The translations under genes were made by a program, and so were the position numbers. Below are positions 1 to 64,000 of a stretch of 64,000 bases of DNA, piece after piece. This DNA comes from Candidatus Tectimicrobiota bacterium (GTDB taxonomy: Bacteria; JACPUC01): positions 248,001-312,000 of the forward strand of contig JACPUC010000003.1 in assembly GCA_016192455.1 (NCBI GenBank), in the 5' to 3' direction. How positions within the stretch are numbered: the first letter of the stretch is position 1; every line of letters begins with the position of its first letter. The notes below the pieces were generated by a model. That model did no database searches, had not been told where the DNA came from, and was given only the letters and a program-made list of their open reading frames with translations.

Positions 1-2
1 TG

Positions 3-386
3 CTGCGCGGCGACAAGATTACCGCCAGCCCCCAGGCGGGGGTCTACTACTACGGCAAGAATTACCTCACCAAGCGGGACGCCGGCAAGCGCATGATGGT
101 GGCCCTCATCAAGGCGCACCGCGCCCTTGACGGCGACACCCACATGACGGAACCGCGCATCACCGCCGCGATCGGCAAGTGGACGAGCCTCCCCCCCAAG
201 ATCATCACCAGCACCCGGGGCTACCATTTCGACGTCAACGGCAAGCTCTGGGAGGAGGGCCTCGCCGACATGCAGCGCTATCATGTAGGGCGCGGGTATA
301 CGAAGTACAAGGAGCCGCTGCCGCTCTCCCAAATGTACGACCCTGAGTTCCTCGAGGCCGCCTTGGCCAAGCTGGGCCGCAAGTGA
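3..386 (+). CDS. ABC transporter substrate-binding protein (NitT/TauT type), 5'-truncated by window edge
   Basis: Open frame from window start; C-terminus ...MYDPEFLEAALAKLG typical of SsuA/THI5-like SBPs; directly upstream of ATPase and permease. Confidence 0.75.
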   Translation: MRGDKITASPQAGVYYYGKNYLTKRDAGKRMMVALIKAHRALDGDTHMTEPRITAAIGKWTSLPPKIITSTRGYHFDVNGKLWEEGLADMQRYHVGRGYTKYKEPLPLSQMYDPEFLEAALAKLGRK

Positions 387-426
387 GCCGGCCCCCCTCG
401 CCGCGGCGCCAACTTTCGGGAGCATC

Positions 427-1218
427 GTGCAGGCAAAGATCAGCGCTCGTCAGATCACCAAACGCTACCCCGTGAAGGGCCAGGAGTTCACCGCCCTGGA
501 CCGCTTCGATCTCGAGGTGGGCGAGGGGGAGTTCGTCTGCATCGTCGGTCCCAGCGGCTGCGGCAAGAGCACCTTTCTGCGCATCCTTGCCGGCCTCTAC
601 GAGCCGACCGCCGGCGAGTTGATCATCCGCCGCTCGTCGGGGCTCAACGGCGGCGCCCCCAAGCCACTCAACTCGATGATCTTCCAGGAGTACGCCATCT
701 TCCCGTGGCGCACGGTCCTGGACAACGTCATGTTCGGGCTGGAGATGCGCAACGTGGCGCGCCGCGAGCGGCGGGCCATCGCCAATGCCTACCTCGAAAA
801 GGTGGGGCTTCGGCGCTACAAGGATCGCTACCCCTACCAGCTCTCCGGCGGCATGAAGCAGCGCGTCAGCATCGCGCGGGCCTTTGCCAACGACCCCGAA
901 ATCCTCCTCATGGATGAGCCGTTCGGCGCCCTCGACGAGCAGACCAAGACCCTGCTGCAGCAAGAGCTCCTGCGCATGTGGGAAGAGGACCGGAAGACCG
1001 TCGTCTACATCACCCACAGCATCGAGGAGGCCATCCTGTTGGGCGACCGCGTGGCCGTCATGACCGCGCAACCCGGTCGGAACAAGCACCAACTGCGCGT
1101 CGAGCTGCCGCGGCCGCGCGACCCAAAGATCAAGACCACGGTGCGGTTCACGGAGCTCTGCTACGAGGTGTGGCAGGGGCTGGAGTCCGAGGTGGTCAAG
1201 AGCATGGAGACTGACTGA
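427..1218 (+). CDS. ABC transporter ATP-binding protein (NitT/TauT family)
   Basis: Walker A GPSGCGKST, signature LSGGMKQR, Walker B LLMDEPF. Confidence 0.95.
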   Translation: MQAKISARQITKRYPVKGQEFTALDRFDLEVGEGEFVCIVGPSGCGKSTFLRILAGLYEPTAGELIIRRSSGLNGGAPKPLNSMIFQEYAIFPWRTVLDNVMFGLEMRNVARRERRAIANAYLEKVGLRRYKDRYPYQLSGGMKQRVSIARAFANDPEILLMDEPFGALDEQTKTLLQQELLRMWEEDRKTVVYITHSIEEAILLGDRVAVMTAQPGRNKHQLRVELPRPRDPKIKTTVRFTELCYEVWQGLESEVVKSMETD

Positions 1219-2075
1219 TGGCGGTCCAGATGAGGCGCGAGCAGCCCAGCGCGGCGCTGGCTGACGAGGTGGTGATCCGGGGGTCCGGGCGCCCCTTGAA
1301 GCAATCGACCCTGCGTTACAAGCTGCTGAGCATCTTCTCGCCCATCACCGTGCTGATCTTGTGGGAAATCATGGTGCGGCTGGGGCTGCTCGACTACCGC
1401 TTCTTCCCGGCGCCGACGATGGTGAGCCTGTCGCTCGCCGAGCTGCTGATGAGCGGCGAGCTGACCGAGCACATCCTGGCCAGCCTTGGGCGGGTCATCG
1501 CCGGCTTCCTCCTCGGCTCCATCCCCGGCATCGTCATCGGCATGCTGATGGGCTGGTCGCGCACCTGCCGCGCCATCTTCGATCCCATCGTCTCCGCCAC
1601 CTTCCCGATGCCGAAGATCGCCTTGTTGCCGCTCGTGCTCCTCATCTTCGGCATCGGCGAGTTCTCGAAGATCATCCTCATCGCCATCGGGGCGTTCTTC
1701 CTGGTCACCATCAACAGCATGGCGGGAGTGATGAACATCGATCCGGTTCTGGTGGAAGCCGCCCATAACTTCGGCGCCCGCGGCGCGCGCATGTTCCGCA
1801 AGGTGGTGCTGCCCAGCACCTTGCCCTACATCTTTACGGGCCTGCGGCTCTCCCTCGGCGTCTCCCTTATCATCATCGTGGCCACCGAATTTGTCGCCGC
1901 CAATAAAGGCATTGGGTTCCTCATCTGGATTTCCTGGCAATCGCTGGTCACCGAAAAGATGTACGCCGGCCTGATCGTCATTGCCGTTCTCGGCCTGCTC
2001 TTCACCTACGGCCTCGAGAAGCTCGGCCGCATGCTCATGCCCTGGGGCCGCGATATCACCGAGAAGACGCGCTAG
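1218..2075 (+). CDS. ABC transporter permease (NitT/TauT family)
   Basis: Multiple TM segments, EAA loop (EAAHNFGA); overlaps ATPase stop (TGATG). Confidence 0.93.
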   Translation: MAVQMRREQPSAALADEVVIRGSGRPLKQSTLRYKLLSIFSPITVLILWEIMVRLGLLDYRFFPAPTMVSLSLAELLMSGELTEHILASLGRVIAGFLLGSIPGIVIGMLMGWSRTCRAIFDPIVSATFPMPKIALLPLVLLIFGIGEFSKIILIAIGAFFLVTINSMAGVMNIDPVLVEAAHNFGARGARMFRKVVLPSTLPYIFTGLRLSLGVSLIIIVATEFVAANKGIGFLIWISWQSLVTEKMYAGLIVIAVLGLLFTYGLEKLGRMLMPWGRDITEKTR

Positions 2076-2163
2076 CGCGCAGGCCGTTCCATCGCCTTGC
2101 GGAGCCAGCCGCCGCGCTTCCTCACACCTCGCTCAGGTTGTCACAACGCCCACCCAAGATTGC

Positions 2164-2239
2164 GCGGGGGTGGCTCAGTCCATAGAGCAGGGGACTGAAA
2201 ATTCCCGTGGCGGCGGTTCAATTCCCTCCCCGGGCGCCA
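2164..2239 (+). pseudogene. Degenerate tRNA-Phe(GAA)
   Basis: Cloverleaf with GGGGA-CTGAAAA-TTCCC anticodon arm, GGTTCAATTCC T-arm and CCA end, but two G-G mismatches in acceptor stem, a C-C in the T-stem and D-loop GG replaced by CA. Confidence 0.7.
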
Positions 2240-2525
2240 CCTTGATCGCTTTCTACTCAACCAGTTCACGCTGTTGCTCGATTTCCCACCAATTCCCGCA
2301 CCGCCCGATAGACCTACCGTATCTGCTCCTCCGGCCTGCAAAAAAGAACCCCTACGTGGTTGATTTCATGTGATGATGAGGCTGCCTGGCCCGTCCTGCG
2401 CTCTCTGCGCTCTCCGCGCCTCCGCGGTTACATGGATTGCACCGCGGAGACGCAGAGGACGCGGAGAAGGTAGGGGAAGGAACCAGCGCTCGACGGGGAT
2501 GCACACCGACATCCGCATGCCTCCG

Positions 2526-2587
2526 CGTTCATCCGTGGTTCCTTGCATGCCGCTGGCGGGGGCGGGTCGCGAACCGCCCCTACGGTC
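2526..2587. repeat. Composite repeat: 9-mer TTCATCCGTGGTT unit plus GTAG-type REP palindrome
   Basis: Closely similar copy at ~48544-48604; REP core GGCGG(T/G)TCGCGAACCGCCCCTAC. Confidence 0.75.
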
Positions 2588-2928
2588 GGGGATCATCCAC
2601 GGTTCTCTTCCTCGACAGACCGTCGCGTACCAAGGAACGGTCGGCGTCATTCCGGAACCGGGACCGCCAAGCCTCCCCCATTTTCATCCCTTCGCGGGCG
2701 GCGCACCCATGGGGGTCTGCGTGGAAAACAGGCGTGTAGGTGAGTATTGTCATTGCCTTGAGGGCGGGCCGAAGGAGCATGGGTACCTTTGGCATTAACT
2801 TCCCTTTTTTCTAGCCTCTACGGCGCGGACTGTATAAAGTAAGCATAGAGGCTCCATGTTTAGTAACAATCGTTGACAGAGGATGACGACGGGCCAAGTC
2901 CGCATCCTGCGTCCGCAAAAGGTTCCCC

Positions 2929-5900
2929 ATGGGCAGGTCCAGGATTTACGCGCTCTCGCTTCTTACCTTTGCTCTTGCCCTGGCGTTGGGAGGCGGCGTC
3001 ATCTTCTTGATCGAGGGTTACAGATCCGACAGCCTGCTCACCCTAGCGACCGCTTTCGGGGGGCACATTGGAGAACACATCGAGGAGCGTCTGGCCCCCC
3101 TATCTTCCGCGAGCCAAACCCTCGCTGAGTTTCTTGGCGCGTCCGGGGGCCAGATCACCAAGCAAGAATTCGACGCCCTGGCCCAAGGCATTCTTGAGAG
3201 ACACAGAGTGATCGAGACCGTGCGGTTGGCTCCCAATGGAGTGGTGCGATACATCCACCCCCTGGGAGGTAACGAGGCCGCGCTGGGTCACGATCTCCGC
3301 AAGGAGCCGCATCTCCGCGCCGAGGCGGAGCTGGCGATACGATCGCGGGCGGTGACCCTTGCGGGACCGTTCATGGTGAGGCAGGACGGCGCGGCGGTCA
3401 TCCTGCTCCTGCCGCTGTTCTTCCCCGACGCCGCGGGCGGGGATCGATTCTGGGGCTTTGCGGCCGTCGTGGTGCGCCTGTCGCGCCTGGTGGACGAGGA
3501 TGACCTCCGCGCCATTCAGAAACAAGGCTTCAACTACGCGCTCTGGCGGCTGCGTCCCGATACCCAGGAGCGACAGACCTTCGCCCGCTCGGCGGTGCTT
3601 GATCTCCCGCCGTTCGTAACCCTCTCCATCAAAGTCCCGAATGCAACCTGGACGGTGGCCGTTGCCCCGCGTCACAACTGGTGGGCACGGAGACGTTGGG
3701 CGCTCCTTTCGGAAGCCGCCGGGGCCGCGGCCTTCAGCTCCCTCCTCACACTTGCTCTCTATATGCTTCTCATCCGCGCCACCGAGCGGGGCCAGGCTCG
3801 GGAGCATCTCCAGAAGGCGTACCGCGATCTCACGGAAGCCGAAGCGAAGTACCGTGATCTCTACGACAACGCGCCCGACCTGTACGTGTCGATCGATCGC
3901 GCCGCCACGATCCTGAGCTGCAACCAGACCTTTGCCGATGCCCTGGGCTACCGCAAGGAAGAGCTGATCGGCGCCTCCTACCTCGACCTCGTGGTTGCCG
4001 AGGAGCGAGAGGAGTGCCGGACGAACATAGAAGGCTCCAAGCTGGTAGGTCAGCAAGGGAGGTTTCGTCGCGCCTTCAGGCGCCGCGATGGCTCGCGCTT
4101 CGTGGCGGAGGTCAGCGCCCGAACCCTACCCAATGCCGCCGGCGAGGTTGTCCGCACGGATGTCCTGCTGCGCGACATCGGGGCTCGCCTGCGCGTGGAG
4201 GCGGAGGCTGACCTCCTGCATGGCATCACCAGGGACCTCGCCGCCTGCGAGGATTTCCGCGCCGCGTTGCGGGTGGCGGTGTCGCGCATCTGCAAAGCCA
4301 CCGGCTGGGACTACGGGGCGGCTTGGGCGCCGGACCGAGACGGGCAGCTCCTGGAACGTGAAGCCTTCTATTGTTGCGGGGACGACGCCACCGAAGAGTT
4401 TGCGCGGCAAAGTGGCGCGTTCAAGTTTTCCTGCGGCGCCGGCCTCCCCGGCAGGGTATGGGCTTCAAGGCGGCCTGAGTGGATCGCCGATGTCGCGCAG
4501 CTCAACGAGGCGGACTTCCCACGGAGAACGCTGGCAGAGAACGCCGGCCTGAAGGGGGCCTTCGCCGCTCCGGTCGGAACCGATGACCAGTTCCTTGCCG
4601 TGCTCGTTTTCTTCTCCCAGAAGATCCAAGCCGAAGACCAGTGGTTGCTCGCCATGGTCTCCGCGGTTACCGCGCAGGTGGCCTCGGCCTTGCGGCAGAA
4701 GCAGGCCGAGGCGGAACGCGCGCGCCTGGCCACCGCCGTGGAGCAGAGCGCCGACAGCATCTTCATCACCGACGCCGAGAGGAACATCCAGTACGTCAAT
4801 CCGGCGTTCGAGCGCACCACCGGCTACACCAGTCAGGAAGCGCTCGGCCAGCACCCGCGCCTCCTGAAGAGCGGCCTGCACGACGATACCTTCTACGAAC
4901 ACCTGTGGAAGACCGCCTCGCTGGGCAGGGTGTGGAAGGGTCGCATCGCCAACAGGAACAAAGACGGTTCCATCGTTACCGTCGATGCGGTGATCTCGCC
5001 GGTGTTCGATGCTTCCGGCCGGGTCGTCAACTTCGTCTATGTCCTGCGCGACATCAGCGACCGCGTGCGCGTGGAAGCGGAAGCCGACCTCCTGCACGGC
5101 ATCACCAGGGACCTCGCCGCCTGCGAGGATTTTCGCGCCGCATTGCAGGTGGCGCTGTCGCGCATCTGTCAAGCCACCGGCTGGGACTACGGGTCAGCAT
5201 GGGTGCCCAACCGAGAGGGGAAGTTCCTGGAACGCGAAACCTTCTATTGCCGCAGGGACGATATCGCCGAAGAGTTTGTGCGGCACGGTGGAACATTGAA
5301 GTTTGCCATCGGGGAAGATCTCCTCGGACGGGTGTGGGCTTCGGGGCGGCCTGAGTGGATTGCCGAAGTTGCGCAGCTCAACGAGGCGGACTTCCCGCAC
5401 ATAGCTTTTGCACGCCAATCCGGCCTGAAGGGGGCCTTCGCCGTTCCGGTCGGCGCCGATGACAAGTGCCTCGCCGTTCTCATTTTCTTCTCCCTGAAGA
5501 CCCAAGCAGAAGACCAGTGGCTGCTGGCCATGGTGTCCGCGGTTGCCGCGCAGGCGGCCTCGGCCTTGCGGCAGAAGCAGGCCGAGGCGGAACGCGCGCG
5601 CCTGGCCATCGCCGTGGAGCAGAGCGCCGACAGCATCTTCATCACCGACGCCGGCGGCACCATCCAGTACGTCAATCCGGCGTTCGAGCGCATCACCGGC
5701 TACACCAGTCAGGAAGCGCTCGGCCGGCAGCCGCGTTTCCTCAGGGGTGACCAACAGGAGGAGGCCCCCTACAAGCGGGCCTGGAGAGCTATCTTGCATG
5801 GCAAGGTGTGGAGCGGTCGCCTCACCAGGAAGTACAAGAACGGCAAACTCGCTACGGTGGATGCGGTGGTCTCGCCGGTGTTCGATGCCTCGGACAGGAT

Positions 5901-7191
5901 CGTCAACTTCGTGCATGTCGCGCGCGACATCACGCACCAACTGGCCCTCGAGGGTCAGCTCCGCCATGCCGAGCGGCTCTCCAGCCTCGGCACCCTGGCC
6001 GCCGGAGCGGCGCACGAGATTCTCAACCCGGCGAACATCATCGGCTTGCACAGCCAAGGCTTGTTGGCGAGGAGCGACACCCCGGAACCGCTGCGCAGGG
6101 TCTGCGCCATCATCCTTGATCAGATACGGCGGATCAGCCTGATCTGTGACTCCCTGCGGCGCTTCTCGCGCGCCGGCGGTGGCGGGCGCGAAGTGGTCAG
6201 CCTCAATGGGCTGATCGAGGAGACGTTGCAGCTCCTCGGGCCGGAGCTGCGACATTTCAGTATCGAGGTGGTTCTCCACCTTGACCCCCAGCTCCCCGAT
6301 CTCCTTGCCAACCGCGACGAGCTGGCCCAGGTGATCCTCAACCTCTGCACCAACGCCAGGGATGCCATGCCGGACGGAGGGCGTCTCGATATCCATACCG
6401 AAACCTTCCAGCAAAACGAGGCGCCCTGGGCTCGGCTGGTGGTGAAAGACAGCGGCATCGGCATGCCGGAGGAGGTGGTCGGGCGTATTTTTGATCCCTT
6501 CTTCACCACCAAGCCGACTGACAAGGGGACCGGCCTGGGGCTCTCCGTAGTCCACGGCATCATCGAGAGCCATGGCGGCGGCATCAAAGTGGCCAGCGAG
6601 CCCGGCGCCGGCAGCGCCTTCACGGTCGAGCTGCCGCAGGCCGCGCCGCGCGAGGAGTCCCCCGACGACTCCAGGCGGCGGCAGATGAGGGAGTTTCTTC
6701 GCACCATCGTGGTGCTGCGGGAGGAAGGGGTTCGGTTCTACGCGGATATCTCGCAAGGGGCCGGCATCGAGGGCGACGTGCTGGACTGCTTGACGGCGTT
6801 GCAGGATGGGGTGCTGCAGCAGGTCCGTCTGTTGCAGAGGGTGCTGCGCCTGGTTGAGGTCGTGCCGGAGAGCTTTGAGGACGCCGAGTTCTGGCTGCCC
6901 CGCGCTGTCGTGGACGACTGCCTTGAGACCGTGGCCATGGCGATGCGAAAGGTTCGGGAAGGAGGTCTGCCGCTGGAAGAGAGACTGCGGCTCGCCGTCA
7001 ACGTCGAGAAAGAGGGGGCGGCCCTTCTCTCCATGGTGGCGGCCCTGGTGACGGATGCCATGCCGGAAACGCAGCGCGATCTGGATGAGGCACGGAGCTT
7101 GCACCTCACGCGTCTGCTGCAAGCGCTGCGGTGTGGCCTGGGCGAGGAAGCGGCGCGCGGCCTGATGCAGCAGTTCGCTGAAAGCGGTTGA
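2929..7191 (+). CDS. Membrane sensor histidine kinase: CHASE-PAS-(GAF-PAS)x2-HisKA-HATPase plus C-terminal helical domain
   Basis: Two TMs flanking CHASE-like region (LAGPFMVRQ), PAS motifs (YVNPAFE), H-box AHEILNP, N-box NARDAM, F/G boxes FDPFFTTK..GTGLGL. Confidence 0.92.
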   Translation: MGRSRIYALSLLTFALALALGGGVIFLIEGYRSDSLLTLATAFGGHIGEHIEERLAPLSSASQTLAEFLGASGGQITKQEFDALAQGILERHRVIETVRLAPNGVVRYIHPLGGNEAALGHDLRKEPHLRAEAELAIRSRAVTLAGPFMVRQDGAAVILLLPLFFPDAAGGDRFWGFAAVVVRLSRLVDEDDLRAIQKQGFNYALWRLRPDTQERQTFARSAVLDLPPFVTLSIKVPNATWTVAVAPRHNWWARRRWALLSEAAGAAAFSSLLTLALYMLLIRATERGQAREHLQKAYRDLTEAEAKYRDLYDNAPDLYVSIDRAATILSCNQTFADALGYRKEELIGASYLDLVVAEEREECRTNIEGSKLVGQQGRFRRAFRRRDGSRFVAEVSARTLPNAAGEVVRTDVLLRDIGARLRVEAEADLLHGITRDLAACEDFRAALRVAVSRICKATGWDYGAAWAPDRDGQLLEREAFYCCGDDATEEFARQSGAFKFSCGAGLPGRVWASRRPEWIADVAQLNEADFPRRTLAENAGLKGAFAAPVGTDDQFLAVLVFFSQKIQAEDQWLLAMVSAVTAQVASALRQKQAEAERARLATAVEQSADSIFITDAERNIQYVNPAFERTTGYTSQEALGQHPRLLKSGLHDDTFYEHLWKTASLGRVWKGRIANRNKDGSIVTVDAVISPVFDASGRVVNFVYVLRDISDRVRVEAEADLLHGITRDLAACEDFRAALQVALSRICQATGWDYGSAWVPNREGKFLERETFYCRRDDIAEEFVRHGGTLKFAIGEDLLGRVWASGRPEWIAEVAQLNEADFPHIAFARQSGLKGAFAVPVGADDKCLAVLIFFSLKTQAEDQWLLAMVSAVAAQAASALRQKQAEAERARLAIAVEQSADSIFITDAGGTIQYVNPAFERITGYTSQEALGRQPRFLRGDQQEEAPYKRAWRAILHGKVWSGRLTRKYKNGKLATVDAVVSPVFDASDRIVNFVHVARDITHQLALEGQLRHAERLSSLGTLAAGAAHEILNPANIIGLHSQGLLARSDTPEPLRRVCAIILDQIRRISLICDSLRRFSRAGGGGREVVSLNGLIEETLQLLGPELRHFSIEVVLHLDPQLPDLLANRDELAQVILNLCTNARDAMPDGGRLDIHTETFQQNEAPWARLVVKDSGIGMPEEVVGRIFDPFFTTKPTDKGTGLGLSVVHGIIESHGGGIKVASEPGAGSAFTVELPQAAPREESPDDSRRRQMREFLRTIVVLREEGVRFYADISQGAGIEGDVLDCLTALQDGVLQQVRLLQRVLRLVEVVPESFEDAEFWLPRAVVDDCLETVAMAMRKVREGGLPLEERLRLAVNVEKEGAALLSMVAALVTDAMPETQRDLDEARSLHLTRLLQALRCGLGEEAARGLMQQFAESG
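4168..5931 (+). repeat. Internal tandem duplication (876-bp period) of a GAF-PAS unit
   Basis: GACCTCCTGCA at 4210 and 5086; CGGCAGAAGCAGGCCGAG at 4693 and 5569. Confidence 0.92.
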
Positions 7192-7219
7192 CGCGGCGGC
7201 GAGGGAGGGGAGGGGAACG

Positions 7220-7597
7220 ATGGCGCGGGCGCGCGTCCTGGTCATTGATGATGAGCCTGAGGTTGGAGCTTTTCTCCAGCAACACCTGGGTGACCTTGGC
7301 TACGATGTCGAGTCCGTCCTGGTGGCGGAGGACGGGCTGGAGAAAATACGCAACGATCCGCCCGAGGTCGTGCTGCTCGACATCCGTATGCCTGGGATGG
7401 GAGGCGTCGAGACGTTGCTGAAAATCAGGGAGCTTTCCCCGAAGACCAAGGTGATCATGGTGACCGCGGTCCAGGAAGAGGAGTTGGCCAGACAGACCCT
7501 GAAGCTGGGGGCAACGGATTACATCACCAAGGCGCTTCATCTCAACTACCTTGAAACGAGCCTTCTTGCCGCGCTTCACTCGAGCGAAGTCGAGTAG
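7220..7597 (+). CDS. Single-domain response regulator (receiver)
   Basis: LVIDDE, LLDIRMPG, MVTA, GATDYITK motifs; GGAGG-type RBS. Confidence 0.95.
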   Translation: MARARVLVIDDEPEVGAFLQQHLGDLGYDVESVLVAEDGLEKIRNDPPEVVLLDIRMPGMGGVETLLKIRELSPKTKVIMVTAVQEEELARQTLKLGATDYITKALHLNYLETSLLAALHSSEVE

Positions 7598-7810
7598 GTC
7601 GGCACGTCGGTGTTCGCCCTCCTGGATTCGGCTTGCCCGTGCCGGAGCGGCGGACAGGCGCTTCAGGACCCACCACCCATCCCGCCTCCAGCCGCCGCGC
7701 GCGGGTTCTCGAACGCCGGCGCCACGTCGCGCGTTTCTCGCCCGGCCTCATCAGGATGCTCCCGCCCGCCATGCCGCCGAGAGGCGCCGGACAAGCGGTG
7801 CGCCCGGCCC

Positions 7811-8092
7811 TAGCGGTGCGTCCCATAAGGTCGCTTACCTAGTTGTGGCGTTGCTCGCTGGATTGGCAAGGAGCTTATGAGGGACCCATGCTCCCCCATA
7901 CCCCCATCCCGTAGGGGCGGTTCGCGAACCGCCCCTACAAGGCGGGGGGCGCGAGGGGACGAGGTTCCCTCGCAGACGTAAGCGCCGGGCGGGGCAAGCC
8001 CCGCCCCCCTACGATCCGCTCCTACGGAGTACGCGGAGGAGACAAGGCCCCCTGTCAGAATGAGGTGTTGGAACTTATGGGACACGATACTA
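7811..8092. mobile_element. Putative ~280-bp MITE with terminal inverted repeats, containing REP-like palindromes
   Basis: Symmetric ends TAG-N6-GTCCCATAAG-N-TC-N4-ACCT (7811-7840 and reverse complement 8063-8092); no transposase. Confidence 0.6.
7911..7938. repeat. GTAG-family REP palindrome
   Basis: Perfect 28-bp palindrome GTAGGGGCGGTTCGCGAACCGCCCCTAC. Confidence 0.85.
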
Positions 8093-9082
8093 CCGCTGGA
8101 ATGTGCGGCGGATGACGTCGCGCGCCTCCTCGGGGTCCAGGCTGTTCGCCTCGATGGTGGGGCGGGCCTGTTCGAAGACCCGGCCTTCATCCCCAAGCAG
8201 GAGGTAGCTCTTGTAGAGGTCGTCGTGCTCGATGCCCAGGGCGCGACCGACGAGCTGAATGTAGTTCTCGACTTTGAACGGGTAGGTGCGCTCCTCGGCG
8301 CAAAGCTCGCGCTGGCAGGAGTGGTAGACGGTGGCCAGCACATCCACCCCTTTCTCCCGCGCCTCCTCCAGGATGCCGCCGATCAGCTCGCGCCACTTGC
8401 CGCCGTAGGGGTCGGGCCGCTGCCCCGGCAAGCAGGACTTGCCGAGCTCCCGCCGATTCCTCACCTCCACGAGCCGCAGGCCGGGGATGGCGGCCAGAAT
8501 CTTCTTCGTGCAGGCGGCGTCGAGGTCCGATTGCGCGAAGCCGGTGTGGTGGTGCAGCGCCACCCGCAGCGGCACCTCGCGGTCGAACCGCAGCCGATGC
8601 AGGTTCTCGCTGAGGAACTGCGTCAGGTGGAGGTACAGGAAGCCGATCTCCACCGTCCCCTCGAGCACCTCCTGGAAATGGTGCGTGCAGGAGGGGCACC
8701 AGAGGAGAACCTGGCGCGCCCGGAACGAGCGCAGCTTGCCCAGGGTGCGGCTGCTGATGCTCGTGGCGATGGGCCGGTCCCCCTGGCCGTAGTGGATGAT
8801 GCCGCAGCAGTTGGCCGGCCCGCCCACGGCGGCGAAGTCCACCCCCATGCGCGTCAGCACCGCCGCCGCGGTCTGGATCAGCGCGGGGGTGCGCAGCACG
8901 TTGCAGCCGAGGTAGAGCAGGTACTCCTTCTCCTCCACCTCCTCCGGCACGCGGTCGAGCCAGGGCCGCTCCTGCTTGGGCGCCTGGAGATCGGCGAGGA
9001 GATCGATCGTGCGGAAGAACTGCCGATACGGGAACTGTGACTGCGGCTGCATGTTCTCGGGCTGCTGCGCTGGTTCGCTCAT
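8090..9082 (-). CDS. CCG-domain Fe-S protein (HdrB/HdrD/GlpC-like)
   Basis: YLGCN, NCCG, WCPSC, YHSCQR motifs; ATG at 9082 after G-rich RBS. Confidence 0.8.
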   Translation of the reverse strand: MSEPAQQPENMQPQSQFPYRQFFRTIDLLADLQAPKQERPWLDRVPEEVEEKEYLLYLGCNVLRTPALIQTAAAVLTRMGVDFAAVGGPANCCGIIHYGQGDRPIATSISSRTLGKLRSFRARQVLLWCPSCTHHFQEVLEGTVEIGFLYLHLTQFLSENLHRLRFDREVPLRVALHHHTGFAQSDLDAACTKKILAAIPGLRLVEVRNRRELGKSCLPGQRPDPYGGKWRELIGGILEEAREKGVDVLATVYHSCQRELCAEERTYPFKVENYIQLVGRALGIEHDDLYKSYLLLGDEGRVFEQARPTIEANSLDPEEARDVIRRTFQR

Positions 9083-9435
9083 GCCACCCCCCCTTTTTTC
9101 TTGAAGCATCACTCAAGCCCGGCCTGGCGCCGGGGAGCTGCGCTCGCAAAAGCCGCTTGCCCTTGCCTGGCGCCGCCACATCCCCTGCGGATGCCTCTTA
9201 TAAAGGAGAGAGCATGAACCGCGGACAAGCGGGAATCAAGCCTCAGTTTGCGCCCGAGGGTCGGCCGCGGAGGGAAAGCGCGAAGCCTGGCCGCCTTGCG
9301 CTTTCGCCGCTTCGTTGCCACAATGCGTCATTCCCCTGAGCTGCGTGGCGGCAGGCGCCGACGGTGATGCGCGCCTGCCGGGCGATAGGCATGGCGCCCA
9401 CGGACCAGATGTCCGGAGGGAGAGGCGAGAGAGCT

Positions 9436-10113
9436 ATGAACATCTGGAAACAGAGGTCCCGGCGGGGTTCGATGGGCCTCCTGGCCCTGGCGGCGGGGCT
9501 CCTGGGGGTGGCGCTTGGGGTCGCGCCGGCGGCCGCGCAATCCAGCCCGGGGCCGCAAGACCAGCGCCTGGCGCAGGTCATGGGTCATGAGCACGCTGGA
9601 ACCGCCGCGCCGTATTCGCAGGCGCAGGGGGCGTCAGGCGATCAGCCGGGCGCCGTGAAAAGAGAGCGGGCGCCCGGCGCTGGAACACCGTACCGTATGA
9701 CGATGGAAGAACTCCACAAACCGGGAGGCCTGCCCCAGGGATGGAGGTTCGCCCTCCCGGCCGGAGACCCCGAGGCGGGACGCGCGGCCTTCCTCGACCT
9801 CGGCTGCCAGCAGTGCCATCGCGTCAGCGGTGGAGGCTTGCAGGGCGCGGCCGGGGTCGGCGAGAAGCCCGGCACGGACCTCGGCGGGATGGGACGCCAC
9901 CACCCCGCCGAGTACTTCGCGGAATCGATCCTGAACCCGAACAGAGTCATCATTCAGGGGCCCGGCTATACCGGCCCCGACGGCCTGTCGATCATGCCCG
10001 ACTACGTCGATAGCATGACCGTCCGCCAGTTGATTGATATCGTTGCCTTTCTGAAGAGCCTCACGGGTGAGCGGGGGGAGGCGAGCCAGGGAGGGACGAT
10101 GCCCCACAAGTAA
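9436..10113 (+). CDS. Exported monoheme c-type cytochrome
   Basis: Signal peptide ending AAAQ, CQQCH heme motif, distal SIMPDY Met ligand. Confidence 0.85.
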   Translation: MNIWKQRSRRGSMGLLALAAGLLGVALGVAPAAAQSSPGPQDQRLAQVMGHEHAGTAAPYSQAQGASGDQPGAVKRERAPGAGTPYRMTMEELHKPGGLPQGWRFALPAGDPEAGRAAFLDLGCQQCHRVSGGGLQGAAGVGEKPGTDLGGMGRHHPAEYFAESILNPNRVIIQGPGYTGPDGLSIMPDYVDSMTVRQLIDIVAFLKSLTGERGEASQGGTMPHK

Positions 10114-10125
10114 CGAGGGGAACCC

Positions 10126-11055
10126 CTACCCCTGCTGGTCCAGGGAACTCAGCCCCGCCTCGGATGGAGCGAAGAAGTACGCTCCCGACAGCGCTCGCGT
10201 GAAGTCCATCAGGTGGTCATGCCGGCCGTCGCCGCTGGCGCCGAACATGCGCGCCAGCATCTTGTCGAAGGTGCTGAGTGTCTTGGCGTAGGCAATGAAG
10301 AAGAGCCCCGCCTCGGAGGTCGTGCCGTAGGGGAAGCTGTGCCGTACGATCTCCAGCTCCTCGCCCTCCTCCTCGATCACCACCCGGCTGATGTGGGCCG
10401 TCTGCGGCTTCACCCCCGCCGCCAGCTCGACGCTGTCGGGCTTGGTGCGCCCGATGATCTTCTCCTGGGCCTCCGCGGCAAGGGCCGACCACGCCGTCAG
10501 GTTGTGCACGTAGCGCTGCGTCAGGACGTAGCTGCCGCCGGCGAAGTCGGCGTCCTCCTCGCCGATCAACGCCACGGCGGCGCGCTCCGCCCCCTTCGGG
10601 TTCTCCGTGCCGTCAATAAAGCCCGTGAGGTCGCGGCTGTCCAGGTAGCGGAAGCCGCTCACCTCGTCGAGCACGGTCGCGGCGGCCCCCAGCTCGGCGC
10701 GCAGCCGCCGCGCCAGCTCGAAATTGAGGTCATGCCGCTGCGAGGTGATGTGCAGCAGGATGTCTCCGCCGCTGGCGGGCGCCTCCAGGCCAGCGCCGCG
10801 AATCGGCTGGAAGGAGCGCAGCTCGCGCGGCCGCCGGTTTGGCGCGATGGCGGCCCAGAACTCCGCCCCGAGGCTCGCCACGCAGCGGAGCCCGGCCTGC
10901 TCGTCGAGGGCGGCGACGGCCCGCAGCGTTGCCGGAACAGCGCGCAGCCGCCGCGCCAGCTCGCGCGCCTCGGCGGCGCGGTTGACCGCCTTGAGAATGA
11001 GGAAATACGCGAACGCCCCCGGCTCCGGCGGAATCCCATCTTGCGGCGTTGGCAT
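10126..11055 (-). CDS. Dyp-type peroxidase
   Basis: GFIDGTENP (GxxDG), TAHISR proximal His, IVRHSFPYG, GLFFIAY. Confidence 0.93.
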   Translation of the reverse strand: MPTPQDGIPPEPGAFAYFLILKAVNRAAEARELARRLRAVPATLRAVAALDEQAGLRCVASLGAEFWAAIAPNRRPRELRSFQPIRGAGLEAPASGGDILLHITSQRHDLNFELARRLRAELGAAATVLDEVSGFRYLDSRDLTGFIDGTENPKGAERAAVALIGEEDADFAGGSYVLTQRYVHNLTAWSALAAEAQEKIIGRTKPDSVELAAGVKPQTAHISRVVIEEEGEELEIVRHSFPYGTTSEAGLFFIAYAKTLSTFDKMLARMFGASGDGRHDHLMDFTRALSGAYFFAPSEAGLSSLDQQG

Positions 11056-11276
11056 GACGGCGCCTCGACGGTGACGGCGAGCACGCTACGTGTCGCGGAG
11101 AGGTATCGAGACAAGCGCACCAGCGCCTCGGCGACCCCTCTCCGACGCCACGCTCCATCATCACGAACGAGCCCCGCGATCGTGCGGAAACTCGCCTGGC
11201 GTCCCTTTCCGCCCCATGCCGGCGCGGCGACGGTCGAGCTCGGGCCGCGCCGCGCCGGCGGGCTGGCGGCGGGGAC

Positions 11277-12278
11277 CTACTTCAGGAACCGCAGGTCCAC
11301 CACCTTCTCCATCGGCAGCTTCTGTTTGATGAAGCCCTGATCAAAGAAGTAGTCCTGCAGGGCGGACACGCTCTCCACCAGGACCTTGCCGTCGTTATCG
11401 AGGTAGAACGGGATAGAGGCCTTGATCATCTCCTGCGGCACCTTCGTGTACTTGCCGATGATGTCGAGCATCTCGTTCTCCTGCATGCCGCGCGCGTTGA
11501 AGTACTTGATGCCTTTCAGGTAGGCGCGCATGAACTTGCGGCCAACCTCCTCTTCCTCGCGGATGAACTTGCCAGAGTAGAGGATTTCCGCCACCTGCAG
11601 CTTTTGCAGTTCCGGGATTTTGTCCGCCGGCAGGAAGCGGACGGCTACGCCCTCCTTCTCGGCGCGCACCGTCCACGGTTCCACCGTCACCGCCGCGTCG
11701 ATCGACTTCGTTTGCAGGGCCTGGAAAATCTTCGGCGGGGCCATGTACACCAGGTTCACCTTGCTGACGTCCAGTCCTTTGTTCTTGGCGATGTAGTGCA
11801 GGATGTAGTCGTTGATGATCCCCTTGGCGTGGCTGGCGACGCGCCGCCCGGCCAGGTCCTGCACGTCCTTGATCGCGCCGGAATCGAGGAGGTCCTTGCG
11901 GATGATGAGCTGCACGAAGCCGTAGCCGGGTCGAATCTGCCCCTTGTCGGCGACGATGCGGAAATCCGCGCCCTTGGCGATGCTGTTGAACAAGCCGGCG
12001 CTGGCCGACCCCGCAGCCACCTGGATGTCGCCGGTGGCGAGGGCGCTGATCATCTTGGCGCCGGAGGCGAAGTTGATCAGTTCAACCTCGAGGCCCTCTT
12101 CCTTGTAGAACCCTTTCTCGATGGCGACGAAGATCGGGGCATAGGAGATAAGCGGCGAGGACCCCACCTTGACTTTGGTGAGCGCCGCCGCGCCGCTTGG
12201 CGCCAGCAGGCCAACCAGGAACGCCGCCGCCGCCAACAGAATGACTCCCCGTTGCAGTCGCTGCCTCATGCCAGTCAT
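11277..12278 (-). CDS. ABC transporter substrate-binding protein (SsuA/THI5/NitT family)
   Basis: Signal peptide; APIFVAIEKGFYKEEGLEVEL motif; DLAGRRVA. Confidence 0.9.
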   Translation of the reverse strand: MTGMRQRLQRGVILLAAAAFLVGLLAPSGAAALTKVKVGSSPLISYAPIFVAIEKGFYKEEGLEVELINFASGAKMISALATGDIQVAAGSASAGLFNSIAKGADFRIVADKGQIRPGYGFVQLIIRKDLLDSGAIKDVQDLAGRRVASHAKGIINDYILHYIAKNKGLDVSKVNLVYMAPPKIFQALQTKSIDAAVTVEPWTVRAEKEGVAVRFLPADKIPELQKLQVAEILYSGKFIREEEEVGRKFMRAYLKGIKYFNARGMQENEMLDIIGKYTKVPQEMIKASIPFYLDNDGKVLVESVSALQDYFFDQGFIKQKLPMEKVVDLRFLK

Positions 12279-12380
12279 GAGCCGTCCTCCTTTCTTGCCT
12301 CGTCGTCTCGCGGACCCAGTCGCGCAACAGGCGCCGCGCGCAGCCGCGGCAGCCCCTGCCGGTGAAACGAACTCCTTCAG

Positions 12381-12431
12381 GGCGCGGCCGCGTCCGGCGG
12401 CGCAGGCTCGCCGCCCGCATCCACGTCGAGC
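12381..12431 (+). repeat. Direct repeat copy A (duplicate of creatininase gene 3' end)
   Basis: 46/51 identical to 13310-13360. Confidence 0.85.
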
Positions 12432-12534
12432 CGGGCCGCGAGGCGTGCAGGTCGCCTACAGGCGCCCCTCTCAGGGCAGCGCGCACCACCTGCCGCGAAC
12501 GTCATGAGCCTGCCGCTTTGCCATTAAACGCCCC

Positions 12535-12573
12535 TTGACGCCCGCCGCGCGCGTATCTACAATATAGATATAC
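12535..12573 (+). promoter_or_regulatory. sigma70 promoter and palindromic operator of mazEF
   Basis: TTGACG-17bp-TACAAT; inverted repeat TATCTA-N5-TAGATA overlapping -10. Confidence 0.8.
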
Positions 12574-12597
12574 CGCCGTGGCGAGGAGAAGGAGCCC

Positions 12598-12837
12598 ATG
12601 AAGGTTCATGTATCACGCTGGGGCAACAGCCTTGCCCTCAGAATCCCGGCGCCCTTCGCCCGCGAACTCCATGTCGAGGAGGGGAGCGAGGTTGATCTCA
12701 CCGTCGCGCACGGTCGGCTCCTCGTCACCCCCGCATCGCCGCGCTACGACCTCGAGGCGCTCGTCGCCGCGATCACGCCGCGGAACCTCCTCGACGAGGC
12801 AGACTGGAGCGGCCCGCGCGGGCATGAGGCATGGTGA
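12598..12837 (+). CDS. mazE: AbrB/MazE-family antitoxin
   Basis: SRWGNSLALRIP N-terminus; C-terminal W..PRGHEAW; overlaps toxin start. Confidence 0.92.
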   Translation: MKVHVSRWGNSLALRIPAPFARELHVEEGSEVDLTVAHGRLLVTPASPRYDLEALVAAITPRNLLDEADWSGPRGHEAW

Positions 12838-13178
12838 GGCGCAGGCCCTACGTCCCCGAGCGCGGCGATCTCATCTGGCTCGCCGTCGATCCCCAGGCCG
12901 GCCACGAGCAAGCCGGGCAGCGTCCCGCCCTCGTCCTCTCACCCGCAAGCTACAACGGCAAGACCAGCCTCGCCCTTGTCTGCCCCGTCACCGCCGCCAG
13001 GAAAGGATACCCGTTCGAGGTGGACCTGCCGCCCGGCCTTGGAGTCCATGGCGTCATCCTAGCGGACCAGCTCAGGTGCCTCGACTGGAGAGCGCGTCAC
13101 GCCGCGCCTGCCGCAACCGCCCCGCCGCAGGTGCTTGAGGAGGTTCTCGCCAGGGTGCGGGCCCTGCTTGGCCTGTAG
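12831..13178 (+). CDS. mazF: MazF/PemK endoribonuclease toxin
   Basis: YVPERGDLIWL..DPQAGHEQAGQRPALVLSP..YN; KGYPFEV; DQLRCLDWRAR. Confidence 0.95.
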   Translation: MVRRRPYVPERGDLIWLAVDPQAGHEQAGQRPALVLSPASYNGKTSLALVCPVTAARKGYPFEVDLPPGLGVHGVILADQLRCLDWRARHAAPAATAPPQVLEEVLARVRALLGL

Positions 13179-13305
13179 GCTTGTGGCGGAGAACGGCCGG
13201 CGATCTTTCTCCCCTCGGCCGTTGCTCCACGTCCGGCCTGTCCGCTTCCGCCGCGGCGACCACGCTCCGCGAACCGGCGGCATCCACGCAGGGCAACCGC
13301 TCCCT

Positions 13306-14103
13306 CTACGGCGGGGCCGCGGCAGGCGGCGCAGGCTCGCCGCCCGCATCGACATCGAGCGCCAGGAACTCCTCGACGATCACCCGCAGACGCTCCACCG
13401 CCGCCTCGACGATGGCCTTCCCCTTCGCCGCGTCCGCCTGGCTCGGCGCCCCCACGACGCCTGACGGCGACATCGTCTGCCGCAGGTGCGGGATGAAGGC
13501 GGCCGGCGTGGCCTTCGGCATCGACGGCAGCGGCGCCGCGTAGCGGTGCTCCGCCAGCTCCCCCTGCGCCGCCAGGTGGGGCCGCAGGTACGCCACCACC
13601 GAGGTCTCGAACTCGCCTGCGTGGTCGATTCCACCCGCTACCGTAGCACAAATCTCGCGCATTGCATCGGCGATGTAGCGGAACCAGGTGACCGCCAGGG
13701 CGCGCAGGCCGTGCTCGTCCAGCAACCGCGCCGCCACCGCCTGGGTCAGCGCGTGCTGGCCGCCGTGACCGTTCAGCAGCACGACGTGGCGGAAGCCGCC
13801 GCGCGCGATGCTCACGCAGGCGTCCACGACGAGCCGCGACCAGGTGTCGAAGCGCAGCGTCACCGTGCCGGGGTAGTCGCGGTTATCGCTCGAGAAGCCC
13901 GTCCACAGCGCCGGCAGCACCAGCAGCTTGTCGACGGCCCCCGCCAACCGCGCCGCCACCTCGTAGACGTTCGCCGCGTCGGTATCCACCGGCAGGTGGT
14001 AGCCATGCTGCTCCATCGACCCCAGCGGCAAGATGACCCCCCACCCCGCCCGCGCGCAGGCCCGGATCGTCGGCCACGTCTGCTCGCTCCAGAGTAAGCC
14101 CAT
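13306..14103 (-). CDS. Creatininase/creatinine amidohydrolase family protein
   Basis: GSMEQHGYHLPVDTD, NGHGG, DHAGEFETS motifs. Confidence 0.92.
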   Translation of the reverse strand: MGLLWSEQTWPTIRACARAGWGVILPLGSMEQHGYHLPVDTDAANVYEVAARLAGAVDKLLVLPALWTGFSSDNRDYPGTVTLRFDTWSRLVVDACVSIARGGFRHVVLLNGHGGQHALTQAVAARLLDEHGLRALAVTWFRYIADAMREICATVAGGIDHAGEFETSVVAYLRPHLAAQGELAEHRYAAPLPSMPKATPAAFIPHLRQTMSPSGVVGAPSQADAAKGKAIVEAAVERLRVIVEEFLALDVDAGGEPAPPAAAPP

Positions 14104-14149
14104 GGGCGTGCTCTCCTCTCCCGCCAGCCAGGCGGGCGACCACGTGGTG

Positions 14150-14320
14150 CTACCGCCAGAGCTTGCGGATGGCGCGGCCCGCGGCGCGGTGCGCGGGCTT
14201 GGCATAGAGGAAGCGTCGCGCGATCCGGGACGGCTTGCCGCTGAGCAGCACGCTCAGCGAGATGAGCGCGCGGTTAACCTTGAAGAGACCGCGGATGACG
14301 TTGTTGAGGGTCTTGCTCAT
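14150..14320 (-). CDS. Small basic hypothetical protein (56 aa)
   Basis: AAGGGAGT RBS before ATG; MSKTLNNVIRGLF...IRKLWR. Confidence 0.55.
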   Translation of the reverse strand: MSKTLNNVIRGLFKVNRALISLSVLLSGKPSRIARRFLYAKPAHRAAGRAIRKLWR

Positions 14321-14361
14321 GGTGGACTCCCTTGAATGTTTCTTGCAGCGTCCATCGAGCC

Positions 14362-14769
14362 TTAGCGCTGTTCGCCGAGCCAATGAAAGATGCTGATGAT
14401 GTACTTTGAGAACCGGGTCAAGTCACGTAATTCTTTTCGAGGAAAAGTTCCTCGCAAGTACCCCTCCCAGCGCTCGTGTACCTTTCGAAACTCACCCTTT
14501 GGAATGTGCTGGATATTCTCCGCCCTGCGAGGATCAACCTCTATGTACGATGGTGTCACCAGGACGATACGAAATGGATCACCAAAATACCCATTGGCGG
14601 CCGTCCAGTTTGGTATCTCCGTGTCTGCATATAGTGTTGCCTGAAGAGCTTCCCATCTCTCATCAAATGTCATGGCGAAGGGTTCCTTGTTCCTATCTGA
14701 TTTTCTGGTGTGAAAAAGCGAGCGCAACCACTCGAATAAACCGTCGAGCATCTTTAACTGCCGCCTCAT
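14362..14769 (-). CDS. Hypothetical protein (lower GC)
   Basis: Protein-like composition, co-oriented with upstream HEPN-like gene; start uncertain. Confidence 0.6.
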   Translation of the reverse strand: MRRQLKMLDGLFEWLRSLFHTRKSDRNKEPFAMTFDERWEALQATLYADTEIPNWTAANGYFGDPFRIVLVTPSYIEVDPRRAENIQHIPKGEFRKVHERWEGYLRGTFPRKELRDLTRFSKYIISIFHWLGEQR

Positions 14770-14800
14770 GACGCTATGCCTCTCTAGCGGTAACCTTGTC

Positions 14801-15334
14801 TTAAGTAGAGGGCGTTAGATGTCTCAGTATGTCGTCGAGGATGAAGAGGCAACACCTACAAACATCCTCAGGAACTGGAACGCTCATATTTTCTTTCAGA
14901 TACCGGTACGGATGAACAAGGTTTCGCACACGAATCAACAAGTGCAGAAAATCTATGCATTGAAATCCAGGCATTAGATGGTCGAGGGTATGGTCGTCAA
15001 CCTGCATTTTCTTTTGTTCCCCCTCAGGGAGCCATTTCGACAGGTCCTTTGGTATCCAGTTAAGTTCATCCGCCACTTCGACCAAATGAGAAAGGCTCCA
15101 TTGGGTATATGGTCTTAATGTGCCGTTCTTGTGCCGAGGGGTGCTGGTGGCTTTGTGAACATCCTGTGGATGCCAGATTACGAGGGCCAACAATGCAGCT
15201 TCCAAGGCCGTGCCTACTACAAGACATCCGGCGAAATAAGCCTCGGAACGAAGGCACCCGATTGCCTCTTGCCTGGAATAATCCGCGAGTTCTACAAGTC
15301 GGCGAATATCTGTCGTATCCATAGCAACAGCCAT
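14801..15334 (-). CDS. Putative HEPN-like protein
   Basis: Helical N-terminus [18 protein letters not shown] and RVRNLVHP (Rx4-6H); ATG at 15334 immediately after stop of upstream remnant. Confidence 0.55.
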
Positions 15335-15335
15335 T

Positions 15336-15775
15336 TCATCCTTGCTCCGCCCCATGCGCGCATCCTGGGTCCGCGGGCGGGGATCGAGGAGGGTTTGGTA
15401 GGGCTGGCCGGTGGTGGTGGCGCGCTGCATGGCGTCGTAGACCTCGAGGATGAGGCGCTTCGCGCGGTACTCGCCGAAACGCTGCTCGTCCTTGCGCTTG
15501 ACGATGGGGAAAGTGTCGAGGATGTAGGCTGCCGCGTCGCGCGGCGTGGGGCAGCGCGCCTGCAACGCCGCAAGCTCCTCCTCCGTCTCCCCACTCGCCC
15601 CTCGCCACTTGCCACTCCCCAAGTACAGATGGAAGAACGCCGCGTCCAGCTCGTAGCGAAGCAGAAACCGCCGCTCCTCGTCCCACCTGAACGGCGGGCC
15701 GTCGTAGCCGCAGTCCTTGGCGAACGGGGCCAGGTCCCAGGCGGTGTAGGTGAGTTCGAGGACGCGAGGAAGGAG
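15336..15775 (-). pseudogene. C-terminal remnant of Eco57I-like (Type IIG/IIL, DISARM DrmMI-like) methylase
   Basis: [44 protein letters not shown]; 1-bp frameshift near 15380 breaks expected [11 protein letters not shown] ending; no N-terminal part. Confidence 0.7.
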
Positions 15776-15823
15776 CCTTCCCCTCGGCCGCCGAAAGAAC
15801 TCCCTTGCGTTGAACAGCAAGAA

Positions 15824-16645
15824 CTACTGAACCTTATACAACAACCGGCGCTTCAATCGTTCTTTCGCATACATTTCACCACGATGCTCGTATTCAGCGA
15901 GCTCAATGACGGCCTGGACCAGCTCTTCGGGGTGACAGTTGAAGCAACAGTGGCTGCCGGGGACTTCCGCGTAGGTGAAATTGGTTATGTTCCCCGACAG
16001 ACGCGGGTCCCATGCCTTACGGTACTCCCACTCATAACACACATCCTTGACACCGTTGATGAAGCTCTTCGGTATTTCCTGCACCCGCGGATCACTGTAG
16101 AAGCGCTTGAGATCAGCTTTCTCGATTGAAGGAGCTAATGGCTGAGGTTGCCAGCGTTGCAAGTCGGCTGTTTGTTCCTCGCCGGTCATATCCTGCATCC
16201 ATTTCTCCCGGATAATGGCATGCGGCGGAACGGGGATCTTGTTTCCCTCTGACGCGGTAAAAAAGCCACCCTCGACCTCCGGAGGACGTACATCCCTCAC
16301 CGATTCGCCATCTTTCAAGATGAAGCCCATATACCAGATCAGATGCGAAATTCTTTCCGGGATTTCTTGCGCCGTGAGCTGGATGACCAAGCCGCCCATG
16401 CTGTTGCCAACAAGGACGACGCAGTCCAAGTCATGTTCCTGGATGAACTCCGCAACGGCGCGCGGGTAGTCGGCAAGCCGCACCCGCTCAATCTCATGGT
16501 AGCGCGAGCCGTGCCCCGGCAGGTCGAGAGCATACGCCTCGCGCCCCCAGGCCTGCATGATTTGCAGAACCCGCTCCCAGCACCAGGCCGCGCGCCAGGA
16601 TGGATGAATAAAGAGGTAGGGAACGTTCTCTTTGATGCGCGCCAT
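15824..16645 (-). CDS. Alpha/beta hydrolase
   Basis: AWCWERV, LDLPGHG, GNSMGG nucleophile elbow, C-terminal GSH. Confidence 0.85.
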   Translation of the reverse strand: MARIKENVPYLFIHPSWRAAWCWERVLQIMQAWGREAYALDLPGHGSRYHEIERVRLADYPRAVAEFIQEHDLDCVVLVGNSMGGLVIQLTAQEIPERISHLIWYMGFILKDGESVRDVRPPEVEGGFFTASEGNKIPVPPHAIIREKWMQDMTGEEQTADLQRWQPQPLAPSIEKADLKRFYSDPRVQEIPKSFINGVKDVCYEWEYRKAWDPRLSGNITNFTYAEVPGSHCCFNCHPEELVQAVIELAEYEHRGEMYAKERLKRRLLYKVQ

Positions 16646-16828
16646 GCTATACCTCTCTCCTTGATTAGGCCATGGAAGCTAGCCTTGCTTGTGTGGGTCA
16701 TGACGCCGATCTACTTGCCATGGCCCAAATGCCTCACGAGGATTCGTTTTCCTGCCTCTCTGCAGCGCCTGGTGTCGTACACCCTCTCGCCGAAGCGCTT
16801 GGTGCGACGTGCATCATTGCTATCACCC

Positions 16829-16914
16829 TGGCGGAGGGAGAGGGATTCGAACCCCCGGTCCTTTCGGACTGCGGTTTTCAAGACCGCCGCCTTCGACCAC
16901 TCGGCCATCCCTCC
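16829..16914 (-). tRNA. tRNA-Ser(TGA)
   Basis: GGAGGGATGGCCGAGTGG...CTTGAAA...long variable arm...GGTTCGAATCCC...GCCA. Confidence 0.97.
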
Positions 16915-16917
16915 GCC

Positions 16918-17060
16918 GTAGGGCGGTTGCGCGAGCGCCCAAATGTCCGGAGAATGAACCACAGATGGACACGGATGCACACGGATATGTAGGGATAATG
17001 TAGGGGCGGTTCGCGAACCGCCCCTGCAATCAGTGTCTATCTGTGTCTATCCGTGGTTCC
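16918..17060. repeat. REP cluster: GTAG REP (17000-17027) bracketed by inverted 9-mer tandem arrays; degenerate REP at 16918
   Basis: GAACCACAGATGGACACGGATGCACACGGAT ... ATCAGTGTCTATCTGTGTCTATCCGTGGTTC. Confidence 0.75.
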
Positions 17061-17107
17061 TTCACACGAAACCACTACCACTATCGGCGAGGGTGTGACT
17101 CGCAACA

Positions 17108-18388
17108 TCAGGGCGCCGCCGTGATACGCTCCAGGCCGCCCATATAGGGAATGAGCGCTGCGGGAAGAAGCACGTCGCCGTTTTCCTGCTGGTAGTTTTC
17201 GAGGAGGGCGGCGAAGGTGCGCCCGACCGCCAGGCCGGAACCGTTCAGGGTGTGCACGAAGACCGGTTTGGGGTACGGTCCGCCCTTGGCGCGGATGTTC
17301 GCCCGCCGCGCCTGGAAGTCCTCGAAGTTCGAGCAGGAGGAGATTTCGCGGAAGCGCTGTTGGGCCGGGAACCAGACCTCGAGGTCGTAGGTCTTGGCGG
17401 CGGCGAAACCGAGGTCGCCGGCGCACAGGGTGACGACGCGGTAGTGCAGGCCGAGGCGCCGCAGGACGGCTTCGGCGTGGCCCGTCAGGCGCTCCAGCTC
17501 GTCGTAGGAGGTCTGCGGGTCGACGAGCTTGACGAGCTCGACCTTGTTGAACTGGTGCTGGCGGATGAGGCCGCGGGTGTCCTTGCCGTAGGAGCCGGCC
17601 TCGCGGCGGAAGCAGGCGGAGTAGGCGGCGTAGGAGATGGGGAGCTGCTCGTAGGGGATGATCTCCTCGCGGTGGATGTTGGTCACCGGCACTTCGGCGG
17701 TGGGGATGAGGTAGTAGTCGCTGTCGCGCAGCTTGAAGAGGTCATCCTCGAACTTCGGCAGTTGGCCGGTGCCGGTGAGGCTGGCGCTGTTGACGATGAA
17801 GGGGGTGAAGGTCTCGCGGTAGCCGTGCTCACTGGTGTGCAGGTCGAGCATGAAGTTGATGAGGGCGCGCTCAAGTCGGGCGCCGGCCCCCTGCGTTAGG
17901 GCGAAGCGGGTGCCGGCAAGGCGGGCGGCGCGCTTGAAGTCGAGGATGCCGAGGCCTTCGCCGATGTCCACGTGATCCCGCGGCGTGAAGGCGAAGGCGG
18001 GCGGCGCGCCCCAGCGCCGTTCCTCGCGGTTCTCCGCGTCGGCGGCGCCGGCGGGCACGCTGGCGTGCGGCAGGTTGGGCAGCTCGAGGAGCGCCGCGGT
18101 CACCGCCTCGTCGAGGCGGCGGGTCTCCTCCTCCAGGGCCTTGATCTTAGCGGAGAGGGCGCGCATGGCGGCGATGGCCGCGGCGGCGTCGGCCCCTTTC
18201 TGGCGCAGCCGCGCGGCCTCGTCGTTCATCTGGTTGCGCTCGGCGCGCAGCGTATCGAGGGCGCCGCGCTGGACGCGCAGCTCCTCGGCCAAGCCGATGA
18301 CGCGGTCAAGGTCGAGGGCCGTGCCGCGCTGCGCCAGGCGGCGCTTCGCCTCGTCAGCATGCTCTCGCAGGAAGCGCCGATCGAGCAT
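17108..18388 (-). CDS. serS: Serine--tRNA ligase
   Basis: [42 protein letters not shown]. Confidence 0.98.
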
Positions 18389-18484
18389 GGGCGATCCTCG
18401 CGGGGGGTACGGCGCGCAGCCGCGGGCATGGACCGCGCCCGTCTCGGCCGCAGTGAAGCGGGCAAGATGCCCGCGCTCCCGCCG

Positions 18485-20914
<2,430 letters not shown>

Positions 20915-20988
20915 GGGTATCTCCGCGGCCCGCGCCCGTCGAGGATGGAGCAGAACCTGACGCGGCCTGTCCTGCGCGCCAGGCGAAG

Positions 20989-23630
<2,642 letters not shown>

Positions 23631-23633
23631 CGT

Positions 23634-24977
23634 CTACGCCAGTTCAAGGACGCGGCGGATTTGATCGAGGTCATTCTTCACGGCGGCGCTGGCGGCGACC
23701 TGGGCCTCCACCTTGCGGTAGGAGTGGAGCACGGTCGAGTGATCCTTGCCGCCGAACTGCCTGCCGATCTCCGGGAGGGAAGCGCCGGTGTGCTGGCGGC
23801 AAAGGAACATGGCGATTTGTCGTGGAATGGATATATTGTGGGAGCGTTTCTTGGATTTGAGGTCCGCGAGGTTGAGGTTGAAGTGGTCGCAGACGGCCTT
23901 CTGGATCGCCTTGATCGTGATCAAGCGCTCCTTCAGCGACAGGAGGTGTTGGAGGGTCTCCTCCGCGAGCTGCAAGCTGATGGGTGAGCTGGTGAGCGAG
24001 GAGAAGGCGCTGATGCGCACCAGGGCCCCTTCAAGCTCGCGGATATTCGTGGTGATCTTCGAGGCGATGAAGAGAGCAACATCTTGGGGCAAGTCAATGC
24101 TGCGCTCCTCCGCCTTCTTGTGCAAAATCGCCACCTTTGTTTCCAGGTCCGCTGGCTGGATGTCGGCGATGAGGCCCCACCCAAACCGGGACCGCAAGCG
24201 GTCTTCCATGGCAGGAATTTCCTTCGGATATTGGTCGCTTGAGATGACGATTTGTTTATGATCCCCGTGGAGCGTGTTGAAGGTGTGAAAGAACTCTTCC
24301 TGCGTACGGTCCTTACCGGCCAGGAAGTGGATGTCATCAATAAGCAGCACATCCATCTGCCGATACTTGTCCCGGAAGCCGTTCATACGATCATGCTGCA
24401 GTGAGGAGATCAGGTCGTTGACAAAGTACTCAGATGAGATGTAGGAGAGGCGTGGCTGGGGCGTTTTGCCGACCAGCGCGTTGCCGATCGCATGCAACAG
24501 GTGTGTCTTGCCCAGACCAACACCCCCGTAAATGAAGAGGGGGTTGTAGGACTGTCCCGGAGCATCGGCGACAGCGCGGGCGGCGGCGTGGGCAAACTGA
24601 TTTGAGCCGCCGACCACGAACGTCTGGAACGAATACGCCGCGTTCAGCCCGGATGCGCCCAGCGAAGGCGCCCGTTGCGAGGAGCGCCCCTTCTGCCGCG
24701 CCTCCGAAGGCGGGTGAGCATCGGCCGTGAGAGGAGTAGGAAGCGCAACGTCAAGTACCAGCCGCAAGGTGTGCTGGGCCTGCTCGGCCAAACGCCGCTC
24801 AATAAGCTCGCGGTAGTTCTTGCTGATCCAGTCGCGATGGAACTGGTCCGGAACAAGGATCTCAAAGCAGTCGTCGGAGAGGCGTTTCGGAACCAACGAG
24901 GTAAACCAGGAGTCAAAAGAGTGTGGACTAATATCCTCACAAAGCACAGCGAGAGTCCGACGCCAGAGGTCCTGCAT
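23634..24977 (-). CDS. dnaA: Chromosomal replication initiator DnaA
   Basis: YNPLFIYGGVGLGKTHL, LLIDDI, QEEFFH, NIRELEGAL, GGKDHSTV. Confidence 0.98.
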   Translation of the reverse strand: MQDLWRRTLAVLCEDISPHSFDSWFTSLVPKRLSDDCFEILVPDQFHRDWISKNYRELIERRLAEQAQHTLRLVLDVALPTPLTADAHPPSEARQKGRSSQRAPSLGASGLNAAYSFQTFVVGGSNQFAHAAARAVADAPGQSYNPLFIYGGVGLGKTHLLHAIGNALVGKTPQPRLSYISSEYFVNDLISSLQHDRMNGFRDKYRQMDVLLIDDIHFLAGKDRTQEEFFHTFNTLHGDHKQIVISSDQYPKEIPAMEDRLRSRFGWGLIADIQPADLETKVAILHKKAEERSIDLPQDVALFIASKITTNIRELEGALVRISAFSSLTSSPISLQLAEETLQHLLSLKERLITIKAIQKAVCDHFNLNLADLKSKKRSHNISIPRQIAMFLCRQHTGASLPEIGRQFGGKDHSTVLHSYRKVEAQVAASAAVKNDLDQIRRVLELA

Positions 24978-25212
24978 GGTGGTCTCCAGCCATGAGGCGC
25001 GGTAGATAACATGGCGGCGCCCCGCCAGGGTGCGGTGATTGCCTAGAAGGATGAAGCATGCTATCATCTAGATTGGCGCCCTGGCAAAGGAAAAGAGAGC
25101 CGCGGTCCACGCGGGGCCGCGGAGGCCAAGGGCGCCAAGTGGTTAGCGGGTTAGGTTTAAGGGCGACGGTGACAGACGTCAGCACGAGGACGCGGTCCCA
25201 AAGGAGCCAGGG

Positions 25213-25347
25213 ATGAAGCGGACATATCAACCGGCGCGGCGCAAGCGTCAGAAAACACATGGCTTTCTCGTCCGCATGGCCACGCGCGGCGGGCGGCTCG
25301 TCCTGAAGCGTCGGCGCGCCAAGGGGCGCAAGCGGCTGGCCGTGTAA
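25213..25347 (+). CDS. rpmH: 50S ribosomal protein L34 (below ORF track size cutoff)
   Basis: [53 protein letters not shown]. Confidence 0.98.
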
Positions 25348-25348
25348 A

Positions 25349-25873
25349 ATGGTGACTTCCCCTGGCGCCACGTCTCTGGTCGCAAAGGCCTCCAGGGCCG
25401 CGGGGGGGAGTTGCGGCGGAATCCCGGAGGCGCTCTTCGCGGGCGATGTCGAGGTGCAGACAAGCAGACAGTCGTTGACGAGCGCGGCGCGCCTGCACGC
25501 GCAGCGGGACTTTGAAGCCGTGCGTCGCCAGGGCAAGCTCGTGCGACGCGAAGGTCTGCGGGTTTTTTTCCGCAACAACACGGAGAGAGGCGCGCGCCTC
25601 GGTCTCAGCATCGGTAGGAAGGTTGGCGGCGCCGTGGATCGCAATCGCCTGAAGCGGGTGGCGCGGGAGGTCTTCCGCCGCGACCGGGAGCTGCGCCGCT
25701 TGGCGGTGGATGTCTTGGTGCAGGCGCTGCCCGCCAAAGGCGCGCCGCGTGCTGGCGAGCTGCGCCACAGTGATGCGCCGTTCCGCCGCCAGCTTGAGGA
25801 TGCGTTCACCGAGGTGTGCGAACGGCTCCGGCGTGAACACCCGCAGGGGCAGCACGGCAGCCTGCAGGGCTAG
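25349..25873 (+). CDS. rnpA: Ribonuclease P protein component (true start probably ~25453)
   Basis: RLGLSIGRKVGGAVDRNRLKR RNR motif; synteny. Confidence 0.9.
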   Translation: MVTSPGATSLVAKASRAAGGSCGGIPEALFAGDVEVQTSRQSLTSAARLHAQRDFEAVRRQGKLVRREGLRVFFRNNTERGARLGLSIGRKVGGAVDRNRLKRVAREVFRRDRELRRLAVDVLVQALPAKGAPRAGELRHSDAPFRRQLEDAFTEVCERLRREHPQGQHGSLQG

Positions 25874-25884
25874 TCGGTGGGAGG

Positions 25885-26205
25885 ATGAAGCAACAACCGA
25901 GCGGCCACCTTGGTGGGCCTATCCTCCGGGGAGCCGTCCTCGCCTGCCTGCGTTCGTATCAGCTCATTGTTTCGCCGCTTTTGCCGCCGGCCTGCCGGTT
26001 CTCCCCAACATGCTCTCGGTACGCCATGGAAGCGGTGCGCCGACACGGTGTCCGGCGAGGCCTACGCCTCACGGCGCTGCGCCTCCTGCGCTGCCACCCC
26101 TTCTGCGCGGGGGGGCTTGATGAGGTGCCGGCGGCAACAGACGGAGAGCCTCGCCCGGCGCCGGCCGGGAGTCCACGGAAGACAGCAGCCACCGCAACCA
26201 GATAG
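25885..26205 (+). CDS. yidD: Membrane protein insertion efficiency factor
   Basis: YQLIVSPLLPPACRFSPTCSRYA..LLRCHPF. Confidence 0.95.
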   Translation: MKQQPSGHLGGPILRGAVLACLRSYQLIVSPLLPPACRFSPTCSRYAMEAVRRHGVRRGLRLTALRLLRCHPFCAGGLDEVPAATDGEPRPAPAGSPRKTAATATR

Positions 26206-26278
26206 GGCCGCCCATTGAACCGCGTTGGGCGCATGGCGTGCTCGCTGGGGGTGCGCCAAGGGGACAGAGACCTTGCTG

Positions 26279-27922
26279 ATGATGGAAAAGCGAACCCTGA
26301 TTGCAATTGCGCTCTCAATCGCGGTGCTGCTCATCTGGCAGTTCCTTGTGCTGGGTCCGCAAGAGGCGCGACGACAGGCCGCGCAGCAGGAGCGCCAGGC
26401 GCGGCTCGAGCAAGAGAAGCTGCAGGCCCCGGCGGCGGAGCCGAAGACCGAAGAGCCGCCGCCGCAGGCCGCCGCGGCCGAGCAAGCGCGCGGCAATGCC
26501 GCCTTGCGGCCGCCGGCCGCCGAGGCGGTCCCGGAAGAAACAATCCGCGTCGCAACGCCGCTGATGGATGTTCTCCTCAGCAACCGCGGCGGGGCCGTGA
26601 AACAAATCACCTTGAAAGGCTACAAAGCAGATAACGGGACCCCGCTGGTGCTCGCCATGCCGGAGCCGGGCGGGGAGTTCCCGCTCTTCCTCCACACGAA
26701 CGTCCCCGACATCAATAAGGCCCTGAATGGCTCGACCTACGCCGTGAGGGGCGGCGACCTCGCCCTTGACGACCGGCGGCCGGAGGGAACGCTGACGTTC
26801 ACCTTGGACCAGGCGAACGGGCTGCGGGTCGAAAAACGCCTCACCTTCCACCAGAACCGCTACCAGATTGACGTTGGCGTGCGAGTGGAAGGCGGCGCGC
26901 TGAAAGGGCAGGGCTACGAGATTCTCTGGGGGCCCGGCTTGAACGCCGCCGCGGCGAACGACGACGAGCCCAAGCACGGCGAGCCGGCGGTGTTTCTCGA
27001 TGGCAAGCTCTCGTCGCCCCAGCCCGCGGGCGCCGCCTGGCAGGAGCGGCAAGGCAAGGCGCTGTGGGCGGGAATCCAGAGCAAGTACTTTGTCGCCGCC
27101 ATGATCCCGCGCAGCCCCGTCAGCGCGGTCGTGGTGCGGCCCGCCGGGGAGAAGCGCTACAGCGCCGGCTTCGAGATCGACGGTCGAGACCTCGGCGTCG
27201 CCAAGGAGTTCACCCTCTACGCCGGGCCCAAAGAGTTGCAGCGCCTGCGCGCCTATGACGTGAAGCTGGAACGGGTTGTCGACTTCGGGTACTTCGGCTT
27301 CCTCGGACGACCCCTGCAGCGCGTGCTGGCGTTCTTCTATCGCTACTCCCACAACTATGGCCTGGCGATCATCATCATTACCGTGCTCATCAAGCTCGCG
27401 TTCTACCCGCTGACCAACAAGAGCCTGGCGTCGATGAAAAAGATGCAGTCGCTGCAGCCGCGCATCAAGGAGCTGCAAGAGCGCTACAAGGGCGACCGGC
27501 AGAAAATCAATCAGGAGATGATGGGCATCTACCGCCAGCAGGGGGCAAGCCCGATCTCCGGCTGCCTGCCCATGGCGCTGCAGATTCCGGTTTTCATTGC
27601 CCTCTACAACGTCCTCCTCACCGACATCAGCCTGCGGCACGCCCCGTTCCTGCTCTGGATCACCGATCTCTCCAAGAAGGATCCGTACTACATCACGCCG
27701 ATCATCATGGGGGCGTCGATGTTCCTGCAGCAGAAGATGACGCCGACCACGATCGACCCGACGCAGGCCAAGATGATGCTCATGATGCCGGTCGTCTTCA
27801 CCTTCATGTTCCTGAACTTCCCCTCCGGGCTGGTGATCTACTGGTTGGTCAACAACATCCTCTCGATCGGGCAGCAGCTCCTCGTCAACCGCAAGCTGCA
27901 GGAGAGCGCGCCGACGACATGA
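26279..27922 (+). CDS. yidC: Membrane protein insertase YidC
   Basis: N-terminal TM, periplasmic domain, GCLPMALQIPVFIALY, WITDLSKKDPYY. Confidence 0.97.
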   Translation: MMEKRTLIAIALSIAVLLIWQFLVLGPQEARRQAAQQERQARLEQEKLQAPAAEPKTEEPPPQAAAAEQARGNAALRPPAAEAVPEETIRVATPLMDVLLSNRGGAVKQITLKGYKADNGTPLVLAMPEPGGEFPLFLHTNVPDINKALNGSTYAVRGGDLALDDRRPEGTLTFTLDQANGLRVEKRLTFHQNRYQIDVGVRVEGGALKGQGYEILWGPGLNAAAANDDEPKHGEPAVFLDGKLSSPQPAGAAWQERQGKALWAGIQSKYFVAAMIPRSPVSAVVVRPAGEKRYSAGFEIDGRDLGVAKEFTLYAGPKELQRLRAYDVKLERVVDFGYFGFLGRPLQRVLAFFYRYSHNYGLAIIIITVLIKLAFYPLTNKSLASMKKMQSLQPRIKELQERYKGDRQKINQEMMGIYRQQGASPISGCLPMALQIPVFIALYNVLLTDISLRHAPFLLWITDLSKKDPYYITPIIMGASMFLQQKMTPTTIDPTQAKMMLMMPVVFTFMFLNFPSGLVIYWLVNNILSIGQQLLVNRKLQESAPTT

Positions 27923-28098
27923 GGGCGCAGCGGAGCAGGGGTGGATGTCGGCGGAGCTTCCAGCAGGGTCGCGGGCGGGGATGGACATTGGGGGCCGCGT
28001 AGACGGCGCCCGGCTTGGCGGACGGGCTGTACGCCTGGGGGGAGCGGGATGTGCCGGCGGCCACCGCCGCCGGCGACCGCCGAGCCACGGGAATTCCC

Positions 28099-28728
28099 AT
28101 GAACTGGATCGAAGAACAAGGCAAGACCAAGGAAGAGGCGATTGACCGGGCGCTGCGGCGGCTGGGACGCGCCCTGCGGGAGGTTCGCGTCGAGGTTCTG
28201 GACGAAAATAAGCGCCTGCTGAAGCTGCTGGGGGCGAGGGGGACGCGCATCCGCGTCTATTACCATGTTGAAACCCCGGAGCTGGCCGCGGCGAAGCAGA
28301 TCGTGGAGAAGCTGCTGAAGCTGCTGCATGTGCGGGCGGACGTGGTTGGCCGCATGGAGGAGGAGACGATCTACCTCGACGTGGAGTCGGACAGCCCCGG
28401 CCTGCTCATCGGCAAGCAGGGGCGCACGCTGGAGGCGCTGCAGTACATCGCGACGCGCGTTCTGGAGAGCACCAGGCACGAGCGGCTGCGGCTCTGCCTC
28501 GATATCGGCAACTACCAGGAGCGCCATGCCCAGCAACTCGCCGGCCTGGCGAGAAAGCTGGCGGACGAAGTGCGCGCCACCGGCAAGCGCGTGACGGCGC
28601 CGCCCATGAACCCGGCGGATCGGCGGCTCTTCCACATGGCGCTGCGCGATGATGCGGATGTGACCACGGCGAGCGAGGGAGAAGGCCTCCTGCGCACCAT
28701 TGTCGTGTCGGCCCGCGCGGAGCGCTGA
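28099..28728 (+). CDS. jag: Jag/EloR (KhpB) RNA-binding protein
   Basis: Jag_N GKTKEEAI, KH GLLIGKQGRTLEALQ, R3H PMNPADRRLFH. Confidence 0.92.
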   Translation: MNWIEEQGKTKEEAIDRALRRLGRALREVRVEVLDENKRLLKLLGARGTRIRVYYHVETPELAAAKQIVEKLLKLLHVRADVVGRMEEETIYLDVESDSPGLLIGKQGRTLEALQYIATRVLESTRHERLRLCLDIGNYQERHAQQLAGLARKLADEVRATGKRVTAPPMNPADRRLFHMALRDDADVTTASEGEGLLRTIVVSARAER

Positions 28729-29008
28729 GCGCGCGCCTGCGCCCGGCGCTCCGCATCTCCCGCCTCTCGCCCGCGGCGCCGCCGCAATCCGCGCAATCTG
28801 CGTCATCTGCGGATTCCGTCTCGCCTCTCGCCCGCGGCGCCCCCCGGCTCGGCCCGCGATCCCCCTCCGCGCGACTCGATTTTCCTTCGGTCCGCCGGCG
28901 CCGCGCGCCCGGGCCCCCCAGGCGCCGCGCGGGGGGGCTGGAGAAGGCGGAGCGCGGGCGTCCCGCCCGCTTCCAGCTCAATCCGCACGCGAGGGGGCTG
29001 GAGACAAT

Positions 29009-29036
29009 GTAGGGGCGGTTCGCGAACCGCCCTCTA
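29009..29036. repeat. GTAG-family REP copy
   Basis: GTAGGGGCGGTTCGCGAACCGCCC; nearby 9-mer arrays at ~28787 and ~29069. Confidence 0.75.
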
Positions 29037-29127
29037 TCCCCAAGCAGGCGCGCGCGCGGGGCCGGCGTCTGCGGAATCCGCGAAATCTGTGGATATACAC
29101 CAAGCAGGCCCGCGCGGAGTGGCAGGC

Positions 29128-30522
29128 ATGAACACGAACAATGGCGAGGGGACTATCGCCGCGATTGCGACGCCGCGCGGCGAGGGCGGCATCGGCATTG
29201 TGCGCCTCAGCGGCCCGGCGGCCGCGGCGATCGCTCGGCGCCTCTTCCGCGCGGCCGGGAACGCTCAACTTGCCTCGCTCCCCTCGCATCATCTGCGGCA
29301 CGGGTACATCGTCGACCCCGACACCCAGGAGAGGATCGATGAGGTGATGCTGGCGCCGATGCTGGCGCCGCGTTCCTACACGCGCGAGGATGTCGTCGAG
29401 ATCCACTGCCATGGGGGTACGCTGGTGCAGCAGCGCATCCTGCGCCTCCTCCTGGCGAGCGGCGCGCGCCCGGCGCGGCCGGGGGAGTTCACGCAGCGCG
29501 CCTTCCTCAATGGTCGCCTTGACCTGGCGCAGGCCGAGGCGGTGGCGGAGATCATCGCGGCCCGCAGCGAGGCGGCGCTGCGGTCGGCCCTGAGCGTCCT
29601 CGACGGCGAGCTGTCGCGCGCCGTCGCCGCCAGCCGCGAGGACGTCCTGGGCATCCTCGTCATCCTGGAGGCGTCGGTCGATTTCCCCGACGAGGAGCTG
29701 GAGATCCTCGAGCAGGAGGAGCTCGTGGCCCGCGCCGACGCCGCGGCGCAACGCCTGCGGGCGTTGTTGGCGCAGGTTGAGCGCGGCCGGCTGCTGCGCG
29801 ACGGCGTGCGCACCGCCATCGTCGGCCGGCCGAACGTGGGGAAGTCAAGCCTCCTGAATGCGCTGCTGCTGCGGGATCGGGCGATCGTGCATGAGACGCC
29901 GGGCACCACCCGGGACGTGATCGAGGACTGGCTGACGGTGCGGGGGGTGGCGCTGCGGCTGCTGGATACCGCGGGCATGCGCAGCTCCGCCGACGCCGTC
30001 GAGCAGCTTGGCGTCGAGCGCTCCCGCGCCGCCCTGGAGAGCGCCGAGCTCGTCCTGCTGGTGCTGGACGGCGCCGCGCCGCTGCTCGATGCCGACCGTG
30101 ACCTGGCGGGGCGGCTGGCGGGGCGGCGGGCCATCCTCGTGCTCAACAAATGCGACCTGCCGCGGCAGGCATCCGACGCCGAGGCCCAGGCCCTGCTTGC
30201 CGGCGCGCCGCTGGCGCGCGTCTCGGCGCTGCGGCGCAGCGGCCTGGAGGAGCTCTGCGATCTAATCGCGGCGCAGGCGGCGGATGGAGGGGGCGGCGAG
30301 GCGGAGGGCGCCCTGGTGACGCGCGAGCGGCAGCGCGCCGCGCTGGCCGCGGCCGCCGAGGCCCTGGCGCAGGGGCGCGCGAGCCTGGCGGCGGGGCTGT
30401 CGGGCGAGTTCGCGGCGGCTGATCTGCAGGCCTGCCTGGGATTCCTGGGGGAGATCACCGGCGAGACCTGCCGCGCCGATGTCCTGGACAAAATCTTCGC
30501 CGAATTCTGCATCGGCAAGTGA
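29128..30522 (+). CDS. mnmE: tRNA modification GTPase MnmE
   Basis: TIAAIATP, GRPNVGKSS, GTTRD, DTAG, NKCD, C-terminal FCIGK. Confidence 0.98.
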   Translation: MNTNNGEGTIAAIATPRGEGGIGIVRLSGPAAAAIARRLFRAAGNAQLASLPSHHLRHGYIVDPDTQERIDEVMLAPMLAPRSYTREDVVEIHCHGGTLVQQRILRLLLASGARPARPGEFTQRAFLNGRLDLAQAEAVAEIIAARSEAALRSALSVLDGELSRAVAASREDVLGILVILEASVDFPDEELEILEQEELVARADAAAQRLRALLAQVERGRLLRDGVRTAIVGRPNVGKSSLLNALLLRDRAIVHETPGTTRDVIEDWLTVRGVALRLLDTAGMRSSADAVEQLGVERSRAALESAELVLLVLDGAAPLLDADRDLAGRLAGRRAILVLNKCDLPRQASDAEAQALLAGAPLARVSALRRSGLEELCDLIAAQAADGGGGEAEGALVTRERQRAALAAAAEALAQGRASLAAGLSGEFAAADLQACLGFLGEITGETCRADVLDKIFAEFCIGK

Positions 30523-30583
30523 GGGGCGCCCCGGCGGCCGCGGCGCGGCGGCCGTCGGCGGGGGCTGTCGTCAGGGGGAGACG

Positions 30584-32488
30584 GTGCGGTTCGACGCGGC
30601 GTACGACGTGATCGTCGTGGGCGGCGGCCATGCCGGCTGCGAGGCGGCGCTGGCGGCGGCGCGCCTGGGCGGCCGCGCGCTGCTGCTGACGATGAGCCTC
30701 GAGACGATCGCCCTGATGCCCTGCAACCCCGCCATTGGGGGGCTGGCCAAGGGGCACCTGGTGCGCGAGATCGACGCCCTCGGCGGCGAGATGGGGCGCT
30801 GTATCGACGAGACCGGCATCCAGTTCCGCATGCTCAACACCGGCAAGGGGCCGGCGGTGCGGGCGCCGCGCGCCCAGGCGGACAAGCGGCGCTACCGGCT
30901 GGCGATGCGGCGGCGCCTCGAGGAGCAGCCGGGGCTCGACCTTGTGACCGGGCGCGCCGAGCAGGTCCTCTTCCAGGCCGGGCGCATCGCCGGGGTGGTG
31001 ACCGAGACCGGCGGGCGGCTGCGCTGCGCGGCGCTCGTGCTCGCCACCGGCACGTTCCTGAACGGCCTCTGCCACGTCGGCCTGACGAACTACGCCGCCG
31101 GGCGCGCCGGCGAGTGCGCCGCGCTGCGCCTCTCGGACGCCCTCCAGCAGCTCGGCTTTGAGATCGGCCGCCTGAAGACCGGCACGCCGCCGCGTCTGCA
31201 CGCGGCGAGCATCGACTTCGCGGCCTGCGCGGAGCAGCCAGGAGACGAGCCGCCGCTGCCCTTCTCCTACTCCACCACGAAGATCGAGCAGCCGCAGCTC
31301 TCCTGCTGGCTCACCCACACCAACCCCGCCACGCATGCCGTCATCCGCGCCAACCTCGGCGCCTCGCCGCTTTACGCCGGCGTCATCAAGGGGATCGGGC
31401 CGCGCTACTGCCCGTCGCTCGAGGACAAGGTGATGCGCTTTCCCGAACGCCGCCAGCACCAGGTCTTCCTCGAGCCCGAGGGCTACGAGACGCCGGAAAT
31501 CTACTGCAACGGCATCTCCACCAGCCTGCCCGCGGAGGTGCAGCGGCAGGTCGTGCACAGCATCGCCGGGCTGGAGCGGGCGAAAATGCTGCGCGCCGGC
31601 TACGCGGTGGAGTACGACTTCGTCATGCCGACGCAACTCCTGCCCTCGCTGATGACGAAGCGCGTGCCGGGGCTCTTCCACGCCGGGCAGATCAACGGCA
31701 CCTCGGGGTACGAGGAGGCCGCGGCCCAGGGGCTGATGGCGGGGATCAACGCGGCGCGCTACGCGAGCGGCAAGGAGCCGGTCGTGCTGCGCCGCGACCA
31801 GGCCTACATCGGCGTCCTCATCGATGATCTCGTCACCAAGGGCACCCGCGAGCCGTACCGCATGTTCACCTCCCGCGCCGAATACCGCCTCCTGCTGCGG
31901 CAGGACAACGCTGACCTGCGGCTGCGCGACATCGGCCACGAGGTGGGGCTGGTTGACGAGGCGACGCATCGGACCTTCCGCGCCAAACGGCGGCTGATCG
32001 AGGCGGAGATCACCCGCCTCGAGGCGACGGCCGTGCATCCGACAGCCGAGAACAACGCCATCCTGGCGCGCTTCGGCTCGGCCTCGCTGGGGACGGCGCG
32101 CTCGCTGGCAACCCTGCTGGCGCGCCCGGAGCTCGACTACTGGAAGGTGAACGAGCTGCTCGTGGCGGGTGACAAGCCGGCGCGGCGGCTGACGGCGGAG
32201 GTCGTGGAGCAGGTGGAGATCGCCCTCAAGTACAAGGGCTACATCGCCCGCCAGGAGGACGAGGTAGCCCGCTTCCTGAAGCTGGAGGAGCGGCCCCTGC
32301 CAGCCGACCTCGAGTACCCCGAGCTGACCATGCTTTCGAAGGAGGTGCGCGAGAAGCTTGCGGCGATTCGGCCCCAAACCATCGGGCAGGCCTCGCGCAT
32401 CGCCGGCGTGACGCCCGCGGCGATCTCCATCCTCGGTGTCCTCACGGCGCGGCGCGACGGCCCCGCCCGCCGCACCGGCGAGGCCTGA
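30584..32488 (+). CDS. mnmG: tRNA uridine-5-carboxymethylaminomethyl modification enzyme MnmG
   Basis: VVGGGHAGCEAA, CNPAIGG, GPRYCPS, GQINGTSGYEEAAAQG; GTG start. Confidence 0.98.
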   Translation: MRFDAAYDVIVVGGGHAGCEAALAAARLGGRALLLTMSLETIALMPCNPAIGGLAKGHLVREIDALGGEMGRCIDETGIQFRMLNTGKGPAVRAPRAQADKRRYRLAMRRRLEEQPGLDLVTGRAEQVLFQAGRIAGVVTETGGRLRCAALVLATGTFLNGLCHVGLTNYAAGRAGECAALRLSDALQQLGFEIGRLKTGTPPRLHAASIDFAACAEQPGDEPPLPFSYSTTKIEQPQLSCWLTHTNPATHAVIRANLGASPLYAGVIKGIGPRYCPSLEDKVMRFPERRQHQVFLEPEGYETPEIYCNGISTSLPAEVQRQVVHSIAGLERAKMLRAGYAVEYDFVMPTQLLPSLMTKRVPGLFHAGQINGTSGYEEAAAQGLMAGINAARYASGKEPVVLRRDQAYIGVLIDDLVTKGTREPYRMFTSRAEYRLLLRQDNADLRLRDIGHEVGLVDEATHRTFRAKRRLIEAEITRLEATAVHPTAENNAILARFGSASLGTARSLATLLARPELDYWKVNELLVAGDKPARRLTAEVVEQVEIALKYKGYIARQEDEVARFLKLEERPLPADLEYPELTMLSKEVREKLAAIRPQTIGQASRIAGVTPAAISILGVLTARRDGPARRTGEA

Positions 32489-32586
32489 GGAGGGCCGCCG
32501 CCAGGCCGCCGCGGCGCTTTGCAATTGCGCCGCGCCGGCGTCTCTGCTATAGATAGCGAGGGCGGCCCAGGCGTCGCCGCCGGGAA

Positions 32587-32602
32587 TGTTCCACGTGGAA
32601 CA
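32587..32602. promoter_or_regulatory. parS centromere site
   Basis: Perfect consensus TGTTCCACGTGGAACA (palindrome extends 32585-32604), upstream of parA. Confidence 0.95.
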
Positions 32603-32714
32603 TTGACAGAGGGCGGAGCGCGTTACAGGCATCCCCGCCTGGCGCCGCGCCGCCGCCGCGGACGCACCGCCGCCGCATCCCGGCCCCCGCTGGACCAGCA
32701 CCACCCCAGGCGCC

Positions 32715-33491
32715 ATGGCAAGGACCATCAGCATCGCCAATCAAAAAGGGGGCGTCGGCAAGACGACCACCGCGGTCAACCTCGCCGCCGCGCTCGCCCT
32801 GGCAGGCCGCAAAACCCTCCTCGTTGACATGGACCCGCAAGGCAACGCCTCGACGGGCGTCGGGGTCCCTCAGGCGGCGGGGACGCACGGCACCTACCAG
32901 GTCATGAATGGGGCTCATGGCATCTCCGAAGCGGCCGCTCCGACCGTGGTCAAGGACCTCTGGCTGGTACCCACCAACATCGACCTCATCGGCGCCGAGA
33001 TCGAGCTCGTCTCCCGCGTCCACCGCGAGCACGTCATGGCCGAGGCGCTGCGCCATCTCGACAGCAGCTTCCGCTACGCCATCCTTGACTGCCCCCCCTC
33101 CCTCGGCCTCCTCACCGTGAACGCGCTCTGCGCCGCCGACTCGGTGCTCATCCCCATCCAGTGCGAGTACTATGCCCTGGAGGGCTTGAGCCAGCTTATC
33201 AAGTCCGTCAACCGCGTGCGCCACAGCCTCAATCCGCGCCTCGTCCTCGAAGGCATCCTGCCCACCATGTACGACCGCCGCACCGCCCTCTCGGAGCAGG
33301 TGTTGGGGGAGGTGCGCAAGCTCTTTCAGGAGCGCGTCTTCCGCACCGTCATCCCGCGCAACATCCGCCTCAGCGAGGCGCCCGGCTTCGGGCGCCCGAT
33401 CGCCCTCTACGACCCCAAGTGCGCCGGGACGCAGGCGTACACCGCTCTAGCCGAGGAGATCATCGAGCATGCAGAGAAAGGCGCTTGGTAA
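32715..33491 (+). CDS. parA: Chromosome partitioning ATPase ParA/Soj
   Basis: NQKGGVGKTTT, DMDPQGNA, DCPPSLG, EYYALEG. Confidence 0.97.
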   Translation: MARTISIANQKGGVGKTTTAVNLAAALALAGRKTLLVDMDPQGNASTGVGVPQAAGTHGTYQVMNGAHGISEAAAPTVVKDLWLVPTNIDLIGAEIELVSRVHREHVMAEALRHLDSSFRYAILDCPPSLGLLTVNALCAADSVLIPIQCEYYALEGLSQLIKSVNRVRHSLNPRLVLEGILPTMYDRRTALSEQVLGEVRKLFQERVFRTVIPRNIRLSEAPGFGRPIALYDPKCAGTQAYTALAEEIIEHAEKGAW

Positions 33492-34350
33492 GGGACTCGC
33501 CGCCCTCCTGCCGGAGATCGACCTGGGCCTCATGCCGGGGGGCGAGGCGGGCGCCGCGGTCGGCCCCTACCGCGACATTCCCCTGGCGCGCATCGGCGGC
33601 AACCCGTTGCAGCCGCGCACGCAGTACAGCGAGGAGAAGCTGGAGGAGCTCGCCGCCTCGATCAGGGCGCAAGGGATCGTGCAGCCCGTGCTGGTGCGGC
33701 CGGCGGCCGGCAGGGAGGGGTTCTACGAGCTGCTCGCCGGCGAGCGCCGCCTGCTTGCCGCCGAGCGCGCCGGCCTGACCGCCGTGCCCGCCATCGTCCG
33801 CCCGGCGGACGACCACGAGGCGCTGGAGCTGGCGCTGATCGAGAACCTGCAGCGCGAAGACCTCAACCCCATGGACGAGGCGCGCGCCTACCGCATCCTC
33901 ATGGAGCAGTTTCAGCTCACCCAGGAGGAGGTGGCGGAGCGCCTCAGCAAGGACCGCAGCAGCGTCACCAACATGCTGCGCCTGCTGCGCCTGCCGGACG
34001 AAGTGCGGGGCTACGTGGCGGACGGCCGACTCAGCCTCGGCCACGCCAAGGTCCTCCTTGGGCTGGAGGCGCCGGCGCGGCAGGTGGAGCTGGCGCGGCG
34101 GATCGTCAGCGGCGGCCTGTCGGTGCGCGACGCCGAGCGCCGCGCCAGGAAGCTGCTGCCGGGGAGGGAGCAGCGGCGCGAGCGCCAGGCGGACGAGATG
34201 GCGGTGTACCTGGAGCGTCTGGAGCGGCACCTGCAAGAGAAGTTCGGCACCAAGGTGCGGGTGCAGGGAAGCGGGCGGCGCGGCAAGCTGATCTTCGAGT
34301 ACTACTCCGCGGAGGACCTCGAGCGCCTCATCGGCATGCTGTCGGTCTAG
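33469..34350 (+). CDS. parB: Chromosome partitioning protein ParB/Spo0J
   Basis: RKALGKGL, NPLQPR, AGERR, ENLQREDL, HTH. Confidence 0.97.
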   Translation: MQRKALGKGLAALLPEIDLGLMPGGEAGAAVGPYRDIPLARIGGNPLQPRTQYSEEKLEELAASIRAQGIVQPVLVRPAAGREGFYELLAGERRLLAAERAGLTAVPAIVRPADDHEALELALIENLQREDLNPMDEARAYRILMEQFQLTQEEVAERLSKDRSSVTNMLRLLRLPDEVRGYVADGRLSLGHAKVLLGLEAPARQVELARRIVSGGLSVRDAERRARKLLPGREQRRERQADEMAVYLERLERHLQEKFGTKVRVQGSGRRGKLIFEYYSAEDLERLIGMLSV

Positions 34351-34598
34351 GCCGGGGCCACACCGGCGCAGAGGGCCGGCGCCGGCGGCCGCGCGGGGGA
34401 GAGGCGATTCCTTGCGGGGGGGGGCCGGGAAGAGATCGACCTTGGCTGAGGAGTCGCGAACTGTCCGGGGGATGCGCAAGCATCCCCCGGTTTCGTTAAA
34501 GAGAAGGTTGACGGGCGGCATGCGCAAAGCACGGAGGCGGGCGGGCGATGCCGCCCTGCGCCCAGCGTGCTGGTTCTCAATTTGGAGCAGATGAGGTT

Positions 34599-34656
34599 GC
34601 GAGGGAGCCGCGCCCCCTCGCGCACCCCGACTGCGCGAGCTGCCGCGCAGCTCGCG
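34599..34656. repeat. Second dispersed hairpin repeat family (GCGAGGGAGCC..CCCCCTCGCGC)
   Basis: Related copies at ~7944-7973 (inverted), ~54378-54450 (inverted), 60631-60660. Confidence 0.65.
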
Positions 34657-34684
34657 GGAAGCGGCGGCGTGAGAGGACGCAACA

Positions 34685-35563
34685 CTACGGCGCCGCTTCC
34701 TCGCATCGCGTCATGAGACGGCGCCAACGCGCGTCGGTCTCTTCTTGCAGGAGTTGCGCGTCCGCCCCCTCGAAGCGCCGCTGAAGCAGCGTGTACTCCT
34801 GCACCGGGCGCGCGGGGGGATTCAGGGTGAGGCGGTAGCTTCCCTCCACCACCTCATAGAGGGGATGGAGGCGGCAGAGGACGGAGAGACGGGCCAGCTT
34901 GATGCCGAGCGGTCCCTCGTAGCCCCAGTTGATGCAGGGCGCCAGCAGGTGGAGGAAGGCAAAGCCGCGGGTGGAGGCGGCGCGGGCCACCTTCGCCTTC
35001 AGGTCCTCGGGGAAGGCCGCGGAGATGGTGGCGGCGTAAGGGATGCGGTGCGCCACGAGAATCTCCATGAGCTCCTTCTGCTGCTCCGGCTTGCCGCCGG
35101 GGGTGGAGCGCGTTCTGCTCTGGCGCGGCGTGCCGGTGGTGCTGTGGTGGCCGGTGTTCTGGTAGCCCTGGTTGTCGTTGCACAGGGCGATGATGTCGTA
35201 GTTCTGGTTCGCCACGAAGGAGAGCCCCTCGAGGCCGATATCGAAGAAGGCGCCGTCCCCGCCCCAGACGAGCACTTGGCGGTCCCCTCCCAGCATGCGG
35301 TCGGCGTAGGCGTAGCCGGCGGCCTGGCCGAAGACGCTGGCGTAGACGCAGTTGAGCGCCGGAATGGTGACGGTCGCGTGGCCCGGGCTGATGTAGATGG
35401 CGCCGCAGCCGGGCGGCACGAAGACGATGCTGTTCGGCCCCAGGACATCCAGGATCATCCGCATGGCGGTTACCGGGCCGCAGCCGGGGCAGGCGTAGTG
35501 GCTCCCCTGCAACCCGGTCTCCTGGAAGCGCGCCGCCGCGTCCGCAATCCCCTCAGGATACAT
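34685..35563 (-). CDS. 2-oxoacid:acceptor oxidoreductase beta subunit (TPP-binding)
   Basis: ACPGCG, GGDGAFFD, NDNQGYQNTG, LAPC. Confidence 0.9.
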   Translation of the reverse strand: MYPEGIADAAARFQETGLQGSHYACPGCGPVTAMRMILDVLGPNSIVFVPPGCGAIYISPGHATVTIPALNCVYASVFGQAAGYAYADRMLGGDRQVLVWGGDGAFFDIGLEGLSFVANQNYDIIALCNDNQGYQNTGHHSTTGTPRQSRTRSTPGGKPEQQKELMEILVAHRIPYAATISAAFPEDLKAKVARAASTRGFAFLHLLAPCINWGYEGPLGIKLARLSVLCRLHPLYEVVEGSYRLTLNPPARPVQEYTLLQRRFEGADAQLLQEETDARWRRLMTRCEEAAP

Positions 35564-36713
35564 GCTCGTCCCTCTCGAACCAGAGGTCGCCGCCCTCGCC
35601 GGTGCTCGCCCTGGCTCGGCGAATGATGCGCCGCAGCATCGCCGCATCGACGTTCTCCCCACCCAGGCCGGCGATGACGCTGTAAAGGCGCGGACCCTTG
35701 CCGCCGCGCAGGTAGAGGCGCGACGCCAGCTCGGTGGCGAAGACGCCGCCGCAGCCTACAGAGATGTTTCGATCAAGAACGATGAGCCGTTGGGCGGAGG
35801 CGCTGTGCCGGATGATGTCGTCAATGGGGAACGGCCGCAGCGCCCGCAGCTTCAGGAGACCCACCTTGGCGAGATCGGCGCCGCCCTCCTCTTCGAGGGT
35901 GGCGCGGACCGTGCCGGCGATGATGCCCGTGGCCACAATGATCGTCTCGGCGCCGTCGGCGCGGTAGGCCTCGACGAGCTCGTAGCGCCGCCCCGACACC
36001 GCCGCAAACTCGTGGAACAGCTCCCCCAGGACCATGTGCGGCAGGGCCACGGTCTCCTCGTGCAGGTGCTGGTGGAAATCGAAGAAGGTGCGGGCGGGAG
36101 CCAGGCCGCCGAAGCCGTCCGTCCCGGCGTTGTGGGGCTGGTAGGTCTCGGGCGGCGCCGCCGGCAGGAAGCGGCGCAGGTCGCCCGGCTCGGGCAGCTC
36201 GACGATCTCCCGCGAGTGCGACAGGAAGAAGCCGTCCCCCACCACGAGCACCGGCATGAGCACCTCCTCGGCCAGCCGGTAGGCGATGAGGATGAAATCA
36301 ATGATCTCCTGCACGGATTCGCAGTAAAACTGCAGCCAGCCGACGTCGCGCAGGAGGAGGGAGTCGTTCTGGTGCGAGCCGAAGTTCCAGCAGGGCCCGC
36401 GCACGCCGCGGTTGAAGACGCCCATGACGATGGGCAGGCGGCTGCCGGCGACCTCCCACCACATCTCCGTCATGTAGGCCAGGCCGTGGCTTGCCGAGGC
36501 CGTGAAGACGCGCGCCCCGCGCCAGGCGGCCCCGGAGAGGAGGGCCATGACGTTGTACTCCGAGCTGGCGCGCAGGACGCGGATGTGGGGGTGCCGCAGC
36601 AGGACGTCGATCACTTCGCTCTGCGGCGTGATCGGGTAGACGGCGGCGATCTGCACGTTGGCCAGGGCCGCGGCCTCTCCCATCGCCTCGACGCCGCTCA
36701 GGAGCTTCTTCAT
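35553..36713 (-). CDS. 2-oxoacid:acceptor oxidoreductase alpha subunit
   Basis: YPITPQSE, RVFTASASHGL, DGFFLSH, LKLRALRPFP. Confidence 0.9.
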   Translation of the reverse strand: MKKLLSGVEAMGEAAALANVQIAAVYPITPQSEVIDVLLRHPHIRVLRASSEYNVMALLSGAAWRGARVFTASASHGLAYMTEMWWEVAGSRLPIVMGVFNRGVRGPCWNFGSHQNDSLLLRDVGWLQFYCESVQEIIDFILIAYRLAEEVLMPVLVVGDGFFLSHSREIVELPEPGDLRRFLPAAPPETYQPHNAGTDGFGGLAPARTFFDFHQHLHEETVALPHMVLGELFHEFAAVSGRRYELVEAYRADGAETIIVATGIIAGTVRATLEEEGGADLAKVGLLKLRALRPFPIDDIIRHSASAQRLIVLDRNISVGCGGVFATELASRLYLRGGKGPRLYSVIAGLGGENVDAAMLRRIIRRARASTGEGGDLWFERDEHVS

Positions 36714-38419
36714 GGCGCGACCTCCGCCTCCTGGACCATCGACATCGCCGCCCGCGGACACTCCTCGACGCAGACGCCGCAGCCCTTGCAGCGCTCCTCG
36801 TCGATGGTGAAGTAGCCGCCGGGGAGCTGGAGCACCGCGGCGTCGGGGCAGAAGGTGAAGCAGTTGCCGCACACCGTGCAGGCGCCGCAGTTGAAGCAGC
36901 GGCGCCCCTCCTGCCGCGCCGCCTCCTCGGCGAGACTCAGGTTCACCTCCGAGAAACCCCGGCGCGCGGCGAGGGAGAGCTGAGGCCGCGGGCCGCGCGG
37001 TTGGCGGGGGAAGTAGTCGAGGTTGAGGGCGGCGAACTTGGTGACCGAGCGCGGCGCCGGCTGGCCGTCCGACGCCGGCGACAGCGCCTCGTAGCGCCGC
37101 AGGGAGAGCGCCGGCCCGGCGCCGATGGTGAGCCTTGGGAGGAGTTCCCGCGCATCGCGCCCGCGTAGGTGGCAATCAATGCCCAGCGCGGCCCGCTTTG
37201 CGGAGCCGATGGCCTGCACCACGCTGTAGGTGCCGGTGAGGTCGCCCCCGGCGAACAGGGAGGGGAGGCGGGTTTGGCCAAGTTCGTTGACCAGCAGCCG
37301 GCCGTTCTCGAACATCTCCGAGGGCAGGAACGGCGCCATGGCTTCCTGGCCGATGGCGTAGAGGCAGAGATCGGCGGTATGCGCGGCGGCGGCCTCGGTA
37401 AGGACGGGCCGTCCCTGCTCCAGGCGCTCGACGCCGCGGAACTCGGCGAGTAGGCCGGCCGCCCGGGGAGCAAAGCGGATGGGCGCCCAGGCGGGGTGCA
37501 GGCCGATGCCCTCGCGCTCCGCCTCGGAGATCTCCTCGGGATGCGCCGGCATCGTCTGGCGGTCTTCGAGGCAGTAGAGCTGCACGTCGGCGGCCCCGAG
37601 CCGAGCCGCCGTGCGCGCCGCATCAATGGCCACATCGCCGCCGCCGATGACGAGGACCGAGCCCTCGACGCGCCGCAGGGTCCCCTCGCGCACCCGGCGC
37701 AGAAAGTCGATCCCCGCCTTCGCCGGCACGTCTCCCACCCCCGGCACCGGGAGCTTCTTGGCGGCCGCCAGCCCCGCCGCCAGGAAGACGGCATCGTAGC
37801 CAACCAGGAGGTCCTGGAAGGCGACATCCTGCCCCACCCGGCAGCCGAGGCGATACTCCAGGCCCAGCGCCGCCAGCCGCTCGGTCTCGGCTTCAACGAT
37901 CCGCGCCGGCAGGCGGTACTCTGGAATGCCGTAGCGCAGCATCCCCCCGGGGGCCGTGTGGCGCTCGTACACCGTGACCCGGTAGCCCCAGCGCAGGAGG
38001 TGGTAAGCGGCCGTCAGCCCGGCCGGCCCGGCGCCGATGATGGCGACGCGCTCGCCGCGGCGCGCCGCGGCCGCCGCCGGCGTGCGCCGCCCGTGCTCGG
38101 CCGCGGCCCGCTCCAGGAGGTTGATGTGCACCGCGCCGTCGTAGGAGGCACGGTTGCAGGCCGCTTCGCAGGGATGGTAGCAGACGCGACCGGTGATGCT
38201 CGGGAAGGGGCTTTCGGCCAGGAACAACGCCAGGGCGGCGTCGAAGCGGCCCTCCCGCGCCAGATGCAGGGCCGCGGCGATGTCATGACCGGCGGGACAC
38301 GCCTCGCGGCAGGGGCTCGTCTTGGCTTCGAAATCGTACACCGGCCGGACGCTGCGCTGATCGCGAAAGCTCATGCGCAGCACGCCGACGGTGTGCACCC
38401 GCTCCGCCGCCCCTTTCAT
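36710..38419 (-). CDS. GltD-like FAD/NAD(P) oxidoreductase fused to 2x[4Fe-4S] (delta-like) domain
   Basis: CREACP/GRVCYHPCE, GAGPAG, GGGDVAID, C-terminal CTVCGNCFTFCP and CKGCGVCVEECP. Confidence 0.88.
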   Translation of the reverse strand: MKGAAERVHTVGVLRMSFRDQRSVRPVYDFEAKTSPCREACPAGHDIAAALHLAREGRFDAALALFLAESPFPSITGRVCYHPCEAACNRASYDGAVHINLLERAAAEHGRRTPAAAAARRGERVAIIGAGPAGLTAAYHLLRWGYRVTVYERHTAPGGMLRYGIPEYRLPARIVEAETERLAALGLEYRLGCRVGQDVAFQDLLVGYDAVFLAAGLAAAKKLPVPGVGDVPAKAGIDFLRRVREGTLRRVEGSVLVIGGGDVAIDAARTAARLGAADVQLYCLEDRQTMPAHPEEISEAEREGIGLHPAWAPIRFAPRAAGLLAEFRGVERLEQGRPVLTEAAAAHTADLCLYAIGQEAMAPFLPSEMFENGRLLVNELGQTRLPSLFAGGDLTGTYSVVQAIGSAKRAALGIDCHLRGRDARELLPRLTIGAGPALSLRRYEALSPASDGQPAPRSVTKFAALNLDYFPRQPRGPRPQLSLAARRGFSEVNLSLAEEAARQEGRRCFNCGACTVCGNCFTFCPDAAVLQLPGGYFTIDEERCKGCGVCVEECPRAAMSMVQEAEVAP

Positions 38420-38958
38420 AGCAGGGTCACTCCTTCAAACCCTTCGCGGGCGAGCAAGAGGTTCGTCTCGCTCTGGGGGCCAAAGCGTTCCTGGATGGCG
38501 TCCAGCAGAACCGGCAGGGCGCACAGCCCGCTCACCCGCACGAACGCGCCGGCCATCGCGGTGCTGAGGATGGGGACGTTGGCCTTCACCAGGTGGTGCT
38601 TCAGGGCGATGCCCTGGGCGTCGAGGCAGGCGAGGCGCGGCGCCAGGCCGCGAGAGGGCGCCCCCTGCCGCCCCGCGTTCAGGAGCAGCAATCCGTCGGG
38701 CGCCAGCATCTTCACCATGGCGGGTTGCAGCAGGTTTTGATGGAAGATGATGAGCGCATCGACGTTCCGCCGGGGAAGGCTGCGATCCCCCAGCCGGCCG
38801 ATTCTGATCGTGTAGGTCACGAGCTGCCCCATCATGGCGCCGCTGTAAAGCGGCGAACCCTGCACGGGGTGGCCGGCCCGGAAGAACGCCTCGAGAAGGA
38901 GATCGCCGGTCAGCTTGGCGCCCTGACCGCCTCGCCCATAGATGACCACCTGTCTCAT
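38416..38958 (-). CDS. 2-oxoacid:acceptor oxidoreductase gamma subunit
   Basis: YGRGGQGA N-terminus; operon context. Confidence 0.88.
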   Translation of the reverse strand: MRQVVIYGRGGQGAKLTGDLLLEAFFRAGHPVQGSPLYSGAMMGQLVTYTIRIGRLGDRSLPRRNVDALIIFHQNLLQPAMVKMLAPDGLLLLNAGRQGAPSRGLAPRLACLDAQGIALKHHLVKANVPILSTAMAGAFVRVSGLCALPVLLDAIQERFGPQSETNLLLAREGFEGVTLL

Positions 38959-39055
38959 CGCGCGCTCCTTGCTGGCGCGTGCCGGCGGCTCGGTTGGGCC
39001 GCGGCGGCGCGGGCAGCTCGGCTCCCGCCGTGCCTCCCGCGCCGCGCTCCCCTGC

Positions 39056-40084
39056 CTATGGCGTAAGACGTTTCTGCGCCGCCTGCAGGTAGGAGAGGTC
39101 GGTGTACTTCTTTACCTCGAAGGGAGACTTGATGAACTTCAGCGAGGCCATCTCATCAATGTTCCGTTGCAGGGCCTCGATGTCCGGCACCGCGCTGCGA
39201 TCGCGATACCAATCGCGCTTGGTGAGCAACCAGCTCGCATAGACGCTGCGCGGCACCTTGGAGTACCTGGCGGCGATGTCCACCGCCTCCTCGCGATTCG
39301 CCGGATCGAGGAACCAGCGGTGCGCCCGCAAGAAGTCTTCCAGGTAATCGACCACCACCTGCCGATTCGCCTCCAGCCAGTCACGCTTCGCAACGCCCAT
39401 GATGAACTGCGTCACTCCCAGGGCGTCACCTAGATCGAAAATCTTCTGCAAGCCGCCGCCGGCCATGGCTTTGTCATAGAACGGCTGCACCAGCACCCCG
39501 GCGTCGATCTTCTTCTGCCGCAGCATCACTTCCTGATTCGGGAAGGCGACCTCGGTAATGAAGAAGTCCTTGCGGTCCTCCATCTTGTGTTTGCGCATCA
39601 TGCTGCGCAGCCCCAGATCAACGCCGGCGCCCGCCACGTTGATGGCGACCCGTTTCCCCTTCAGGTCTTCAACCTTCGACAGGCCCGAATCCGCCAGGGT
39701 CACCCAGGTCTGCGAGAAGTAGCCCTTGACGCCGTCGCGCATGATGTCGTGAATGATCTTCACGTCGAGCTGTCCGTTCACCACCGCGATCGCATAGCTC
39801 GAGAAGGCCAGGCCGGTGATCTGCAACTCATTTGCCGCCATGGCCTGGATTTGCGGCGAGCTGCCCTTGAAGAGAGTTGCCTCGACGGTGTACGACTTGC
39901 CGTAGTTTTTCAGGATCTCCGGCTTCTCCCAGTAAAGGGGATGGAGTTCCGCCCCCAGCACCGTGTAGCCAACCTTGATCTTCACGGGTTCGGCGGCGGT
40001 TGGAGCAAGGGCGCCCCAGCCAAGAACAAGGACAACGACGACAACAGCCGCAACAAGATGGTAGGCGATTCTTCCGCGGCGCAT
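39056..40084 (-). CDS. ABC transporter substrate-binding protein (NitT/TauT family)
   Basis: Signal peptide, KVEDLKGKRVAIN, DAGVLVQPF. Confidence 0.88.
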   Translation of the reverse strand: MRRGRIAYHLVAAVVVVVLVLGWGALAPTAAEPVKIKVGYTVLGAELHPLYWEKPEILKNYGKSYTVEATLFKGSSPQIQAMAANELQITGLAFSSYAIAVVNGQLDVKIIHDIMRDGVKGYFSQTWVTLADSGLSKVEDLKGKRVAINVAGAGVDLGLRSMMRKHKMEDRKDFFITEVAFPNQEVMLRQKKIDAGVLVQPFYDKAMAGGGLQKIFDLGDALGVTQFIMGVAKRDWLEANRQVVVDYLEDFLRAHRWFLDPANREEAVDIAARYSKVPRSVYASWLLTKRDWYRDRSAVPDIEALQRNIDEMASLKFIKSPFEVKKYTDLSYLQAAQKRLTP

Positions 40085-40299
40085 GAGACACCCTCCTCCC
40101 GAGCTGCGAGAAACACTGCTCCGGGCGTCACCGCAACGCCCCTCATCCCCCCCATCAACCCGGGGCCTTGCCGGCGCCTGGGCTGTTCGTCTCCTCGGCC
40201 GTCTTGATCTCGCCGCGCGCGCCGCAACCGCCCCGCGCAGAGCTCCGCGATCGAGCCCGCGGATCGCCCGTCCGCGCCCAACGCACTGGCGGCGCCGTT

Positions 40300-40405
40300 C
40301 TCTTCGAGCGCGCGCCGAACTCGAGCCGGCGGGAGAAGGTTTTCAAGGCGTTTCTTCTTCATTACACCCTAGGGGCATTACCGTTCCTTGACATCCGTCA
40401 AGAAA
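40300..40405 (+). repeat. 106-bp direct repeat, left copy
   Basis: Ungapped alignment with 43448-43553, 85/106 identical by hand count, 23-bp perfect core CGAACTCGAGCCGGCGGGAGAAG. Confidence 0.9.
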
Positions 40406-40457
40406 GACTGCGCAGCGCCAGCGAGGGAGGGAAAAGTAGCGCCGTGGAAGGAATTCG

Positions 40458-40520
40458 CTTGAAAACGGTTCAAGACCTGCTACGATACTGGTCGATACGG
40501 AACCTGATACGGCTTGATAT
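40458..40520 (+). promoter_or_regulatory. Putative promoter/operator of MerR-HTH-vsr-MTase operon
   Basis: TTGAAA-16-TACGAT; inverted repeat CTTGAA-N5-TTCAAG; GATAC/GATAT direct repeats at 40484, 40494, 40506, 40516. Confidence 0.5.
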
Positions 40521-40530
40521 GGGATGACCC

Positions 40531-40755
40531 GTGAGCAAGTACCGGCTGAGCCAGGTCGCCAGGATGGTCGGTGTTGCCCCGATCACGCTTAAGCGTTGCC
40601 TGCTCGATGGCAGGATCGACGAGGTTGCGCGCGACCGGAACAACTGGCGCGTGTTCACCGACGAGGATGTTGAGCGGATTCGCGATTACGTGAACGTGAC
40701 TCGACCGCCAGAGGCGACACCGCTCTTCGATGGGCTGCGGAGGAGGCGGCGATGA
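40531..40755 (+). CDS. Small MerR-like (BldC/Xis-type) HTH protein
   Basis: YRLSQVARMVGVAPITLKR..GRI..RDRNNWRVFTDEDVERI. Confidence 0.8.
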   Translation: MSKYRLSQVARMVGVAPITLKRCLLDGRIDEVARDRNNWRVFTDEDVERIRDYVNVTRPPEATPLFDGLRRRRR

Positions 40756-41159
40756 CCGACATGGTGTCAGCCGAGAGACGCAGCCAGATCATGGCGCGGA
40801 TTCGTTCGACTGACACCACGCCAGAGATGACCGTGCGACGCCTCTTGCACCGCATGGGCTATCGCTTTCGGTTGCACGTTCGCGACTTGCCCGGCCGTCC
40901 CGACATCGTGCTGCCGAAGTACAAGACGGCGATTCTGGTCCACGGATGCTTCTGGCATGGCCACCGGTGCAAGGACGGCAGAAGGCCGAAGAGCAACATG
41001 GGCTACTGGAATGGGAAACTCGACAGGAACAAGAACCGAGACAAGATCAACAAGCAGCGCCTGAGGCGGGCCGGATGGAAGCCTGTCGTGATCTGGGCCT
41101 GTCAGTGCACGGAAGAAGACAGACTCATGGACATCATCAGAAATGCCCTCGATGAATAG
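40752..41159 (+). CDS. vsr: Very short patch repair endonuclease
   Basis: RSQIMARIRSTDTTPE, LPGRPDIV, VHGCFWHGH. Confidence 0.95.
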   Translation: MTDMVSAERRSQIMARIRSTDTTPEMTVRRLLHRMGYRFRLHVRDLPGRPDIVLPKYKTAILVHGCFWHGHRCKDGRRPKSNMGYWNGKLDRNKNRDKINKQRLRRAGWKPVVIWACQCTEEDRLMDIIRNALDE

Positions 41160-42177
41160 GAAAGCCATGGGCAAGGAACGCCGCAAGGTCGAGACGAAGT
41201 ACCGGCTCGTCTCATTCTTCTCAGGAATCGGTGGGTTCGACCTTGGGTTTGAGCGTGCGGGCTTTGAGATCGTATACCAATGCGAGATTAACGACTTCTG
41301 CAACCGAATCCTCGAACAACACTGGCCCGATGTCCCCAGGTCTAAAGACATCCGGAGGGTGAACCATGAAGAAATCCCGGACGCCGACGTGTGGGCCGCA
41401 GGTTTCCCCTGCCAAGATGTCTCTCTTGCAAGAATGGGCCCGCGATCAGGGCTTAGAGGGAAACAGTCTGGCCTCTTTTATGACTTTGCTCGGGTCATTG
41501 GGGACGCTCTGCCCGGAGTTGTTCTTATCGAGAACGTCGCAGGTCTCCTCTCTTCCCACGGAGGACGAGACTTCCAAGTCGTCATACGAACGCTGGCCGA
41601 ACTCGGGTATGCTGTTGGATGGCGTGTGTTTAACAGCAAGAACTTCGGAGTCGCCCAGTCGCGCCAAAGAGTCTACATTGTTGGATGTCATCGAGACTGG
41701 CGAACTGCCGCCGAGATACTTTTTGAGCCCCAACGCGGCAAAAGGAATGCTGACTCGCGCGGACAGAATGGGCAGGAATCTGTTTCCCCCTTTAAGAAGA
41801 GCTTTGGAGATCCTGTCAGAGGCCCAGTAGTCCAAGGCTTGGCCTACTGCTTCTACGCCTGCTCTGCACGCCACACGGGGACCGACTGGAGCCGAACCTA
41901 TGTAACCTATCCGGAGGGGCGAGTGCGGCGGCTAACTCCACGGGAAGGCGAGGCGATTCAGGGCTTCCCGGTGAACTGGACGCTCCCGAAAGACGCCATC
42001 GAGGATTCTGAAGACCTCGACGCTCTGCGCTATCACGCCGTCGGCAATGCGGTGACGGTCAACGTCGCGGAATGGCTCGCCCAACGCATCGCGGACGCTC
42101 TGGCCCAAAGCTCGGCAGAGCCGGCCGCAGCTAGACTTCCTGATTCTGACGGAGTTCTTCAAGGAACTGCACGTTAG
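41143..42177 (+). CDS. DNA cytosine-5 methyltransferase (alpha polypeptide)
   Basis: Motif I FSGIGG, IV GFPCQD, VI ENV, VIII QSRQRVYIVG, X GNAVTV. Confidence 0.95.
   Translation: MPSMNRKAMGKERRKVETKYRLVSFFSGIGGFDLGFERAGFEIVYQCEINDFCNRILEQHWPDVPRSKDIRRVNHEEIPDADVWAAGFPCQDVSLARMGPRSGLRGKQSGLFYDFARVIGDALPGVVLIENVAGLLSSHGGRDFQVVIRTLAELGYAVGWRVFNSKNFGVAQSRQRVYIVGCHRDWRTAAEILFEPQRGKRNADSRGQNGQESVSPFKKSFGDPVRGPVVQGLAYCFYACSARHTGTDWSRTYVTYPEGRVRRLTPREGEAIQGFPVNWTLPKDAIEDSEDLDALRYHAVGNAVTVNVAEWLAQRIADALAQSSAEPAAARLPDSDGVLQGTAR
41417..41830 (+). CDS. Nested out-of-frame C5-MTase beta polypeptide (M.EcoHK31I-beta-like)
   Basis: Alternative frame inside MTase encodes TSKSSYERWPNSGM..ESTLLDVIETGELPPRYFLSP..GMLTRA..LRRALE, resembling my recollection of the EcoHK31I beta subunit; start uncertain (41366 or 41417). 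Confidence 0.72.
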   Translation: MSLLQEWARDQGLEGNSLASFMTLLGSLGTLCPELFLSRTSQVSSLPTEDETSKSSYERWPNSGMLLDGVCLTARTSESPSRAKESTLLDVIETGELPPRYFLSPNAAKGMLTRADRMGRNLFPPLRRALEILSEAQ

Positions 42178-43312
42178 GCCAATCTTCCGGCCTCGCCGGC
42201 AGACGCTCCCCAGGAACCTGCCCCGCCAGTCCATCGAACACGTCCAAGCTGAAGGGCGTTCCGGCCTGCGCTATCGCCGCACGTGCCGCTTGCGAGACCT
42301 CAACGTGATAGTGCCCGGCGCGAGCAGATACGACGAGGATGCCCTCGTCGAAGGCCCAATGGCAAAGCTTGCATAGGCAAATGCCGTTGTCTGTCCTGTC
42401 GAGGTCGTAGTCGGCCCACGGGAGGATGTGGGCCGCATCGACGCCGGGCACTCTATTGAAGGGCGTAGGCGGGTACTGCTTACCGCAAACGAGGCACGTG
42501 GACCGGTAAGCGTCGCGCACCCGAACACGAAAGCGGGCGGTCTCTGTCCCCCGGTGTGCGGCCCATCGTTTCCACTCTCGAATCGTTCGCCGGCGGAGTT
42601 CGACTTCTTCGGGGTCGATGTCCTCGACCCGAACCGCAGGTTCGGCGATCTGAATGTCCAGGAGTTCAAGAAGCGGTGGCAAGGCGTCCGTGTATTCGTT
42701 GTAGGCGATGCCAAAGTCCGCTGCCTGGTCAGCCAGGACGGACTGAAGCTCTGACACAAGCCTCTCGGCTTCGGAATGCAGGGGACCGCCGCCGCGCACA
42801 AGGGCCTCATGGCGCTCGATGATCGCCTGCATTTCCGAGGGTAGTTTCTGCCTCTTCTGCCACAGCCGGACCACGCCGGCAACTCTTCTGTCAAAGTGAA
42901 GCTCTTCGGCCGGGTGGTCCGCATTCGACAAGACCACCTCGCCCACGGCCAGGGTCGCACGGCCTGCTTCGCGGTCTACGGCCTTGATCTCAACCGTCTC
43001 GATTGCATAGCGGCCCTTCTGGACGATTGGCATTCCGCCGCCCATTGTTACGTTCGATCTGATCGCCTCGGGCAGCAGCAGGACCGCGACAAGCTGGCGA
43101 TGCAGCTGCATGTTGGCATCAGGCCGGACGATCCGAATGCGGAACTTGCCTTGAGCATGAAGCAGTACGCATCCGGAGTCGAGAAGAAGGCCATCGCCAA
43201 GGTCCAACACGAGCCGGTGATCAACGAGGTCGTGCGGGGTTATCCCACCGGGCGCCTCTTCGCTGATCTCGTACTCGCCGCGACCGCCGCTTGTCCTTCG
43301 CGATATCCTCAT
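42131..43312 (-). CDS. HNH endonuclease, probable cognate restriction enzyme
   Basis: FRVRVRDAYRSTCLVCG..DAAHILP..NGICLCKLCHWAFDEG; convergent, 47-bp 3' overlap with MTase. Confidence 0.85.
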   Translation of the reverse strand: MRISRRTSGGRGEYEISEEAPGGITPHDLVDHRLVLDLGDGLLLDSGCVLLHAQGKFRIRIVRPDANMQLHRQLVAVLLLPEAIRSNVTMGGGMPIVQKGRYAIETVEIKAVDREAGRATLAVGEVVLSNADHPAEELHFDRRVAGVVRLWQKRQKLPSEMQAIIERHEALVRGGGPLHSEAERLVSELQSVLADQAADFGIAYNEYTDALPPLLELLDIQIAEPAVRVEDIDPEEVELRRRTIREWKRWAAHRGTETARFRVRVRDAYRSTCLVCGKQYPPTPFNRVPGVDAAHILPWADYDLDRTDNGICLCKLCHWAFDEGILVVSARAGHYHVEVSQAARAAIAQAGTPFSLDVFDGLAGQVPGERLPARPEDWPNVQFLEELRQNQEV

Positions 43313-43447
43313 GCCGTTTCAGAACCCTCGAACCCTCGGATGAACCAGAACGAGGGGCCATCCTATCGCTCGCCACGGCAATAGGCAATCCGTTACTTGA
43401 GACGGGATTAGATGTCGCTTTGGCCGACTTGGCGGCGAGGGCCCGCC

Positions 43448-43553
43448 CTCTTCCAGCGTGCGGCGAACTCGAGCCGGCGGGAGAAGATTCTTAAGGCTTC
43501 TCTTCGTCCTTACACCTTATGGGTGCTATTGTTCCTTGATCTTTGTCAAGAAA
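43448..43553 (+). repeat. 106-bp direct repeat, right copy
   Basis: Matches 40300-40405. Confidence 0.9.
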
Positions 43554-43969
43554 TCGCCGCATGGCACGGCGCCGTCGGGGCGAGAGGGACGCCCCCACTC
43601 CGCCGTGGTGCTGATGGTTCGGGCTTTCTAACATGTCAATCGACGGGCGCTCATACCCTTACGCTCTTGGAAGACGGCGGCGATGCCCTCCTGTGCCGAC
43701 TGCTCCACCAGGTGAAACGGCGGCTGCGGTCCCTGGGCTGGAGGATGCTGGCAACGCGGCTCTCCTTCCGTCCTATTGGCAAAGGATTGGAGCCTCGGGC
43801 GCGCCGCGGCCGGACGCGGGGCCGCCGCCGTCCGCGCGCGGCTTCTTGCGCAGGCTGGAAAACCGCGCTAGGCTGCGGGGTTCAAGGTAACGCCGCGGGC
43901 TTGCTGGCCGAGTACGCAACGGAGACCATGGGTAATGGCTGGTTCCTATCCGCTCGTGAAGGAGCTGAT

Positions 43970-46900
43970 ATGCGCCGTCGTCGCCTCGGGCGCGGCGCCG
44001 TTCGCGCCGTCGTTGCTCTTCTCCTCTTCCTTCTCCCTTGTTCCGCCGCGCTTGCCCAAGACGGGCTGACGCTGCGCCTCGAGCCGGCCCAGGTGCGGGC
44101 CGGGGAGACCTTGCGGTTTGAGCTGCGAGGCCGCCCGAACAGCGCTGTCGTCATCGCCGCCTCGCGGTCGAACAGCGGCCTGGGCGAGTTCGCCGGCCAG
44201 CCGGTGTTGCTGGGGGCCGACGCCTTCATCCTCTTTGCCGCGCGGACCGATGCCGGCGGCGTCTTCGCCCTCCGCCTGAGCATGCCGCCCGGGGTGGACG
44301 GCGCGTTCTTCTTCCAGGCGGCCCTGGCGCTGACGCCCGACTTCTCCCAGGCCCTCCTCTCGAACGGCGCCCAACTCGCCATCCAGGGCCTGCCGGCGCG
44401 CCCCGACACGGCTTTCATCCCGCACCTGGACGACGACGGCGACGGCATCCCCAATCTCATTGAGGGGAGCGGCGACACCGACGGCGACGGCGTGCCGAAC
44501 TTCCTCGATCCCGATGCGGACGGCGACGGCATCCCCGACAGCCAGGCGGCGGGAACGGCCGCGGCTTCACTGCTCGACACCGACGGCGACGGCGTGCCGG
44601 ACTTCCTGGATCAGGACGACGACGGCGACGGCATCCCCGACGTTGACGATGATGAGCCGCTGACGCCGATGGTGGCGGGGGATTTCCGCGGCGCCGAGCG
44701 CCTGGTCATCCGTTCCGTCGAGACGCGGGTGACGGGGCTGGCGCCGGCGCCGGCGGCGCGCCGCGGCGATCTCGTTGACCTGCTGGTGTCCGGCGCGGCC
44801 GGCGCGGCCGGCCTCGTTGTCCTCTTTGATGCCGGAGCCGGCGACGGCGCCCGGCTGTCGGTGGCGCCGCTGGCCGCGCGCAGCGAGCAGGACGGCTCCG
44901 TGCAGCGCCTGACGGTGCGGGTGCCGCCGGTCGCGCGCAGCGGCTCCCTGCAGGCGCGCCAGGGGGCGCTCCTCTCCGAAGAGGTGTTCCTGCAGATCGT
45001 GCCGGCCTCGCTGCCGCTGCTCATCGGCCAGGCGAACGACGATCCCGCCGCCCCCCTGATCGCCTCGGTGGCCCAGGATGCGCCGCTGACCCTCATCGGC
45101 GAGGAGTTCCGGCAGGACGACGTGGTGATGTTCAAGACGGGCGAGCCGTTCGAGCAAACGTTCACAAGACCCCCGACAACCGTCAGCGCCGACGGCAGGG
45201 AGCTCTCGGTCGGGCTGCCCGATGCGCGCGTGCAGCAGGTGTGGATCGCGCGGCAGGGGGCGGAGAGCAACCGGCTGCTGCTGAACGTCACCCGCCAGGT
45301 CGGCGGGCGTCTCGAGCCGCCGCCTGGGCTGAGCGCGGCGGACCTGCGCCTCGAGAGCGGTCTGCTCGCAAAGGCGACGCCCACCCCTGACGGCGCCTTC
45401 AGCATCGCCGCGCGCGCCGGGTCGCGCTCGCTCATCGAGGCGGTGGACGCCAACACCGGCGTCATCCGCCTCATGGCCTTTCTCGATCCCACCGTCGCCG
45501 AGGTGACGATCACTCCCCTCACCACGGTCGCCGCCCAGATCACCCGCGCCCTGCTGCTCGAGGCGAGCCTGGAGGAGTCTTCCCTGTCGCGGGCCCTGTC
45601 GATCATCGCGGAAACGCCCGAGGTGGCGGCCGCCGCGGCGGTGCTGGCTGAGCGCCTGCCGCTGAACCCGCTGCTGCTCCTCGGCGGCGACGAGGGGTAC
45701 GCGGCGGCCTTCGCCGGCGCCCTCGAAGCCGCCAGCGCGGCCGTGCGCGCCGCCCTCGACCAGGGCCAACTGCGCCGCAAGGAGCAGGCCGAGGCGTCGA
45801 AGAGGGCCGCCACCGTCCTGCCGCAGCAAGAGCAGTATGACATCATGATCTCCGAGGACCCGAGGCATCCCGGCAACCTGGTGGCCGAGAACGATACGCA
45901 ACTGCTCCTCAGCCTGCAGATGAAGGACAAGCTGAGCGCGCAAATCCTGCACCCGCATGCGCAGACTTTCTTCGACAGCAATGTCGTCGGTCCCCAGGGG
46001 GGCGGCCTGTTCTTCATCGCCAAAACGAAGGCGTTCAACCAGCCGAAAAACCGCGACGTCTTCGTCGAGGTCCTCACCGGGGGGTTGTTCGGCGAGGTCA
46101 CGCCGACGATGCTGCAGCAGCAGGCGAACGCGATGCTCAGGATACGGTTCATGCTCGAGCGGCTGTTTACGCCCGTCGTCAACATCGCGCTGGACGTCAT
46201 CTTCCCGACGGAACTCGGCATCCCCACCTCGACGCACCTGTTCGTCAGGGTGGTGAACAACTTCGGCGACGACATCATGCGCCGGCTGGCGGAGTTCAGC
46301 CTGCATGAGGAGAGCATCTTCGAGCTCGCCGCCTTTATGGGCCGCCTCCTCATCGAGGATGCCTTGCAGTTCCCCCCGGGCCCGGTGACCTCCGCCTTGA
46401 TCCAGGCCCTGCTGACGAGCAAGGGGGTCGGCGCGACGCTGGCCCTCATCGACGCGCTCGGCAAGCGCCTGGCGGCCCATCTCTCCACCATCGTCGCCGC
46501 CCTGACGATTGCCAGGGTGGTCACCAACATCGCCTCCATCGGCAAGGCGCTGGCCGACATCACCACCATCCCGGCGCTGGTCGAGTTCGACGTTGACTTC
46601 AACCAGCCGGAGGTTGACTCCATCGAGCCGGGCTGCGTTTCGTCGCGCCAGACGGAGCTGAACGCCGTCGCGCGCGGGCGCAATTTCCGCAGCCGCGACG
46701 ATGACCCCAGCCAGGAGCCGAACTTCGCCATCGGCATCAACTTCGACGAGGGAGGACCGATCGTCCGCCGCGAGGTGACCGCGCTCCCAGGAACGAACGG
46801 ACGCATCCTCGCCATCAACGCCGACGAGACCATCGCCCTGGTCCGCTTCGCCGCTCCCGCCGGCGCCACCTTCGCCAGCGGAGCGGTGCAGGCGCGCTAC

Positions 46901-48322
46901 GGCGTGGACTTCCCGCCGCCGCCAAGCTCGGCGCAGTTGCAGGTGGTCGAGGAGCCGAAGATCACCGGCGTGGAGCCGGCGCGCCCCCGCCGCGGCGAGC
47001 TGGTGCGCCTCAGCGGCTGCGGCTTCGCCCCCCAGCCCGCCAACAACGAGGTGACCTTCATTGATCTGAACGACGAGCGGCATGTCGCCCGCGTCGCGCA
47101 GGCGAGCGAGGAGGGGAACTACCTTCTCGCGCGCGTGCCGCAAGAGATGGAGCTGGGCCAGGGAGAGGTGACGGTCTCCAGCACCATCGCCGGCAGCACC
47201 CTCGCCTCGCAAGCAGCGGAGATCTTCGTCGACGGCATCAGGTTCAACATGGCGTTGCCAGGGAACATCCTCCCCGACCGCTCCTTCACCATGACGGTGA
47301 CGGCGGTGGACCCGGAAGGGCGAGTGCGCGAGGACTTCGACGAGCTGGTGCTCTTCCGGCTCTCGAGTCTGCCGGAGCTAATGCCGCCGGTCGGCGCGCC
47401 GGCGGTCATTGACGCGCCGTCCGGCGCCTGGCTGAAGGGCGTCTTCCGGACCGACGTGCAACGCTACGTCGACGGCGTCGAGGAAGCCTACCCCCTGGTG
47501 TGGACCGCCGAGCGCCTGCGCGACCCGAGTGACCGCGGGGTGGCCCATACGGTGGTGAACGGGGTGGAGCTCCACCTGGCCACCGTCGGCAGAGTTGAAC
47601 TCATTCAGGGAGCGGTGGACCTCTCGTTTGGCCCGGTCGATCGGCAATCGAGACTCGACGCATTCCCTGTAAGTCAGCTCGAATGTTGTGGCTCGTCAAC
47701 TCGGGGGCTTTTGGTAGTTTTGGGCCAGATTGCTCAGGTTATAAGTCTTGGAGTGGGGCCGAGAGGGGTCGAGATCATCCCGGAGCTTCCCAGCACCATT
47801 GACAGCGTGCTGGTGAGCGGGCAGGCCAATCTCGGAGGCAGGTTCGGCTTCACCCCAGATACGTTCGGCTTCGACGTTCATCGGCGTTTCCGGCGAGTGC
47901 CGGCGCGGCCCGTGCTGCACCACGTCGATGCTCACCAAGGTCCGCCGCCGATCGCCAGGAGCGGCGTCGAAGGTTTGCCGCCGGACGAGTTTTCCTTCCT
48001 CTCTGATGCGGGCCTTGCCGGCAGCCGCGTGGCCACCTTCATCGCCCCGCTCGCCAACACCAGCGACATAGGGTCCGCCGACCGCCTCGGCCTCCTGGCA
48101 ACTTTGGAGCAACGTCTTCTCGCTCCCTTCTCGTTCGTCATTGCCGCGGAAGGCCCGGAGCTGTTCCTCACCAGCTACCCAGACCCCGCGAGCGCGGCGG
48201 AATTCAGATCCTTTAGCCGCGGCGCTGTTTCGGGATTCCCCGGTGGGGGCGAATTCAGCGGAACAATTTTCCTGAGCGTTAGCGGTGATGTCCAGGTGTT
48301 CGGCTTCCGCAGGAACCGCTAG
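43970..48322 (+). CDS. Large secreted/surface protein with TSP3-like Ca-binding repeats and IPT/TIG-like Ig domains
   Basis: GAAGGAG RBS, signal peptide ending ALAQ; repeated DxDGDG(I/V)P(N/D); [24 protein letters not shown]. Confidence 0.75.
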
Positions 48323-48528
48323 CCGGAGGCGCCTGGGAGGCGGCGCGGTTGCGGCCTGGTGCTAGAACCGGGTCACAGGCCGCCACGCCTCCCCGATGCC
48401 TCCCCGCGGCCGAAGTCGGGGCCAAACCCGAACACTCACGCGAGCCAAGGCTGAAGCTTCCTAGGCGCTCATTTCGCGCTCGACCGAGCCTTACTTCGGC
48501 AAGAAACCGAGGCCAGGTTCACACAACT

Positions 48529-48600
48529 ATCAGTGTTCATCCGTGTTCATCTGTGGTTCCTTGCCTGCCGAGGTAAGGCCGGTTCGCGAACCGCCCCTAC
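48529..48600. repeat. 9-mer tandem array plus GTAG REP
   Basis: ATCAGTGTTCATCCGTGTTCATCTGTGGTTCC then GGTTCGCGAACCGCCCCTAC. Confidence 0.75.
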
Positions 48601-48716
48601 GGTCGATGGGATGGGAGTCTACTTAGAAAGAAGTGTGCGCGCTCGGCCGGCCCGCGGCGGCGGGTTCCCTGACGGCCGCGGCGCCCACCTGCGACTGGAG
48701 GGATGCGGTCCAAGCC

Positions 48717-49451
48717 ATGCCGAAGGCGATCGTCATTGGCGCAAGCTCCGGCATCGGCAGGGCCCTGGCGCGGCTGCTGGCGGAACGGGGTTACGCGGTG
48801 GGGCTGACGGGGCGGCGCGTGGCGCTGCTGCGGGAGCTGAGCGGCGAGCTGCCGGGCGCGTCGTTCGTCAAGGAGATGGACCTGGCCGCTGCCGATCAGG
48901 CTAGGCAGGCCCTGCGCGAGCTTCTCCAGGAAATGGGCGACGTGGACATGGTGGTGGTGAACGCCGGCGTGCGCCTGGAGACGGCGCAGTTGGCCTGGGA
49001 GGCGCAGGCCGCCACCATTGCGGTGAACGTTGCCGGCTTCGTGGCCATGGCGGACGAGGCGTACCGCTACTTCCGCGCCCGCGGGCGCGGGCACCTCGTC
49101 GGCGTCTCCTCCATCGCCGGCCTGCGCGGTCGCTGGAGCGCGCCGGTCTACAACGCCTCGAAGGCCTTCGTCTCGACCTACCTCGAGGGGCTGCGGCAGC
49201 GCTTCCAGAAACAGGGCGCGGCGGTGTGGGTGACGGACGTGCGGCCCGGCTTGGTGGATACGCCCCTGGTGGCGGGCAGGCGCCTCGTCTGGGCGGCCTC
49301 CCCGGAGACGGCGGCGCGGCAGATGCTCGCGGCCATCATGAAGCGGCGGCGGCACGTCTACGTAACGCGGCGCTGGCGTCTGGTGGCGTGGCTCATGAAG
49401 CTCCTGCCGGCGCCGCTCTATGATGCCATCTGCCTGCGCCTCGACCTCTGA
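48717..49451 (+). CDS. SDR family oxidoreductase
   Basis: GASSGIG, VVNAG, YNASK. Confidence 0.93.
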   Translation: MPKAIVIGASSGIGRALARLLAERGYAVGLTGRRVALLRELSGELPGASFVKEMDLAAADQARQALRELLQEMGDVDMVVVNAGVRLETAQLAWEAQAATIAVNVAGFVAMADEAYRYFRARGRGHLVGVSSIAGLRGRWSAPVYNASKAFVSTYLEGLRQRFQKQGAAVWVTDVRPGLVDTPLVAGRRLVWAASPETAARQMLAAIMKRRRHVYVTRRWRLVAWLMKLLPAPLYDAICLRLDL

Positions 49452-49500
49452 GCGCCCGGGCCGGCGGCAAGGCTCCCGACGCGCCGACCCCGCGCGCCCC

Positions 49501-50025
49501 TTACGCCGGCGCCCAGCCGAAGCCGCGCAGGTGGCCGCGCAGGTAGGACGCCTGGCCGCTGTGCTGCAAGCCGTCGACGAGCAGGATCGCCAGGTAGAAG
49601 AGCGCCGTCGTCTGGCCGCCGCGCGGATGCGGCATCTCTTTGTTCACGTCCGCCTCGCTGAGCCCCGCCAGGAACTCCTTGGTGCGCGCCCGCACCGCGG
49701 CGCAGTAGTCCTTCAGCGCTTGGGGGTCGGCGACGCGGAAGGCCACCGCCTGGTCAACCGGCTCGCCGCGGCCGGTAATCTGCGGGTCAGCGCCGCGCCC
49801 GAGCTTCGTGTGCCAGCTTCCCGCGGTGAACACCTGGTCCTTGCCGCCGAGGCGGGAGACGATGGCGTCTTCGGTGCGCATCTTGTGCCAGACGAGCCAA
49901 CCGATGTTGTTCGACTGCGGGTCGGGAGACTTGGCGAGTTCGTCGGCGCTCAGTCCGTCGAGCGCCCCCTGCACGAAGCCGTTGTCGAGGTCCAACGCTG
50001 TCGAGATGAGGTCCGCAAGCTGCAT
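49501..50025 (-). CDS. DinB family protein
   Basis: NNIGWLVWH..ED, C-terminal QHSGQASYLRG. Confidence 0.85.
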   Translation of the reverse strand: MQLADLISTALDLDNGFVQGALDGLSADELAKSPDPQSNNIGWLVWHKMRTEDAIVSRLGGKDQVFTAGSWHTKLGRGADPQITGRGEPVDQAVAFRVADPQALKDYCAAVRARTKEFLAGLSEADVNKEMPHPRGGQTTALFYLAILLVDGLQHSGQASYLRGHLRGFGWAPA

Positions 50026-50235
50026 GGGGTACTTCCTTCCACGATGGCGGGTGATGAGCGGAGCGGCGCAACGCCCGGCCGCCATGCGGCGGCGTCTGCC
50101 GGCAGGCCGGCGGCGGGCCCATGGCGCCTCGCCAACGCCCGCGGCCACCTGCCGCTCTCCCTTATGCCAGAGAACGGCGCGGCTGTCGAGACGCGGGCGG
50201 GCGCCTGATCACCAGCATGGGCGGAGGCCACGGGG

Positions 50236-50418
50236 ATGAACCAGTTTATGGTGTTTCTGGAACCAGAAAACTATGGTGCGCTCCGCCGGATTGCCGCATC
50301 ATACCGGCAGCCGCTATCGCTTCAGTGCGTGCGTGGCACGTACGTGTTGCAGCGCTTTCTGGATCAGTACGAGGACCGGCAACGGATCCTCAAGCTCGCG
50401 GAGGACAAACAGAAGTGA
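50236..50418 (+). CDS. Small hypothetical protein, possibly RHH-like
   Basis: GGAGG RBS; short beta-alpha-alpha-like pattern; precedes MTase. Confidence 0.35.
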   Translation: MNQFMVFLEPENYGALRRIAASYRQPLSLQCVRGTYVLQRFLDQYEDRQRILKLAEDKQK

Positions 50419-50509
50419 AGGCGCCGTGTAGCATCATACAGAGGAATCTGGAAGGAGGGCGAGCTATATCCTGCCCGGCACTGCACCTCCGGCAGACCGG
50501 AGGACCGCA

Positions 50510-52756
50510 ATGCGCGTGACCGCAAAAACGTACACCTCTTCACGCGCGCGGGCCTATACACCGAATGCCCAGCAACTCCCGCTGTCATATCCCGAGCAGC
50601 CGACTATCTCTCTTGCCGTATCGCCCGGCCCCCGCGCCATAGAGGGTGAAACCTTTCCTTTCGAGGCACTCAGCGATATCGCCGAGATCGAGAGTTGGCG
50701 GAAGGAAATTAACCGCCCTCTATACCATATCCACAAGTGGTGGGCGCAGCGCCTCGGATCTGTGTTCCGCGCAATGATCATTGGCGCGTTCGCATCAGCG
50801 GGTGCCGATATCCTTGATCTTTTCTACAAGCCGCTGCGCATCAAGGACGCCATTGTTTTTGATCCGTTTATGGGCAGTGGCACAACGATCGGCGAGGCCA
50901 CCAAGCTCGGAGCCCGTGGCATCGGCCGGGACATCAATTCGGTTGCCCATTTTCTTGTCAGAAACGCACTGTCCGTCCACAACCGTTCTGCAATCTTGTC
51001 TACCTTCCGTGCTATCGAACGCGATGTTGCTGACCGGGTGCGCCGGTTCTACCGTGCGATTCTTCCAGACGGAACCACCGTTGACGTTCTCTACTTCTTT
51101 TGGGTTAAGACCGCCGGCTGTCCGTCCTGTGCCAACTCCGTCGATCTATTTTCATCGTACATCTTCGCACGGCATGCCTACCCCAGGAGATATCCCGAGG
51201 CGCAGGCTGTTTGCCCCGTCTGCGGGGCAGTCAATCAGGTTCGCAATGACACTCACAAAACCTGTTGCAAGACATGCGGGGCGGCTTTTGATCCGCAAAC
51301 TGGCCCGGCCAATAGGCAGAAAGCCACCTGCCCCGCGTGTTCCCATACCTTCCGGATTGCGCAAACGATCCGCGAAACGGGCTGTCCGCCGGCACACCGG
51401 CTCTATGCCAAACTTGTTCTCATGCCGGACGGGACGAAAGCATACCTGCCAGCCACGGATAGGGATCGGGCACTCTATGCCCAAGCGGAAAAGGCTCTAG
51501 GGTCCCGCAAGAACGCTTATCCGGTTGTCGCGATCGAGCCAGGCTACAATACGAACCAAGCTCTCGGCTACAATTACCGCTATTGGCACGAGATGTTCAA
51601 TGCGCGGCAATTGCTGTGCTTGTCTATTCTTTCTGAAAGGATCAGACGGATACCGGACCCGATCTTGCGCGACCTTTTCACGTGCCTTCTTTCGGGCACG
51701 CTCGAATTCAACAACATGTTTGCGTCTTACAAGGGCGAAGGCACCGGCGCTGTGAGGCACATGTTCGCCCACCATATCTTGAAGCCTGAGCGCGTTCCGC
51801 TCGAAGCTAATCTTTGGGGCACACCGAAAAGTTCGGGTTCGTTCTCGACCTTGTTTGAGGGGCGGATCAGGCGGGCGCTCGATTGTGCGGAGGATCCGTT
51901 TGAGATTCGCCCTGGCGCACGCAACGGCAGGAAGGCAAATGAGAGAGTTTTCGGCCTTTCCGAAAAAATCGGTTTCGAGATTGCTGACAGTTACCCCGCC
52001 TTTGCACAAGGAAAACGCGTCTATCTTTCCTGCGCGGACTCAAGCGCGACTGATCTACCCGACTGGTCTGTCGATGCTGTTCTTACCGATCCCCCATTTT
52101 TCGATAACGTGCATTACTCCCAGCTTGCCGACTTCTTCCACGTCTGGCAGCGCCATATTCTTGGTCCCAAGGGTCATTGGCGGGCCTACACTACGCGCTC
52201 CAGCGAGGAGGTTCAGAATACCGACGCGGAAGCGTTTACCACTCGCCTCGCCGCAGTATGGACCGAAGCGCAGCGTGTGCTGAAAGACGACGGTATTCTT
52301 GCATTCACATATCACCATTCCCGTCCCGAGGGCTGGCGTGCGGTCTTGCGCGCCCTGATGGTGGCCGGGTTCGGAATCACAGCCACTCATCCTATCAAAT
52401 CAGAAATGTCGGTGGCCATGCCAAAGCATCAGGCCAAGGACCCTATCGACCTCGATATCATCATCGTCTGCCGCAAGCGTTCCCAGCTTCAAGCACACCG
52501 CTGGAACGGAGATTTATTGGGAACGGTCACACCGCTTGCCGCCGAACAGGTTCGCCGGTTCCGCGATTACAGCCGTCGACTCAGCCGGAATGATGTGCGT
52601 GTCATCATCGTGGCGCAACTGCTGCGGCACCTTTCCGTTTTGCACCCCATAGAGGCGGCGCTACGCTTGCTCGATTCCGCCAACGGCGAAGTCGAGGCGC
52701 TCATCGATGAGATGTATGCTTCCGGCAAGAACCAGCGCGCCCACGGGAAAAACTGA
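50510..52756 (+). CDS. Amino (N6A/N4C) DNA methyltransferase with Zn-ribbon insert (DUF1156/COG1743-like)
   Basis: IHKWWAQRLGSVFR, DPFMGSGT, four CxxC pairs, TDPPFFDNV; start uncertain. Confidence 0.85.
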   Translation: MRVTAKTYTSSRARAYTPNAQQLPLSYPEQPTISLAVSPGPRAIEGETFPFEALSDIAEIESWRKEINRPLYHIHKWWAQRLGSVFRAMIIGAFASAGADILDLFYKPLRIKDAIVFDPFMGSGTTIGEATKLGARGIGRDINSVAHFLVRNALSVHNRSAILSTFRAIERDVADRVRRFYRAILPDGTTVDVLYFFWVKTAGCPSCANSVDLFSSYIFARHAYPRRYPEAQAVCPVCGAVNQVRNDTHKTCCKTCGAAFDPQTGPANRQKATCPACSHTFRIAQTIRETGCPPAHRLYAKLVLMPDGTKAYLPATDRDRALYAQAEKALGSRKNAYPVVAIEPGYNTNQALGYNYRYWHEMFNARQLLCLSILSERIRRIPDPILRDLFTCLLSGTLEFNNMFASYKGEGTGAVRHMFAHHILKPERVPLEANLWGTPKSSGSFSTLFEGRIRRALDCAEDPFEIRPGARNGRKANERVFGLSEKIGFEIADSYPAFAQGKRVYLSCADSSATDLPDWSVDAVLTDPPFFDNVHYSQLADFFHVWQRHILGPKGHWRAYTTRSSEEVQNTDAEAFTTRLAAVWTEAQRVLKDDGILAFTYHHSRPEGWRAVLRALMVAGFGITATHPIKSEMSVAMPKHQAKDPIDLDIIIVCRKRSQLQAHRWNGDLLGTVTPLAAEQVRRFRDYSRRLSRNDVRVIIVAQLLRHLSVLHPIEAALRLLDSANGEVEALIDEMYASGKNQRAHGKN

Positions 52757-52765
52757 GGCTGAATC

Positions 52766-53521
52766 ATGTCTAACGTGTATTCGATCTTTAAAATCTGCGT
52801 GCAGGCCATCCGCGATGGCGAACTTATTGAGCGCGAGGGGCACCGTGACAAGGAATTTCACTTTCAGAATTGGTTCGCGGCCCGTCTTAACACTCTCGGA
52901 TTGAATTTCGATTCGCCCGGCCGAAACTCCTATCCGGACTTCCGTCTTGTCCGTTTTCCGGAAGGCTATGAATTAAAGGGCTTGGCCTACCCAGGTCGTG
53001 AGGCCAATTACGACTGCAATAGCCAGGTTCCCTGCGGTGAACACAACGGCCGTCAAGTCTATTACGTCTTTGGCCGGTATCCGACCGACCCTGACGGCAA
53101 CCGTTATCCTGTGCTCGACCTTGTATTGTGCCACGGGAGCTTTCTGAACGCCGACAATACGTATGTTCACAGGAACAAGAGCTTTCGGGGGTTCGGCACC
53201 TACGGCGACATCCTCGTTCGCGACCGAAAGATGTACGTTGCCCCGACCCCGTTTGCCCTTGCCGAGGAAACCGCCCATCGACGCACGCTCATCGTGCCGA
53301 GCGATACTCCGGACGATGACGAACTTGTTGAGGTCGGCACGCTGACTCGCCGCGAGGTCGATCACATGGTTGTCGCCTACAGCTTCGACCTTCGCACCAA
53401 CGAGATTTCGACCACACAGGTCCCGAATCCCAATGCAGGGCGAGAGCACATCTTCAAGGCTTACCGCGTCCAGGGAGACCCGCTTGCCCCGGTTTCTCTT
53501 CGTGAAGGGGAGGCCGGATAA
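52766..53521 (+). CDS. Putative PD-(D/E)xK restriction endonuclease
   Basis: SYPDF..EGYELKG; 9 bp downstream of MTase. Confidence 0.65.
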   Translation: MSNVYSIFKICVQAIRDGELIEREGHRDKEFHFQNWFAARLNTLGLNFDSPGRNSYPDFRLVRFPEGYELKGLAYPGREANYDCNSQVPCGEHNGRQVYYVFGRYPTDPDGNRYPVLDLVLCHGSFLNADNTYVHRNKSFRGFGTYGDILVRDRKMYVAPTPFALAEETAHRRTLIVPSDTPDDDELVEVGTLTRREVDHMVVAYSFDLRTNEISTTQVPNPNAGREHIFKAYRVQGDPLAPVSLREGEAG

Positions 53522-53584
53522 TGCTCAAGGCGGTGCGTTTTCGTGTTCAGATCTCGCAATAACGACGTTAGCGCCTGGGCTGCC

Positions 53585-54310
53585 ATGGCTGAGTCGAAAC
53601 CCTTCCTCTTCGTGCACGGCGCCTGTCACGGCGCCTGGTGCTGGGAGCGCGTCCTTGACCTGCTGCGGGTCGCCGGTCGCGACGCCTACGCCATCGACCT
53701 GCCGGGACACGGCGCCCGCGCCGCCGAGGCCGCCGGCGCGCGCCTGCCGGACTACACCCGCGCCGTCGTCGGCTTCATCGAGGAGCTCGACCTGCGCGGC
53801 GTGGTCCTCGTCGGCCACAGCATGGGCGGCATCGTCCTCCAGACGGCGGCGGAGCAGGCCGCGGAGCGCCTGGCGCACCTGGTCTTCCTGGCGGCCTACG
53901 TGCTCCAGGACGGCGAGAGCCTGATGGGCCTGAGCCGGCCCGAAACGCAGCGGCAGTGGGCCGAACTGGCGGCCGCCAGCGCCAATCAGACGGTGACCCT
54001 GCCCACGGAGCTGCCGATCGTGCGTTGGATGAACCGCTGCGAACGGGCCGACCTCGCCTGGGCGCTGCCGCGGCTCACCCCGCAGCCTTGGCTGCCCGTG
54101 AGCGAGCCGGTGACGCTGCGGCGCTTCCCGGACGTCGGCCTGCCGATGACCTACCTCGTCTGCTCCGACGACCGGGGCCTCACCCCGGAGCGCTGCCGGC
54201 GCTATGCCGCCCGCCTGCCGCACGCGCGCCTCCGCACCCTCGACGGCGACCACGACATCATGATCTCCAACCCCCAGGCCCTGGCGGCGGCGCTCCTTGA
54301 ATTGGGATGA
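53585..54310 (+). CDS. Alpha/beta hydrolase
   Basis: FVHGACHGAWCW, DLPGHG, GHSMGG, DDR, DHD. Confidence 0.92.
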   Translation: MAESKPFLFVHGACHGAWCWERVLDLLRVAGRDAYAIDLPGHGARAAEAAGARLPDYTRAVVGFIEELDLRGVVLVGHSMGGIVLQTAAEQAAERLAHLVFLAAYVLQDGESLMGLSRPETQRQWAELAAASANQTVTLPTELPIVRWMNRCERADLAWALPRLTPQPWLPVSEPVTLRRFPDVGLPMTYLVCSDDRGLTPERCRRYAARLPHARLRTLDGDHDIMISNPQALAAALLELG

Positions 54311-54573
54311 GGAGGCGTTCTTGATGGGTTGGGTTGTTTCTTTGTGGGGGAACCTTGTTCCCCCACGCCCCCTTTTCGCGCGAGCTGCTGCGCAGCTCGC
54401 GTAGTCGGGGTGCGCGCGGAACATTGTTCCGGGGGCGAGGCTCCCGCGCGGAAATAAGGGATGAAACCTCGGGGAGACACTCCGCCGCGCCACGCTCCCC
54501 TTGCAATCGCCCCGCGCCGAACCTAGCGTTGAGGTGCAAACCTGTCTCAACTGTCTTGACGAGGAGCTCACGG

Positions 54574-55719
54574 GTGGAGCTGCCGCGCAACCCAACCCGC
54601 GCCGTGCGCATCGGCAGACTGACCATCGGCGCCGGTCATCCCATCGCCGTGCAGAGCATGTGCGCCACAAAGACGCAGGACGTCGAGGCCACCGCCGCCC
54701 AGGCGAACGACCTGGCGGCGGCAGGGGCGGAGGTTGTGCGTCTGGCCGTGGACAGCCAGCGCGACGCCGACGCCGTGGCGCGCATCCGCGAGCGCACCCG
54801 CGCCAACCTCTGCGTCGATCTGCAGGAGCACTACCGGCTGGCGGCGGCCGTCGCGCCGCATGTCGATAAAGTCCGCTACAACCCCGGCCACCTCTATCAC
54901 CACGAGCGCCGCAAGGGCTGGCGGCAGAAGGTGGCCTTCCTGGCGGAGACGGCGGCGAAGCACGACTGCGCCCTGCGCGTGGGGGTCAACTGCGGCTCGG
55001 TGGACCCGGCGAAGAAGGATGCCTTCGACCCGCGGGACTCTGTTTCGCCGATGGTCGCCAGCGCCCTGGAGCACTGCGCCTGCCTCGACGACCTGGGGTT
55101 TACCCGCTACTGCGTGTCGCTGAAGGACTCCGACCCGGCCAAGGTGATCGAGGCGAACCGCCGCTTCGCCGCCGCGCGTCCCGACGTGCCGCTGCACCTC
55201 GGCGTCACCGAGGCCGGCCTGCCGCCCGACGGCGTCATCAAGACGCGCATCGCCTTCGAGCAGCTCATCAGCCGCGGCATCGGCGACACCATCCGCGTCT
55301 CGTTGACGGTGCCGAACGCGCACAAGGGGGAGGAGATCGCGGCGGGAAAGGAGATTCTCGACGACATCGCGGCGGGTCGGGTGCGCAGTGTTGTGGACTA
55401 CGGTCTACGGAGCCTCAATATCATAAGCTGTCCGAGCTGCTCGCGGGTGGAGAACGAGGCCTTCGTCGAGCTGGCGGAGCAGGTGCGCGAGCTGACGAGC
55501 TACGCCCAGGACCACGCCCTCACCATTGCCGTCATGGGCTGCCGCGTCAACGGCCCCGGCGAGACCGATGACGCCGACCTCGGCCTCTGGTGCGGCCCCC
55601 ACTTCGTCAACCTGAAGCGCGGCGGCGAATCCCTCGGCGCCTACCCGTACAGCGAAATCCTCCCCCGCCTGAAGGAGGAGCTGGATGCGCTGATCGGGGC
55701 AAAGGCGGGGCGGAGGTGA
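54574..55719 (+). CDS. ispG: (E)-4-hydroxy-3-methylbut-2-enyl-diphosphate synthase
   Basis: [55 protein letters not shown]. Confidence 0.95.
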
Positions 55720-55741
55720 GGCCGCAGGACAATAACCGCCC

Positions 55742-55771
55742 TTGACAGGGTGGGCACAAACCGGCATTGTG
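55742..55771 (+). promoter_or_regulatory. Putative promoter/operator of three-gene PIN operon
   Basis: TTGACA-17-CATTGT; CACAA-N7-TTGTG inverted repeat over -10. Confidence 0.45.
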
Positions 55772-55845
55772 TGGCCGGAAAAGAAGGAAAAGAACCAGTC
55801 TATTCCTTGTCCCGCGCTCGTCTGAGATGCGGTCGAGAAAGAGCC

Positions 55846-56508
55846 ATGACCATCCAAGCGCCAACCTTTTTTGAGATGTCCATCGTGATCTTGGCGCGGA
55901 TGCATAATCCGTCCATTCTCAACCCTGATTTCCTCCGCCTCCATGGCATCGTCCCCCAGGAATGGGAATTGGTGGAAGCGCCATTGTGCACTGAGCCGTT
56001 TGCGAAAGTCGCGTACAAATGCGGCGTCACGGTGCTTGCGCAGTTCGACCGGCTGATCTTCTCCGAGCAGACGGATGGTGACCGGCTTGAGCATTGCCGC
56101 ATCCCCGATATAGCCGCCAAGTATGTAGAAACACTGCCCCATGTGGATTACAGAGCGGTGGGAATCAATCCCAAGGCACGCATTATGCTAGAGGGGGAGC
56201 CAGAGGTCCGCGCCTTCCTGCTAGGGAAGTTTCTGGCTCGCGGACCATGGGATGAGCTTGACCACGGCAAGCCGCTCGTGTCCCTTTCCTTCGCGTATGC
56301 AAGGAAGGGTGGCGCAATGAATATTACAATACAGGGGGAAACGCCAAGCGGCGCCCCCCCTCGGCAATCGTTGCTGGTCGCCTCCAATTTTCATCATGAA
56401 GTTGAGCCGGGGCAAGATCGAGCCATGCAAATAAAGCAAATATGCAGGGCATGGGCAGAGGATGTGACCTGCTTCTCCCAGTGGATAGCCGCAGTGTTTT
56501 CAGCATAA
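55846..56508 (+). CDS. Uncharacterised protein (TIGR04255-like by eye)
   Basis: SIVILARMHNPSILNPDFL, LPHVDYRAVGIN, NFHH motifs. Confidence 0.6.
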   Translation: MTIQAPTFFEMSIVILARMHNPSILNPDFLRLHGIVPQEWELVEAPLCTEPFAKVAYKCGVTVLAQFDRLIFSEQTDGDRLEHCRIPDIAAKYVETLPHVDYRAVGINPKARIMLEGEPEVRAFLLGKFLARGPWDELDHGKPLVSLSFAYARKGGAMNITIQGETPSGAPPRQSLLVASNFHHEVEPGQDRAMQIKQICRAWAEDVTCFSQWIAAVFSA

Positions 56509-56518
56509 GGGGCCCGTC

Positions 56519-57145
56519 GTGTCCACCTCCACACACGAAAGATGGTTCTTGCGGGAAGCGGCGTGGGCCTCTTTTTTCACAAGACGTTCGTTGGCCGAGA
56601 TTCTGATCAATCGGCATGCGGGCGCAAGGCGGGCGATGGTCCACAGTGTCACAGCAACCCCCTTGGGAGCGTTCTTCGCAAAGCCGTTGGCCGAGGAACA
56701 AGGAGGGATTTTCTCTGTCACCGAGGCAGTCGGGCTCGAGCAGGACGCGCAAATCCTGCACGTGGTTCGCGATATTCTTCCTGCCCTGGAACTACGAAGT
56801 CAATCCGACGACACCCTTGATACTCTCCCCGAAGGCGAGTCGCTAGACGCTCTGACGGCTCAGATCATAGACGCAAGGCGCCAGTCGCTTGCGTGGTTCA
56901 TGGTACCGATAGAAGCTGAGGCGGGCACGCCGGAAGGGAGAACCAGCGAGACAGCGGAAGCGATCTCTTGCACGACATTGCCGGAATCAGAAGGAGACAC
57001 CGAGGTCGCTCAGGCAAACCGCAAGGCAATAGAGCTTCTCCGATCATGGCGTGAAGGGGACGAGCAAGAGCAAAGAGAGACGCTTGAACACCTCAAGGCC
57101 GCCATTGATGCGCAGCCCCTCTCGAACAGAAGGCGGTTCGCATGA
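56519..57145 (+). CDS. Hypothetical protein with C-terminal antitoxin-like segment
   Basis: Acidic central part; C-terminal NRKAIELLRSWREGDEQEQRETLEHLK; ATGA overlap with PIN gene. Confidence 0.55.
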   Translation: MSTSTHERWFLREAAWASFFTRRSLAEILINRHAGARRAMVHSVTATPLGAFFAKPLAEEQGGIFSVTEAVGLEQDAQILHVVRDILPALELRSQSDDTLDTLPEGESLDALTAQIIDARRQSLAWFMVPIEAEAGTPEGRTSETAEAISCTTLPESEGDTEVAQANRKAIELLRSWREGDEQEQRETLEHLKAAIDAQPLSNRRRFA

Positions 57146-57600
57146 GCGACGTGGTTCTCCTCGATACCGGCATCCTCGGCCTGGTGACGAATCCTCGGGG
57201 AGGCGAGCGCTCCAGAGCTTGCAATCAATGGCTGGAGACCGTGCTCCAACGGGGAGCAAGAGTCGTCGTCCCTGAAATTGCTGATTACGAGTTGCGCAGG
57301 GAGTTATTGCGCGCTCGCATGGAAAAGGGGCTGGAGCGGCTCAACGAGTTGGTGGGGACCCTTTCCTACCAGCCGCTCACGACCAACATCATGCGGCAAG
57401 CCGCGGCGAATTGGGCCACGGTGCGCAACAGGGGACAGCCCACGGCGGATGCCAGCGCCCTCGATGGAGATGCGATTCTCGCAGCACAGGCCATGGCGTG
57501 CGGTGATGCCGCAACGGTGGTCATTGCCACCGACAATGTTGGTCACCTGTCGCGGTTCGACGGCATCAACGCCCGCGGCTGGGACGAAGTGACTGCCTAA
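57142..57600 (+). CDS. PIN-domain (VapC-like) ribonuclease
   Basis: LLDTGILG, PEIADYELRRELLR, LDGDAILAAQA, ATDNVGHL. Confidence 0.9.
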   Translation: MSDVVLLDTGILGLVTNPRGGERSRACNQWLETVLQRGARVVVPEIADYELRRELLRARMEKGLERLNELVGTLSYQPLTTNIMRQAAANWATVRNRGQPTADASALDGDAILAAQAMACGDAATVVIATDNVGHLSRFDGINARGWDEVTA

Positions 57601-57645
57601 CCCCCTTCCCAGCCCCAGCTAATCCCCGCCGTCTACCCACCATCC

Positions 57646-58275
57646 TCACGCCCTCACCCCCGCCGGCGTCAGCCGCAGGCGGTCGCTCGTTGTCAGGGTG
57701 ACGTTGTAGTTGTACGCCGGGCCGCCGAGTTGTTCCAGGATGAAGGCTTCGGCGCCTTCCGGGCCGGTGGTGCAGTCGAGCGGCAGGACGCTGCGGAAGT
57801 GGCGCACGTGGAAGCCGAGGACGGCGTGGTAGACGCAGACGGTGGAGACGACGCCGGTGACGATGATGGCGTGCGTCTCCGGGGTGATCCCCATGCTGGC
57901 GAGGAGGGCGTCCATGCGGGTGTTGTAGAAGCAGTCGTGGGTGTGCTTGTCCACCACCGGCTCGCCCGGCAGCGGCGCCACCTCGGGCACGATCACCGGC
58001 CCGGAGGTCCCCTCGATGAGGTAGTGGTCGCGCCCGAAGCGCGTGAACACCGGGTTGTCCGGCAGGCGCACGGAGCGCACGTAGATGACCGGCGCGCCGG
58101 CGTCGCGGCAGCGCCGCAGCAGGGCCGCCGTGCCGCGGATCGCCCCCTCCGCCTGCGGCCCGATGTACTTCTTGCCGCTCGGCTTGCAGAACTCGTTCTC
58201 CATGTCCACGATGACGAGCGCCGTGCTCTCGGGCGCCAGCTCGATATCCTGAAGCTTTCCGCCTCTACCGTCCAT
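57646..58275 (-). CDS. Cysteine hydrolase (isochorismatase family)
   Basis: ALVIVDMENEF, VVDKHTHDCF, TGVVSTVCV. Confidence 0.9.
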   Translation of the reverse strand: MDGRGGKLQDIELAPESTALVIVDMENEFCKPSGKKYIGPQAEGAIRGTAALLRRCRDAGAPVIYVRSVRLPDNPVFTRFGRDHYLIEGTSGPVIVPEVAPLPGEPVVDKHTHDCFYNTRMDALLASMGITPETHAIIVTGVVSTVCVYHAVLGFHVRHFRSVLPLDCTTGPEGAEAFILEQLGGPAYNYNVTLTTSDRLRLTPAGVRA

Positions 58276-58369
58276 GACATCCTCCTCGAAAGGCCGCCAC
58301 GGCCCCTGGTTGCGATGCCGTCTGATCCCCAGCGCCGGGCAGGCCGCGCCGCCCTGCCCTTTCACCAAG

Positions 58370-59353
58370 CTACCCCACCCCCGCCGCGACGGCTTCAACG
58401 ACGAGGCGGCTGCCGACGCTGCTCGGCGCGTAGGCCTCCGGCAGCTCCTGCGCCAGCCGGTGAATCGCCTTCCAGCCGGTGCAGTGGCCCGGCATGATGA
58501 TCGCGGGCGCGATGCGCCGCAGCTCCGCCACCGTTGGCCCGATGATCGGCTCGAAGATCGGCCCGGTAAGGTGCAGGCCGCCGAGCAGGGCGTGGATGCG
58601 CTCGACCCCCGTCAGCTCGCGCGCGTAACGCAGCGTGTTGATCGCCCCGGCGTGCCCGCAGCCGGTCAGCACCACCAGCCCCTTGCCGCGCACGTTCACC
58701 ACCAGCGCCTGGTCGTCATGGATGAGCGGATCGGGCCGCCAGGCGCCGTCGATCTCGGCGTAGTGGATCGGGAAGCCGCGCTCGAAGTCGGTGCTGCGGT
58801 GAATTTGCCCGGTGACGAGCACCATCCCCTCGATGAGGTAGGAGGGGCCGCGCGCCTCGACGAACTCCACCCCCTCCTGCTCGAGCAGGCGGCGGTCGGG
58901 GGCGGGGGTGTTGATCTCGTGCCCGTCGGGAAAGATCACCTTGCGCTTCAGGAAGGCGTCCGGGTGCAGCAGCACCGGCATGCCCCGCCGCCCCAGCCGC
59001 CGCAGCATGCCGACGAGCCCCTGCGTGTGGTCGATGTGCCCATGGCTCAGGATGATGCTCTGCAGATCGGCGGGTTTCACCTCCAGGACGTCCATGTTGT
59101 GGATGAGGCCGTGGGTGCTGATGCCGGCGTCGAAGAGGAGCATGGCCGAGCGCTCCCCCGCGGCAACCCGCACCAGCGCCGCGTAGCCGTGCTCCGCCAG
59201 CAGGGATTTGCGCTCCCCCCAGGTCACGGTGTCCGCAAGCTGCGGACGCTTCACCTCCTCGGTGCTGGGCAGGAAGATGTCGATGCTGTTGTCCAGCAGG
59301 ATGGTGATGTCGACACGGTCCACAGCTTTGAGATTCGTCGCCGCTGCGTCCAT
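58370..59353 (-). CDS. MBL-fold metallo-hydrolase
   Basis: AEHG, LSHGHIDHTQG, DDQAL, TGCGHAG, GGLHL, PGHCTG. Confidence 0.92.
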   Translation of the reverse strand: MDAAATNLKAVDRVDITILLDNSIDIFLPSTEEVKRPQLADTVTWGERKSLLAEHGYAALVRVAAGERSAMLLFDAGISTHGLIHNMDVLEVKPADLQSIILSHGHIDHTQGLVGMLRRLGRRGMPVLLHPDAFLKRKVIFPDGHEINTPAPDRRLLEQEGVEFVEARGPSYLIEGMVLVTGQIHRSTDFERGFPIHYAEIDGAWRPDPLIHDDQALVVNVRGKGLVVLTGCGHAGAINTLRYARELTGVERIHALLGGLHLTGPIFEPIIGPTVAELRRIAPAIIMPGHCTGWKAIHRLAQELPEAYAPSSVGSRLVVEAVAAGVG

Positions 59354-59441
59354 GCCCCCCTCCTCCCCAATACCCCATAAGGGCCGGCGCCCTGGCGATC
59401 GTGCCGCCCGGCGGAGGGGCCCCACCCCCCACAGTCGCCGC

Positions 59442-60563
59442 CTACACGTACTCCAGTATCTCAAGTCCGCCCAGGCGGTCAAGGAGATAGAGGCGGCCGT
59501 CCGGCGTGACGTAGACGTCGTTGCTCTGGGGATAGGCATGGCCGGGGGCGGGCTGGGGCAGGTGGCGGGCGATCTCGGCGAGGCGGTAAGGGTTGCCGAA
59601 GTCGAGGACGCGCAGGCCGCCGGCGAACCAGGTGACGGCGACGCGGTTGTCGTAGAGACGCTCCTGCGGCTGGTGGGCGCCGAAGGTGACGTGCGGCGGC
59701 AGATCGGCGGGACGCGGCAAAAGGTAGGTCGAGACCGGCACCGGGCGCGTCTCCTCCGTCGCGTCCACCATCCAGACGAAGGCCGGGGTGCGGTCGTGGA
59801 GGCGCTCGGAGATGACCTCTTCGTCGGCCACGAAGAGCCAGTCGCCGCCGTGCAGGGGCCAGGGGATGCGCAGCACCGTGTGCGTCGGGCTGGGGTAGGG
59901 CGGGCTCCAGTCGAGGTGGGCGAGCAGCTTGGGCCGGGAGAGGTCGCCGATGTCGAGGATGACGAAGCCGCCGTGCCAGTAGCTCACGTAGAGGCGGTCG
60001 CCGTGGCGCAGCGGATGGTGGGTGCGGTGCGCCCGCCCCTGCCAGGTCGGCTCCTCGCGGCCCGCCGTCCATTGCCCCGGCAGCCACCAGCGGCCCACCT
60101 CGCGCGGCCGCGTCGGCTCGGCGAGGTCGAGGATCATGACGATGTTGCCGACGTAGCCGTCGACCTCCGGGGAAAGGTAGGCGTAGCGGCCGTCGAAGTC
60201 GAAGCGATGCACCCCCTTGCCGGCGCAGCGCCAGAAGGCCAGCTCGCGGGGGGCATGCCGCGTGCTGATGTCGAACACCTTCAGGCCGCCGTCGCCCTGG
60301 CGGCCCGGGCCGAGGTGCTCATGGTTCACCAGCATCAGGTCCCCATGCACGCGCACCTTATGGGAGTGCATCCCCTGCGGCATGCCGAGCGTGGCGACGA
60401 GGCGGGGCGAACGCGGTTCGCGCACATCGAGGATGGAGGTGCCGCGCGGTGGCGCCATGTGGCCGACGTAGGCGTAGCCATCCTCCACCACCACCTGGCC
60501 GCCGCCGGGGATGTCGATGCGTCCCAGCAAACGCAACCCCTGCGTGGGCGGCTCCGTCGCCAC
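59442..60563 (-). CDS. LVIVD-repeat beta-propeller protein
   Basis: Repeated YAYV/ILDV..P..PR.V units; HSHK, HTV, AHQ His residues. Confidence 0.8.
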   Translation of the reverse strand: MATEPPTQGLRLLGRIDIPGGGQVVVEDGYAYVGHMAPPRGTSILDVREPRSPRLVATLGMPQGMHSHKVRVHGDLMLVNHEHLGPGRQGDGGLKVFDISTRHAPRELAFWRCAGKGVHRFDFDGRYAYLSPEVDGYVGNIVMILDLAEPTRPREVGRWWLPGQWTAGREEPTWQGRAHRTHHPLRHGDRLYVSYWHGGFVILDIGDLSRPKLLAHLDWSPPYPSPTHTVLRIPWPLHGGDWLFVADEEVISERLHDRTPAFVWMVDATEETRPVPVSTYLLPRPADLPPHVTFGAHQPQERLYDNRVAVTWFAGGLRVLDFGNPYRLAEIARHLPQPAPGHAYPQSNDVYVTPDGRLYLLDRLGGLEILEYV

Positions 60564-60658
60564 GGAAGGCCTCCTCGCCGCGGGCGTGGCGCAGGTGAAG
60601 AAAGCTCCGGTGGTTCACGGGTTCGCGGTCGCGAGGGAGCCTTGCCCCCTCGCGCGCC

Positions 60659-60692
60659 CCTCACCCCTGGCCCCTCTCCCAATGGGAGAGGG
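60659..60692. repeat. CCCTCTCCC..GGGAGAGGG hairpin repeat
   Basis: CCCTCACCCCTGGCCCCTCTCCCAATGGGAGAGGG adjoining second-family hairpin. Confidence 0.6.
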
Positions 60693-60802
60693 AACGGGTG
60701 AGGGAGGGTGTGGGGGAGGAGGGTCCCCCGGAAGATAACCACCCCCGCCCCCTCCGCTTCAACACCGAGGGCGTGTACGGCTGCCTGGGGGAGGAGTTGC
60801 CC

Positions 60803-62338
60803 TTAATTCACCTCCGCCCCCTCGGCATGGCTCGCCGGCGACCCGGCCAGTTGCATGGCGGCGTCGTCGAGCTGCTTCAAGCGGGCCGCGGCGATGCGGC
60901 GAAACGCCGCCTGGTCCTGCCGCGCCACCGGCGCGGCGCGTTTGGCGCGCAGGGCGAGCGGGTTGATGAATCGCCCGTCGCGGGCGATGCGGAAATCGAG
61001 GTGCGGGCCGGTGGAGAGACCGGTGGAGCCGACGTAGCCGATCACCTGCCCCTGAACGACGCGCGCCCCCGGCCTGACGCCTGGGGCAAAGCGAGCCAGG
61101 TGCAGGTAGTAGGTCGTGTAGAGGTCGGCATGGCGCAGGCGCACCAGGTTGCCGTTTCCCCCCTTGCGCCTGGCGATCTCGACCTGGCCGGCTCCAAGGG
61201 CGACGACGGGCGTGCCGTAGGGGGCGGCGTAATCAACGCCGGAATGCGGCCGGTAGACCTTCAGGATGGGATGGAAACGGCGCGCCGCGAAGTGCGAGGA
61301 GATGCGCGTAAAGCTGAGCGGCGACTTCAGGAACACCTTGCGCAGCGACGTGCCGTCCGGTGTGTAGTAGCCGCGTTGCGTCTTGCTGCCTTCGAAGAGG
61401 AGGGCGCGGTACACCTCCCCGGCGTTGACGAACTCCGCCGCCAGGATGTCCCCATAGCGGGAGAACTCCGGCCCCCGGCGCTGCTTCTCGACGAGGAGGC
61501 GAAACGAGTCGCCGCTGCGCACGTCGGTGGAGAAGTCGATGTCCCAGGCGAAGATGTCGGCCACGCGCAGCGCCAGCTCCGCTTGCTCGCCGAGCGCCAG
61601 GATCGTCTCGAAGAGGGAGGAGGAGATGCTGCCGTGGATCATGGTCTGCTGGGTCTGGTAGCGGATCGGGCTCAGCTCGGCGTGCGTCTGCTCCCCGGCA
61701 TGGACCACGAGCACCGAGTCATCGTCGACGAAGTACTCGAAGCCGCGGAAGCCGCCGTCCCTGTCCAGGTAGACCCGGTAGGCCTGGTTCTGACGCACGC
61801 GGTTCAGGTTGTAGGTCGGTTTCACGGCGGCGATGAGGGCATAGGCGCGGCGGGCGTCCAGGCCGTTCTTCGTCAGCAGCTCGAAGAAGGTTTCCTGCGC
61901 CTTGATTTTGCCCTCGCGCGTCTGGTCGGCAAGAATGCGCGGCTGGCGATCGACTTCGGGCTCCGAGGCGGGGCCGGCCGGCGCCGGCGCGGGGCGATCC
62001 ACCTCGGGGGGCTGGGCCGGGTTGCCGGCAGGGGGTGGCGGGGAGGCGAGTGACGGCCGCGCGGCGGAGTCCGTCGCCGCGCCGCTCGGAGCGGAGGCCG
62101 TGGCAACGTTCGGCGCCGCAGACGGCGAGAGCAAGCGCAGCACTGCCGCAACGCCGCCGCCCGACACGCTCGACACGACGGCGTTGGCCCCAAACCCTCC
62201 CCCGAGGACCAGGACCGCCCCGGCGACGAGGAGATGACGCCGGCGTGGACGTCGCCGCCCGAGGCGCGCCTCGCGGCCCGCCGCCGCTCCGCCGATCCTC
62301 CCTCCACCCGGCCACTGAAATCTAAAAGAATTCATCAC
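60803..62338 (-). CDS. M23 family peptidoglycan DD-metalloendopeptidase (MepM/Csd3-like)
   Basis: N-terminal TM; RFHPIL..HSGVDY, YLHL, STGPHLDF. Confidence 0.92.
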   Translation of the reverse strand: MMNSFRFQWPGGGRIGGAAAGREARLGRRRPRRRHLLVAGAVLVLGGGFGANAVVSSVSGGGVAAVLRLLSPSAAPNVATASAPSGAATDSAARPSLASPPPPAGNPAQPPEVDRPAPAPAGPASEPEVDRQPRILADQTREGKIKAQETFFELLTKNGLDARRAYALIAAVKPTYNLNRVRQNQAYRVYLDRDGGFRGFEYFVDDDSVLVVHAGEQTHAELSPIRYQTQQTMIHGSISSSLFETILALGEQAELALRVADIFAWDIDFSTDVRSGDSFRLLVEKQRRGPEFSRYGDILAAEFVNAGEVYRALLFEGSKTQRGYYTPDGTSLRKVFLKSPLSFTRISSHFAARRFHPILKVYRPHSGVDYAAPYGTPVVALGAGQVEIARRKGGNGNLVRLRHADLYTTYYLHLARFAPGVRPGARVVQGQVIGYVGSTGLSTGPHLDFRIARDGRFINPLALRAKRAAPVARQDQAAFRRIAAARLKQLDDAAMQLAGSPASHAEGAEVN

Positions 62339-62400
62339 AAGTCCCCATGCAGAGTCAATATTCTAGCGAGTTTTCCCTTATGTTTTCGCATGTTTTCACC

Positions 62401-62430
62401 ATTATGCTCAGATGATTTCTAGCTTGTCAA
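62401..62430 (-). promoter_or_regulatory. sigma70 promoter for M23 gene
   Basis: Minus strand TTGACA-18-CATAAT in AT-rich intergenic DNA. Confidence 0.6.
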
Positions 62431-62680
62431 GGAGGTAATTCCAAAAATTTCTTTATTGTTGAGAGCCTGCGTCCTGATCCTAATCTGTGATGCTCTCTCC
62501 AGGGGGTGGCTGAAATGTTCGTATAATCAAGGAGTTCCGATGCGTCCCCGGAACGCGGCGAACCAGCGCCGAGGGTTTTGCCGTCTCGACTCTCAGCCTG
62601 CGTCAAGGGCGTGCCGGAGTGGCTTGTTGCGGTTGGGCGTGGCGTTGGAGCAGGGGCCGGGGCGGCAGGCGCGGCGCTTA

Positions 62681-63514
62681 TCAACGCCGAAGCTGCGGGT
62701 CCAGGAGGTCGCGCAGGCCGTCCCCCAGGAGGTTCAAGCCGAGCACGGTGAGCATGATCGCCAGGCCCGGGAAGATCGTCACCCAGGGGTGCGTCGTCAG
62801 CTCGCTGCGGCCCTGGGCCAGCATCAGTCCCCAGCTTGGCGTCGGCGGCGAGACGCCGATGCCGAGGAAGCTCAGGCCGGCTTCGGCGAGGATGTTGCCG
62901 GCGATGCCGATGGTGGCGGCCACCATGAGGGGGGCCAGGCAGTTCGGCAGCACATAGCGCAGGAGGATGCGCAGCGTCCCGGCGCCGGCGGCCTGGGCGC
63001 TCTGGACGAAGTCGCGCCCCATCACCACGAGCGTCTGGGCGCGCATGACGCGGGCGATGCCGGTCCAGCCCAGGAGGCTGAGCACCACGACGACATTGAG
63101 CAGGCCGGGCTGCTGGAACGCCGCCATCATGGCGATTGCCAGTACCAGGCTGGGGAAGGCGAGGAAGGTGTCGGTGAGGCGCATGAGGAGGGCGTCGGTC
63201 CAGCCGCCGGCGTAGCCGGCGAGCATGCCGACGGCCACCCCCAGGACGACGGCCACGAGCTCGGCGCCGAAGCCGACGAGGAGGGAGATGCGGGCGCCGT
63301 AGATGACCCGGCTGAGCACGTCGCGCCCGAGGAGATCGGTGCCGAGGGGATGGCGCGGCGAGGGGGGCTGCAGGCTGGCGCGCACGAGGTCGCGCGGCAC
63401 CGCCTCGGGCGCGTGGGGCGCCAGCAGGGGGGCCGCGGCGGCGCTCACGAACAGGAGCGCGGTGAGGACGAGGCCCACGGTCGCCGTTTTGCTGCGTCGC
63501 CACAAGCGCCGCAT
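62681..63514 (-). CDS. Peptide/nickel ABC permease (DppC/OppC-like)
   Basis: HPLGTDLLGRDVLSR, AEAGLSFLG, SWG, GDGLRDLLDP. Confidence 0.95.
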   Translation of the reverse strand: MRRLWRRSKTATVGLVLTALLFVSAAAAPLLAPHAPEAVPRDLVRASLQPPSPRHPLGTDLLGRDVLSRVIYGARISLLVGFGAELVAVVLGVAVGMLAGYAGGWTDALLMRLTDTFLAFPSLVLAIAMMAAFQQPGLLNVVVVLSLLGWTGIARVMRAQTLVVMGRDFVQSAQAAGAGTLRILLRYVLPNCLAPLMVAATIGIAGNILAEAGLSFLGIGVSPPTPSWGLMLAQGRSELTTHPWVTIFPGLAIMLTVLGLNLLGDGLRDLLDPQLRR

Positions 63515-63516
63515 CC

Positions 63517-64000
63517 CTACTCCTTCTGCCCGGCCTGGCGGATGCGCGGGTCGAGAAAGGCGTAGCTCAGGTCCACGAGCAGGTTGAGGCCGGCGTAGAC
63601 GAGCGCGAAGAAGAGCGTGATGCCCATCACCACGGGCAGGTCGCGCATGAAGACAGCCGTCACCAGCGCCCGCCCGATGCCCGGCCAGGCAAAGACGGTT
63701 TCGGTGAGCGGCGCCCCGGCAAGGAGGTTGGCCAGGCTGAGCCCGGTCACCGTGACGACCGGCACGAGGGCGTTCTTCAGCACGTGCCGGCCGATGACGA
63801 CGCGTTCCGCCAGCCCCTTGGCGCGGGCCATGCGCACGAAGTCCTGGCGGATCACCTCCAGCACGGCGGCGCGCGTCATGCGGGCGATGTAGCCCATCTG
63901 CAGGGCGCCCAGCGTCACGGCCGGCAGCAGGAGGTGGCTGAGCCGCCCGCCGCCGTAGCCGGAGATCGGCAGCCAGCCGAGCTGGGCGCCGAAGAGGAGG
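63517..64000 (-). CDS. Peptide/nickel ABC permease (DppB/OppB-like), 5'-truncated by window edge
   Basis: ARAKGL, ETVFAWPGIG, RDLPVV, NLLVDLSYAFLDPRIR. Confidence 0.93.
   Translation of the reverse strand, partial: LLFGAQLGWLPISGYGGGRLSHLLLPAVTLGALQMGYIARMTRAAVLEVIRQDFVRMARAKGLAERVVIGRHVLKNALVPVVTVTGLSLANLLAGAPLTETVFAWPGIGRALVTAVFMRDLPVVMGITLFFALVYAGLNLLVDLSYAFLDPRIRQAGQKE

Follow-up and report, generated by a model that had tools for sequence, protein, structure and literature searches.

Can a gene for a cytosine-5 DNA methyltransferase carry a second gene wholly inside itself, read from the same strand in another frame, and what would the product of such a gene do for the enzyme? The question is raised by a locus in the window, as we call the whole 64,000-nt stretch of DNA that was analysed, in which an ORF of 154 codons (41366-41830) lies wholly within the methyltransferase (MTase) gene at 41143-42177, on the same strand and offset from it by 223 nt, which places it in the +1 frame. 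A further in-frame ATG of the nested ORF is found at 41417. We conclude that the nested ORF is a real overlapping gene, kept by selection in many bacterial phyla and in phages, and that it is a new member of a little-noticed but known kind. The product of the main frame is referred to below as alpha and that of the nested frame as beta. The features of the locus are the following:

40295..40405, + strand: left copy of a 111-nt direct repeat (repeat search)
40531..40755, + strand: MerR-type HTH protein of 74 aa at the head of the cassette (Pfam MerR_1, E 7.2e-06)
40752..41159, + strand: Vsr very-short-patch repair endonuclease (Pfam PF03852, E 4.2e-31), its 3' end overlapping the alpha start
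41143..42177, + strand: alpha chain of a C5 DNA cytosine methyltransferase, 344 aa when started at ATG 41143 (PF00145)
41354..41358, + strand: GGAGG, a Shine-Dalgarno-like sequence embedded in alpha codons, 7 nt 5' of the beta ATG; putative ribosome binding site
41366..41830, + strand: nested +1-frame gene for a beta-like chain of 154 aa, the end including the stop codon TAG
42131..43312, - strand: HNH_2 nuclease of 393 aa (Pfam PF13391, E 3.2e-11), presumed restriction endonuclease
43443..43553, + strand: right copy of the 111-nt repeat (identity between the two copies, 79-80%)

The gene pair belongs to a Vsr-MTase-HNH restriction-modification cassette. The HNH_2 gene is convergent with the MTase gene and overlaps its 3' end by 47 nt, and the cassette is bracketed by the 111-nt direct repeats, which occur in two copies only in the whole genome. 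Among 81 loci (80 relatives and the window), an HNH_2 homologue stands beside the MTase in 72, a Vsr homologue lies near it in 53 and a MerR-like homologue in 8. The linkage of methylase and nuclease across homologues makes the locus a candidate type II restriction-modification system, and the three counts taken together suggested to us a mobile cassette of this kind that brings along its own means of repairing deaminated 5-methylcytosine. An earlier note on this DNA had claimed an HNH nuclease as the partner of the MTase, and both the Pfam match and the adjacency in 72 of 81 loci support that claim; that this nuclease is the restriction endonuclease is presumed from its linkage to the MTase. 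The system is present in a single copy in the window's genome. Beta was absent from 100 sampled genomes of the same domain, which shows only that the system is sporadic.

The main frame encodes a complete C5 DNA cytosine methyltransferase. Alpha matches Pfam PF00145 with E 1.6e-61 (209 bits against a cut-off of 22) and TIGR00675 (dcm) with E 2.5e-67 (227.8 against a cut-off of 100.65). Motifs I-X are all in the main frame, and the profile matches together with motifs I, IV (PCQ), VI (ENV), VIII, IX and X in one chain place alpha in this family. Motif IX (RRLTP...QGFP) occupies alpha residues 262-276, and motif X, too, is read in the alpha frame. An alternative start at ATG 41167, which is used by public gene calls and by close homologues, gives a 336-aa form, and library protein P0001 is 100% identical to alpha at 336 aa. 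The best 120 relatives of alpha are 62-100% identical to it, and the methylase family of 320-400-aa proteins accounts for 7088 of 8000 scored candidates at E<=0.001. A plasmid search with alpha returned distant methylases only, at no more than about 34% identity. The best match in the PDB is the monomeric M.HhaI (E 3.9e-35), which alpha of the window matches over motifs I-VIII and IX-X; to our knowledge, no nested beta gene has been described for monomeric C5 methyltransferases such as M.HhaI. Given all ten motifs and the match to a monomeric enzyme, alpha might work alone.

A scan limited to one genome per species found 308 relatives, and the best 80 of these (57-72% identical) were used; they come from Planctomycetota, Chloroflexota, Acidobacteriota, Verrucomicrobiota, Actinomycetota, Proteobacteria, Bacteroidota and other phyla. 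The motif-VIII pattern missed 16 of the 80, which were excluded from the counts of +1 and +2 openings and of stops for that reason only. None of the 64 relatives retained has fewer than 155 open codons in the +1 frame across this span, which is true also of genes with 0.42-0.48 G+C, and in none is the +2 frame open for more than 39 codons. With a looser anchor, a +1 ORF of at least 136 codons is found in 81 of 81 genes (the 80 loci and the window). Across 65 genes (the window gene and 64 homologues), the +1 frame has no stop in 9897 codons inside the shared span and 488 stops in 12682 codons outside it, and the +2 frame has 468 stops inside the span; the homologues are related, so that these counts are not independent trials, and the saturation of synonymous sites outside the ORF argues that the divergence is deep enough. 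When each gene was subjected to 1000 synonymous-codon shuffles that kept both the protein and the codon usage, 3.2 stops were expected per gene, and the chance of zero stops had a median of 0.019 and a maximum of 0.214. The window gene alone, at 57% G+C, has a 5% chance of no stop. The earlier note had reported an out-of-frame ORF within the MTase gene, on the same strand and running from 41366 or 41417, and had staked its reading in part on the frame being kept open in homologues; the ORF is there, open far beyond chance, and across the homologues it combines 0 stops in 9897 codons with a reduced synonymous variation.

Within the overlap, the third base of each alpha codon serves as the second base of a beta codon, so every synonymous change in alpha alters beta. 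Normalised third-position entropy, taken at conserved alpha residues, is 0.89-0.96 outside the ORF, falls to 0.72-0.76 at alpha codons 73-108, to 0.37-0.63 at codons 109-180 and to 0.12-0.33 at codons 181-228, and is 0.90 from codon 229, where beta stops. At four-fold sites, the mean entropy is 0.90 bits inside the ORF (n=85) versus 1.88 bits outside (n=63; Mann-Whitney p=6e-24). Over alpha codons 193-216, residues of the beta frame are better conserved (0.83-0.86) than those of alpha (0.56-0.62) and of a +2-frame control (0.58-0.60), and alpha is therefore a variable loop just where the conservation of beta peaks; within beta, conservation is highest over the C-terminal ~80 residues. A second frame that is free of stops across diverged homologues and a synonymous constraint that is bounded by the ORF are what we find here, and they mark the gene as dual-coding, with selection acting on either frame.

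The 5' end of the ORF was located relative to the PCQD codons of alpha. A start codon lies at -44 to -35 nt in 60 of the 81 genes and is ATG in 54 of these 60, and 2 of the 81 have no start codon between -80 and -20 nt; the beta starts of the window are at -41 and +10 nt. At the Shine-Dalgarno site there is no visible constraint across the homologues (entropy about 0.9 at alpha codons 60-73).

Searches with beta itself matched phrog_16143 'DNA methyltransferase' (E 4.4e-12) and, in a library of 1.84 billion proteins, 1992 representatives at E<=1e-3, of which 340 reach 1e-10; the best 150 library matches are mostly free-standing calls of about 150-165 aa. The ESM Atlas returned unnamed clusters of 160-171 aa only, mostly viral. 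No relative of beta was found in Pfam, in NCBIfam or among PDB sequences (best E of the beta profile against the PDB, 0.6). Foldseek with the isolated beta model gave nothing at E<=0.001, a result that says little because the model is poor in its middle part. Five matches are longer proteins that include the beta C-terminus, three of them without a Pfam domain and two with PF00145 (one also with MerR), and in none of the best 150 library matches are motifs I, IV and VI, beta, and motifs IX and X found in one frame; there is therefore no support for the view of beta as an ordinary target-recognition segment that monomeric methylases carry in frame. P0135, which matches the beta C-terminus, is a frame-switching chimera. 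We also dropped, on positional reasoning only, an origin of the beta C-terminus by a simple frameshift of what comes after motif VIII in monomeric enzymes, since the conserved LLDVIE stretch of beta shares its bases with motif VIII itself and not with the segment behind it. In three long library proteins (P0167, P0239 and P0258), a single frame holds the beta domain together with motifs I and IX.

A two-chain C5 methyltransferase has a precedent. Lee, Kam and Shaw reportedly described M.EcoHK31I of E. coli (YGGCCR) in 1995 as an alpha/beta C5 methyltransferase. According to two papers (PMC2836561, PMC3404938), this enzyme requires both chains. The former reports that its beta is made from its own starts, with Met codons 17 and 26 as internal starts, and that stepwise N-terminal deletion of beta weakens the association with alpha (PMC2836561), and the latter that alpha lacks motif IX, which beta carries (PMC3404938). 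Our DNA search of E. coli genomes matched six chromosomes, over the overlap region only. In E. coli S43 (L081), a 309-aa 'DNA cytosine methyltransferase' is without motif IX, and the +1 frame contains a 176-aa ORF that consists of the beta domain followed by a linker and a canonical motif IX, with Met17 and Met26. M.EcoHK31I alpha is presumably of the same length as this S43 protein, 309 aa.

The beta of the window is 39% identical to the S43 nested ORF over 97 aa (BLASTP, E 1e-13), and the two alpha chains are 43% identical; the comparison with M.EcoHK31I is made through this EcoHK31I-like ORF, which, by its Met17 and Met26 and by the published description, may be that of EcoHK31I itself. As in the window, beta of M.EcoHK31I is encoded inside the alpha gene, on the same strand and in another frame, which is the +1 frame in the S43 locus that fits the description. 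The resemblance to M.EcoHK31I beta that the earlier note had proposed thus holds in the S43 ORF, and it extends to the beta of phage MM1, described below. Judged by sequence, beta shares homology with MM1 beta and with the N-terminal part of M.EcoHK31I beta, the part that binds alpha (PMC2836561); that N-terminal part corresponds to the whole of the window's beta. The window has a nested alternative-frame ORF and a homologous beta in common with the EcoHK31I type, but the placement of motif IX is reversed: M.EcoHK31I alpha lacks the motif and has it supplied by beta, whereas in the window alpha has it and beta ends about 30 codons before it. The S43 locus also differs in its neighbourhood, where no HNH homologue was found and a 315-aa hypothetical gene stands in place of the window's HNH_2 gene. 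M.AquI, as described in PMC3404938, is likewise a C5 methyltransferase made from two polypeptides, but there the enzyme is split in the variable region into consecutive, separately encoded parts (I-VIII and IX-X), with neither a nested gene nor an extra domain in that description.

A closer likeness in layout is found in Streptococcus phage MM1-1998 (GenBank DQ113772), where orf13 is annotated as 'C5 methyltransferase alpha subunit' and a nested orf14 as 'beta subunit'. Like the window, MM1 has an alpha (385 aa) with all motifs, motif IX included, and a +1-frame beta (141 aa) that starts ahead of motif IV, ends just past motif VIII and is without motif IX; this layout of a complete alpha and a +1 beta lacking motif IX, known from GenBank annotation only, is the one found in the window. 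The beta profile matches MM1 beta in hhalign with a probability of 99.3% (E 3.7e-20). Unlike the window's enzyme, the MM1 methylase is an orphan phage enzyme with a long target-recognition region, its alpha is only 39% identical to that of the window over motifs I-VIII, and the annotation of the 2.8 kb examined includes neither an HNH nor a Vsr gene. The nested-beta kind is already known, then, in M.EcoHK31I by experiment and in the MM1 layout by annotation, and the window is a further member of it.

A tblastn search of phage genomes found the beta domain in 168 records. Among the 25 matches listed, 22 lie under an annotated methylase-type gene and the other three are in unannotated records; counted by feature, 19 of the 25 have a single feature under the match, three (MM1) have two, and the three unannotated ones have none. 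Hosts of these phages include Streptococcus, Vibrio, Clostridium, Mycobacterium and Escherichia, and a Methanobacterium virus is among the records listed. The single features in 19 of the 25 phage matches listed, together with the RefSeq annotation of E. coli S43, where the alpha gene alone is annotated with nothing inside it, bear out the statement of the earlier note that standard gene callers would miss the nested ORF. Eighty metagenome loci were fetched with beta-domain and motif-IX patterns, and the beta domain was recognised by pattern in 38 of them. Of the 38 scored loci, 34 are of the window type, with motif IX in alpha, and four are of the EcoHK31I type, with motif IX in beta and none in alpha (L086, L087 and L089 among them); motif IX is found in both chains or in neither in none of the 38. 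L086, L087 and L089 were also read individually and have motif I in the alpha frame. The frame of beta is +1 in every case read (the window, E. coli S43, MM1, L086, L087 and L089).

The two chains were then modelled. Folded alone, beta has a mean pLDDT of 62.5, with residues 64-109 below 50 and the C-terminal helices (residues 120-151) at 93-95. Folded with alpha, it gives an ipSAE of 0.83-0.84 in three runs, the best of three controls reaching 0.00, with a partner pLDDT of at least 77 and an agreement between runs in at least 85% of contacts; this score is the model's own confidence and not a measurement, and the ipSAE mark is reached by 116 of 157 solved complexes and by 2 of 215 mismatched pairs, counts that are only rough when own alignments are used. 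The tightest contacts in the model are those of beta residues 77-83 with alpha residues 158-162 and of beta residues 118-120 with alpha residues 261-263, just before motif IX.

We consider it probable that the MTase gene yields two proteins from two frames, that beta is made from its own start and binds alpha, and that the pair protects the host DNA from the HNH nuclease while Vsr carries out the repair. The main frame would supply the full C5 methyltransferase with motifs I-X, and the +1 frame would be translated from ATG 41366, behind GGAGG, into a 154-aa beta chain. Beta most likely binds alpha; in the modelled complex, its conserved WPNSGM strand is laid against the alpha strand 158-162 and its YFL strand against alpha residues 261-263. 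These modelled strand contacts suggest that beta forms part of, or braces, the small target-recognition domain next to motif IX, and such a role would also fit the two layouts, with that motif attached to one chain or the other. The alpha/beta pair would methylate the sites that are otherwise cut by the neighbouring HNH nuclease, and Vsr would mend the T:G mismatches caused by deamination of 5-methylcytosine. We infer that beta is needed for methylation.

It is unlikely, in our judgement, that beta is a real protein with another task, namely that of a regulator that times methylase and nuclease or inhibits alpha, and not a working part of the MTase. Alpha with its ten motifs misses no catalytic piece, the C-terminal helices of beta fold confidently alone, and small control proteins are common in restriction-modification systems, all of which such a role would accommodate. 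Against it stand the homology of beta to the alpha-binding part of a proven subunit (PMC2836561), the confident alpha-beta model (0.84 versus 0.00 for the control), and the fact that no DNA-binding family matches beta in Pfam, in NCBIfam or by fold; a separate MerR-type HTH gene, moreover, already stands at the head of the cassette.

Very improbable is a programmed +1 ribosomal frameshift that would fuse the alpha N-terminus to the beta C-terminus and produce no separate chain. Public gene calls do contain chimeras that pass from the alpha to the beta and back to the alpha frame, P0135 being an example, and the constraint is strongest in the 3' part of the ORF, but 60 of 81 genes keep a start codon where the ORF begins, the constraint sets in near the start already (codons 76-97), and EcoHK31I beta is made from its own starts, as stated in PMC2836561. 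No conserved slippery site was noticed in passing.

We regard it as scarcely credible that there is no second protein and that the open frame and the low synonymous variation are both due to base composition, to codon bias or to some element within the gene that acts as DNA or RNA. G+C-rich genes often have long open alternative frames, and the window gene, at 57% G+C, would by itself lack a stop with a 5% chance. The frame is open at 42-48% G+C too, however, the shuffles that preserve both the protein and its codon usage produce 3.2 stops per gene, stops abound in the +2 frame, and the constraint reaches no further than the beta stop codon. In one stretch, conservation is higher in the beta frame than in alpha, near-identical recent copies are excluded by the saturated synonymous sites outside the ORF, and no Rfam family matches.

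We return to beta as a binding partner of alpha and to what it may mean beyond this locus. Whether bacteria have long overlapping genes on the same strand is a matter of dispute, and for few of them does the support extend beyond a single genome. Our literature searches, in which subscription journals were thinly covered, turned up no account of a wide distribution of the nested beta gene, which is weak evidence, and nothing on the strength of dual-frame selection or on the either-or placement of motif IX. With the precedent of M.EcoHK31I and dual-frame selection across phyla, the alpha/beta pair is a good model for two proteins that share DNA. More tentatively, and with doubt slightly outweighing belief, we suggest that beta is an obligatory and ancient partner of a whole clade of C5 methyltransferases found in bacteria, in phages and in an archaeal virus, that it is always encoded in the +1 frame across motifs IV-VIII, that changes of frame have shifted motif IX between the chains, and that a complete-looking MTase of the window type depends on a hidden chain.

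If this is true, few same-strand nested genes of prokaryotes would be older or more widespread than the beta genes, which most annotations omit, and the shift of motif IX would be a natural exchange of a structural element between subunits that did not require moving it in the DNA. Because beta is missing from most annotations, methylases of this clade that have been cloned, expressed or predicted singly may be incomplete. That beta is strongly conserved in the window type, although alpha there already has all ten motifs, makes one ask what a second chain adds to a seemingly complete C5 methyltransferase.

In the metagenome genes of EcoHK31I type, in which motif IX lies in the nested beta chain and is missing from the main-frame methyltransferase (alpha), an open beta frame spans almost the entire alpha gene. 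Two of these loci serve as examples:

L086, 2495-3808: beta frame open for 418 codons within a 437-codon alpha gene
L089, 2083-3396: beta frame open for 351 codons within a 437-codon alpha gene

The alpha/beta overlaps at both loci are very long, and they lie on the same strand.

Some public gene calls that match the beta chain, 330-440 aa long (P0167, P0239, P0258, P0210 and P0180; alignment A3), combine motifs I and IX with the beta domain and a low-complexity linker in a single reading frame, and are without motifs IV, VI, VIII and X. At three loci related to these P0167-like proteins (L086, L089 and a further EcoHK31I-type metagenome locus, L087), the alpha frame encodes motif I. For this reason, the single-frame proteins may stem from frameshifted contigs or from frame-correcting gene callers, or they may represent a third layout.

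The EcoHK31I-like methylase locus of E. coli S43 (L081) is surrounded by IS3 and IS66 elements and integrase fragments, with a SIR2-family gene adjacent. The methylase is followed by a convergent gene:

L081, 3524-4471: 315-aa "hypothetical protein", convergent with the methylase

A search of this locus for an HNH homologue found none, and the 315-aa protein is presumably the nuclease partner of the methylase.

The cassette in the window is tightly packed. If the methylase starts at ATG 41143, its reading frame overlaps the 3′ end of vsr by 17 nt (41143-41159); public calls and close homologues place the start at ATG 41167 (MGK...). At its other end, the methylase shares 47 nt with the convergent HNH gene (42131-42177). 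The cassette is immediately followed by an ORF of 1636 aa (43412-48322) in which several Asp-rich segments fit the pattern DxDGDGxPD. The whole MerR/Vsr/MTase/HNH unit is enclosed by a direct repeat of 111 nt:

40295-40405: left copy
43443-43553: right copy, 79-80% identical to the left

These copies, spaced 3148 nt apart, are the only two in the 4.46-Mb assembly. Viewed against work on R-M mobility, the repeat looks like what is left of an insertion that duplicated a long target.

Follow-up and report, generated by a model that had tools for sequence, protein, structure and literature searches.

A candidate three-component toxin-antitoxin-like module in which a conserved head protein precedes exchangeable antitoxin-effector cassettes

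Three adjacent genes in a 64,000-nucleotide window of bacterial DNA (the whole stretch that was analysed) encode a conserved protein without a family match, an extended antitoxin-like protein and a PIN-domain protein. With a probability of about 0.55, we read the three as one horizontally acquired three-component toxin-antitoxin (TA)-like conflict module; the product of gene 1 (the 'head' protein) would act via the extension of the antitoxin. This reading draws on the anatomy and composition of the operon, the recurrence of the same gene order behind other gene 1 homologues, the exchange of effectors between them, and the presence of a longer antitoxin where a head gene is found.

A foreign three-gene operon between ispG and a hydrolase gene

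The composition of the operon is foreign. Its GC content is 0.55-0.60, against 0.67-0.75 in the flanks, and the third-position GC of genes 1, 2 and 3 is 0.64, 0.63 and 0.73, respectively, against 0.91 in ispG (Table 1). Together with the matches of the two flanking genes, these values agree with the initial annotation, which had described a low-GC insert of three same-strand genes between ispG and a convergent hydrolase gene. The gene spacing that it reported is likewise seen in the ORF coordinates, with 10 nt between the stop of gene 1 and the start of gene 2 and an ATGA overlap between genes 2 and 3. The stretch from ispG through the operon to the hydrolase gene is spanned without differences in independent assemblies of three runs, and the operon junctions are therefore no assembly artefact. 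A 296-nt identical piece is also present in a second study, and comparison of contigs found no empty-site variant of the locus. Gene 1 was present in 0 of 40 other genomes compared with the host, which says little because all of them are merely 'same domain' kin.

The operon had also been credited with a promoter and a palindrome of its own, and each of these claims holds in part. The first hexamer of the candidate promoter is perfect; the -10 hexamer is weak, and a consensus scan requiring at least 4/6 matches per hexamer called no + strand promoter. The palindrome is present as a short repeat with 5-nt arms identified by eye, whereas the repeat-finding tool gave only the longer repeat in the 5' leader, which may serve as an operator or have arisen by chance. 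The reading frame of gene 1 is open already from a GTG at 55750.

Table 1 Features of the three-gene locus and its flanks (positions are those of the window).
Feature	Position	Strand	Description
ispG (GcpE), upstream flank, outside the module	54334-55719	+	E 9.6e-100; GC3 0.91, host-like
Candidate promoter	55742-55770	+	TTGACA (perfect, 55742-55747), 17-nt spacer, weak -10 CATTGT (55765-55770); read from sequence
Short CCGGC/GCCGG inverted repeat overlapping the candidate promoter	55761-55778		5-nt arms 55761-55765 and 55774-55778; by eye
Inverted repeat in the 5' leader	55784-55808		10-nt arms, 90% complementary, 5 nt apart
Gene 1 ('head' protein)	55846-56508	+	ORF; 220 aa from ATG; pI 5.8
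Gene 2 (extended antitoxin-like protein)	56519-57145	+	ORF; 208 aa from GTG; pI 4.9
Gene 3 (PIN-domain, VapC-like putative RNase toxin)	57142-57600	+	ORF, PF01850; 152 aa
Isochorismatase-family hydrolase gene, downstream flank, convergent, outside the module	57646-58398	-	E 1.7e-30

A divergent PIN protein preceded by an extended antitoxin-like protein

Gene 3, which the initial annotation took to be a PIN domain, scores above the gathering threshold of the Pfam PIN model (PF01850; 25.2 bits, cut-off 23.6, E 2.7e-5, residues 5-123). D8 and E50 are invariant in seven aligned PIN proteins (gene 3 and its relatives), and D108 and D110 lie within a D-x-x-(I/L)-x-A-Q region; a fourth acidic position, D131, is not kept in the closest relatives. 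Compared with the VapC equivalogs of NCBIfam, the protein reached 14.8 bits for NF047959 (cut-off 80) and 14.5 bits for NF047863 (cut-off 140). Since both cut-offs are missed, gene 3 is a divergent PIN protein outside these named VapC equivalogs.

The description of gene 2 as an acidic protein of about 208 aa, with only its C-terminal ~50 aa similar to short antitoxins, proved accurate in length and charge, and ~45 residues are indeed common with antitoxins of 87 aa. Residues ~165-208 form a PIN-cognate antitoxin motif, which is common to the antitoxins L082, L083, L085, P0124 and P0125, and residues 1-~160 form an orphan N-terminal extension. No relatives of this extension were found, and its coding status rests on its position, its ribosome-binding site and codon-position GC as a result. 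No DNA-binding domain was detected in gene 2 by Pfam or NCBIfam. A search of a 5.8-billion-protein index for short homologues of the gene 2 C-terminus returned no candidate, and short antitoxins were located via the relatives of the PIN protein instead.

For gene 2, the sequence favours the start at 56519 over later ones. A Shine-Dalgarno-like AAGGGG lies 6 nt 5' of this start and no such stretch precedes the alternative starts TTG 56591 and ATG 56900; in relatives, 54 of 59 loci have a middle gene that begins between -20 and +25 nt from the stop of gene 1. One gene caller placed the start at TTG 56591, giving 184 aa, and a true start near 56950 appears unlikely. Judged by translational coupling and the toxin-cognate C-terminal segment, genes 2 and 3 fit a putative type II pair. 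Gene 3 would then be a PIN RNase toxin and gene 2 its antitoxin, the C-terminal ~45 residues of which would neutralise this PIN subtype.

Head, middle and effector genes recur across phyla with exchanged cassettes

The gene 1 family comprises 1933 cluster representatives. Synteny was surveyed at 66 gene 1 loci, the window's own among them, that offer 1300 nt or more of downstream sequence, and a middle ORF was defined as one on the same strand, of at least 100 aa, starting within -60 to +150 nt of the gene 1 stop. Such an ORF was present at 60 of the 66 loci, and a third ORF as well at 55; five of the former and one of the latter (Uma2, TPR and a 1127-aa protein) were judged spurious. After removing these cases, gene 1 is followed by a ~200-aa protein and then by a small effector in 54/66 loci, with operon-like gaps (medians 0 and -4 nt), and this architecture recurs across many phyla. 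Comparison of 60 third genes by blastp yielded class A (16), HEPN (14), class C (14), class D (4), a second PIN type (4) and single genes, which include an HNH (PtuB-like) protein and a DUF7689 protein. The profile of the class A/C toxin family matched nothing among PDB sequences or in Pfam. This recurrent ~200-aa partner combined with many unrelated effector families agrees with the expectation of the initial annotation that gene 1 homologues would be repeatedly paired with varied toxins.

The cassettes are swapped between head lineages. On a gene 1 tree of 76 rows, the effector label requires 20 changes where the minimum possible is 7, and for HEPN alone the number is 8, with well-supported branches forcing 7 of them. 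Clusters of middle genes co-vary with the effector classes. One family of middle proteins pairs with both PIN and HNH effectors, which is a poor fit to a strictly toxin-specific antitoxin. Around 17 gene 1 loci are solo, including a clade of 11 Nitrospirota and 4 cyanobacterial loci, and gene 1 is therefore able to persist without a cassette.

Long middle proteins accompany the head gene

The head gene and a long middle protein occur together. Three metagenome loci with enough upstream sequence carry relatives of the window's PIN protein (45-49% identity). The antitoxin before them is 87 aa at L082 and L083, and at L085 it is an ORF no longer than 119 aa; all three share the C-terminal motif (invariant L173, W177, L192 and F207), and no gene 1 or TIGR04255 match (the latter a second type of head, see below) is present at any of the three. 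The window's antitoxin, at 208 aa against 87 aa in these head-less relatives, is ~120 aa longer. The class A/C toxin family occurs at 22 loci among 301 cyanobacterial genomes. Its partner measures 207 and 214 aa where gene 1 is the head and 149-272 aa (median 207) where the head is TIGR04255, against 118-173 aa (median 135) at the 10 loci without a head. The ~160 residues that precede the antitoxin motif of gene 2 would thus be an extension found only alongside a head gene.

A head that is conserved across cassettes is expected to have a conserved target, and the extensions, in which no standout shared motif was seen, count against the proposal in this respect. A search for a linear motif common to the N-terminal extensions (OOPS) scored 320.7, not clearly above shuffled sequences (304.5 ± 7.6). 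Similarly, extension likeness between effector classes that would track gene 1 relatedness was at noise level for the top of 1354 pairs. The middle-protein extensions showed no enrichment of aromatic residues or Trp and no aromatic ChAD-like pattern. Clusters of S/T occur in 19 of 52 sequences against 12.9 ± 3.0 expected, a weak enrichment that 24 of 500 shuffles reached. S and T make up ~20% of the first 60 residues of middle proteins compared with 14.5% overall, as in many disordered segments.

TIGR04255 proteins head operons of the same architecture

TIGR04255 proteins ('sporadically distributed protein, TIGR04255 family') are acidic proteins of 245-280 aa which, like gene 1, head a head-middle-effector operon with overlapping effector families; among 24 TIGR04255 loci, a middle ORF was present in 22 and a third ORF in 21. 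The predicted structures of the two proteins have a matching order of secondary-structure elements, with two extra strands in the first half of TIGR04255, and 29 entries are common to the 50 best PDB neighbours of each model. The ESM Atlas cluster nearest to gene 1 is labelled 'putative TIGR04255 family protein'. At the level of sequence, gene 1 and 48 family members gave no hit at E <= 1 to the TIGR04255.1 model (30-bit cut-off). The hhalign comparison of gene 1 with TIGR04255 was collinear over 158 columns and not significant (probability 1.2%, E 0.044), falling to a probability of 0.1% with a 6-sequence profile.

Eight TIGR04255 proteins had no match in PADLOC-DB 2.0.0. No paper in the openly available full-text literature mentions TIGR04255; equally, the main texts of that literature yielded no description of this three-gene architecture, and we found no experiment on any family member. 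We offer as a tentative proposal only that gene 1 and TIGR04255 might together form a large, undescribed head superfamily governing swappable antitoxin-effector cassettes (PIN, HEPN, HNH and at least three unnamed toxin families) via an N-terminal extension. The head might then sense infection in a new class of abortive-infection systems, modular and widespread, and be a second, independently evolved solution to the problem solved by toxin-antitoxin-chaperone (TAC) systems.

Gene 1 is a conserved acidic protein with a TBP-like predicted fold plan

Gene 1 had no match in Pfam, NCBIfam, PADLOC or PHROG, including the HMMs for known anti-phage systems in PADLOC-DB 2.0.0 (library dated 2023). The motifs that the first inspection had singled out (NPSILNP, LPH..AVGIN and NFHH) correspond to the most conserved columns of the family; across 48 sequences, N21, P22, N26, P27, D28, F29, L30, Y93, Y102, G106, N108, N181 and H183 are invariant. 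Neither Arg nor Lys is conserved, and the kinds of invariant residue include N, D, Y, H, G and P. The conserved face of the protein comprises the loop N21-L30 and the strands Y102-N108 and N181-H183. The model of gene 1 predicts a duplicated beta-alpha-beta4-alpha unit on a TBP-like/AdoMetDC-like plan, and the nearest solved chains are McsB, TBP and AdoMetDC, with scores in the range that the search tool itself terms common arrangements. RnlA, RNase HIII and SecB are absent from the listed structural neighbours of the model, which is compatible with a relationship to any of them. The absence of a family match, together with this fold plan, bears out the suggestion that the third component is a non-SecB protein.

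RnlA is reported to have two TBP-like domains before its HEPN domain, and these are required for binding of the RNA substrate. To that extent RnlA/LsoA resembles the present module in having a tandem TBP-like module tied to a defence nuclease, and gene 1 could by analogy be a nucleic-acid-binding subunit that targets the nuclease effector or senses for it, with gene 2 a plain inhibitor. We consider this rather improbable. In RnlA, the RNA-binding TBP-like domains form one chain with the nuclease, whereas gene 1 is a separate protein from an acidic family (median pI 5.53, n=76, only 3% above 8; median 5.13 for TIGR04255). The lack of Arg and Lys among the invariant residues and the undistinguished fold scores also speak against it, and it would leave the greater length of middle proteins that accompany a head gene unexplained.

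Transcriptional autoregulators form part of three-component systems such as omega-epsilon-zeta and paaR-paaA-parE, and gene 1 may be considered for the same role. It is the first gene of the operon, its model has a TBP-like plan and small inverted repeats lie in the operon leader; furthermore, 54 middle proteins were scanned for the Pfam HTH, RHH and AbrB domains, which 53 of them lack, and only L059 has one, a Crp-type HTH. Against this, the family is acidic without conserved basic residues, some TIGR04255-linked middle proteins already have a weak Xre-type HTH of their own, and a repressor role gives the antitoxin extension no reason. An autoregulator is therefore an unlikely identity for gene 1. 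We give an equally small chance to gene 1 being an enzyme for covalent modification, with the middle protein, the effector or a cellular target as its substrate, much as MNT AMPylates HEPN toxins in type VII systems. Finally, an ordinary vapBC pair with an unrelated gene that happens to precede it would suit the finding that close relatives of the window's genes 2 and 3 were seen at none of 80 other gene 1 loci, and a 10-nt gap by itself proves nothing, but this very improbable reading is refuted by the neighbourhood survey, with its three-gene architecture at most loci and in many phyla, and is opposed by the ~120 additional residues of the antitoxin.

Proposed mechanism and relation to known systems

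In the three-component module that we favour, gene 1 would be a conserved accessory protein, most likely binding the extension of gene 2 and controlling the stability or availability of the antitoxin, whether as a stabiliser or as a sensor that acts as the trigger. Loss or titration of gene 1, for example by an invading element, would then free the toxin, and the module may serve in defence. The logic would be that of TAC systems, achieved with an unrelated fold and with an N-terminal instead of a C-terminal extension.

TAC systems share with this module a set of three genes, an antitoxin extension that is missing from two-gene relatives, and a conserved third protein combined with swapped toxin-antitoxin 'warheads'. 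The TAC chaperone doubles as a phage sensor, according to a preprint (bioRxiv 10.1101/2024.02.24.581848). The third protein of TAC is SecB-like, whereas gene 1 has no family match and a duplicated beta-alpha-beta4-alpha plan. The ChAD extension is C-terminal, whereas in gene 2 the extension is N-terminal and the toxin-cognate motif C-terminal. Here the accessory gene also comes first in the operon, and the HigB, MqsR, HicA and CmdT toxins of TAC are replaced by PIN, HEPN, HNH and unnamed families. With type II VapBC, the window's operon has in common a PIN toxin, the ATGA overlap and the C-terminal motif of ~45 aa that it shares with 87-aa antitoxins; it departs from VapBC in the 208-aa length of the antitoxin, which has no recognisable DNA-binding domain, and in the conserved third gene upstream.

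If this reading is true, about two thousand clusters of 'hypothetical protein', together with TIGR04255, would gain a context as the constant part of a modular three-gene toxin or defence system with warheads that are exchanged freely among phyla. Toxin control through an add-on segment of the antitoxin would then have a second example, next to SecB-type TAC. Several unnamed toxin families would also be revealed, among them one that makes up about half of the surveyed cassettes.

Genomic context of the modules

Neither IMG/VR nor a set of 50,697 phage records yielded a relative of gene 1. Mobile-element or defence neighbours were seen at only 7 of 30 surveyed loci, and homologues are present on 23 cyanobacterial plasmids. 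On a plasmid of Picosynechococcus sp. PCC 8807, the hsdR and hsdS genes of a type I restriction-modification locus flank one module (locus tags AWQ24_RS14850 to AWQ24_RS14860); Nostoc carries class C modules, and such modules would, if the proposal is true, provide testable models in cultured cyanobacteria. Other modules adjoin a BrxL gene, a type I S subunit gene or a ResIII gene.

Layout of the operon and its gene products

The three genes lie on the same strand and encode a head protein (gene 1), an extended antitoxin-like middle protein (gene 2) and a PIN effector as the putative toxin (gene 3). Genes 1 and 2 are separated by 10 bases, and genes 2 and 3 overlap in ATGA. GC content is 0.55-0.60 in the operon versus 0.67-0.75 in its flanks, and third-position GC is 0.64, 0.63 and 0.73 for genes 1, 2 and 3, respectively, versus 0.91 for ispG. 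The operon is therefore foreign to the host genome. The stretch from ispG through the operon to the hydrolase gene is joined without difference in assemblies of three groundwater metagenome runs. A 296-nt contig identical to window 56814-57109 was also found in a groundwater metagenome run from a second study. The initial annotation had assigned the operon its own promoter; a perfect TTGACA is present at 55742-55747, but the -10 element is weak and a consensus scan of the leader called no promoter. The inverted repeat in the leader is 10 nt long and imperfect.

Coordinates of the operon, its flanking genes and a plasmid-borne three-gene module
Feature	Position	Strand	Description
Gene 1	55846-56508	+	220 aa from ATG
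Gene 2	56519-57145	+	208 aa from GTG
Gene 3	57142-57600	+	152 aa
ispG (GcpE, E 9.6e-100)	54334-55719		Upstream flank of the operon
Isochorismatase-family gene (E 1.7e-30)	57646-58398	-	Convergent; downstream flank of the operon
Module L134	NZ_CP016487.1 4254-6004		Picosynechococcus sp. PCC 8807 plasmid; all three genes annotated hypothetical

A second low-GC island (0.55-0.58) lies 2.3 kb upstream of the operon (window 50510-53521). Its first product, of 748 aa, carries an N6_N4 DNA methylase domain, and the next, of 251 aa, belongs to no Pfam family; the two are probably a restriction-modification pair.

Gene 3 scored above the Pfam PIN gathering threshold (25.2 versus 23.6 bits), confirming its initial assignment as a PIN domain, and its D8 and E50 are retained in all six other PINs aligned with it; it fell below the NCBIfam VapC equivalog cut-offs. 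The gene 2 protein is acidic (pI 4.9) and has no family match in Pfam, NCBIfam or PADLOC. Only two relatives were found among 5.8 billion proteins, both of 124-125 aa and alike in the C-terminal ~45 residues only.

Gene 1 relatives head three-gene operons

No match to gene 1 was found in Pfam, NCBIfam, PADLOC or PHROGs. A word-indexed search recovered 243 relatives, and a profile built from 48 of them had 1933 hits at E <= 0.001 (588 at E <= 1e-30) among representatives of 50%-identity clusters. The best 150 of these 1933 range from 176 to 331 aa, most of them being about 220-250 aa, and none shows a second domain. Invariant columns of the family alignment (N21 P22, N26 P27 D28 F29 L30, Y93, Y102 G106 N108, N181 H183) coincide with the motifs that had looked conserved in gene 1 itself.

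The neighbourhood survey proposed with the initial annotation was carried out by scanning one genome per species. Gene 1 was recovered at 80 loci, spread over more than a dozen phyla, and stop-to-stop open frames were counted in the 66 loci (window included) where gene 1 is followed by 1300 nt or more. In 60 of the 66, an ORF of 100 aa or more begins on the same strand -60 to +150 nt from the gene 1 stop, and in 55 a further ORF lies directly behind it. Two Uma2 genes, one TPR/PMT gene, one 132-aa ORF at +99 and one 1127-aa ORF were left out of the 60 as unrelated neighbours. Gene 1 relatives thus recurrently head a three-gene layout (54/66 loci) with several effector classes; across the 59 accepted three-gene loci the gaps have medians of 0 nt and -4 nt.

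The third genes (n = 60) were grouped by blastp into class A (16), HEPN (14), class C (14), class D (4), a second PIN type (4) and eight singletons, which include the window PIN, a DUF7689 protein and an HNH nuclease matching the Septu PtuB models of PADLOC. Pfam HEPN was matched by 6 of 11 scanned members of the HEPN class, and Pfam PIN by 3 of 4 of the second PIN type. Middle-protein clusters vary in step with the effector classes, and no Pfam domain was found in 50 of 54 middle proteins. The C-terminal domain of class C middle proteins (L014:4665-5285, L025:4651-5436) has a weak match (E 2.9e-4 and 8.6e-4) to the C-terminal third of PDC-M32A, a PADLOC candidate. The HNH module and the second PIN type have middle proteins that are homologous from end to end (L070:980-2206 and L074:4660-5300 versus L050, L051, L058 and L032), so that the same middle protein serves two different nucleases; the gene 1 proteins of these modules are 58% identical.

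Classes A and C, together with two singletons and three toxins linked to the NCBIfam family TIGR04255, align as one toxin-like family without a Pfam or PDB-sequence match. Its members (e.g. L034:5514-5960, L014:5292-5645, L086:408-863) measure 117-180 aa and have in common a conserved Arg, an S-V motif and an N-P-x-H motif. This family is the commonest effector behind gene 1 (about 32/59), and it is found also behind TIGR04255 and as a two-gene module. Class D effectors (L002:5120-5767, L096:681-1214, L106:2916-3674 and relatives), common to gene 1 and TIGR04255 operons, share a Q-S/T-C-D motif and a conserved C-terminal F-M-R-V-G-L-P segment.

In a maximum-likelihood tree built from 76 gene 1 proteins, 20 changes of effector label are required versus a possible minimum of 7. 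HEPN accounts for 8 changes, 7 of them forced by well-supported branches, followed by class C (5), class D (4) and the second PIN type (2); class A alone forms a single group. The window gene 1 itself pairs with the gene 1 of a Bdellovibrionota locus bearing a HEPN cassette. Thus the head gene stays constant, and the cassette of middle and effector genes has repeatedly been exchanged. About 17 of the gene 1 genes are solo, 11 of them forming a clade in magnetotactic Nitrospirota (L062:3977-4672 and ten related loci); L019:3944-4759 likewise lacks a cassette. The solo gene 1 of Ca. Magnetobacterium adjoins a macro-domain-like ORF and is close to ispD-like and ispF-like ORFs, as judged by eye; the nearness of isoprenoid genes both there and in the window (ispG) is probably a coincidence.

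The middle-protein extension accompanies the head gene in two effector families

PINs 45-49% identical to gene 3 were found in four metagenome loci, three of which include upstream sequence. An 87-aa protein precedes the PIN in two (L082, L083) and an ORF of at most 119 aa in the third (L085). Their C-termini align with gene 2 residues ~165-208, with L173, W177, L192 and F207 invariant, which bears out the earlier observation that gene 2 resembles short antitoxins only in its last ~50 aa. No gene 1 or TIGR04255 match was found in these loci by local hmmsearch.

The class A/C toxin profile identified 22 loci (two repeating surveyed loci) in 19 of 301 cyanobacterial genomes. Where a gene 1 head is present, the partner upstream measures 207 and 214 aa, and with a TIGR04255 head 207, 207, 272, 179, 149 and 207 aa. 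In the ten loci without a head, one of them a decayed copy, it measures 118-173 aa (median 135) and starts directly at the conserved domain. In four loci, partners of 172-187 aa follow a ~100-aa ORF at the head position; these ORFs, all cyanobacterial (L116, L117, L118, L121), could be half-size head proteins. In two independent effector families, in modest numbers, the long extension of the middle protein accompanies the head gene.

Predicted fold of gene 1 and relation to TIGR04255

The AlphaFold2 model of gene 1 from a 48-sequence alignment is confident (pLDDT 92.2, pTM 0.89) and predicts a strand, a helix, four strands and a helix, the whole set then being repeated. Invariant residues fall with i, i+2 spacing on two second-repeat strands, and others lie on a first-repeat loop and helix start; this arrangement suggests a single conserved polar surface.

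The nearest gene 1 cluster is named 'putative TIGR04255 family protein' in the ESM Atlas. No gene 1 relative reached the TIGR04255 model, true members (above the 30-bit cut-off) occur elsewhere in the same genomes, and profile-profile comparison was not significant (probability 0.1% and 1.2%). Judged by these profiles, gene 1 is not a TIGR04255 member as the family is defined. A predicted TIGR04255 structure (pLDDT 85.5) has the element order of gene 1 plus two extra strands, and 29 entries are common to the 50 best PDB neighbours of each. Among 24 TIGR04255 loci (L086-L109), an ORF of 106-249 aa lies directly behind in 22 and a third ORF in 21, including class A/C-like, class D-like and HEPN effectors. 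We regard the two families as functional analogues and, probably, as distant homologues. Some TIGR04255-linked middle proteins carry a weak Xre-type HTH after a ~70-aa N-terminal extension.

A TAC-like reading of the module

As outlined in a preprint (bioRxiv 10.1101/2024.02.24.581848), the SecB-like chaperone of toxin-antitoxin-chaperone (TAC) systems recognises an antitoxin addiction element, for which a phage protein competes. The anatomy, family assignments, conserved synteny, cassette swapping and extension-head gene link of our module have been shown, and we read it as TAC-like with a probability of roughly 0.55. The C-terminal segment of gene 2 would hold the PIN, gene 1 would keep the antitoxin functional by acting on its N-terminal extension, and loss or titration of gene 1 would release the toxin. 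Binding of gene 1 to gene 2, the direction of control, toxicity and defence are steps that we infer. Counting against the TAC-like reading are the solo gene 1 genes, the use of one middle-protein family with both PIN and HNH effectors, and the middle-protein extensions, in which no shared motif was found.

The gene 1 family is acidic (median pI 5.53, n = 76) with no conserved basic, Cys or Ser residue, which speaks against its being a nucleic-acid binder, a kinase or a pyruvoyl enzyme. A subunit that binds nucleic acid, in the manner of the TBP-like domains described for RnlA, is unlikely, and an operon repressor or a modifying enzyme slightly less likely still; each explains less than the TAC-like reading and leaves the extension unexplained.

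A toxin-antitoxin pair with an accessory protein addressing an antitoxin extension is a principle already known from TAC; the family and fold of gene 1, the placement of the extension and a large part of the effectors are not. In the main texts of openly accessible papers, no description of the head-middle-effector architecture was found, and none contained the term TIGR04255.

Genomic context of gene 1 relatives

No gene 1 relatives were found in 50,697 phage records or IMG/VR. Of 30 chromosomal loci, whose flanks hold 109 ORFs of 150 aa or longer, 7 have an integrase, transposase, BrxL, type I S subunit or ResIII gene as a neighbour, and the remaining flanking genes are mostly housekeeping. 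Such scattered placement among housekeeping genes is typical of toxin-antitoxin modules. Relatives are also carried on 23 cyanobacterial plasmids, every one annotated 'hypothetical protein'. On an 18-kb plasmid of Picosynechococcus sp. PCC 8807, a 226/197/146-aa module (L134), whose effector matched none of the effector class profiles, lies within a type I R-M locus, between hsdR and hsdS, and is a candidate model in a cultured strain.
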